From assembly GCF_963853765.1 (NCBI RefSeq), contig NC_088862.1:21700001-21764000 (forward strand): a stretch of DNA of 64,000 nucleotides. Reading direction: 5' to 3'. Origin of the DNA: Magallana gigas. Taxonomy: Eukaryota. The translations under genes were made by a program, and so were the position numbers. Of this stretch, positions 1 to 64,000 are shown piece by piece. Below the pieces are notes generated by a model. The model worked only from the letters and a program-made list of their open reading frames with translations, was not told the DNA's origin and searched no databases. The first letter of the stretch is position 1, and each line of letters begins with the position of its first letter.

Positions 1-1574
1 CAAATTGTGGACCAAAAAACCCCCCAAACCTGCTGAAAGGGGCGCAAATCGCGCATGCATATTGTAATTTAAAAAACAAAAAATCACGCATATGGTTAGA
101 ATTGAAAGATGCAAATCACGCCAAAGACTATATATTTAAAAGAAATCCAATTTCATTAAAATGAGACAGATGCAACTTGCACTCCATTGGCTTATGACAA
201 GCATCAATGAAATGTTGATGATTCTAAATCATAACCAATAAATGATCCAGAGCATTCCTCAAAGTGTTGATGACAATACACTGTTGCCCAGTCCATTACT
301 TTGTGAATAAACTCCATTTTTCCAGAACAAATTTTGCTAATATCTGGAGAACGAACTGATACACCATGATTTTTACAAACGTAGAAAATGCACTATTCAC
401 CTTACGTTTCCAAGACAATTGATTCAAATTAAACGGGGAAAATTTGAGACTATATAATTCAAGTTTGTAATAAAGTAAAAAACCAATATCTGACAAAGCT
501 GCCTCGAAATTGTTTATAGCATCCTTATGTATTGTGAGCTTGACCAATACTGTTGTCACTACAATGGATACTAATAATCTTTCGAGTTTTATTACTACCC
601 AACAAATACTACTACACAATTGTGGGATGTAACTGCACCTGAACCATACAACGAATTCCAAGGCACAAGATGTTGGACAATTCCTGATCAAAATGATCTT
701 GATTTAAACTCTATGCCCGATGAATAATAGATAAACCTATAATTCAAAAAATGGAATCTAAACATACGAAAAAATTCATTTGATGATAAAGTTAAAAACG
801 AAGATTTAGTTAATTTCAACTTAACCAAAACAACAGTATTGGACAGAATATAAAACATGAAAATGGTCTTATAGTAAGACTTGTAAGCTGCAGACTCCAC
901 CTTTTTATTTGCATGCAAAATGAGTGCATCTGACATTCTGTTGTCTGAGTATTTAAGAACTACAAAACATTGTTCAACATTGATGAATAAAGCAATTTGG
1001 TTAATGGTGCAGAGTTTAAATGTAGAAATATAAAATTCTTTTTTTTTTTATAGTTGTACATGTACTAGATGATGCAGCAAAATTCTGCAGAGATTGAAAC
1101 TATAACATTGTACCATTTGATTGTTTACTTGCATAAATGATCCTAACCAGTTTGTTTAGTCTTGGATGTTTCAAAAACACTTTTATAGCATCATTAGAAA
1201 AAGTAACATGCCTGTAACTGAAATCCACTACTCCACTAGTGCAAAGAAAACTATTGTAAAAGCAACCTGAAAAAAAGCCGTTTCAAATTCAGAAAAGCAC
1301 AAATGTAGTAAAACGCCGACAACGCTATTCAACATATGTAATATGCTAGGTTATCTAATATCTTGACATTTATTATTTTTCTTGTAACAAGCTTTACAAT
1401 AAATGAATCAACTTGATTCTTCCAGTGGTGTAAATTGATGACAAAACTAATCCCTGATATATAACATTTACATGAAGCAGTAAAAAAAGGCAGACCACTC
1501 TCTGACAGGTAAGCTATAAAATTGATAACAAAATCAACTGGAAGGGGTAAAGTTGTAAATATCAAGGTACACAA

Positions 1575-1785
1575 TACTGTGGTTTCATTAATATTCAAGG
1601 GTGTCAATTTTCGTGGATAAAATGAAAATCACAGTTTTAAGGACACGTAAATTCGTTGCAAATGACCCTATCAAAACAAAATGTTAATAGAAATTGCATT
1701 TCAATGAATACTTAATTTTGAGGATCAACTTAATAACAAAATTCACGAAAATTGGTATTCAACGAATATTGATGAAACCACAGTA
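1575..1785. mobile_element. MITE, Tc1/mariner-type (TA-flanked), ~210 bp
   Basis: Terminal inverted repeats TACTGTGGTTTCATTAATATT ... AATATTGATGAAACCACAGTA. A related copy lies in opposite orientation at 43240-43456. Confidence 0.8.
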
Positions 1786-2959
1786 GCAGTTTAATAACAA
1801 TTTAAATCAATTGTTTAAGTGTAAATATACTTGTATTTATTACTACAACGTTGGTTCTCGGGATCAACAACTAACGTACGGTAGATATGCAAAATACAAA
1901 TAGTACCTAATATTTAAGCTACTACTTCACACATGCAAAAACTATAATCCCCTAAATTAGGAATAAGAAATATAAAATGTTACTACAATTAGATACACTG
2001 GTCTAAAAAATGTTTGAATGTTACATGTATCGTGGGATTTGTGCGAGTTTTATTGAATTTCATTTCTATTTATAAAAATGTTTTGTGTAGAATTTTTTTC
2101 TCTATATTTATTATTCAATTATATATATTTATCAAAATGTTTTGTGTAGAATTTTTTTTTATTTTAAACTCATTTTAGATTATCATTTTGTTCCTATAGT
2201 TAAAGCTATACACGCCATATCAAAATATGTATAGAAATAATTCCAGAGTATTTTTAATACTTCGCTAGAAGTTTAGTTTTGTTTATAACATTATAAGGAT
2301 TATAAATGAAAAATCTGAAAATTGTTATATAAAAACTCAATACGATTTTAAGTAAAAAATATCTTTGTTTTTGAATTTACAAAATGTTTCTCAAAGATTG
2401 CAGTCATTTTGGCAACAACTAATGTCCCCAGGAGAGTTGTGTATATTATAAAAAGAACCCGTTATGAATAACAAGTTTCCAGATGACCGATAATAGAAAA
2501 AACAAGCAATGTGCTGAGCCTATTTTGTTAAGATAATAAAATGTTTCCCGACGACACCTTTTTTTCGACTTTTATGCAACTGCAGTTAACTTCCCTTTGC
2601 TCAATACGTCACTTGCAGCAACACGTATAGAATACCGTTATTTCATGACCATGGAAACAGTTGAATATAAAAGGATGAGTTAACGCGCACGCTCTAAGAC
2701 CAGGAAGTGTGGAGTTATTGCCCTTGAATTAACAAATAATATGCTTAATTGCATGCAAAAAACAGGATTTATCCATATTTGAGTTCAGAAGAAAGTTGCA
2801 TAATTTTTTATTTGTTAGAATAAAATTACTCTTGCAGTTTCTACATTTGCGGTCAGTTTGATGCTTTGCATTAAAATTGTTCTGTTTACTTTTGTTCTGA
2901 ATGCGTTGTCCCACAACCTACAAAATGACCACGTTTTTGCTTCGATATTCATGTATTGA

Positions 2960-3885
2960 TTATAAATTTTACTTATTCATATTTTATTACGCGATGACCA
3001 GTCAGGGCTCAAAATGATGTTCTAAGAAAAATGCTGAAATGTTACTGTAACGGCAGCTCTGCTTGTACATTGAAACATACTCAAGAAATTATCAATAGCT
3101 TTTCTGATTTTATTTTTTGAAAGTTTTCATAATGAATCAATACAAGGTACCTGAGATTAAAATATAACACATTTGTGATAGCAATTGAAAGTTCGAATAT
3201 CAGTTTAGGGAGGATCTTAATAAACTTGGTTATATGCAATTGAGAAATAAACATATACAGAGATAAAAATGGGGATTTATAGGTAACATGTAAAAGAGCT
3301 GCTACTGGTCTTTACTGAAATACTAGATATAAACAGACACACCGTAGTTTTAATTAAATACATGCATATTTATTTAGTGATATTTACATGCTAGTCTAAA
3401 TTATTTGCTTTTTCTGTGATAAATGATTTTCAACATAAACTGATTTTTGAATAATAAAACCGTTCAATAATTACATTAAAGTCTTACCTGCTTATGATTT
3501 GTCCCAGTGTTCTAACCTTGTCGCATTTTGTCGACTTTTTTAAAGTGATAAATTGTTCTTAAAATGAATATAAGGAAAGGTTTTCTAGAATGTTTTACAT
3601 GTTCTTTACAGGTATTTATTCCCCTTTTTAAGGCACTGGACCTCTCGATTGCAAAGTTTTTCAATTTTTGTTAAGAAAAACTTAAGTTAGAAAACTAATA
3701 TATAATTGATGGATACATAAAACGTTGTGTGTCTTCTTTTATTGACTTTCAAATTGTTGATATCAAAAAATCTTAATTTTATTTTTGTATTCTGATATAT
3801 CTAATTTTTTTTTATTTTTTAATCGTTATTTTGCCTTAACTATTAATATGCATGAAACAGAACACATTCGTACCTTTATCGATAA
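2960..3885 (+). pseudogene. Non-coding relic of a lectin-cluster unit (upstream block fused to intron-1-like sequence, no exon 1)
   Basis: ~2980-3170 aligns by eye to ~4520-4750 (upstream of lectin copy 1). ~3165-3885 aligns to ~14965-15610 (intron 1 of copy 2), e.g. CTACTGGTCTTTACTGAAATAC and CGTTGTGTGTCTTCTTTTATT in both. No signal-peptide exon lies between the two blocks. Confidence 0.55.
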
Positions 3886-4189
3886 TAGGATTTTAAGTAT
3901 TTCATTGATTACACCCGCCACTCTCATTACCTATGATATTGTTTTCCATACAAAATAAATGGTTAATACGTAATACTAATATATGGCTTAAGATAATTTA
4001 CATAGCAGTTAAATGGTTAACACGCCTTATGACTTTGAACATTTGAAGGATATGTCCAAATTCTAAGATTAACTTCACCTTGACCTACATATCTATAGGT
4101 TCTTCGAGATTTTTGTTTCCAAGGGAGTTTTGTTTTTCGCAGACTGACTGGCTTTGAATGTTGAATGATGATAGCAAAAGAAGCATAAC

Positions 4190-4560
4190 TCACAAATTAC
4201 TCGCGTACACTAGGATGATTCTTATGATCTTCAAAAACACGTGTGGTGCTCAGCCAAGAACAAATTACCCTTGTCAGTACGGTTAATTTAAAGTATATGA
4301 CATGTGTTGAAGCCGAAAAAAAATGTTCGGACTCTCTGGTGTTTGAAGAACTCTGGGTGATGAAATTTCGAGGCAACAAATGTCAACTTAATTTTAAGTG
4401 ACAAATTAAAATCTGGTAGTATATTTCAACTATATAATTATAATATATGAATAATTTCCAATTGCCATCAAAGCGTGTGGTATGGTATTTTTCAAAGACC
4501 TTAACGCACATCAATTGTTGCGTTTTATTACGAGATAACCAGTCAGGGGTCATATTATTT
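4190..4560 (+). repeat. Dispersed duplicated block, copy A (pairs with 7945-8340)
   Basis: GTACACTAGGATGATTCTTATGATCTTCAAAAACACGTGTGGTGCTCAGCCAAG vs GTACAATAGGATGATTCTCATGATCTTCAAAAATACGTCTGGTGCTCCGCCAAG; similarity continues for ~350 bp. Confidence 0.75.
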
Positions 4561-4776
4561 GGTATATGAAAGTTGATAAAATTCAACATCACTGGAATGA
4601 CAGCTGTGCTTGTACATTCAACATAATGAGAAAATTATTTAAAGATTTTCTGAATTATTAATTGAAAATTGAAATTTTAATTATTAATAATTGTTTAGAA
4701 TTTTAATCATGAATCAATGTAAGGCACTTAAATAAAAATACAACACATTTGTTGAACGAAGAATTATTTTCCCGGC

Positions 4777-4830
4777 TTGCCAGCCAGCACGCAAGATGTA
4801 CTTTTATGTATTACATTTCATTTTAATGTT
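4777..4830 (+). promoter_or_regulatory. Conserved non-coding block upstream of lectin start codons
   Basis: TTGCCAGCCAGCACGCAAGATGTACTTTTATGTATTACATTTCATTTT recurs ~110-170 bp before the ATG of copies 2 (~14611), 4 (~25590) and, partially, 5 (~34660). Confidence 0.55.
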
Positions 4831-4938
4831 TGATTTTGTGGAGTAATGTTACACATATAAATTAGGTGTAAAAGGTGTTGAAAGTACAAATAGTATAGCA
4901 TTTTTTCTAATAATTTTCTTTATTGTCATTAGGTTAGA

Positions 4939-6637
4939 ATGTTACTAGGATACTTTCAGTTCTTGGTTTTAATTCTAGTAAGCAGCTACCAAACAGAAGG
5001 TAAGATACAGGTAGATTCTTTAAACTTATAATTACACATAAAGCGGGGAAATGCACCGGAAAGCAATATAATAGCAAAAATGTCAAATATCTCTTTATTG
5101 ACATTTCTCCTGTTTTTACCTGATAAATTGACGAATAGAAAAAACATGACTGGAAGTTAAAATTAACAAATCAGAATTTTAACAAGACAAACACAAGTAT
5201 TCACCTTAAGGATGATCCTTCCATATACATTTCGATTAACTTATATAGCACCATTTTTACCTTGAACTTTTATCATGTTCTAATATATAATTATGTTTTC
5301 TTGTTCTTTTTCCATTGGCTAAACAACTGAACTAAAGAATTCTAAGGTTATGCATAAAATATAGTGTTTTGAAATAAATGATTGTAGGTTTTAGGTCTAA
5401 TTGATTCTAACAGTTTGATATTTCCTACATTCAAAACAGGTCATGAGACTACCTGCAGATACCCGTACAGAGAGGTTGGCACCAGTTGTTTTTACTTCAG
5501 TTCAGACAAAGCATCATGGGACGAAGCTTACGTCAGTTCTATTTTTTTTAAATCTTACTTCGATATTTTTATCTTCGAAAGAGTAACGTCAGTTCAATGT
5601 CATTATCTTTCCCTCTTCTCGAAGAAAAACAGGACCATTATTCTTTTTTTCTCTAGTACCTATAAAGTATCTCATGATAAAGAAACAATTGTTTTTGTCT
5701 TTCATTCATTTTTTCGACCTATCGATCTATTTTCAAAAGTCTCGAGCAATAGTTTGACTTCATAAAATTAATGACATCATCATCTTATCGGCATAATTAT
5801 ATATCTAGTATTTTGTATCTTTTTAGATTCATTGCTTACATAAAGGAGGATATTTGGCAAATTTAGAAACGTTCAATGAATATATCTTTCTCCGCTCCTG
5901 GCTTGCTGCTTTAAATAATGGTAAGTACACAGATTTTAAGAATACATATGTTGGAGAAAAAATGATTTCCCAAAAGAAAAAGAGTGGGAAGGACATGAAT
6001 AGCAAATCACTTAAAAATTACTTATTGTAATTTGTCTCATTTGTAGTGCAATTGTGAAGGGGTGGTATAACTACTTTTTATTGGAAGTGTAATTGGACAT
6101 TTATAATGTAATGACTACTTTCCTGGTTAGGAAGTTGAGACTTAAAAATGTTTATTGTCTGCAGATATGAAGATAGTTACGTGTAAAAGCGATTTTAAAT
6201 TATATTTATTTTCCAAAAGGGAACGCAACACACTCAATTAAACTTTTTTAAAATATCGTTGTTTGCAGTAATTTTACAACAATATTTAATATTCGAAATG
6301 TTTAACTAAGAAAAATTAATGTTAACGACATTTTTTCGGATGTTTTATCGACTCTACTATCAATTAAATGAAGGTGAGTAATATAAGTCTAAAAATATTT
6401 TTAGGCAGGAGTTATTGGATCGGAGGACGTAATATCAATCGTGAAATACAAGGAGGAGATTGGAGATGGGTAAAAAATGGTACCTTTTCGAAGATGTCAT
6501 ACTTTGCATTTGGACCAGGGCAGCCAAGTGGATCAAAAGGAACCCCAGAGAACTGTCTGTGGCTATATCCTGCATATAATTATCAATTCATAGATGATAT
6601 TTGTACCACCTCAGTGTATTATATTTGTGAGAAATAA
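4939..6637 (+). CDS. C-type lectin copy 1 (perlucin-like, secreted, 159 aa); exons 4939-4999, 5440-5531, 5827-5920, 6405-6637
   Basis: All introns GT-AG with consistent phases (1,0,1). Signal peptide MLLGYFQFLVLILVSSYQTEG, then long-form CTLD with six Cys: TCRYPYREVGTSCFYF..ASWDEAYIHCLHKGGYLA..YWIGG..GQPSG..ENC..IC..YICEK*. Confidence 0.93.
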
Positions 6638-7944
6638 ATATTTATCTACATTATCCTTTTCATTTTTACTTAATAAGTAAATGTCAAAACCGAGGATATA
6701 TAAACTTAATCAACCCGACATATTTTTGAAGACAGTAAAAACCCTATGTGTGTTTGCTTGTTTCATTTAATTTTTTTGAGTACCTAAAGTTAAACTTTTG
6801 TATAATAATAAAATAAAACGAGAAAAGAAATGCGATAAACAATATGTAAACGTCATGTTGTAGTCCATAGTTTGCTACTTACGACTATAGAAATATAGTC
6901 GGAAACTACTTGACGCGATTAATTCAACGACATTGCGTAATTTTAGTCCGAGGCAAAACAAATATGTCGCACAGTTTAAAATATGATGTATTATATTTTT
7001 TATTGTATGACATCTGTATGACATCTTATACCTGATACATATAGGTCCTGCAATTTGTTGAATTATTTGAGCTAACCATATTTGTTTAAGAAAAAAAAAC
7101 TATTTTTGCTCTGAAAAAGTTGTAACTGTCATCAAATATTAATTTATAGATCTGGTATGATTTGCAGCAGGGCTCAGATCTAGATTGTTGCGTACAATAC
7201 CATGCACAACGAATAACAATATTGTTACCTATTTACGTTATCTTTTAACTCAACCTTTTTAAAAATTGATGACAGTTAATACATGTTCCTTCATTGAACG
7301 GTACTTGAATACACTATAAATATGAATCAGGGTTGTTATTTAATTATATCCGCACTGTGAAATGCTATTACGCATTTAAAAAAGTCCAATGAAATATAAC
7401 ACTACGACTCCTGGAAATAAAATGGTACCTTCTTTTATTTAATTTTACAAATCTACAGTTGGAATAATTTAAGTTGAATGCGCTTATTAGTACAAACTCA
7501 TTATTTCTTTGAAAATGAAAAGCATATAGAGGTGTTCCGAGTCATAACCTAGGAATATAATAATAATAGGGAAATCTGTAAATTTGTAGGAAAAACTGTA
7601 AAGAAAAATGATTGTCAAAACTTCCAAGCTTTTGATATTACGGTGGGTTAATAGAAGGAAAAAAAAGAAATGCCAGGATATTTACTAACGGATATTTGTA
7701 CTAATAATTTTATCTTAAACAACCCCCCAAATTCTATTATTACTTAAGATATAAGTTTTTGAATCTTACAGTATCATTATTCTATTTGAAAAGGACACAT
7801 CATTTGAAATTAATCAATGAGTGCTCGACTACACGTATCGTTTAATTAAGGTGGCTCACTACATCGTAAAATATTTTCTCAAATCAGCAGAAAATTACTT
7901 GATTATGATAGATATTATATAGATATTATGATGATAGATATTAT

Positions 7945-8340
7945 AATTTCTCGCGTACAATAGGATGATTCTCATGATCTTCAAAAATACGTCTGGTGCT
8001 CCGCCAAGGGTAAGATGAAGACGAGATAACCCGTGGCCAGTTCCGTACAGAATATAGTTCGTGTTAGGGCCGAAACACAGCATAACGTAAATTTGGACAA
8101 TCTTGAGATTTGAGAGCTCTGGGTGATTAAAGGCATCAAATGTCAACTGTATTTTATCTAACATATTAAAAACTTGAAATAAAATAAATTTTAACTATTT
8201 TTCGATTAATTTTTGATATGATTATAATATATGAATGATTTCTAATTGCCATCAAAGCATGTGGTGTGGTAATTATCATATTCCTTTACGTGTTTGTAAT
8301 ATTGCGTTCATTACGAGATGACATTTCAGGGGTTATAATA
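7945..8340 (+). repeat. Dispersed duplicated block, copy B (pairs with 4190-4560)
   Basis: See copy A; shared CTCTGGGTGAT...CAAATGTCAACT and TTACGAGAT...TCAGGGGT segments. Confidence 0.75.
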
Positions 8341-8927
8341 AAATGATATACGCAGCACTGTTAAGGTTGCATATGCTTAAATTACTAAGAAATATTGCAC
8401 CAAAAACGAACTACAAATGTGATGGTAGTATTAATCAAAACTCGCATACAACTTTTCTCAAAATAGGCCTTCTATTATCTTAACTCTAGTGATCCATGTG
8501 TTGTGACACACATGTGCATTCAGCGTCATCACGTGCCTATCACGTGACATCGATATATATAAACATTTTACTACGTCACACATATTTTTCAATATTGCAA
8601 GGGCATACCCCCGTTGCACATTTATTTGTTTTGCATGTATAATTTTAATGTGATCTCCTTCACCCAAAAATCACTGCTGCTTTAATGGAATCGAGGTAAT
8701 TACAACGCCATATCCAAAAATACACTCGACAATCCATCATTCACTGGGGTATCAAGTCATTTTTCATCAACGAATAAGACAAACTGGAGAATAAAACAAA
8801 GCAGCAGCATTTTTCAGTTACTTCAAAACCTTCTTGATCACTGTGTAAAATATCAAAAGTATCCATGCAGGTAATGCCCTTGCGAAAGTGCGTTGAATAT
8901 GATATACATGTATTTTCTTTAACTTAA

Positions 8928-9420
8928 AGGGGCATGGTCACGATTTTGGTCAAAAATTATTTTTCTGATTTAAATATTTACAATGCTTCATTAAGGTATT
9001 TTTAATATGCAACCGAAATTTGAGTGTTATTTGTTGAGTTATAAGCGAGTTACAGAGCTTGAAAATCTTCGCTATGTAAACAAAGCGTTTGTTTACATTT
9101 TGAACGTTGAAGTAAAAATTTTGGTTTTAAACCTAAAACGAAAGTGTTAAACGTTAGGAACTGTTTATCTATGCTTAAAATAAGTAAATAGATAGACAAA
9201 TAAGCTGGAAAAAGATTTTTTACAAGTATATTGAACCTATGTAAACAAAAACAGGGCACGAGCCTTGTTTACATGACAAAGAATTGTGTGCCCTGTATCA
9301 TGCTTATAACTCTACGAATGACTCTCAAATTAAATTTGATCATTAGAAAATCATTTCTAAAGCATTGTAAATTATGGAAACATAAAAATAAAATTTGACC
9401 AAAATCGTGACCATGCCCCT
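8928..9420. mobile_element. Non-autonomous DNA transposon, TTAA target duplication, AG...CT ends (Kolobok-like), 493 bp
   Basis: Perfect 27-bp TIR AGGGGCATGGTCACGATTTTGGTCAAA; TTAA at 8924-8927 and 9421-9424. Superfamily inferred from TTAA plus purine-purine start. Confidence 0.85.
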
Positions 9421-10697
9421 TTAACCCCCTTTTCAAACGCAATGCCGATCTAGATTTCGGTTAAGGGAAATAACTCTGTAGATATAGTGTTGCGGAAAAT
9501 TTGAATTACATTATGAACATTTTGCGATATTTTCCCTTGGTTGTATTGCTGGGGGCAAAATTGTAACTTAAATATAAATAAATATTACACATTTATAAAT
9601 TTCAAGTGACAGCGAGGGTCAGTAATTCATCAACAGAAAAAAACATGAGAGATAACTACGACATGCATTACCTCTTTATATTCCATAACCCCCTCCCTCT
9701 CTCTCCCCCCCCCCCCCCCCCGATCCGTGCATGTATTCAGCGACTATCAAAGCCCTGCATTTTTTCATTTTATTTTTTACCTGCTTTGCCAATTTAATCA
9801 ATAATTGGTGAATGAAATATATTTTAAACCACATTCTTCCTCAAAACTGCTGTTTATTTTTTTGAAAGTATTCCTCAACATTGCTGTTTATTTTTAAGAA
9901 AGTACAAGCACAAAACTACTACCCCCACCACCTTCCTAATGAACATATACTTAAACAACAATACATCAACAATGTAAATTCCTAGATTTTGAGTGTTTAT
10001 CACAACAACAAATACATAGATTTTCAAACATTTATTATTCATTTTTCAAGGGAATACTGAAGAAATAACTCATAGTCAGGAAACTGTTAACAAATAAATC
10101 ACGGTTTAAATAAATAATATTTGCATATTAAGATTAATTTTGACTGTTTAAGTTTTAAATATCATTGTTAATAATTAAAAAAAAACCCAAGAGTTGCAAA
10201 ATCCTAAGCTTAGATTCAACATATAAATACATATACAAAGATTAGGTTTGTATATATATAATTAACAGATATAATCATGTTGATATTTCTGTTTGGAGGT
10301 TATAAATGCACATAATTGTTTTCCTCGTACAAAATCATGCCGATGGTTTCCACATAGGAAAAAGCTTGGTAACTGGCAGGAACATAGGGAGGTAGAACCA
10401 GCCAATTCACTAATTGATGCAGATGGTCTCATGCATAAACCTACAAAAAACACAACATTGTATATTTTAGCACTTGCACTTTACAACAGTATAAACTAAA
10501 CAATGTCAAATGACAAAAAAGTAAACTTTCACCCTGGGAAATCTTTTTTGATAATTAAAAGACAATCCTATGAGCAAAGAATTAGCCTCTGATGTTTATT
10601 CAAAGTTCTTGTAAACAATAGTGGACACAAAAGATGCTAAGATGGACACACAGTTACATAGAAGAATAGTTGGAAATGCCACTTGGGCATTTACATG

Positions 10698-10783
10698 TAC
10701 AGTGGGGCCTCAGATATCCGGACGCCAGATAACCGGACGCTTCAGTTTACGGACGATTTTATTTGGGAACAGATTTTTTATAC

Positions 10784-10819
<36 letters not shown>

Positions 10820-11365
10820 AGATCCGGACGGTCTGTTTTTACCACAAAACACTGATTTACTACTAATCTTGCTTCATTTAACCGGACAGTAAAAATTGAT
10901 GATACCCTACTCAGTACAAAAGATTACCCCTGTCAATTAAGTTTCACACCTTTTTTACATGCTAGACCCCATATAGCAACACATGCTAGAGTTGTCTGTT
11001 GATATGAACGTTTTTATATATAAAGAACTCTGCTTTATTTTATTATTTTGTCATGAAATATTAACCGGACAATAATGATAACCGAATCTAGCTAAATTCT
11101 TTGTGTCTAAGTGTGATATGTGTGTGATACACTGATGTTTGCAATTTTCCAATTTTTGAAAGTGATTTGGGAAGACAGTGTGTTTATACAAGCTACTCAT
11201 GAGTATGAAAGGCAAAAGACCTAGTATCAACACTGGGAGCTATTGTATACAAATACATTATCATTCAAGACAACAATAGACACATTTCAGATATCCGGAT
11301 ACTTCACCTATCCAGACCATTGGACTTAAGAACAAAAGCGTCCGGATAACTGAGGCTCCACTGTA
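10698..11365. mobile_element. MITE, Tc1/mariner-pogo type (TA-flanked), ~670 bp
   Basis: TIR TACAGTGGGGCCTCAGATATCCGGACGC vs reverse complement of the right end TACAGTGGAGCCTCAGTTATCCGGACGC (26/28); internal CCGGAC repeats. Confidence 0.85.
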
Positions 11366-12764
11366 CATGTATTTTATGTTCTTTCTTCCTAAATTTTGAT
11401 TTCTTTATATAAATATATATTATTATTAACATTACAGATTTTCTTGTGGCAATTAACAAATGTTCCCAATATACTGAAGAAAATCAAGAGAACTTAATAC
11501 TCCAAGATAACTTAGGTATAAATGCTTACAATAGCAGAAAGAACCCCCCCCCCCTCCCATTAAAAAAAATTATCGTCAAGGGATAATGCTAAGCAATCAA
11601 TGTTTGCGATATAGTGTATACTCTCAGAGCAAGTTTAATTACATTTCAGGCAGAGTGAAAACACACAAATGCATGCAGGGTAGTCTCTACCCACAGAATA
11701 TAATATATGTATAAGGCACTGTATTTTTAAATCTTACCAAAAACATGTTATATGCATTTGGATAAATTCAACTTAGTGGCTGAAGCAGTTGATTGTAATG
11801 AGTCACTGGAGCATACAGCATATGGAATCAAACACCATGACACAGGTACCCCGCACCTTTCACCTCTTCTACACAACACAAGTAGTCTACATGTACAAAT
11901 GAAGTACATGTATAAGCTATGGCATAAATGAAGCCATCAAATTACCAGTAATTTAGACTTGAACTAAAATTTTATGCAGAGATACAAGTAATAGTTGATC
12001 AGTATGATGTCTTTGAGGCTGGCGATCAGCTAATAAAGGTGTGAAAGACAAAAAATAGCACCTCATATTTTGAAACCTCAAAGCTATCACTCTTTTTCTT
12101 TCTAGATTATGTATTCCGGTCAATTAAAACAAATAAAATCAAAATTTTATTGTGCACTACATAAATGCTTTGAATCGGCATAGCGCGGCCTTAACTCCAG
12201 ATAAGTTTCATGAAAACTTTTGACTGACCCCTGTCATTGAAAGCAAGGTGTACAGTAAATGCATGATCCAAGTTGAATGAAGGTGATGGCAATCTAGTTG
12301 CAGCTATTAACAATGTAATGCTACCTAACAAGGATAACTGTATTGCTTTGAAAAATGTTTTAATTGTCTGCAAGAACGCGCCTGACAAATAATTTCATTT
12401 AAAAATTGTCCTGATAAATTAAACATGTTAAAAAACCTGATCATGTTGATAGTTAAGACAGGTCAGCAAAACAGCACAACATTAGAGACTCAGAGATAAT
12501 AATTCTCACAGCAATTAACCTATATTGTATCATATTTTTTTTATTTTACATATACAGGTAATATAATTATGACTCAAAGTTATATTGAAATTAATTCTAA
12601 ATATTTACATTTTCCAGTATCTTTGCCTGTGATAACACTACGTATCGATTTTGTACTATATAACCCATAATACAAATGACGCCAAATCGAGGCGCCAGCG
12701 GGGTTTGCTTATTAATATTTAAATACAAAATCATACGATGGCTTAAAATTAAGTAAATATTAGT

Positions 12765-12912
12765 AATAAAGAATCATTCTTTGAGTAGTATGAGCTGATA
12801 ATTTCGGTTGGGCGTGATCAAATCTATCACAAAGCCCTTCGGGCTTTATTGGATTTGATCGCGCCGCGACCAAAATTATCACCTCATAATACTCAAAGAA
12901 TGATTCCTTATT
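12765..12912. repeat. Foldback (palindromic) mini-element, ~150 bp
   Basis: AATAAAGAATCATTCTTTGAGTAGTATGAG... pairs with ...CTCATAATACTCAAAGAATGATTCCTTATT around a central AAAGCCC-TTC-GGGCTTT. Confidence 0.8.
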
Positions 12913-13310
12913 CTTTATATAAATATTAAGACTCTTTAATGTCAATGTAAACAAGCTGAGCAGTGACATTTTTATTTGAAGCCAAATGGATCGATCAGCG
13001 GTCAGAAGTGATACTTTAGAGCAATTTGTCAGAGTAAAACTGATTTCTTTTAATTAATTGCTTTATGTGATTCCGTTAAACTGATCAACCAATGAGTTTG
13101 TCAACACAAAATAAACATGCTGCTCATAATTAAGAAGAAACACATAATTTCATCATTTTTGGAAGATCAACATGGTTCGAGAGAGGTGTGTGTTAAATGG
13201 ATTAGGCAACAAGCAAAGTTAATTTAAAGTTAAATAAAACATAAATAAAAAACATAACATATGAATGAAAAGTATTGTATTTTATTTTCTTAGTATAAAT
13301 ATATTTTTCC

Positions 13311-13425
13311 CCGTGGGTACGAGTTGACTAGTGAAGTCGTACTCAAATATTTGGGTACGAGTGAACCACATAGTTAAGGGTATGACCTGACCATTTGAGT
13401 ACGAGTTGGTTTGGGTGCGACTTGA
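13311..13425 (+). repeat. Degenerate short repeat array with core GGGTACGAGTTG
   Basis: Variants gggtacgagttgac, gggtacgagtgaac, gggtatgacctgac, gagtacgagttggt, gggtgcgacttgac within ~115 bp. Confidence 0.6.
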
Positions 13426-14749
13426 CTTGATTCCATTGCTACACATGCAAAAAATAAAATATTGATCATATACCAGTCCATGTAAATATACATGTACCAA
13501 CACAGTCTAAACAGTGGCACTACTTATCATCTATATTGATACATGTATGGTGTCGCTGATAGATAATCAATGTGGAACTGGAAGGTTGTGCATTCAGGTA
13601 AAATCTATTGTCTGATGGGGAAAAGCTGATAAATCGCCATCGACATTTATTTGTCCAAGACGTTTTCAACAAGTGGGATTTAAATACTCTTGAAATGGCT
13701 TTTTTAAAATAATAAGTTATATGCAATTAAAGTATTGATATATTATCATTTGTGTAACAAAATGATATGCTAGTGCGTTGATAAGTAATAAAGCTTCATA
13801 ATTATTTACAACATGTGGTCGTAGGAAAACACATCTCGATTTGTACATCACTTTGTTGTTTCAGCACACACTAAGTACTGCGTTTACACTTTTTATCATA
13901 CTGTTTGCGTTAGTTTATGGAATGATTTGTCTAATACTTACCATATCTCCTGCATAGTTCGACATCCACACGCATTGTATCAATCCACAACATCTCGGCG
14001 CACATGTTTACCATTTACCAAGCCTTCCATTTTGCTAGCAGCTAAAAATAGTCGACGCGTCACGGATCGATACAAGCGTCGGAAAGGAGCGGATCGGAAC
14101 CAAACGACAATTGATGTTTTCATTGAAAATAAGTAAATAATGATCATTATTGCAGAATGAGGGATTTGATATTTAAACTCTCTTCAACAAGAAATTGAAT
14201 CCAAAATCTAATCAACTACGATTAATAGATGTTATTTACGTTAAATTACATATCTAATGAATATTCATGTGTTCAAAGTTGATCAAAATAAGCCCGTGTA
14301 TTAGAAAAAATGCTAAAATTCAACAATAACACTTGTGTTTTCACTGCATCATATTTTTGATCCCAGTCTATTTTATTGATTGAATATACGTTTATTGTCT
14401 GTCATTTATTCTAATATGTCTTGAATAAATGACCATTCCTATTCCTGTTACCTACGTGAATTACTGTTATGATTTCATAGGAGGGGTCAAACAAACATAA
14501 AGATCTTTTCTGATTCAATTGTTTGAAAAATACGTGTAATCAGTATCGTGAATTGAAATAAGGCAAGTGAATGAAATGCAATACATTTGTAAAACGAAAG
14601 AGATTCATGTTTTGCCAGTCAGCACGCAAGATGTACTTTTATGTCAGTATTACATTTCATTTTCATGTTTGTTTTTGTTGAGTTATGTTACACACATATA
14701 TATGTCAGATTTCACAAAAACAATATCATTTTTCATGTGCTCTTCATTG

Positions 14750-14773
14750 TTATTATTATTATTATTATTATTA
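14750..14773 (+). repeat. (TTA)8 microsatellite 12 bp upstream of lectin copy 2 ATG
   Basis: Direct read of the sequence. Confidence 0.9.
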
Positions 14774-14785
14774 TAAGAAAAGAAA

Positions 14786-17700
14786 ATGTTGCTTAAATTC
14801 TTTCTATGGATGACTCTTATTTTAATAAGCAGTGACCAAATACAAGGTAAGGTAAAATATAAGTTTAAAGTGACAATCATGTTAAAGCATTTTAATCGTA
14901 ATGTAACTTGCCCTTTTATTTTCTCTATATTGCACAATCATAAAAGGAATTTTATATGTCGATGATATTTATATAACATGATAACAATTAAAAGTTCAAA
15001 TATTAGTTTAGCGAAGATCTTAATTAATTTGATTATATGCAAGAGAAAAGTAAGCATCTTTGGAGATACCAATAGGGGTTTTTCGGTAACATGATAAAGA
15101 GTTGCTACTGGTCTTTACTGAAATACCAGATATAAACAAACAGACCGCAACATTAATCAGATACATGTATATAGTTAATATAAGGAAAAGTGTTCCAGTA
15201 CTTTTTACACGTCTTTTACATTTTTATATTCATTTTTGAAATAGCTGGACTCCTCGATCGCCCAGTTTTTCAACCTTTTTGGTTTGATATTTTCTGCCTG
15301 ATGCGATAAAGGAGATTTTGGGACAAGTTTGTTATGAAACAATGTAGTTTAGAGTGTAATATAGAACTGGTGGATCGAAAAAAAGAAGGATAAATTGATA
15401 AAAAGAGAAACTGCGGGAGAGGGAACTCATATAACTTAAAGACAATTGTATAAGCGTTGTGTGTCTTCTTTTATTAATTTTCAAATCGTTGATATTGAAA
15501 AAAATTTTAATTATATATTTCGTATTCTGATGTATCTTATCTTTTATTTTTCTATTATTGTTTTGCCTTAACTAGTTATATGCTCGACACAAATTACACT
15601 TACACTTTTATCACCACCAGTGGAGACTGGGAGATTATACAATATATCTTTAAATCAAACAGTATGTAAACTCTGTAGTTTAGATCAAATTGCTTACGAA
15701 CTCCAGTATATTCTTGAATGTTAAGAGTTATTGATGTTCAGACATAATTGCGTGGACCCTGAGGTCCACGCAGATCAGGGTCCACGCAAAAAATATATAA
15801 GCGAGGTTAAACCGGATGCTATGGGGAAAATTCAGTCTGCGCATGAGCTAGCCTGGTTCCTATGCGTAATGGGTAGCTCAGGGAACCAGGCTAGAAAACG
15901 TTTATCTGAATCGGGATCGGGATTCCGTGCCAGATGCACACATAAGTTCAAAGGCGCTGTAATTGTAAAGTTGTCGGTGAACAGTACAGAAACAAAGTAC
16001 ACGTTTAAAGAAATGATTGGCATGTGATATGAACTATCAGTATTATGAAATAAGTTAATGTTAAGCCGAAACTACAACATGCATCAACTAGCATAATTTG
16101 CAATGTTTTGTTGTTTTCCGAATACACATGTAACTTAACTTTACTTTTATAGTAGGCAAGGCTAGAGAGCTTCCCGATTAATTTTTTTTAAGCATTTAAG
16201 TATGATTTAATAATTATGTCACTGTATGAAAGTTAAAATCTCAAGAAAAATGCATCAAAATATGAAATTTTTAATTTACACAAAGCTGTCACTGCATAAT
16301 TAACAAAGTAGTGCGAATCGTAATGTGTGCGCAAATAGTAGAATTCACCGAATGCCTGATACTATACATGCAAACTTCATTCATAGATAGATCATAATTA
16401 TTTTAGAAGTATGAATCCTTTAAATTCTGAGATAAAAAGTCAGGGCTATATATACATACATGTATACGTAATACAACGTACAAATTTAGTGGTTAAAAGC
16501 AGAGGGCTAGAGCCGGTGGAATCTCTAATCTCTAATCTCTAATCTTTACATACAGATTAAAAATTCACAACGAACTCCTGAAAAAAATCCTCTTTACATC
16601 TTTTTAAACAACGCTTCATTTACAATTTTCTAGCAAAATACACACGTGCATCCAGCAAGGCGTGAGACTTTGTTTACCTCGAAGTTACACATGTGCTTGA
16701 AAATCAAGCCCGGGCCTTTTCACCCCCCTCCGGAAACAACACGCATCAAAAATTCAAATGACCTCGCATTATTACAAAAATGGGATAGTTAGACCTCTTC
16801 CACATTGTTTTTCATCTCTTAAAAAAAATTCAGCTCCTGTCGCGTGCGGAAACGCCCCGAATTGAAAGGAAAATTCGGGAATTATTTTGGCTCAGCCATG
16901 TTTTGAAATTCTGTTATGACACCTTAAGGCTTTCACGTTTTCGTTGGAAACACGTGCAAATGGTCCACGTATTGTAGTCTTTTTTTAATGGACAGCAACT
17001 TGTACATATATATTGATGATAAATACTGTTCAGCACCAAATACTATTAAGTTTTGTGAACTTATGTCTTGTACTAATGTTACAAATCTGAAAAAAAATAT
17101 GTAATTTTATTATCAAAATATACAGTCTAATATTATAGTCTGTCATCCATAATTCTACATTATCCTATTTTCGTTGTAAATATTGTATATTTATGTTTAT
17201 TTACTATTTATTTACTACCTATCTATTCATTTATAAAATGAACCTCTGACCTTTGAACTGTATATATTGATTGACCTCATATAATATTTCATAGTTTGAG
17301 TGAATACAATGAATTTAAAATTATCAATGAAATTAAATTAGGTGAAAGTTTCAAATGCAGTTATCCGTACAGAAAAATTGGAACTAATTGCTATTACATC
17401 AGCACAGACACAGCGTCGTGGGATGAAGCTTACGTGAGTTTTTGAAGCCTTTTTTCATTTTTTTATGAATTGTATGGCTGTATAAGGAAGTTACTGAAGT
17501 TCTTGTCCATCAAAAACTATGTTTAACTTGTATATGTATATTTTTTACATTTCATCCAAATTAACTTATGATTTTATTTATTTTAGGTTAAATGTTTACA
17601 CAAAGGAGGATATTTGGCAAATATAGAAACATTCAATGAATTTATGATCCTTCGTTCATGGATTGCTGGGTTAAATAGTGGTTTGTAAACGTGCATGCAT

Positions 17701-18262
17701 GATAAATGTTTTTGTTAAAGGCACGTAAAGCAGAGAGATTAGACCATACTATGTTATCTTACAATATCTCTTTTTTTTTATTAGAATATGACGGGTTAGT
17801 TATACATATTTTCGTGAGTTAAATTGTCGAAGTTGTATTGTGGTAGTAGCTTTAAATAATGATAATGATTGCTGTGGTTATCATAATTCCATTAGATGAC
17901 ATGAGGACTAGCTCTTGAGTTTTATAATCCATCATTTCTATGATATGTTCAATACCGGCGAAATGCATTGTAACAATCTTTTATATCCGTCTGTGTCTAT
18001 CATGCCACCTATGATCAGTTTGTACAAATATATTTAAGGCAACCTATATTCGATCGGAGGGCGAGAAATTCAGGATGGAGATTGGAGATGGGTGAAAGAT
18101 GGTGATAGCTTTATGAAGATGTCTCATTTTCTGTTCGGGCCAACGGAACCTAATGGATCAAAATCAAGACCAGAGAAAAGCACTGCGCTATATACCGCTA
18201 TGCAGTATTATGCTATTGATTTGAAATGTAATTCTGTTACAAGGTATATTTGTGAAAAATAA
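14786..18262 (+). CDS. C-type lectin copy 2 (secreted, 156 aa, EPN motif, one core Cys missing); exons 14786-14846, 17342-17433, 17587-17680, 18039-18262
   Basis: GT-AG introns; exon 1-3 lengths and phases identical to copy 1. MLLKFFLWMTLILISSDQIQG-ESFKCSYPYRKIGTNCYY..SWDEAYVKCLHKGGYLA..YSIGG..TEPNGSKSRPEKSTAL..DLKCNSVTRYICEK*. Confidence 0.88.
15743..16976. mobile_element. Probable non-autonomous DNA element in intron 1 of lectin copy 2
   Basis: Left end has a perfect 15-bp inverted repeat (TTGCGTGGACCCTGA 15748-15762 / TCAGGGTCCACGCAA 15775-15789). GGTCCACGTA at ~16962 gives a short TIR. More GC-rich than the flanks. No clear TSD. Confidence 0.4.
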
Positions 18263-18299
18263 ATAAATGCGTTCATCTAAGGTTTTGTCCATTGTAGAT

Positions 18300-18425
18300 T
18301 TATTAGTTAATGTTTAACATTTTGCTTGCTATGTTTAATGTTTTGTTTTATGTAACTCATATTCATTACTGTATGCCGACATGGTAATTGTCAATAAATG
18401 AATTGAATTGAATTGAAAAAAAAAT
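18300..18425 (+). mobile_element. Retroposon-like 3' tail (AATAAA + (GAATT)n + A-run)
   Basis: GTCAATAAATGAATTGAATTGAATTGAAAAAAAAA at ~18390-18425, just downstream of the copy 2 stop. The 5' boundary is approximate. Confidence 0.45.
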
Positions 18426-18455
18426 ACAAATGCGTTTATTCATTTCTAAGAAACC

Positions 18456-18990
18456 TTAGATGAACAAAACTAGGCTTGTGTGAAGACTATTATTGGTATT
18501 CATAAAATTGTATAAGTGTTCATTGTTGACTTTCCTTTCTAGCGTTGAAACAGTTTTTTTTAAAAAACAACATATCCTTCTAGCAGCTGTAATGTTTTTA
18601 GGATTGACAAGTTCCTTAATGGGATTGACATTTGTATATGTGTTCACATTGAATATATCATTATAATTTAATCTACACTGGCGATATTTTGAACAATACA
18701 ATACAAAGTGTTTCTTATCTTCAATAAACAATTTGCAAAAATTACACAGACGTTTTTCTCTTGGAACAGGAGGTTTAGAATATCTACCAGTTTCAATAAA
18801 TAATGAATGATCACTGATTCTTAGTTTTGTTAGGACAGATCTGTCACATTTTTTAAAGGTAGTTTTAAGTAGTGTTGTAGTTCATATTCATTTTGGTTTA
18901 CAGTTTTGCTATAAAAAGACAATTTTCCAGAGTCAGCTTTACATATATTGTTTAGTAGTTCGTGTATTTTGTATTGATAATGTTCTTTTA
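18456..18990 (-). mobile_element. Non-LTR retrotransposon (CR1/L2-like) ORF2 C-terminal fragment, decayed
   Basis: Minus-strand translation RSVLTKLRISDHSLFIETGRYSKPPVPREKRLCNFCKLFIEDKKHFVLYCSKYRQCR matches the typical LINE C-terminal R-C..C...ED..HF...C..Y motif; frameshifts upstream. Confidence 0.8.
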
Positions 18991-20429
18991 ACTTGTTCTT
19001 TTTAATGACGTCATATTCGTATATCTGATTGGTCTCTCATATTTCTGAGGAAAAAAATTTGACAAAACGTGTTCGTTTAACAACTCATTATCGAAAATAA
19101 AGTTGCTAATTTTTCTTTGATATTTTAATATGTTTAACCTTCACAAAGCTCGTTCCTGACAAAGAGGTAGACGATTTTATCTCTAGTGGTTTGTTCAAAT
19201 ATATATTCCGGTCTATTGGATGGTATCCCCATCCTTCCATAATATTCACTCAAATTAAGTCATAATAAAATAGTGATATAAAATACAGAGTTTAGAATGT
19301 TTTAGCAATTCCATATTCAAGATATTTCTCTGGACAGCTGTTATGTAAATAAACAATATAATCGAGTATAGTAACAAATTCAGCTTCTAGTAGAATTCAT
19401 GTTGTATCATGAATCATGTGTCAGTTGCTTCAGTGAAAATTATACGGGTTTAAATTCGTGGGGACAAATTTTTGTGGATTGCTTCACTTTAACAAGTTCG
19501 CTGGGACTTACTTTCGTGTATTCTGTTATATCTATAAAGGGAAATATGACTCCTTTACTCTGATTCATTTATTCGTGGAGAATATTAATTCGTTGATGAG
19601 TGGTACATGTACCCTCGAATTCCACTAAAATTGAGCCACAGCGAAATCTAATAATTCCACAATATGTTAACTCTTTTACACTTTCATGACCAAACAAATA
19701 AGATTCAAAAAATCATTTTCGATAATCTTGTGTACATCAATTCTAGGTTGTTGAATGACACATACTAATTCATGCTGATCTTTTAACATTATACATGTAA
19801 CATTAACACTTTTCTGGACAGTAACACTTTTGTTTGTCGGACATCATTGTTGATTTTTATACAATTAACACTAAAATACATGTAGTTGGGAATGACATTT
19901 CTGGATAAATGATAAATCTGAAGATTTGGAACAAAGATAACAATTATTTTTCTTTAGAAATAAAATGCCTTTAAAAGAAGAGATTTTATTAGACAAAAAA
20001 ACCTCTGGTACAGTGGTCATCAATTGAACGGTTTTATACAGATCATCTTCCTTATTATAAAAGTATATGCATACTTAGTGTTTGTATTTTTTGTCTACTT
20101 TCATTTTGCAAAGTGGGTGGAGAGGATGGTTTTTATGATTTTATCATTATGATATTTTTATTTCACTGTTATAATAGATTTGGCTTTTTTATATTGAGTT
20201 TATGACTTAAATGTAAGCTGCCCTTCTGAATTTGATGTTACCTGTCAGATTTGGTCAAGATTTGATTCATTGTTCCTGAAACTTTGAAATTTATTCCAAA
20301 GTTTACGAATACCATAAAACATAAATAAATCAAGATTGGTATTGTTTGGATAGTCGAACGTCATCTGGTATTCGTTAACTTTGAAATAAATTTCAAAGTT
20401 TCATAAGAAGACAGACAAATCAGCATGAA

Positions 20430-20645
20430 TAAGATTTTAAATGGTATACTGAGCTTATGTAAGTAAAAACAGGGCACAAGCCTTGTTTTCATGACAAATA
20501 AGTGTGAGCCCTATATCTTGCTTTTAACTCTACGACTGCCTCTCAAATTTCATTAATTTGATCATTAGAAGTGCATTCCTAGAGCACTGTAGATAATAAA
20601 ACAGAAAAGTAGATTTTGACCTAAATCGTGACCATCCCCCTTTAA
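20430..20645. mobile_element. Right half of the 8928-9420 family element (counterpart of 25823-26270)
   Basis: Ends TTTGACCTAAATCGTGACCATCCCCCTTTAA; internal sequence aligns to ~9200-9424 and ~26060-26270. Confidence 0.7.
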
Positions 20646-21811
20646 AGTGATATAAAAGCCCCCCCCCCCCACCCCTCCCTTGGATCGATATATAATTTCG
20701 CTCTGTTACACAGTTACATTTGTCAAATACAATCGACTGAATACCAAATATAGGAATTAATTCAGTGAAAAACTAAGTTGATTTGTTTAATTAAATTGAC
20801 AAGAAAAGAAAGCAAATCAATATAGAGTTGGTACAATGTCCTTTCTGATACTATTTTTCCTAAATAAAATATACAAGATGACTTTGTGTTAGGTATTGTA
20901 TTGGTTCAAATAAATTATATAATAAAGGATATCAATTGTTAATTTAATTTTATCATACAAAAGAAAAATGGGTTCAAAAAAGGTAAAATTTACTCTGTAC
21001 AGTCTGTACTTATCTTCTGTTTTACCTAGTTAATTGACTGAGTATGAAAACTGACGCGAATATATAATTGAAAATTTGACGATTATATCCATTTGGAAAT
21101 TATATGGACATTTCACACAATTTTGAAAAAATATTACCGCTCCATTTTTTTTCTAATTTCTGAACGTGTAAGGTGCATATTTGACTTTATAGTTGAAGTC
21201 AATATAGATCGGACACAGAATCATAAATAGATATCGATGCAAACATTGACTGAAATGCGAAATTTGGGTAGAATAGGCATATATAATTAATAACATTATT
21301 CTTCATTTGCTTTATCATTACCATATTGTTTAAAGGTGGAATGGGACAACTGTCGATATTATTGTGGATAAAAGTTCATTATAATTTTTAAAAAAAGCCT
21401 TTACCTTTTCTGATTTTTCAAATTTCGCAATATTAAATCAAATTATGTTTTCAAAACATTTGGAAACGTAAATAGTCTTAAATCCCCAGCGGAATTAAAA
21501 CTTGTGAATTACAGATTCGTAAAGAAACCTCTAACCTTCTGCGCTTCGCTGTTTATGAGATTTTTGGGAATAAAACTACTGGTAAAATTACACTGAAGTT
21601 ATTGTTTATTTTAATGAATAGTACGTCAAAACATGGAGGTGTCCAATACCACCACAAAGTATCTCTACATTAAATAAATCACATTCTAAATATTTATCTA
21701 ACATTCTTATTTTATCTTGTATTTTCAGTTGTTATTTTTCCTAAACTGTAAATGCTGTGTAATGCAAAAACATGAAAACCGTTCATAATTTTATCATTGA
21801 AAATAAATTAG

Positions 21812-22200
21812 GAACAGTTTCTCATGCAGTTATCCGTACAGAATTATTGGAGCCAATTGCTATTACATCAGCACAGACACAGCGTCGTGGGATGACGATT
21901 ATGTAAGTTTATAGGGCCTTCTGTTGCTTTTCACGTAACTTGACTTTACTCAAAAAGTTGGAATTGACCTAGGTTCTTGTCTTGGTTATTTCTGAATTAC
22001 ATTTGTATTTTTTTATAAAAAGTCTAATGTAAGTTTGTTTTTTCCTTTTTAAGTTATGTTTTTAGATATATTACTAAATATTTGCTTGTCCTCTTATTTC
22101 ACTTGAAGCTTTTGTTTTAGGTTAAATGTTTACACAGGGGTGGTTATTTGGCAAACTTAGAGACTTTTAATGAATTTATGATCCTACGCTCCTGGTTTAG
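21812..22200 (+). pseudogene. C-type lectin copy 3, pseudogene (paralog or haplotig of copy 4)
   Basis: Exon 2 (21812-21902) is 91 nt rather than 92, a frameshift. Exon 3 starts at 22121 but its 3' end and donor are deleted. No exon 1 or exon 4 is visible. Flanks ~20150-22837 align to ~24605-30080. Confidence 0.8.
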
Positions 22201-22837
22201 TGTCCCAGGTCCCAGGTCTCTGAGTCGCCCACCTCTGTATGAGGCATCGCTTACGCACAATATACATGGCTTTAAGGTAACAAAGGTAAAATAGATGGAA
22301 CAAGCATTACATAGCTAACTTGCAAGTATCAGGGCCTTCATTGCAGACACAAGATCGCCAAAAATGACAACTTATTTATAAACTCCCAATTCGGACGTAT
22401 TGTGCCCGCATTCTGCACCTGGTTGTACAACATCATTTAGGAATACTACGCAGTGCCACAAGAATCACAGAGTTCATTCTGTTAGTTATCATTACCGCAA
22501 TTCATTGTGCAGTATCTAGGTGTATATAAGTATCATAATGATCAATTTGTAATATTACCAATTCAAGGTGTCATAGCATGGCTATCTGGTTACATATTAT
22601 GTAAAAAATTCATAACAAGATTTTTGAAGAAGAATTCATTAATACCAATTCAATTTGTCTATAGAAGAACATAATGATATAACTGTCGATGGTCAGAGAG
22701 GCCAATTACAGTAGTGCACATTACTCTTAATTTTCGGAACCATTGTAAATGAACGCTGATAAATATTATAGCGAAGTCTACTTTTGACTAAATACAAGTA
22801 AACTACAAGAAATTATTTGTCAATTTTGCTTACATAT

Positions 22838-23392
22838 ACTAGCGGAAAAAGAGACTGTGCATCATTTAATATATGAAAAACATTTAAAAATTACAAAGAA
22901 CAAATTTTATTTTTTGTAATACACATGTATTCGTAACAACATCTGATAACACATTAATGTCAACGTCGAATAACGTCAATTTCAGCACACTCGAACATCA
23001 CTGTTATTTGAAATGGAATTAACAAAATTAATAACGCGTGTGACCACCATTTGCGTTCACGCATGCTTGACAGCGACGCCTAATTGATGACACTTAAGTG
23101 TTCATAAATGCTTGAGGGATGTTGTTCCAGATGTTGGTTAAAGCCTGCTCTAAATCAACCAATGTCACTGGCTGATTTGGTAAACGGCGTAAACGTCTCT
23201 CCATTTCGACCCAGACGTGCTCGATCGGCGACAAATCGGTGGAAACAGCTGGCCAAGGCAAGACATCGGCATTCTGTTGAAGAAACAAGTTTCTGACTAC
23301 ACGTGGAACGTGTGGCCTTGCGTTGTCTTGCTGCAGAGTGATGTGATTTTGATGTCTCTGTATGAAGGGTATCTTGACGAGATTTGTCATTA
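22838..23392 (-). mobile_element. Tc1-like transposon fragment (C-terminal DDE domain)
   Basis: ORF 23094-23390: LQQDNARPH...LPWPAVSTDLSPIEHVW..MERRLR, the Tc1 QDNA.PH / WP..SPDLNPIE..W motifs. Homology with copy 4 stops at ~22837 at TA-CTAGCGGAAAAAAG. No matching second TIR found. Confidence 0.85.
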
Positions 23393-25267
23393 TTTCAATG
23401 ATAAATTATTGTACGTATACATGTATGTTATTTACTGACATTTTCTTCAAGGCTTTTTATTTCAAAAAAGTGTGACACTTTTCAAATTACTCTGCAAATA
23501 ACAAAAAACAAATTATGGGAAGTCATACAACTTAATTTACATGCATAGGACGTCAACAGTAATGTGAACATTTTTTGAAAGGTTTACATATATTTTGCAT
23601 GGATTGGAAAATGACCATCACTTTAAATATTATTTGAAGTTACATATACACATTTTACACAAACAATACCATAAATGACCATGCTTGTAGATTCCTCATT
23701 TATGGAAAATCAGATGGAGACATGCATGCATTCATTTATTTATTATTATTTTGTTTTTTTAATACCAATAGTACAGAATCATATGTATAACCCAGGTGAC
23801 AAGATTTCAAACAGTGTTATAATAGTAATATACTGAGTTATAAAAAACTAGTAATAAGAATTAATGTGCTTGAACGTCTTATATCAACTCCGCAGTGCAG
23901 ATAAGGCTACACGTCGCTCTGATATGCTAATGAAGGGATAATGAGATATGACGTCATAATACATGCCCCGCATCTGTATTTCCATATATGGAAAATGCAC
24001 CGAAAACGATAGTTTTGGCAAAATATACGGTTGATTTAATACTTCATGGGAAAACCTATAACAACGAATTACACATATGTGTATCTATAAATTTACAACA
24101 ACGAGAATATACGAAGAATTTCGATATCACATCTGTCGTATGGGTGTGAATCTGCGTCCTGAAAGCGCTCATCAGACGATGTAAACACGTGTAGCTGGTG
24201 TTCCCGATGGTAACGATCTTTCGATGATTTATCAGGAATGTAGAATAGATATACAGTGTATTTGTAATAGACCAGATAACTAAGTAACTATTTTAATGTG
24301 TTTTTATACAGTGGATGAATTTCTTATCAACTTATTGTGTTGTTTCGTTCAAACCATGAGAAGAGACTGCATTGTTTACATTTATACTGTACAATGTACA
24401 TGTAGAAGTTTATTGTCGGTCCGTTAAATTGTTACTCATTTTCTTCAGAAAGTTCAATCGACACGATCGAATCAGTTCATAGCATTTGTACAGACAATGC
24501 TATAGCTTTACACTATACTCAGTCTGACTACATGCAGTTGTTTGTATATGTAAACAAAGTGAGACTGTGAAAACAGCTGATCTGGTTTCCTGAAAATCAG
24601 TACAGTACATATTTTTTTCACTTTTACAATAGGTTCGGCTGCTTTATATTGAGTTTATAACTTAAATGTACGCTGCCCTTCTGAATTTGATGCTACATGT
24701 CAGATTTGGCCGAAACCTTGAATTTTATTCCGAAGTTTACGAAGAACGGATGACGTGCGAATATCACCATTACACTTAAGAGAGATGTCTTGTTTCTAAA
24801 TTTTAATCTACATAGTATTTATGTTTCATGTAAAGAGTTTAATTGAAGCATATTTAGTAAATTCACGATACAACAACCAGGAAGGGATATCACCTATACA
24901 TGTGTGTCACTTTTCCCTTATACGGTATCGTAATACATTAATTGGTGATAACTACAAGACGTCGAAATGTGCATCGTGTTAAAACTTTATTTGCGACTAT
25001 GTAGATAAATCAAAAATTAAATTAAAATATAATGAGAAAACAAGCTTTATGACATGTTATTAAGAAACCATATTTCGATGATATTGCATTATTATTTTTA
25101 CATCTGATATCATCTTATATCAATAAAAAATTTTTTGAGAGAAATGAAATACAAAAAATGAAAACCAATTAAATGTCAAATACATCATTACTTTAACACT
25201 GGTATTTTAATAATTACAATGTATAGCATGGTGTGAACAGATCGTATTTTTTTAACCGATCGTGCTA

Positions 25268-25440
25268 NNNNNNNNNNNNNNNNNNNNNNNNNNNNNNNNN
25301 NNNNNNNNNNNNNNNNNNNNNNNNNNNNNNNNNNNNNNNNNNNNNNNNNNNNNNNNNNNNNNNNNNNNNNNNNNNNNNNNNNNNNNNNNNNNNNNNNNNN
25401 NNNNNNNNNNNNNNNNNNNNNNNNNNNNNNNNNNNNNNNN
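25268..25440. other. Assembly gap (173 N)
   Basis: Run of N. Confidence 1.
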
Positions 25441-25740
25441 ATAGTCAATTAAAAAATATGTGTTCCATGATTTCTGAATTGCATTTGTAGGTTGAATTAA
25501 AACTATTTTTGTTTTGCTGTAAACATGTCGTCACAGACTTTCATAACAACATCTAAAATATGTCATGATATAAGGGAGAATATTGACGCTTTGCCAAAAC
25601 GCCAGGTGTACTTATCTGTATTACATTTCATTTTAATGTGTATTTTAGTGGAGTAGTGTTACACATACATATGTCAGATTTTGAAATTACAAGTAGCATT
25701 GCATTTTTCATGTTTTCCTCTTGATTAACATTGGATGAAA

Positions 25741-28700
25741 ATGTTGCGTGGATCATTTTTGTTGGTCACTTTGATTCTAGTGAGCAGTGATCAAATACAA
25801 GGTAAAATTATAAGAAAAAAAAGGGGCATTGTTGCGATTTTGATCATGATTATCTCTCCAATCCTAATGTTTACAATGCTGCAATAAGGCATTTTTAACA
25901 GGTAATCAAATTTGAGTGTCATTTGCTGGGTTCTAAGCAAATTTCATAGCTTACAATTATTTGCTTTGTAAACAAAGCTTTTGTTTACATTTTGAATTCC
26001 AGTTTTAGGCCTAAAATGGATGTGTTAAACGTTAAAATGAATAAGAAAACAGACTAATCAGCTTGAATAAGATTTTAAATGGTATATTAAACCTATGTAA
26101 ATAAAGACAGAACACTAGCTTTGTTTATGACAAAGAATTTTGAGCCCTATATCCTGCTTATAACTCTACGACTGTCTCTCAAATTTCATTTGATCATTGG
26201 AAAAGCATTCCTAAAGCATTGTAAATAATCAAAACAGAAAAGTAGAATTTGACCAAAATCGCGTGTCCCTCTCCTGGATCGATATAGAATTTCGCTCTGT
26301 TACACAGTTACATTCGTCAAATCCAATCGATTTAATACCAAATATATTAATTACTTCAGTGAAAAACCTAGTAAATTTGTTTGATCAAATTGACAAGAAA
26401 AGAAAGCATCTTTAGTGACGTAATGTTCTTTTCTGGAAAAAAAGATCTGCTTCTGTTACAAATTGAATTACCAGAAACATTATATATTAACAAATGTACC
26501 ACATAAAAACAAAAAAACACTGAAAAAATATCTTTACACTGCATTTACAATGTTCTATTTTTTTGCGTTTTGTACATAAACTTTAAATAAACTCATGAAA
26601 CAAATCAATAAAAAGTCGGTACAGTGTCCTTTCTGATACTATATTTTCCTAAATAAAATATACAGGACTTTGTGTACTGTATTTTATTTGTTAAAATGGA
26701 TTATTTCAGAAAGGATTTCAATGGTAAATTTTATTTTATCATACAAAAGAAATATACTGTAAAAATCAAGAAAAAATGTTCAAAATTTACTCTACCCAGT
26801 CTGTACTTATCTTCTGTTTTACCTGGTTAATTGACTGAATACGGAAACTGACGCGAACATGTAATTGAAAATTTTGACAATTCGAGCCATATGCCTTTGG
26901 AAATTATATGGACATTTCACACAATTTAAAAAAAAAAATCTCTCCATTTTTTCTGATTTTTGAACGTGTAAGGCGCGTATTTGACTTTATAGTTGAAGTC
27001 AATATTATATTTTGGACATACAATCATATATAGATATCGATTAATGATGCAATCATTGATTGGGGTAGAATAGCCATATAATTAATACTTAACATGGTTC
27101 TCTCGATTGCTTCATTTGCTTTATCATTTACATATTGCTTAAAGGTGGTATGGGACATATGTCGATATTAAAGCTGAACATTGCTCGTAAATAGGCACCG
27201 TCACACAAATACCTGGGGCTCGAAACATAAGCATGCTTAGATTTTGACTTAAGTAGGGTCATAAGAAGGATGGAATCTAAGGACCTAGATAAGTCCTGCT
27301 TAAGTATGTCTTATACCGTAACCTAAAGCAAACTTAGCAATGTCTCAGCAAGACTGCTTGTGGCGTAATATCGAGATGCCGTTAGAACTTGATAGAATAA
27401 TATAGTGGACTTCTTTTTATCTATGTTCTACATCTTATCTCACCAATACGACAATTCACATACTATGAGTATAATTTCTTCATAATAACGATATACATTG
27501 TTACAGTAATGAAATTGGGCAATCGTCGTCTTTAAAATCATTGAGGGTTTTTTGTCTTCAAACGTATTTTTCTGCAATTTCTCAAGTTTTGCGAGTTTTA
27601 CATATATGCTAGTAGTTACTTCTTGTAAATTGACAATTACGTGTTTACAACCTATTCAACAGCCCAGTTGGATACTATGTGGAAAATGTTACAGCTTATT
27701 ACAACCACTGTTATAATTTTTGTCAGTTAAATCAAAACTTTTATATTGGTGAATATTAAGATATTTCTTTTGTGTAAATGTGTAATTAATGAACTGTTTA
27801 GACGTGTGTGCCTTATATAGGGATGGTAGTTACATCAGTTATGAAAAAGAAATATGGCGGACAGTGCCTATTTACGAGCGGTGTTCAGCTTAAATGTGGA
27901 TAAAAGTTCATTATTATCAAAATACCTTCACCTTTTTTGATTTTTCAAATTTCACAATATTAAACCAAATTATGTTTTAAAAATATTTGGAAACGTAAAA
28001 AAATCTGAAATCCCCAGCGGAATTAAAACTTGTGAATTACAGATTCGTAAAGAAACCTCTAACCCTCTGGGCAACGCTGTTTATGAGAGTTTTTGGAATA
28101 AAACTACTGGTAAAATTACACTTTAAAAGTTATTGTTAATTTCAATGAATAGCGCGTCACAACATGGAGGTTACCAATACCACCACAAAGTCATTCTACA
28201 TTAAAAAAAAAATCACACTCTAACTATTTATCTTACATTCTTATTTTATCTTGTATTTTCAGTTGTTATTTTTCCTTAACTATAAATGCTGTGTAATGCA
28301 AAAAAAAAATGAAAAACGTTCATAATTTTATCTTTGATAATAAATAAGGTAACAGTTCCACATGCAGTTATCCGTACAGAATTATTGGAGCCAATTGCTA
28401 TTACATCAGCACTGACACAGCGACGTGGGATGACGCTTATGTAAGTTTATAGGGCCTTCTGTTGCTTTTCACGTAACTTGACTTTACTCAAAAAGGTGGA
28501 ATTGACTTAAGTTCTTGTCTTGGTGATTTCTTGAATTATTCATTTATAAAAAGTCTGACGTGGATTTGTTTTTACTTTTTAAGTTGTGCTTAAGGTCAGA
28601 CGACACATTCCTCGATTTCCGATAACTTTTTCTAGGAATCTGTTATTGATTTACTACCACTTTGACAAGCTTCCTTGCAAAAGATTAAGGTACCTTAAAT

Positions 28701-30350
28701 ACCAGACATATCTGCACGATACTAGAGTATGAAATTTCCTATAAAATCTTCTTGAAAATACACTCGAATTGCTGATTAAAATGTTTTGGGTATATACATT
28801 TATATTTGTACAATTTCATTCATTTTAAAATGATAATAAATAATTATATTTTATTATATTATCATGCCGTTGAAAATTTGAAGAATAGTTATCATTTTGC
28901 GAGGAATGTGTTGTCTGACCTTCAGAATATATCACCGAATATTTCATTATCCTCCTATTTAAATTGAAGCTTTTGTTTTAGGTTCATTGTTTACACAGAG
29001 GAGGGTATTTGGCAAACCTAGAGACTTTTAATGAATTTATGATCCTACGCTCCTGGCTTAGTGGTTTAAATAATGGTAATTATACAAATTGAAATGATTG
29101 ATCTGAACATAGATTATAATGCATGTATAAGCTCAGATTAAGAGTCCCGGGTCTCTGAGTCGCCCACCTCTGTATGAGGCATTGCTTACGCACAATATAC
29201 ATGGCTTTAAGGTTACAAAAGTAAAATAGATGGAACAAGCATTACATGGCTAAATTGCAGTATCAGGGCCTTCATTGCAAACACAGCTAGGATCGCCAAA
29301 TATGACAATTTCTTGATAACTTGTTTGTATATTTTCAAATTGGATTTTACTGTGCCCGAATTCCCTACCTGATTAATTAACATCATTCAAGACTTAGGTT
29401 GTTGTAATGCAGGTTTTGAGTCTTACGCCTGACTATGACGCATTGCTTACGAACAATATTAAAAGGTCATTTATAAAAGTAAACATGAGTTCATGGTTTA
29501 AAAGGTCATAAAGGTTATATAAAACATGCCATACATAACTCAGTATAGAGTACCAGAGCTATCGATGCAGACACAGAATCGCCAAATATGACAACTTATT
29601 TACGAACTCCCAATTTGGACATTTCTGTCCCCGTATTATGCACCTGGTTGTACAACATCATTTAGGAATACTACGCAATGGTACAAGAGTGACAGAGTTC
29701 ATTCTGTTAGTTATCATTACCACAATTCATTGCGCAGTATCTAAGTATATATAAGTATCATAATGATCAATTTGTAATATTAACAATTCAAGGTCATAGC
29801 ATGGCTATCTGGTTACATATTATGTAAAAAATTCATAACATGATTTTTGAAGAAAAAATCATTAATACCAATTTAATTTGTCTATAAAAGAACATAATTA
29901 AATAACTTTCGATGGTCAGAGAGGCCAACTATAGTAATGCACATTACTCTTAATTTTCGGAACCATCGTAAATGAACGCCGTTAAGTATTATTATGATAG
30001 TATTATAGCGAAGTGTCCACAAAATCTACTTTTGACTAAATACAAGTAAGCTACAAGGAATGATTTGTCAATTTTGCTTCCATACAATACGTCACCTTTC
30101 ATTATTTCAATAACTTTGCAAAAATGTTTTAGGTCAATCCTATTCGATTGGAGGGCGTAAAAAGGATGGAGTTTGGGAATGGGTGAGGAATGGCCGCTTT
30201 TCCAAGATGTCCTATTTTGTGTTCAGTCCATCGGAACCAAATGGTTCAAAATCAAAACCGGAAAATTGCGCAGCAATTGCTTCTGATTTACATTATTATG
30301 TTTATGATTTCAGCTGCAATTCTGTAGTAAGGTATATTTGTGAAAAATGA
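25741..30350 (+). CDS. C-type lectin copy 4 (secreted, 154 aa, EPN motif); exons 25741-25801, 28349-28440, 28982-29075, 30133-30350
   Basis: GT-AG introns, same phases. MLRGSFLLVTLILVSSDQIQG-NSSTCSYPYRIIGANCYY..TWDDAYVHCLHRGGYLA..YSIGG..SEPNGSKSKPENCAAI..DFSCNSVVRYICEK*. An in-frame upstream ATG exists at 25735. Confidence 0.92.
25823..26270. mobile_element. Degenerate copy of the 8928-9420 Kolobok-like element in intron 1 of copy 4
   Basis: Starts AGGGGCATTGTTGCGATTTTGATCA, ends near TTTGACCAAAATCGCG; internal alignment to the intact copy. Confidence 0.7.
27172..27890. mobile_element. Non-autonomous DNA transposon, 719 bp, AG...CT ends, TTAA/TAAA flanks
   Basis: 31-bp TIR AGCTGAACATTGCTCGTAAATAGGCACCGTC vs AGCTGAACACCGCTCGTAAATAGGCACTGTC (28/31). 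The empty site is visible in the copy 3 region (GTCGATATTATTGTGGAT, ~21352). Confidence 0.88.
28594..28920. mobile_element. Non-autonomous DNA transposon, 327 bp, GG...CC ends, TTAA/TTCA flanks, in intron 2 of copy 4
   Basis: 21-bp TIR GGTCAGACGACACATTCCTCG (20/21); absent from the matching intron of copy 3 (~22060). Confidence 0.85.
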
Positions 30351-30952
30351 AAAGTCAATATACTTTTTACTTTTTTAACTAATCCTTTTTTTATGTTGTG
30401 CATATCAGTCGAATAAATAATTACAATTACGTTATCGCCGACGTAATATTCTTTTAATGCAGCACTGGTAATGCTTACTACAGAAATATGAACAGAATAA
30501 TTAAACTTGCATATGTTTCTGCTTTGTATAGAATTCATCATTTATTAGAATAAATACCAAAGAAAAGGGCTCAAGTTTAATATTTTTTTTACCTTTGCTT
30601 AACATTTACACATTCATTCTATAAAATTCATCGATGCAGCAGCACTTTTTAATAAATAAAAATACCCCTTAATTCATATTAAAGAAATTATCAATAATAT
30701 ATAATATTGATCTGTTAAGTGTGCCTTTCTAAAAAGCGCAATTAGATGCCAAACACACCGACCTTTTGCATTAACACACTAGATAAAAATAATATACGCT
30801 CTAAAAAATAATTGCGATCATGCCGGATCAAAACAAGCAAAAAATAGAATTTAATCGTTTAATAATTATTTAAAGATAGTTCTACTTTAATTTACGAAAT
30901 GGATTTTTCCAATTTTAAGAATTGATTAACGTCCATGTACCTTGACATAAAT

Positions 30953-32662
30953 CGCAACTAAAAAGTTTACAGTGATATAAAGACGTTGAACGTTTTAGAA
31001 TGAGTTTTCAAACTTTATTCGTGAGTATGAACATGAGCAAAAAGTATTAAATAAGATAATAAATCGAGCTCTACAATATTTCATCAATAAACCAGATTAC
31101 AATTTTATGGCATTATCACTCATACACCTGCTATCATGCAAATATACAAGTAAAAAATTAACAATCATTAACGCTTGATATCTTTACAGCAAAGATTGTA
31201 CTGAAATTAACTACATGGTTTGTTTAACACAAGGGCTCTTATTATTACTAATTTACTGATGGAATTAAATGCCATCAGAAAGAAGCTGTGGACATGTTGA
31301 ATTTTCACTGATTCTGGAGATTAAAAGAGAACTAAGTAGGTTAGTTGTTGAGCATATATGTACCCAAGAGAACAATCATACTCTTAACAAAAGCAATTTG
31401 AAATAGACACAATTTTATCAATGCTCAGACCTTCTTAAAAATAATTGGCATTCGACAAAAAATTATGAAATTTGACATAAGCTGAGAAAGTGTATTAAGT
31501 CTAAGACTCTTAAAATTCTACACAGTTGCATAATATGAACATAATCAAGTTTGAACCAACAATAAGTTTCGATGAATCGAAAAAACAAAATAATGCTGTC
31601 TTTGACAGTTTAAACCCCTGAAAAATGTAAATTACCGAGGAAAAGAAAATACAAATATCATTAGTGAGTAGATCTCCATGATAAACTCAAACTAGTTTCA
31701 TCATCCGAGTAGCACTACATATAACACTTTTCTGACAAGTTCTTTTAGCCTATTTTTGTTAAAATCTTCATTAATATTTCACAATGCAAACAAATATGAT
31801 AAAAATAATTTCGTGTTCTTGAATCAGGTATTGCTTTTTTTATCAATAAGTTGTGTAAAACATTACGTTAATACAAATTAAGTATGTTTGCATTTGAAAA
31901 ATGTAAATTAAAATTATAATAAATTGTGTAAAACTATATACTATAAGTATTGCAAGATAATGTATCATATGTACAAATCTTAAAGCCCTTGTTTTACTAT
32001 GACTGTGTTTGCATAGAATATATATATTGTTACCTAAACCATTTTACTGACTGTATTTATAACAAAAAAGGACTTCCCTAAACATATCGTCAGATAATTA
32101 TATATAATATATCATTTAAGTTATTTTCCTCTTAGGTCAACAAACACTAACATGGCATAACACGTATTATATAACTACTGAATAGAGGAAAAATATGATA
32201 TTCATTTAAATATTCAATCAGTCATATAAAAAAACAATGTATGACAATGATCATTGGTGAACAAGTGAAAGCAAACACAATCACAAAGTGAAAGTCCACA
32301 AACAGAAAGTGAAAATTTATGAACAGAGAAAATGAATGATCCAAAAGCATCAAAAACTCATATCAAAAGTTTTAGATGTGTACATTAATTGATTTTACAA
32401 ATGTACATGATAAATGACTAAAACAATAATTGATTAAAGAATAAAGAAAGCACTGTTAAACACCATTCCCAAAAGCTAAGGATGATGGGTTAAATATGTC
32501 ATTATGTTCCTTTACCAAAGGATTTTTCCCCTCATTGGAAAACATATGGTCGCAAGGAGATGACTTATATCTGGATTTTTTTTTCAATAAAAAGAAGATA
32601 GTTCTATCAAAATCAAGACGGGTCTTCAAACAAACACTTATGGTATGACAAGATTCGTACAG
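30953..32662 (+). repeat. 1.7-kb direct repeat, copy A
   Basis: Co-linear with 37316-39039; e.g. about 7 mismatches in ~330 nt starting at 31201/37566 (by-eye count). Confidence 0.95.
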
Positions 32663-33280
32663 TGGGAAGTCAAAGTTAACAAATTAAGTATATGCCCCTT
32701 GAAGATGATTCTTCTAAGGACATTTTCTTAAATAATAACTAATAAATCATCACTTTTACCATTATTTGTGACAAAGAATCAAAATTAAACGTTAATCATG
32801 TTCAAATATATCATTTCTGGGTGAGATTCATTTGCTAAACAATTACAAAACTTGGTCGTTTATCTTCTTATGAAAAGCATTTTAAAACGCAAACAAAATA
32901 ATTTGTTTTCCAAATTTTCTAACAAATAAAACAAAATTCACAACGCCAATTCATATAGATCAAAAGCAATACACTTGATTAAGACATGAAATAAAACGTC
33001 GATGTCATCAATTTCGGAGCCTTGCCTTAAAAAAGTTAAAAAATTTATTGATATTTATCTTTTGTCTCTGAATGCATGAGCCACTGTCAACATTTTGACC
33101 ACTTGCTAAGCATCAAGATATTGATGATATTCAAAAAACGTAAGTGACATTAAGTAAAATTGAATACATGTATTTTGAACTGGGGCGTTAACTGTCCGTA
33201 TTGGACAGTGAAAAATTAATTAGAGTTTATCTCCAATATTACTAAATGCGTTTGAAATAAATAATAGTTTTTATCTTATT

Positions 33281-34318
33281 TACGAGGGTTGTTCGGAAAT
33301 TATTGAGACATTTTCTCTTATTCTTTTAGTAAAAAAGATAAACTCTTGAAATTTTACCAAAACGTAAATCAGGATAGAGTTTATCAATGTGAAAAGTTTC
33401 TTGTTCATGGCATGAATAGATAATTCCTAGTAAGCTGACCAACGTGCCTTCGTCCTGTAACCCGGCGCAACCGCAAACTTTTAACGCTTCTTATTGCTCC
33501 CGTGTTTTAAACACCTTACAAACGAACTGAAATAAGAATTATTCTTTATTTCTCATCTTTTGTTTTAATTTCCAGATGTCATCATTTACATTTTCTCTCA
33601 TTCTTATTTTTTTAGAGAAAAAAATCCAGTTATTTTTACCCGAAAGTCTAATTACTGTGAATGTCTCCTGCAGTAATTTTTTTTTTTACATATTTTAGAA
33701 CTGTTGACAACAGTTAGTGTGTCAAAAGTTGTTAATTAATCCCTTTGGCCTAATTCTAGTTAAACAATCAGTGAAAAAAATATGATGAACTGAAGTTCTA
33801 TACCTTGTCTTGTCATCGTATAGTTTTTTACGCAATTGCGTGGCTTTGAAAGGTCTTCTTCTGAGATTTCCACCAGTTTAATGGTTTTCGTTGCGCCGCC
33901 TTGACATCAAAATTCAATGTAAAGTCGTTGTCAGATTTTTATTATTTGGTAAATATATGTGTACCATATCCGTATTTCAACTCAAACATCAGTGAAACTT
34001 AATCAACAGTTAGTCGCAAAGAATAGCAAAATGAACAAATTTAATTTGATTTCTTTTTTTCATTAACTGTATTTCTACGGACACTTATAAAGTAGATGTT
34101 TAAGTTGTTTAATCTCCGAGTTCATAGCTGCGCCGGGTACCCCGCCCACCGACTTGTTTATCTACTGTCGTAAACAAAATATTAAATTTTCTTTTAATAT
34201 TACTTTGTTTTATTATTTGTTGGTGTTTCTTCAGTGTCTATGCCAATTTTCACCAAAATTCGTCACTTAGAAAAGAAAATAATCGATTTGTCTCAATAAT
34301 TTCCGAACAACCCTCGTA
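33281..34318. mobile_element. Mariner-type non-autonomous element, ~1.04 kb, TA-flanked
   Basis: Perfect 30-nt inverted ends TACGAGGGTTGTTCGGAAATTATTGAGACA / TGTCTCAATAATTTCCGAACAACCCTCGTA. Confidence 0.88.
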
Positions 34319-34793
34319 GCTTAATAAAAATATTGTTGTCTTCACATACGTCAATTGAATACCACATTCAGTAAATAGCTTTAATGTTGCGTTTTATTAT
34401 GGTGATGATTAAACAGAAGCACGTTCGCAATTATCAAATAGAAGCTCGGGAGAAAATATAGCTATTATTTGGATAAACTATCATATTCATACTGTGATGT
34501 CATCAGTGCCTTGTTCAGTAAAACGTAAAAGTGATTAGACAATCATAAAAACCTCTCTGATTTTGTACAATAACTATGCAGGGCATTTTCTAAACAGTAC
34601 AGAAATAAACAAAATGATAACTTTGGTATATGGGTATTATTTGCACGTATTACTAGCATGAAAGCTGTATTACATTTCATTATAATGGTTGTTAAATTTG
34701 AGTAGTTTATATAGACATGAATATTATTGAGCTTTGTATTTAATGTGGTATTGTGTTTTACCTTTATTATTTCTTCATTAATTTTAGTTGAAA

Positions 34794-36894
34794 ATGGGAT
34801 TCACATTATTTCTTTTGGTGATTTTAATTCTTATTAGCAGTGGCCAGCTACAAGGTAAGATATTAGTGAAAACGGCATTTTATTCTTTCTTTAACTGTTA
34901 TTAAACTAACTTATTTGACTTAAAGTGCTCCGCGAGTACACGTTTTTAACTAGGTTGGTTAATTTTTCTTAAAATATTTAAAACTATTTTAATAACTATC
35001 AACAATTTAAATTAACATTTTTATTGGACAAGTGAATTTGAGGTAGTTAAATGACTTTATTCTGATTGATGTTTATAGATAAAGAAAACCGGTTTGGGAC
35101 GAAATTATAGCTCTTTTCGTAAAACTTTATAGAGCTGTTATTTTAATTAACTAAATTTCTTATATTAACAGTTGTATTAACCTTAAACTTAAAATATACT
35201 ACTAAATGAATAAAGGATCAATAAATGGTACAAATACTTTTTATCCATCGGAAATTTCTTTTATATTCATGTTCTTTGCAATGCAAACTTTTTGTAGATT
35301 TCTTTTGAAACGTTAACACAATAAAAAGGACGTTTCTTTGACTTTTTCCATACCTGTAAAATAAATAGAATTTGGACGTATTTTCAATGTATCGCAAAAA
35401 GTAACAAAAGCACGAATGTTTAAATAAATCCTATTTGTATAAGCATTCTGTTGGCATTATAAAAATAAAGAAAATTGATGTTTTCAAACATTGTTCTAGA
35501 AAAACACTTCTTTTCATATTGATAAATTTAAGGTATCTAAGTCCCTTTACTAGCGTCGTATTGGACAGAAGGTTATACAATCTGAAATTTTTCATTTTTT
35601 AAAATAAATACTAATAAATCAGGTGACAGTTCTACATGCAGTTACCCGTACAGACAGATTGGATCTTATTGCTATTATTTCAGCACAAATACAGCATCTT
35701 GGGATGAAGCTTATGTGAGTTTATTTTGTTTCTTTAAAACCTAAATCTCAACAAATTAGCAGTTGATGTCTTAATTTTTTTTTAATGCTACCAATTAATG
35801 TGATGATTTTACGTATATGCTTATTTGACATATTGATGACTTTGATAAGTGTCAAGCAAACCGTCACATTGTCATTACATTTTAGTTATAATGAAGATTT
35901 GTTTCAGCTTAATTGTTTACATAAAGGAGGATATTTGGCAAACTTAGAGGCTTTCAATGAATACATGATCTTACGGTCTTGGCTTGCTGGTATGNNNNNN
36001 NNNNNNNNNNNNNNNNNNNNNNNNNNNNNNNNNNNNNNNNNNNNNNNNNNNNNNNNNNNNNNNNNNNNNNNNNNNNNNNNNNNNNNNNNNNNNNNNNNNN
36101 NNNNNNNNNNNNNNNNNNNNNNNNNNNNNTCAAATGATATAAAGTTCATTTAAACTAACCAACACCTATATACATAAAAAACTAAAACGAGTTAAAATAT
36201 TATTTCTACTTTCAAACGAAAATGTGTTCATATAATGAACGATTTCTTGTTTGAAATAAGGTATCTTAAAAAAGACTTTTTCCATTCATGTGCATGCACA
36301 AAATGATTTTTTTCAAAGCATCATACTTAACTTTGCATTTGTTCTCAATGTGTAAACAACAAAAAATTATTTAATTTAGTGTTTTGCTGGAGTAAATCAA
36401 TTTTTTACTTCCGCTCAATGGAATCGGTGATTAAACGGTTTGTATTCTTTACATTGAAAACGGCAACTTAGGTCAGAAATAAGAAAACTGAATATTTAAA
36501 AATTAATATATTATATTAATTATTATAATACCTTTTAGATGATCGCAAAATCAGTACATTTGCATTGATTCCTCTTTGTTTAATAACGAATATTTAAATG
36601 GATGCTGACATAGTATTCATCAAAAATATAATTTGCTGAATTTAAGTACATTACAATTCATATTGTAACACTATTATAGGTCACCATTATTCAATTGGAG
36701 GACGTGATATTATGGAAGGAGATTGGAGATGGGTTAAAAATGGTACATTTACGAAGATGTCTTATTTTGCATTTGGACCAACGGAACCCACTGTTTCAAA
36801 ATCCCAAAAATGTCTTTGGCTTTATGCTGGTTACAATTATAATGTCATTGATGTAAGCTGTAGTTCTAAAGCCAGGTATATTTGTGAAAAATAA
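34794..36894 (+). CDS. C-type lectin copy 5 (secreted, ~153 aa, EPT motif); exons 34794-34854, 35623-35714, 35908-(runs into gap), 36680-36894
   Basis: MGFTLFLLVILILISSGQLQG-DSSTCSYPYRQIGSYCYY..SWDEAYLNCLHKGGYLA..YSIGG..TEPTVSKSQKCLWL..DVSCSSKARYICEK*. The 3' end of exon 3 is hidden by Ns. Confidence 0.85.
35995..36129. other. Assembly gap (135 N) overlapping the end of lectin copy 5 exon 3
   Basis: Run of N. Confidence 1.
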
Positions 36895-37315
36895 ACGAAT
36901 AATTTCGTCAATTTTTTTTTTATCACTGTGCATGATATTTGTAAATAATTTACATTTTGTATACATCATCTCCAGTAAAAGAAGGAATTTTTTAAAAAAG
37001 ATTTGGCCCCTTTGACTGGGGTTCATTGAATTACGTAATTTCCTGATTCTCCGATAGATGCTGCGTCATATTTTAATAAAGAATGGTCTTCGGTTGTTGT
37101 TTTTAAAAAGATTAAATTTATTCAGAATTTCACGATTCACGCATGAGACGCAACGCCAAACGATAAAAAAAAATGTCATTTTAGCACTGAGAGATAGGCA
37201 CGTCTCTTAATATTTATTCTGCTATGTATTTAAAAGTACGTATGTTCTGTGCATAAAGTTCAGTTGTAGACTTTATAATATATCTTTGATATAACCACAC
37301 GGAGGAGCGATTAAT

Positions 37316-49530: not shown

Positions 49531-51192
49531 CTATCTGAGAAATTTTATTTTCTTTACATTGCTGTTCAAATATTCTGATACAAACAGATTGTTATTGTTG
49601 TCCACACATAAACCAGAGGGATACTCCAGATTACAGTTATCAATGTAACGGAGAAACTGTCCATTCTGATCCAGGATGTGAATACAATGGTTGTCACCGT
49701 CTGTTGTCAGGATACGACTCTGACTGTCTGTTGTGATACCACAGGGTTTAAATGGTTTGTTCTTGGTAACTGAGGGATGACCGATGTATCTCCATCTGAG
49801 TTTCCCGTCCTCATTAACCACTACAAGTGCTCTAGCCTCATTGTCAGCTACACAGATGTCATGGTTTCTGTTTTCAGTGATGTATTTAAAAGAACTATTC
49901 CCTGAGTACAGAGGTTTACCTTCATCATCAAACTGAATTGTTTGTTTCTTTGTAGATCCCAAGTAACGGACAACTTTGGATTGAGTTTTATCACCACTGT
50001 ACATGGTAACCAGGAGATCACCATTAGAGGTGACACACAGTTTACTAGGCTTCCATCCCTGTAATCTGATCAACTCTTCTGTCTGTCCATTATTTACTTT
50101 ATTCACTGTTCCTGATTTCCCGTCACTAAAAAGTAAATTCCCATCCCTGTCTACAGCTATATCATTGGGTCCTTGTTCTGATTTGTTGCTTACTGTATGA
50201 AGCAATTCACCTTTAATGTTAAAGCATTTGATATCCTTTGTCGATCCAAATGTCCAAACGCAATCTTCATTTAGATAGATATTAAAAACCTTTTTATAAC
50301 CTGTCTGTATTGTGGCAACAAGTTCCGGTTCATCCAGTAGTGTTTTGACTGAAGTGTTGGGTTGGTTTAGTGACAAGACATTCTCTTCTGTAGCAGTAGA
50401 CAAAGGAGTGATCTGTCCAAACAAATTATACAACTTTTGATGGTCTAATGGTTTGGGAATGAATGTTGGCAGTGTAATCTTCACTTTGGGTGGCAACTTG
50501 CTGAACTCTCTGATCTTTGAGCTGTATTCAATGGTAGGAGATACTTCAGTGGATTTCTTGAGTTCTTCTATGGCTAGTAATGTTTGTTTTATGAGAGTCT
50601 GTATCTGTTTGATTTCATCCAAGTGTTTCTGTAAAATGTCTCTGTGTTTTACTTTTATCTCATTGATTTCAGTTTTCATTTTATTGACAACGATGTCGAT
50701 TTCTCTGTGCCATTGCTCTCCTTGTTTGGACATTGCTGTCGTAAGTTTCTCATATCCTCCATTCAGGCTGGCAAGCTGATTTTCCAAGTCCAGTGCAATT
50801 TCTTCGTATGTAGGAGAGATAAGATTTTCTATCTTATTTGCCTCGTCCGCAATAGCATTTTTCTTTGTCGTGTAAACTTCTGAAACTTCTACAAAAATAT
50901 GTCCTTTATGTGTTTCTGATGCAGTACAAGAAGAACAAACAAATATGTCGTTGCAATTCTTGCACTGCAAGTCACAGTTTTTGCGTGAATGTGTCACACA
51001 TTTTGGGTAAATCAGAGTTGATCTTCGCTCCTTAAAAGGGACTATTTTATGTTTGTCATATCCATCTGAGATGTGATCTACTACACAGGGCTTGCAGAGG
51101 TTGACATGACAAAAGTCACAGTAGCTGTGTAAAATGGCGGTCTCACAAAGCTCACATCGGTGCACATCCTGGGCACTAGAATGAGGATCCAT
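49531..51192 (-). CDS. RING-less TRIM-like protein: B-box1, B-box2, coiled coil, NHL-repeat propeller (553 aa, single coding exon)
   Basis: CELC..CDFCHVNLCKPC..DH (B-box1); C..H..C..C..CSSC...H (B-box2); heptad-rich middle; NHL-type repeats PNDIAVDRDGNLL, PSKLCVTSNGDLL, PCGITTDSQSRIL, PSGLCVDNNNNLFV. A splice acceptor lies 7 nt upstream of the ATG. Confidence 0.93.
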   Translation of the reverse strand: MDPHSSAQDVHRCELCETAILHSYCDFCHVNLCKPCVVDHISDGYDKHKIVPFKERRSTLIYPKCVTHSRKNCDLQCKNCNDIFVCSSCTASETHKGHIFVEVSEVYTTKKNAIADEANKIENLISPTYEEIALDLENQLASLNGGYEKLTTAMSKQGEQWHREIDIVVNKMKTEINEIKVKHRDILQKHLDEIKQIQTLIKQTLLAIEELKKSTEVSPTIEYSSKIREFSKLPPKVKITLPTFIPKPLDHQKLYNLFGQITPLSTATEENVLSLNQPNTSVKTLLDEPELVATIQTGYKKVFNIYLNEDCVWTFGSTKDIKCFNIKGELLHTVSNKSEQGPNDIAVDRDGNLLFSDGKSGTVNKVNNGQTEELIRLQGWKPSKLCVTSNGDLLVTMYSGDKTQSKVVRYLGSTKKQTIQFDDEGKPLYSGNSSFKYITENRNHDICVADNEARALVVVNEDGKLRWRYIGHPSVTKNKPFKPCGITTDSQSRILTTDGDNHCIHILDQNGQFLRYIDNCNLEYPSGLCVDNNNNLFVSEYLNSNVKKIKFLR

Positions 51193-51728
51193 CGTTTTTC
51201 TAAAAATATTATGAAAAAATTAAGCGAAAAATTAAATACACTGTTTGTCTTTAATCCAAAAGAAAATGTAGTTATTAATTGTTAATATATTAAGAGCCAA
51301 CGTGAAAACCGTATGTTGCAGCCCTGCTTTTATCAAGGGTTTACAATAACCAAATAGAATGATCAATTTAAGCATAAAATATATTTGTTGAAGGGCAATT
51401 CATACAGAAAATTAAAACGAAAGTACTTAGTTGAAAGGTAATAATTAACTATAAAAAAAAGTTACATTAACATGTAGGTTTCTTAATTTTCGTGTTATAA
51501 ATAAAGTCAATTAGGCTATAAGGGGCACAAACCTTGTTTGTAATAAATCAATTTATAGCTTTTCGTCGAATCGGACATCAAACATATTGCAGACGTACAA
51601 ACATGGCCGAGCTTGCTTGTATGGAATGTGGTCACCTGACATCAAGAATGGAAAAAATTAGAGTTATTCCCCGTGTATCATAATTCTGTATCACCCCCCC
51701 CCCCCCCTTTCTTTACTAATCAGTTACG

Positions 51729-51811
51729 CAATCGCAACTTCTCAACTTCTCGGGCCTTTCCGGCAAGCTGTTTTTCCGAGCTTGCCGGAAAGGCCCGAGA
51801 AGTTGCGATTG
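51729..51811. repeat. GC-rich hairpin with perfect 27-bp stem and 9-nt loop
   Basis: 51743-51769 CAACTTCTCGGGCCTTTCCGGCAAGCT is the exact reverse complement of 51779-51805; it extends to 33 bp if an 8-nt duplication is bulged out. Confidence 0.9.
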
Positions 51812-52326
51812 AATAGTTACGATGACTTAATTTCAAACGAAGTATATGTACATGTAGGAGTTTTGACAGATATTGTATACAGTAATCATGGTAATAAACC
51901 AATGCAGCGTTTTATGCATGAATCTCATTATGCCAGTGGCTGATGAATTGGCTATAGTTACTATATATGTACACACGTGTATGATATGGTACTCAAGTTC
52001 TCGGTACCAAAAAAAAAAATTACCCACCATTGTTCTATATGAGTGTTATAAATCAACTGTCTATCTGGTTTCATAAAAACACGTGGTACATGCACTTTTT
52101 TTTCAAGTTAAGTGGGAAGGTGAGCATAAAAGGGCTTGAGAAAAGATAGCCCCCAAGGTACCCACGTTTTTACCAATGGTTTTTTTTTTACACAAGCCCC
52201 TGTACATGCGCTCTGCATGTATAATTATAATGTCTGTACAAATGTACCCCTAACATCTCAACTTTTCGACTTCGGTTCGAGATGCACAAGCATTTCTAAA
52301 CATACATTTAATTCTGCTATTCGTGT

Positions 52327-52357
<31 letters not shown>

Positions 52358-52426
52358 GGGGGTAGGGGGATGCTTAAATTCGTATATATTTAGTTAAAAG
52401 TTGATAATCTTGTATTTAAAACATTT

Positions 52427-52642
52427 TTACATGTATATATATACTTAAAAATCCTAAGTGCTACATACAATATAACATATATTGTTACATGTATGTATAC
52501 TTAAACATCTTAAGTGCTACATACCATATAACATTGTTACATGTATATATACTTAAAAATCATAAGTGTTTCATACGATATAACATTGTTACATGTATAT
52601 ATACTTAAAAATCCTAAGTGTTACATACGATATAACATATAG
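52427..52642 (+). repeat. Minisatellite, four ~52-58-bp units
   Basis: Unit TTACATGTATATATACTTAAAAATCCTAAGTG(C/T)TACATAC(G/A/C)ATATAACATTG at ~52427, 52485, 52537, 52589. Confidence 0.9.
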
Positions 52643-54065
52643 TAAATGTCTAATTGTTTCGTTATGGGGCTTACAATATTAATACAAGCATGTACTAGAA
52701 TCATATTTTCACCAACTGAGATTGTCTCTATTTATTAGAATGTTGTTTAGAAGTTTATTGAAAAATCTGAGATTTGCTTGTCAATTGTTTTAACGACTTT
52801 GTTTAAATAATATTTTTGATCCATTCTGGTCCTTCAATATTAAATTCCTTATATTTTCTTGATATAGTATCAAAGCCTTTCAAATTTGTGATCTCTAAAA
52901 ATAGTTTCCCACGAAATAGAAACTGTAGTATATGGGTAACAGTTGTGTGTTTAGCCAGACTTAATATGTCAAACTGGTTTTTTGGGAGTTGATTTTAATC
53001 AACTCTCCTATGCACTTACTCGGGCAAAGCGAAAATGAAACAGTGTTTGGACCTAAGCACAAATCAATACCGCTGACACCACTTAGTTCTTAAAAATTAT
53101 CGATAAATTTGATGCTATGTATTCTGAAGCATTGTTTTTCAAGAAAACTTATTTATTAATACCATGAAAATAGTAAGATTTTAAATTGTACAAACAGTTT
53201 AGATATTTTTTAAAGTCGTATGTATCCCTACGCTAGAGTTCAATGTAGTCTCGTTCAACCAGACGCTTGGCTGTCTCCGTTAATAGAGTCTCTCTTGCTT
53301 GTCGGAGATAAACGGAGACAGCTGAGAGTTTGGTTGAACAAGACAAGAGTTCAATCTTGCCTGGAATCATACAATTTCTCAGATATATTTCGATTACTGA
53401 TACTTCTTGCCATGCAAAATCATATATCGTTGATTTTGTATAAATGATAATCGATAAAATCAACTCCCGTCAGTACTTCAGTACTTTGATTTTTATTTAG
53501 GAAAATGCGTTTTTATTTCATGTATAAAATATTCGCAAATTGTTCTTCTGGCTTAATATATTTGAAAAAGATTTCAATGATTAACCTATTATCGTCCGCA
53601 ATATCATTACATATTTCAAATTTTTACTAAACACGTTTTTAAAACAAAACAATTTGTTTTCAAAACGAAATTTCATTGTAAATTTCATTACCCCAAATAT
53701 GCTGTTGTAAAAATTCAGAACTTGACATAGCATTCACCTCTTTGTTGCATTTGGAAGAATTAAATGCTTCAAATATCTCTCTATAAAGTATTGGTAATTT
53801 TTTAAAAAGAGAAGGTGTTTTTGTAGGTCTGGTTTGTTTGTGTGTAATTATATAGTCAATGCAGCTTTTGGGTATATTTTCTCCATTACACCAAGAGAAT
53901 CCTATATCCCCTGACCATAGGTTAGAACACATATTGTGAATTAAACTGATACTTTAAAGTATTTTTTGAAACGTCTTATTACTTTGCTCTTCAATTATAA
54001 TATTTTCTAGGTTTTCTAGGTTGCAGTTAAAATCTCCTGTTATAAAAATATTTTTACTATATATG
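52640..54065 (-). mobile_element. L1/Tx1-like non-LTR retrotransposon relic, internally deleted
   Basis: Minus strand: IFITGDFNC and FSWCNGENIPKSCIDY (AP-endonuclease motifs), then directly LPILYREIFEAFN..LQQHIWGN and NKLLNNIL..C..C....ETIRHL (zf-RVT-like C-terminus); many stops. Confidence 0.75.
53245..53345. mobile_element. ~100-bp foldback MITE inserted in the LINE relic, with 10-bp flanking direct repeat
   Basis: AGAGTTCAAT at 53235-53244 and 53346-53355; arms AGTCTCGTTCAACCAGACGCTTGGCTGTCTCCGTT / AACGGAGACAGCTGAGAGTTTGGTTGAACAAGAC. Confidence 0.8.
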
Positions 54066-54217
54066 GCGATTTTTCGATTCCGTGAGTTAATTAAAAAAAA
54101 CGTGTTCCGGTTATTTCGTTTATAAGTGGAGCGTTAAAAAAAGTTAATTTTTGATGTATGATTACAAGGAAATATATAAAGTGGTGATCAGTTTCCTCCC
54201 CAAAAAGTGTGAGACAG

Positions 54218-54264
<47 letters not shown>

Positions 54265-54373
54265 TTGCGATGTGCCTTGAAAGAAATTTACTCCGTTACA
54301 AAGTCTTGGAGATGTAGATATACTGCATATCAGTGAGAAGATTTTATTAGCTCTGTGCTATAGCGAATGTCTA

Positions 54374-55230
54374 GATAGGAACGCCTTTTGCTGGTTTAAA
54401 CACGTATACATGTACGAGTACTACATTTTTGTCAGCTGAGTCCAATTCAGTTACAGACACAGACTGAAACCGTGTCATGAGATTGACCCACTTTGACGTC
54501 CTTCTTCTGTCAATTTCGCCCCATTTCTTTGTTGATAATTTATTAGAAAATAAATGTCTTTCTTTGAAAGGTCTAAAGAATTCCGGGTTCTCATGGTCTC
54601 TTTACCTAAAGGTTTCTATAACACCTGGAATTGGGTCACGGTTGAATGACATGATGCTTATTCTGTAAATTTACAGCAACTCGAAAAATAATTGACAATC
54701 TTAAAACGTAACATAAAACACCACTCCACAGAAAAAAATTGGAAGCTTATTATTTTTTTTTTGCAATATTTTTAAAAATGCAAATGAAAATGGCTATTCA
54801 CAAGGTGTCGATATAGATTAGTGCTAATTAAGTACAAATTATGATTTACACAAAGAATTGTTCATCAAGAATCATTGTACACTGTCATTCATTTCGTATA
54901 CAAGTATAATACAGTAGTATACATGAATACGATTCGATATTTCGGTTATGATATATATCTAATTCTGTTTAATTAACATGTTCTGTTTCTATTTGAGGTT
55001 AACAAAACAATTTTTTTAAAAACTAGAATAATTTGTTCTATATGTGCTTTAACTCGTTGTTCCACTTTCTTATTTTCTAGTTTGAAACAAAAAAGTGATT
55101 GACGTCGTTTTTAAGTACGCTATAGTATTCATCTGTCGGAATGTTTTGTCACGCACTTACATCAATGAGATTCTATTTGACATCACCTGACGTATCTTTT
55201 ATCGTAAAACATTACTTTCCGGTCTCTTAC
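54374..55230 (-). other. Candidate exons of a minus-strand transcript (non-coding exon ending at 55161; exon starting at 54663 with ATG at 54652)
   Basis: GAT|GTAAGT donor at 55160; TTTACAG acceptor before 54663; ~92-codon frame with a single in-frame TAA at 54604-54602. Confidence 0.35.
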
Positions 55231-58200
55231 TGAGGACACCTGTCTTGGCCTCCTCTCCTTTCTGAGGTAAATGCTGGGTACCACCACTCTAAATGCCGTG
55301 TCGAATTTTTCCGGTTAAAATGTTGCCTGGCACGCAGGGCTTCGTGGTTCGAGATAAATGTACATGTACATATCATTGATGGTCTTATAAATTAATCGGA
55401 AGACAGTTAATTTCATGTGATCTCTCATCGAGAACCAAATAAAAAACATGATAAGTTAAAACTAATAAGATTTATGTTATCATACATACTGAATTGTCCA
55501 TTTATTCCAACATGCACCCAGCTTAAATTGAAATCATGCAGTATCTTTTAAATAAAATTAAAGGTATACATTTAATCAAGATGTTATTTCCAAAACTAAA
55601 ACCAAAACTATTAAAACACAAGGTCTTATTCTCCCCCTTGTCTTACTCCTCAGGAGGCTGAATTTAGACTGTAACGCTTTTTCTTCTTGAGACAAAGGGC
55701 TCTATATACAGTCATAGGAAAAAACTTAATATAAAATAAAATATAACAAATTTAAGATATACTAGGAGTTTTCTTTACTAAATAAATTTTGATGACTAAC
55801 AAGTTTATGTTTAAAATTTTAGAGTATATTTGACCATGATGATCCAGCCTTCTAATTTGAATAATTATTTAGCACACATACTAGTAGGCAACCAATATCT
55901 ACCGTTCGGTCTTTTAGTTCATGATTTCTTAGGTTTAATTATACGAAGGTGGACATGTTGGTGGTTTTTTTTTAAAATAACATTTTTTATTGTTTCTTTT
56001 TTGTTAAATTTGGGGGGGGGGGGGGGGTTAATAATTTTTAGTGGGAAAATCACCATAGCTATAAGCTTTAATTTGAAAGTCCATCTGCATAATTGTTGAA
56101 TAGTCTGCATGGTTAAAATAAAGATCAATAATATGTGTTCAATGGTCTAGATTATTGTAGTTAAGTTAAAAAAATCTTTGATTTTAAACTTTTACTGTAA
56201 CATACACAAAGAAACTTGATTAGCATAGAATGACCAGGTTTTGCTGTATATTTGTAGCTCTATGAGAAAAATCGTGTTGATCCCTGCTTAAGATTTAGCA
56301 AGTAATATGTGAAATGTTTTTTTGACTCATTTTCAATTTTGATAACTATTTAAGGTGACGGTTTGAATGCAAATTTCTTTTTAATTGTTTTTTTTATGTT
56401 TGGGACATCTATGAATTAGCAATGCCCGCTTGTTGTCCATAAACTTAAAACGTAATCTAACTTCAAATTAAGTTTTTAGGCTTAAAATCAATAATTTGTT
56501 GTTTTCCTGGAAATGTCTTTATATAAATTCAATTGAATTGGAAAATTAATGGGATTGAAATATCATCAGCTCTAATGAAGACATCCCTTCATAAAACCTG
56601 TAAAAGCTCAAAAAATCTAAATCAGAGTAAAAAAAATTGTTCTATTGCTATAAATTATTACCCCATACGTATTTCAAATTTAGAACTTGAAATCTGTTAC
56701 CCCCCCCCCCCCCCCCCCCCTAAGGGATTTGATAATTTATCATTTTTGCAATAAACAACTATCTTATGAGAGATTAAAGGAACTGATGGTCAGCTGACAA
56801 ATGCTTTCTGTTAGATTAGACAACCACCAAAGCAGTGTGGTTAATGTCAAATTGTCGTCAAATTTCGTATGCAAACGTCCAAAAAGTGCTCATGTACATC
56901 AGTAATTTACATTAAATTGTCATTTATTATTTTCTTTTATTATTTATTAGTTTTTAATTCAATTTCATTTTTTTAATACCATTTATATACCATTTATACA
57001 TATTGTAAAATTCAATAATTTATTTACATTATAATCAATTTTCGGCTCCCCGCTTGTCTCAGTATATAGGTTATAAAACGTTTAAGCTTTATATTTAAAA
57101 AAGAATTAAATTAAATAATTCTCTTACAATAATCATTTGTTTTTTGTTTACTTCGTGTAAAATTTAATAAATCAATTGAGTTAACATTGGTACACTGGTG
57201 AAATGTGTCCATGTATAAGTGAAATAATTTTATTGACAATGTTCATATGAAATGGTACCATAATGTTTGTATGCATTTCATACGATACAGGTGAATAATA
57301 TGTCAAACGATTGCACATTGCAATGACTAATTTCTTAAGGGGGCTCGATGGTCGTGACCATTTTTAAAATACTGTATTGATCTCCTTTATAAGAAGAGCT
57401 CTATATGAAAATAAAGGAAAATAACTTAACATTTCAAATATGAAAATAAATATGGATTTATTCGTTGCTGTATAAAAGTTTACAGTTAAACAAACCAGTT
57501 CTTAAAATTTTAGGCAGATTTGGTGGTAAATTTGTCGACTATCCAGACTCCTCAAATTCAACCCAGATCTACCAATGTTTAATGCAATAAATAAAACTAT
57601 AACTGTAAAAGCAGAAATTTAAGGATAAATTTATTTCAATTCCCACAGGTAAAAGTGTATAGAATGCTCTTGGTGTTTCTGTATTGAATACAGAGGTAAA
57701 TTAATTCAAAGGTACATTACAAAAAGATAAAAATTATTAATATTTTGAAATACCTTCACTCATGTCTGGTAATTTCAGATGGACAAGTCAGATATCATTA
57801 ATGCAAGTATGATTATCAAGTATGTTACATAAATACACACATGCAAACAGCACATGTTCACTGTGGGTCTTTATCAATATTAACATAAACAAGATGAGTT
57901 TACGTGGATACACACCTATTTAGATTACAAACACGATGTTCTGTCAGGTTTTCATATGTCCCCGATAAGATGTGTTTATGTGCAGTATATATAAGGCAGC
58001 GTGTGAAGGGTAATAAACACTAGACAATACTGACATGCATACAACTGTCAACAGCTTGTGGGGCATGCACACGTTGACCCAAGCCAGGTCTCCATGACTT
58101 GTGTGCCTTTGATTTTTGAATAATACCTTTGGAATAATTATGGCATAGTTTGAAGAAAAACTTAAAAGACGTGAAAGAATCTATTTTATTTTTTAAATGG

Positions 58201-58621
58201 TTCTCATATTTTGACAAATGAAACAATATGTTATATTATTAATTAGAAACCCCTTTAATATCCAAAGGAAACAGAAAATCTACACTTTAAGAAAACAGCT
58301 GATTACAATTTTTGTAAAACTCAAGAGTCCATGAAAAAAATATCTAAATGAGACTTCAAATACAAAGAATTTACAGTGATTATTTTAGTAAAAAAAACAA
58401 CAATAATCATATAAAATTGTTTACATATTAATCACTGGAATTTAAGGTTTTGAAATAACTTTATTTAATCATTAGAAACAACAAAAACTACATTCCGAAA
58501 ACAAGCTGACCTCAAATTTTGAAAAATAATTATAAGGCGTCTATCGAAATCCTCAAAATTATCAAAATTAACATAATTTAAACAATTTAAAAAAAAGTCA
58601 TTTTTGTTACAATTCTTTTAA

Positions 58622-59437
58622 CGAGGCCGAGTACAGAACGAGTACGCACGCTTTCGCGCAGCGTTTCATTTGTATTGTGACGTCATCTTTTTGCTTGGTT
58701 GACGCCATGGCGTGATAGTTTCAACTGCAGATATTCAGCGAAAATTGTTGAAAATATCTCGTTTGATGCGTAAAAATAATGTTATATTGTGGAATAAACA
58801 TAAATGTCTCGAAGTATAAGCTATATTTGGGCTCGGGTCGAAAACGTGAAGAGGGTTCAGCAAGCCTAGCCTTCTGTCACGTTTTCTTAACCCGCCTAAA
58901 TATAGCTAAATTCATATATTTCAGACAGTAACCATGTATTTTATATCAATGACCCTTAATATGTGATGTTATATATTTTTTTATTACTTGAATATGTCTG
59001 AATGTTTTAATAATACTATTTAGATCACCTTTTCCGCTTTTGTGAAATAAAAAATAGCCATTATCTGACAAATCTGGGAAATTGGGCATACAAAAATCAA
59101 CTTTGATAAGACCCCTTGAACAAACCAGGAGGTAAAAGGTTTTTTTTATTTGACCATTAGATGCCTTTTAGCAATAACTTTAATATGTAGAACAGAAGAA
59201 GAAATCCCTAGGGCAGAAGTTTTGAAAAAATGTAAAAAATATGCAAAATTGATACATTTCAAGCAAAATCCCATAGGGTCATATGTTAAAGATTAACACA
59301 CTTTGAGATGACCCCCTAAACAAACGGTGTGGTAAATGTCTTATTTTTTAATCTTAAAATAATAATTATATCAGTAGAAATTCATGTAAAAAGTTTCATC
59401 CAAAAATCTAGGGCAGAACAAATTAGACCCGGCCTCG
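58622..59437. mobile_element. TTAA-flanked non-autonomous element (~815 bp) containing a foldback at 58819-58907
   Basis: TTAA-CGAGGCCG ... CGGCCTCG-TTAA (inverted match extends to TTTTAACGAGGCCG); nested AGCTATATTTGG...GAAAACGTGA / TCACGTTTTC...CTAAATATAGCT. Confidence 0.65.
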
Positions 59438-59541
59438 TTAAAAGGCATGGGAAAGTTCCATGAGAGGTTTCTTCGACGAGATTTTCTTTACTTTATTCAA
59501 TGCATCATTATCATGCAGTATGAGTATATATCATTATTACA

Positions 59542-59664
59542 GTTACTTGATCCAAAGGGGCGGATCACGTTGAGTTGCCATGCATGGATCATAAGATCAA
59601 ACGAGAATCAAAGCGTCTCGTTTGTTCTGATGATCTGCGCCTGGCAACGAGAGGATCAAGTAAC
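59542..59664. repeat. Imperfect foldback hairpin
   Basis: GTTACTTGATCC / GGATCAAGTAAC outer arms; GTTGCCA / TGGCAAC and AAACGAGA / TCTCGTTT inner arms. Confidence 0.65.
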
Positions 59665-61422
59665 GTCATAAAGATAATTTCATTATATACCCTTTTCCAT
59701 TCAAAAGTTTTAATTACAAAACAGACGTTATTTAATGCATACTATGTCATTTGGTGATACGGAATCGGAAAACCACAGTGTGGTGATCCGGAATATCGGA
59801 TCACACTCTATAATTTTGACAGTATCAAGAAGGGAAATTGATGGGTGTATATTAATATTTCTTGTTCGATTGATGGGACGTACTGAAGTTATGCTAAGAT
59901 AATGTGCAACTTATAAAACCTCAACGAAATAAATATATATGTAATACATTGGTTACACAAAACACTAAACTCCCCTAAAATAAAAACTTACTAACATATT
60001 TTGACAATTAACAAGGGTTGATGAGGGCAATTATCTTAATTCGTGACTATGCTAGACATTTCAACATATATAAAGAAATACCAAGGCAATAAGAGATTGT
60101 CTCGACACAAAAAAAATACACGTTATGTATAAGAGAAAAGAGATGCGTTATCAATTAGCTTAATTTATCGCATAAATTTTTACTTCAAAGAAATATTATT
60201 TTATACATTAAATATGTTTTTTCTTTATTTCAACAATACAAATTTTAACAATTTATGTACAATTTATGTACAATTGCAATTTCTGATTTTACAATATTAT
60301 TTTAAATTCAAGAAAATGCAAACATAAATTCTTTACTAATAAGTCTGAAATAGTTTTGTTTTAAAATAACGCTTACATAGACTAGCTTAAAAACATTATA
60401 ATGTGAATAATAAAAATGACATCAGTTTAATGGTCAGTAAATGAGAAAACAAAGAAATAACAAATTTCTTTCCAATTAAGATGCCATCACGTGAACTGTA
60501 TTATTGATAAGGAACAACAAATTAGATAATTATAGCTTACTTATTTGAAAACTCTAGTCAGAGAAATAGCAAAAAAAAATCATATGTCATTATCTATAGG
60601 TATAAAAGTCTGAAAATAGAAAGCCATGAAATGTACATAAGGCATTGTAAACAAATTGTCATGACACGACGAACACAAACATATATACAAACTGATCACT
60701 TTTTCCCTTCACGCCCATTCTGTTAAACAACGGCCAAATCATGTTTAGTAGACCATTGACATGAAACATTTTTTTTCCTCAGACCAAAACAAACAAGCCA
60801 CTGCCTTTTGTGGTCAACAGAAACTTTTTCTCGGTCACGCAGGACGGTCCGATTCCTTCGAGTCATCAAAGCGTGACCATGTTTTGGTATAAATTGAAAT
60901 CCACCCATGTATAATTGGTCAGAAAGTTGTCATTGTTTGAGGATTGAGTGTTTTGTGTATTCAGTGTCTTGTTGTAAGTTTTCACTGATTTTTTAAAGAC
61001 ATATATGCTATTGATAATCATACTTTTTGAATTGCAGTTTACCCAAAAAAAGTCTGTGATTTTATTTCCTGTTATGCAATATTATAATCACCAATATAAA
61101 ATATGATATCAACTGATTGGAGAAGGATGAATTCATAGTCGTTCAAATAACAAAAAAAATACTTAAACTTTTAAGAACATTTTGAAAAAAATGTAAATAC
61201 TAAACAGTTCCTGTTGATCTGAATGAAAAAAAAACAGATAAAGAAAATAAACGCAACGTACAATTATATAGAAAAAAAGTACTACGTCTTGTTACCACGT
61301 TTTTGGAGATGGAGATGAATTCCTGATACAAATTTCTTATGTAAATACCTATAGGGCTTTCCAGTTGTCCAAGGGTTTGATTACACTGTTGGATTATTAC
61401 AGGCACTATTGGTTGTAACACA

Positions 61423-63554
61423 ATGAAGAACTTCCTTCTGATCGTCCTGTTGGTCTGTCTGTTTGTGGCTTATGTGGTGGAAGCAAATGCACGACAAGCT
61501 TTAGGTGAGTATATACATGTAAAACTGTGGCTTTAACTTACCTTCTGAGTCCCATTTGTTTGGAATTTTTATTTTCATCTATACTGATCTTCCTATTCCT
61601 ATCTACAAAATCCCGATTCTGTAGAGTTTTAATGCACTATTTACTGTTTGATCTATTAATCCATTGAATCCCGTTTTTTTTGTATCAGCCGGTAGTTTTG
61701 TTATGTCGTAAATTTTGAATTTACAGGGTGGCAGCATATACAAAATTTACAACATGACAGTTTTATTTCTGCCATTTGAATCCCAATTTTTTTTTAACAA
61801 CAACTAATCATTTACTGGGGTTTCATTTAATTAATATTCATTACTATTACTAGTTATTTGTGGATTTCGTTGTTGAGTATATTTGCGAAATCCTAGTTCA
61901 TCGAAAAAAGTTACGAATATCTGACGAACACCTGACGATGGCTTTTTTGAATGCGACTACTATTCGTACAGAAGAAACGTGTCCTCTTATACAGAGTTCG
62001 ACTCGATCCACAAATTTTAATGCGAACTTATATTTTTTTGAAAGCACAGTTGTGTTAGATTCTAAGAAATAATTTTTTTACGATTTAAAAAAAAAATTCA
62101 TCAGTAACTTCATCGACTACTTTTTTCTCTTTTTACTTAAAGCTGAATATCAATTGTCTAATATGAATTTTGATACTTTTTCTTCTCTACGTTTGTCCTT
62201 CGAAAGATTAGTACTTAAAGAAAGGAAATAACTTACTTTGCTTTTTTTCTTTGTAAATGCTTCCTTCCACGAAAATACACGTACACGTATCGGCTACAAT
62301 TGTATTTTTCTTTTTTTGTATTTTGATATTATAAGAGTCCTGAAGCTACATGTAGCTTTTGTTTTCTCTTTTTTTTTTTGGGCTGTTCGAGAAATCATAA
62401 TATTCAAGCATAGAAAATGAATAAAAATAATGAGAAATTACATAAAAAGAACCATTTTTGATTATACATTAATCTCAGTTAGGAAGATAAATACCAAATG
62501 AATTTAGTAGTTTTTTTTTATCATGGTCTAAGTTAACACTCTAAAAAGTGAATCATTGAACGATTTTAATTTATTCTCTCTATTTTCTCTGTCTTATCAG
62601 TTTAGCATTTTTGGCTTGTATTTTTTTGTATACTATACTGCACATGTATGTACCACCTGCTTAAATTATATATGCTTAAATTCGTATCACCCACGATAAC
62701 CCCAAATTAACGATATGGACAATAAAACACGTTTGTTAACCTTTAGAAGTCCACGTGGATATTTACCATTTCTCGGTGATAAATGATTACCTTTTTACTG
62801 ATGGCCTTCATATGAACTTCCAGGGAAGGACTAGTTTAAACTGGTTTCCGTCTCGGCAAACGCACTCAGTCGTGCCCTTTTATGATTTTTTCCTCTCTTA
62901 GTAACGCAAGCAGCAAATCATTTCTAACCTCTTATATATGAAAAACAATAAATCTGTCAAAAAACTTGGGACGGGAGAATCTGTCAATGTCAATCCACAT
63001 CGCCGGGTTTAACCTACATTGAATTTTAAAACTGACAAATAATATGGACCAATAAAATAAAAACTAAACGGCATCAAACTTTAACTGTTTGCAGGCGGTA
63101 TTAGCATTTGAATAGTCTTGAATGTAAAAAAAAAAAAGATAGAGTGATTTTTTTTACGATTTCATATTTATTTGCTTTTCAGATTTAATCAACAGAACGT
63201 CTCAATTTTTTTTAATGCAAATCTTTTACATAAAATACTAGCGTGTAGTTTTAAAATGGAATACGTAAATGGCAAGATTAACATTTTTCATGGTTTGCAT
63301 TTGCTCAATCTCAAAAAACGTTCCGCATGAATACGGCAAACAAATCTAATTCAAAAATTACATTCAGTACGTTAATAAAGAGCTTTTATTTATCGTGTTC
63401 TTGTGTTTAGTTATAAAGAAATAGTTTAATTGTGATTTTTTGTTTTACAGCCTTGATGTATCTGATGAGATCCCGCATGTTTCATGGGATGGGCGGAGGA
63501 CTATTTCAGAGACTAATGCCACTTTACTTCATGTCCGAGGCCGATCTACTCTGA
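61423..63554 (+). CDS. Small secreted Met-rich peptide, 61 aa; exons 61423-61504 and 63451-63554
   Basis: MKNFLLIVLLVCLFVAYVVEA-NARQAL|ALMYLMRSRMFHGMGGGLFQRLMPLYFMSEADLL*. Strong donor G|GTGAGT, acceptor TTTTGTTTTACAG, phase-1 match; upstream acceptor at 61402; AATAAA at ~63596. Confidence 0.8.
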
Positions 63555-64000
63555 AAAAAAACCCACCACCAACTTGATGTCAGGAAGGTTTTGATAATAA
63601 AGGGCCAATCCATCTGTCATAAATCACACCACCACCTTAAAAATTATACATTAATTTTGTCATTTCATCATTAAAAATTATATTACATGAATGTACATTT
63701 GTATGCTTGTAACATATTTTATATTGCATAACTTTTTTGTATTTGCGTCGTTAAGAATTTAGTTCATAGATAAATGATGATGAAAATAAAATTTTGAACA
63801 TAAATGTGTTTGGTTTATCGAATTACAAAATACAAAAAAAAATGGACGTGGAAAACTCCGCATCCTGAGGTTCAACATGATGTTTGTATCATCCAATTAC
63901 AACATCGACTGATTCACGGTTTAACACATGTTGAAAAATCACACACGATTCACATATGATACTGATACACATGATTTTACGTGACTATGTTTGATCCTAA

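What the first reader, a model, noticed from the sequence alone, without database searches (positions are those of the whole stretch)
61423..63554. Hidden two-exon gene for a 61-aa secreted, Met-rich, Cys-free peptide
Seen: a clean signal peptide ending V-E-A spliced in phase to a 34-codon exon, with both exons too short for the ORF track. The predicted 40-aa mature peptide has 6 Met, 4 Arg, a GMGGG linker, no Cys or Lys, and an acidic EADLL tail. Known: Met/Gly-rich secreted proteins occur in bivalve hinge ligament and shell matrix (e.g. abductin, Met-rich nacre proteins), and bivalves also have short cationic host-defence peptides. Inference: this may be an unannotated structural or defence peptide; I cannot assign it to a named family.
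Basis: partly seen in the sequence, partly recalled or inferred. Interest (0 to 1): 0.7.

Follow-up and report, generated by a model that had tools for sequence, protein, structure and literature searches.

The report
Expressed orphan secreted-peptide gene in oyster
The predicted splice is real and the small gene is transcribed, most likely making a 61-residue precursor of a 40-residue methionine-rich secreted peptide, but the Pacific oyster protein databases already list it as an uncharacterised protein and its function remains unknown.

Summary
ATG 61423, donor 61504|GT, acceptor AG|63451 and stop 63552-63554 give an in-frame 61-codon ORF. Assembled contigs from two independent studies skip exactly 61505-63450.

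The gene has three exons, not two. A non-coding leader exon ending at 60973 is spliced to 61403. The gene is single-copy with no intronless copy, so the joined form comes from RNA.

It is not unannotated. The 61-aa core is identical to the C-terminal 61 residues of UniProt K1Q044 (83 aa) and A0A8W8M5U3 (88 aa), both "Uncharacterized protein" of Magallana (Crassostrea) gigas. Their N-terminal extensions disagree with each other. One is broken by a stop codon in this assembly, so the 61-aa reading with an N-terminal signal peptide is the better model.

No homologue turned up outside M. gigas by word-indexed search, exhaustive HMMER, Pfam, PDB, Atlas or a metagenome scan. Mollusc genomes could not be searched.

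The abductin, amphipathic antimicrobial-peptide and prohormone readings each fail a defining feature. My best reading is a lineage-restricted secreted hydrophobic helix-GGG-helix peptide of unknown role. Interest is modest.

The parts
60888..60893 (+). TATAAA, putative core promoter element, about 30 nt upstream of the inferred transcription start (~60920)
   Evidence: Read from the sequence. Its function is inferred only. The promoter stretch 60404-60919 is 97% identical to the second haplotype L004, against 92-93% for the introns.
60920..60973 (+). Exon 1, a non-coding leader. The 3' end is shown; the 5' end is inferred from the TATA position.
   Evidence: The X1 contig carries 27 letters ahead of 61403. 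They match 60947-60973 exactly and uniquely and are followed by the donor GTAAGT.
60974..61402 (+). Intron 1 (GT..AG, 429 nt)
   Evidence: The acceptor is ttattacAG|GC at 61401-61402. In L004 the AG lies one base further on.
61403..61504 (+). Exon 2: 5' UTR 61403-61422 and CDS 61423-61504 (27 codons plus 1 base)
   Evidence: Contigs of X1 (from 61403) and X9 (from 61432) cover it and join it to 63451.
61423..61485 (+). Predicted signal peptide of 21 residues: n-region MKN, 16-residue hydrophobic core, c-region V-E-A
   Evidence: Check of the (-3,-1) rule and hydropathy. SignalP was not available, so cleavage is inferred.
61505..63450 (+). Intron 2 (GT..AG, 1946 nt, phase 1)
   Evidence: Skipped in the contigs of X1 and X9. 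No Rfam family lies in it.
63451..63626 (+). Exon 3: CDS 63451-63554 including TGA, 3' UTR, AATAAA at 63596. A longer 3' form runs to about 63700-63720 (ATTAAA at 63670).
   Evidence: Contigs end at 63626 (X2), 63633 (X1), 63698 (X9) and 63720 (X2). Poly(A) signals are listed.
55512..55563 (+). Possible alternative first exon used by database model A0A8W8M5U3. In this assembly it carries an in-frame TAA at 55524-55526.
   Evidence: The model's N-terminal residues IEIMQYLLNKIK map here, followed by a GT donor. No read evidence was obtained for it.

Best explanation
This is a real, single-copy, three-exon gene, most likely of the Pacific oyster Magallana (Crassostrea) gigas. It makes a short (about 330-420 nt) spliced, polyadenylated mRNA. 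Shown: both splice junctions, the 3' ends, and the single-copy status. Inferred with good support: translation starts at the first AUG (61423) and yields a 61-residue pre-peptide (P0001:23-83). Inferred: its first 21 residues act as a cleavable signal peptide cut after V-E-A. That would release a 40-residue, Cys-free, Lys-free peptide rich in Met, Leu, Phe and Arg, predicted to form two helices joined by a GMGGG hinge. In helix 1 four Met (i, i+3, i+7, i+11) line one face. Helix 2 is moderately amphipathic and ends in an acidic EADLL tail. Speculative: because 58% of its residues are hydrophobic but its amphipathicity is low, the peptide most likely works by hydrophobic association outside the cell, either self-association or binding to a lipid, matrix or protein partner through a Met-lined surface. 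Pore formation as a classical antimicrobial helix, or processing into small neuropeptides, seems less likely. No relative was found outside M. gigas, so it is best treated as a lineage-restricted (orphan) secreted peptide.
For: The junction 61504/63451 is present in contigs from two studies, and the leader exon is joined at 60973/61403. Exon 2 DNA and the exon 3 peptide each occur once in the 564-Mb genome, so there is no retrocopy and the joined form is RNA-derived. The ORF starts at the first ATG of the mRNA with A at -3; CDS GC is 45-48% against 28-30% in the introns; an ORF of 61 or more codons has about a 5% chance. The core is identical in two independent database models from other assemblies. 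It is intact in the second haplotype L004 over codons 1-51, with one synonymous change and H39R. Between the two haplotypes, exons are more conserved than introns (4/227 vs 179/2400 differing columns, p=3e-4), as is the promoter. The upstream extensions are not conserved as coding sequence: there is a TAA in the alternative exon here; a 1-nt insertion in L004 turns the upstream ATG 60907 into a 9-codon ORF; and the K1Q044 extension cannot be found in this genome. The single-sequence AlphaFold2 model shows helices 2-42 and 44-55.
Against: There is no proteomic or ribosome evidence that the ORF is translated. No orthologue from another species was available, so purifying selection on the protein is not shown; substitutions alone give CDS vs introns p=0.28. 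The RNA status of runs X1-X14 is a guess by the tool. The one certified poly(A) RNA run (X21, about 1% sampled) had no reads on the exons. In run X2 the very deep exon-3 contig continues into 10 nt of intron and then 30 unplaced letters instead of exon 2. Signal-peptide cleavage was judged by rule only. AlphaFold2 confidence is low over the mature part (pLDDT 49-70). The proposed mode of action rests on composition alone.
Confidence: 0.62

Rival explanations
1. The transcript is a short spliced non-coding RNA and the 61-codon ORF is a chance feature.
For: About 5% of 332-nt stretches of this composition hold an ORF this long. T-rich sequence readily encodes hydrophobic, signal-like starts. There is no homologue and no protein-level evidence. 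The substitution rate in the CDS is not significantly below that of the introns.
Against: The ORF starts at the first AUG in good context and spans the splice junction in phase. It has a full n/h/c signal-peptide layout with small residues at -3/-1. GC rises to 45-48% exactly over the CDS. There is no indel or stop in six independent sources, although indels are common in the flanking introns. No Rfam family, and so no recognised snoRNA, lies in the introns.
Confidence: 0.12
2. The true product is the longer protein of the database models (80-88 aa), in which the hydrophobic segment is an internal signal-anchor. The protein would then be a small single-pass membrane protein, not a free secreted peptide.
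For: Two automatic models extend the frame upstream. The frame is open through the 5' UTR of exon 2 and through exon 1. In this assembly the alternative exon still offers an in-frame ATG at 55536 after its TAA.
Against: The two extensions share nothing upstream of TIGCNT. One starts with a codon run that is broken by TAA here, and the other cannot be located in this genome. The X1 contig carries exon 1 from at least 60947, not the 9-nt piece the 88-aa model needs. ATG 60907 lies only 19 nt after the TATAAA and is followed by a stop in L004. A hydrophobic core of 16 residues is short for a membrane anchor.
Confidence: 0.1
3. It is a structural component of the hinge ligament or shell organic matrix, with its Met residues used for packing or cross-linking.
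For: FHGMGGGL resembles one unit of the abductin repeat GGFGGMGGGX (PMC9999432). Met-rich regions are common in insoluble shell and ligament proteins of a pearl oyster (PMC7591529). The protein has a secretory signal.
Against: Gly is 10% rather than about 58%. There is one unit rather than tandem repeats. There is no Cys, and no Lys for the proposed Met-Lys cross-links. The peptide is predicted helical, not a random coil. Neither the accession nor the tryptic peptides appear in the supplements held for an oyster shell multi-omics paper. A five-residue motif is weak evidence.
Confidence: 0.1
4. It is a linear alpha-helical host-defence peptide of the cecropin or piscidin type: signal peptide, cationic helix-hinge-helix, short acidic C-terminal tail.
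For: The overall layout and size are the same: a precursor of about 60 aa, a Cys-free mature part of about 40 aa, a Gly hinge, 4 Arg and an acidic tail. The comparison with cecropin and piscidin layouts is from my own knowledge.
Against: The maximum 18-residue hydrophobic moment is 0.36, and 0.03-0.26 over helix 1. Magainin 2, melittin and pleurocidin give 0.51-0.55 computed the same way. Net charge is only about +2. There are no paralogues, whereas defence peptides usually form families. There is no sequence similarity to any known peptide.
Confidence: 0.08
5. It is an extracellular signalling ligand, conceivably for the divergent orphan 7TM receptor encoded about 6.5 kb beyond the window end on the same strand.
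For: A 393-aa single-exon ORF at L003:6504-7685 aligns end to end with the rhodopsin-family profile, though below threshold (E=0.029). The peptide is secreted and about the size of helical peptide hormones.
Against: Adjacency alone is weak, because orphan receptors are numerous in oyster genomes (my own knowledge). There are no dibasic processing sites and no amidation signal. No binding test was run.
Confidence: 0.05

Closest known systems
UniProt K1Q044_MAGGI (83 aa) and A0A8W8M5U3_MAGGI (88 aa), 'Uncharacterized protein', Magallana gigas
   Same: Their C-terminal 61 residues are identical to the spliced product of 61423-61504 + 63451-63551. It is the same gene.
   Different: Both carry N-terminal extensions (22 and 27 residues) that differ from each other. 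These are not supported by the X1 contig, by this assembly (TAA at 55524) or by haplotype L004. With the extensions in place, the signal peptide is hidden.
Abductin (scallop hinge-ligament elastomer; Cao, Wang and Bayley 1997, as summarised in PMC9999432)
   Same: A secreted, Met-containing mollusc protein. The stretch FHGMGGGL matches 7 of 8 positions of the repeat core FGGMGGGX.
   Different: Abductin has about 58% Gly, many tandem repeats, 116 mature residues, a Cys/Tyr-bearing Ala-rich N-terminus and a random-coil structure. Here there is one unit, 10% Gly, no Cys and a helical prediction.
Linear helix-hinge-helix defence peptides (cecropins; piscidin/pleurocidin precursors)
   Same: The precursor is about 60-68 aa. 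The signal peptide is followed directly by a Cys-free mature peptide of 25-40 aa with a Gly-containing hinge, and some have an acidic C-terminal piece (my own knowledge).
   Different: There is no sequence similarity. Amphipathicity and net charge are much lower. The peptide is Met/Arg-based rather than Lys/His-based, and the gene is a singleton.
Mets motifs of Cu(I)-handling proteins (Ctr1 ectodomain, CusF, PcoC/CopC)
   Same: Clustered MxxM and MxxxM spacing with a neighbouring His (M-Y-L-M-R-S-R-M-F-H-G-M). This resemblance is recalled from memory and is only a lead.
   Different: There is no homology. The His is replaced by Arg in haplotype L004. Metal binding was not tested.

Membership tests
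Abductin | Very high glycine content (about 58 mol%) | tested here: not met
   4 Gly in 40 residues = 10%. The reference value is from PMC9999432.
Abductin | Tandem repeats of the decapeptide GGFGGMGGGX | tested here: not met
   There is a single FHGMGGGL unit and no repeat.
Abductin | Ala-rich N-terminus with two conserved Cys and two Tyr after the signal peptide | tested here: not met
   The mature part has no Cys. The feature is described.
Abductin | Expression in, and extraction from, the inner hinge ligament | not testable with these tools
   Run and tissue names are coded, and no ligament proteome was available.
Secretory pre-peptide (cleavable N-terminal signal peptide) | Positive n-region, hydrophobic h-region of 7-16 residues, small uncharged residues at -3 and -1 | tested here: met
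   MKN, then the 16-residue core F4-V19, then V-E-A|N. Alternative sites lie after A23 and A28. This is a rule-based check only; SignalP was not available.
Classical amphipathic alpha-helical antimicrobial peptides | High helical hydrophobic moment together with a clear net positive charge | tested here: not met
   The maximum muH over 18 residues is 0.36, against 0.51-0.55 for magainin 2, melittin and pleurocidin. Net charge is about +2.
Classical amphipathic alpha-helical antimicrobial peptides | Antimicrobial activity, or induction on infection | not testable with these tools
   This needs a synthetic peptide and expression data.
Neuropeptide / prohormone precursors | Dibasic (KR/RR) or furin-type cleavage sites flanking the peptides, often a Gly amidation signal | tested here: not met
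   There is no Lys, no RR, and R-S-R lacks Arg at P4. The C-terminus is DLL-stop without Gly. The strings are absent from the oyster neuropeptide literature searched.
Pfam PF15873 (DUF4730) | Score at or above the gathering threshold (27 bits) | tested here: not met
   15.6-16.8 bits, E about 0.01-0.02, confined to the hydrophobic signal segment.
Mets-motif Cu(I) binding segments | Clustered MxxM/MxM/MxxxM motifs | tested here: met
   M9, M12, M16, M20 of the mature peptide plus H18. The pattern is present, but it is also what a Met-lined helix face would give.
Mets-motif Cu(I) binding segments | Measured Cu(I)/Ag(I) binding | not testable with these tools
   This needs a binding assay. The H39R variant in L004 argues that the His is dispensable.

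The most novel reading that the evidence does not exclude
The gene encodes a new, oyster-restricted class of secreted Met-lined helical hairpin peptide. Its Met stripe (M-x2-M-x3-M-x3-M, next to His/Arg) would give it a specific extracellular chemistry: Cu(I) or oxidant buffering in haemolymph or mucus, or binding of a hydrophobic partner such as the neighbouring orphan 7TM receptor. On this reading it would not be a mere structural filler or a non-functional orphan.
Probability: 0.1. Interest if true: 0.6.

Novelty: new member of a known kind. Interest (0 to 1): 0.3.

Why it matters
Small secreted peptides are the gene class that automatic annotation handles worst. Here two public models of the same oyster gene disagree on the start codon, and both bury a clean signal peptide. 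Correcting the model to 61 aa, secreted, turns an anonymous "uncharacterized protein" into a 40-residue peptide that can be synthesised and tested. Its composition is unusual: 15% Met, no Cys, no Lys. If it proves to be conserved among oysters and tissue-specific, it would be a cheap entry point to Met-based extracellular chemistry (metal or oxidant handling, matrix assembly) in an aquaculture species. If not, it is one more young orphan gene.

Tried and rejected
(1) Homology. The word-indexed search with the 40-aa exon-3 ORF found nothing because the database entries are longer than the size window. With the 61-aa core it found only the gene's own entry and P0003. P0003 turned out to be exon 2 read through into the intron on a genomic Logan contig, not a homologue. 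Exhaustive HMMER of the 33-aa exon-3 peptide against 1.84 billion representatives gave only K1Q044; hits down to roughly 31 bits would have been listed. The metagenome scan found no relative. The ESM Atlas gave no usable hit. PDB sequences gave none. Foldseek of the model against Swiss-Prot AlphaFold models gave none. Pfam gave only the sub-threshold DUF4730 and Sugar_tr hits on hydrophobic stretches.

(2) Paralogues. Exon 2 DNA, the exon 2 peptide and the exon 3 peptide each hit only this locus in the genome.

(3) Literature. Full-text searches found no paper with the peptide strings, K1Q044, A0A8W8M5U3, DUF4730 or SRR6063460. Two shell-proteome papers have no supplements held, and a third holds none of the strings.

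(4) snoRNA-host reading. There is no Rfam family in 55000-64000 apart from a chance bacterial sRNA hit.

(5) The 30 unplaced letters on the X2 contig are found neither in the window nor in the genome and remain unexplained.

(6) The N-terminal 22 residues of K1Q044 could not be placed in the window or the genome; a query this short makes the result inconclusive.

(7) Complex prediction was not used. Adjacency to the 7TM ORF is the only reason to suspect binding, and the tool's own guidance says that is not enough.

(8) A bacterial-type promoter/terminator scan is irrelevant to a eukaryotic gene and was ignored.

The N runs at 25268-25440 and 35995-36129 were left alone.

Full report
**1. The observation**

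- ATG at 61423, in the context ACACAATGA.
- A donor TAG|GTGAGTAT after 61504.
- A pyrimidine-rich acceptor ...TTTTGTTTTACAG|CC before 63451.
- A phase-1 junction, with 82 + 104 nt giving 61 codons and TGA at 63552-63554.
- AATAAA 42 nt after the stop (63596).

The product is the sequence stored as P0001:23-83. After V-E-A the remaining 40 residues hold 6 Met, 4 Arg, 8 Leu and 4 Gly, with no Cys and no Lys, a GMGGG stretch and an EADLL end.

**2. Is it transcribed and spliced?**

The run search with exon 3 plus 3' UTR returned 20 holders from 10 studies. Fourteen of them are small assemblies that the tool guesses to be RNA. I laid four runs on 61200-63800.

Contigs of X1 (study P1) and X9 (study P3) both skip 1946 nt with GT..AG ends. 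This is exactly the 61504/63451 junction; the tool's "cut +2" form is the same joint. Depth is confined to the exons.

The genome holds exon 2 and exon 3 once each and has no intronless copy. The joined form must therefore come from spliced RNA.

The 3' ends of the contigs fall at 63626-63633, after AATAAA 63596, and at 63698-63720, after ATTAAA 63670. This suggests two poly(A) sites.

The one run certified as poly(A) RNA and kept as raw reads (X21) was sampled at about 1% and gave no exon reads, which says little.

**3. A third exon**

The X1 contig carries 27 letters ahead of 61403. They match 60947-60973 exactly and uniquely. They are followed by GTAAGT, and 61401-61402 is an AG in a good acceptor.

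So there is a non-coding leader exon ending at 60973. A TATAAA lies at 60888-60893, which places the expected start near 60920; this is an inference. With that start, ATG 61423 is the first AUG of an mRNA of about 330 nt.

**4. Coding or not?**

An ORF of 61 or more codons turns up in about 5% of random genomic or shuffled 332-nt stretches, so length alone is weak evidence. Several further features add to it:
- The ORF starts at the first AUG and has A at -3.
- It has a complete signal-peptide layout: MKN, a 16-residue hydrophobic core, and V-E-A with small residues at -3/-1.
- GC is 45-48% over the CDS, against 35-37% in the UTRs and 28-30% in the introns.
- The frame is intact in six independent sources: this assembly, two database models from other assemblies, the X1 and X9 contigs, and L004.

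L004 is a 3.1-kb genomic Logan contig (SRR6063460) that is 94% identical to 60404-63520. I cannot tell whether it is a divergent haplotype or a close congener.

Within the CDS part that L004 covers (codons 1-51) there is one synonymous change (Leu27) and one replacement, H39R (CAT to CGG), with no indel. The introns show 97 substitutions and 82 gap columns in about 2400 nt.

Exons as a whole and the promoter are significantly better conserved than the introns (p=3e-4 and 6e-5). Substitutions in the CDS alone are not (p=0.28). I put the chance that this is a chance ORF on a non-coding RNA at about 12%.

**5. It is already in the databases, with doubtful starts**

The exhaustive HMMER search with the 33-aa exon-3 peptide found one protein, P0001. 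This is UniProt K1Q044_MAGGI, 83 aa. Its 90% cluster also holds P0002 = A0A8W8M5U3_MAGGI, 88 aa. Both are "Uncharacterized protein" of Magallana gigas.

Their last 61 residues equal the spliced product exactly. This also identifies the organism as M. gigas or something extremely close to it.

Upstream of the shared TIGCNT (the in-frame 5' UTR of exon 2) the two models have nothing in common.

*The 88-aa model.* It uses an exon at 55512-55563, spliced to a 9-nt piece at 60965-60973. In this assembly its fifth codon is TAA. The X1 contig shows exon 1 running from at least 60947, not a 9-nt piece.

*The 83-aa model.* Its extension cannot be found in the window or the genome.

*The upstream ATG in exon 1.* The only upstream in-frame ATG in the exon-1 form (60907) lies 19 nt after the TATAAA. 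In L004 a 1-nt insertion makes it run into a TGA after nine codons.

The extensions therefore look like longest-ORF artefacts, and the 61-aa product is the conserved one. It is right in the sense that the public models conceal the signal peptide.

**6. What is it?**

No relative was found by any route (listed under Tried and rejected). The gene has no paralogue, so no family can be named.

*Structure.* Single-sequence AlphaFold2 gives helices 2-42 and 44-55. Confidence is high only over the signal segment.

*Amphipathicity.* The helical hydrophobic moment of the mature part is low. It is 0.03-0.26 across helix 1 and at most 0.36 overall, against 0.51-0.55 for three classical helical defence peptides computed in the same way.

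*Met stripe.* The four Met of helix 1 fall at i, i+3, i+7 and i+11, so they lie on one helix face.

*Processing.* There is no dibasic site and no amidation signal.

Measured against abductin as described in PMC9999432, the peptide shares one FxGMGGGx unit. It fails on Gly content, repeats, Cys and predicted conformation.

I therefore commit to the following reading. This is a cleaved secretory pre-peptide whose 40-residue product acts by hydrophobic association outside the cell, either self-association or binding to a lipid, matrix or protein partner through a Met-lined face. The step from composition to mechanism is inference only.

The matrix, defence, signalling and membrane-anchor readings are kept as rivals with low weights.

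**7. Verdict**

The gene is a lineage-restricted orphan as far as protein databases can show, but cross-species conservation could not be tested with the tools at hand.

Novelty is limited, because the gene is listed and many such orphans exist in mollusc genomes. The useful result is the corrected gene model and a short, testable peptide.

Noticed in passing
L003:6504-7685 (+), i.e. 6.5-7.7 kb beyond the window's end: A 393-aa single-exon ORF with seven hydrophobic segments. It aligns end to end (positions 2-260 of 260) with the rhodopsin-family 7tm_1 profile, but below threshold (E=0.029, 14.3 bits). It looks like a very divergent orphan receptor next to the peptide gene on the same strand.
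   Followed up: partly
window 49531-51192 (-): A 553-aa uninterrupted ORF with B-box zinc finger and NHL repeat matches, a TRIM-NHL-like protein. It is the nearest upstream protein-coding neighbour.
   Followed up: partly
window 43440-44276 (-): A 278-aa ORF whose C-terminal part gives a sub-threshold DUF4773 match (E=1.7e-4, 22.5 bits against a cut-off of 27).
   Followed up: partly
window 63441, run X2: A deep contig (depth about 200) covers exon 3. It then continues through the last 10 nt of intron 2 into 30 letters (ATTTAGTAGCCCTACAGTTTCATTATCGCC) that occur nowhere in the window or the genome. It may be an intron insertion allele or an assembly chimera; this is unexplained.
   Followed up: partly
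window 61401-61403 and L004: In the second haplotype the acceptor of exon 2 reads CAAG instead of CAGG, so the AG moves one base downstream. The same haplotype has a 1-nt insertion in exon 1 (at 60935). Both changes lie in the 5' UTR.
   Followed up: yes
window 63555-63565: The A-run just after the stop codon varies in length: it is 1-2 nt shorter in the contigs of X1, X2 and X9. There are also 3' UTR variants at 63565 and 63678 and a conservative I7V change (61441 A>G) in X1.
   Followed up: no
window 55512-55563: This is the possible alternative first exon used by the 88-aa database model. The model reads GAA (Glu) where this assembly has TAA, so there is a stop/sense polymorphism in the supposed coding start.
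   Followed up: partly
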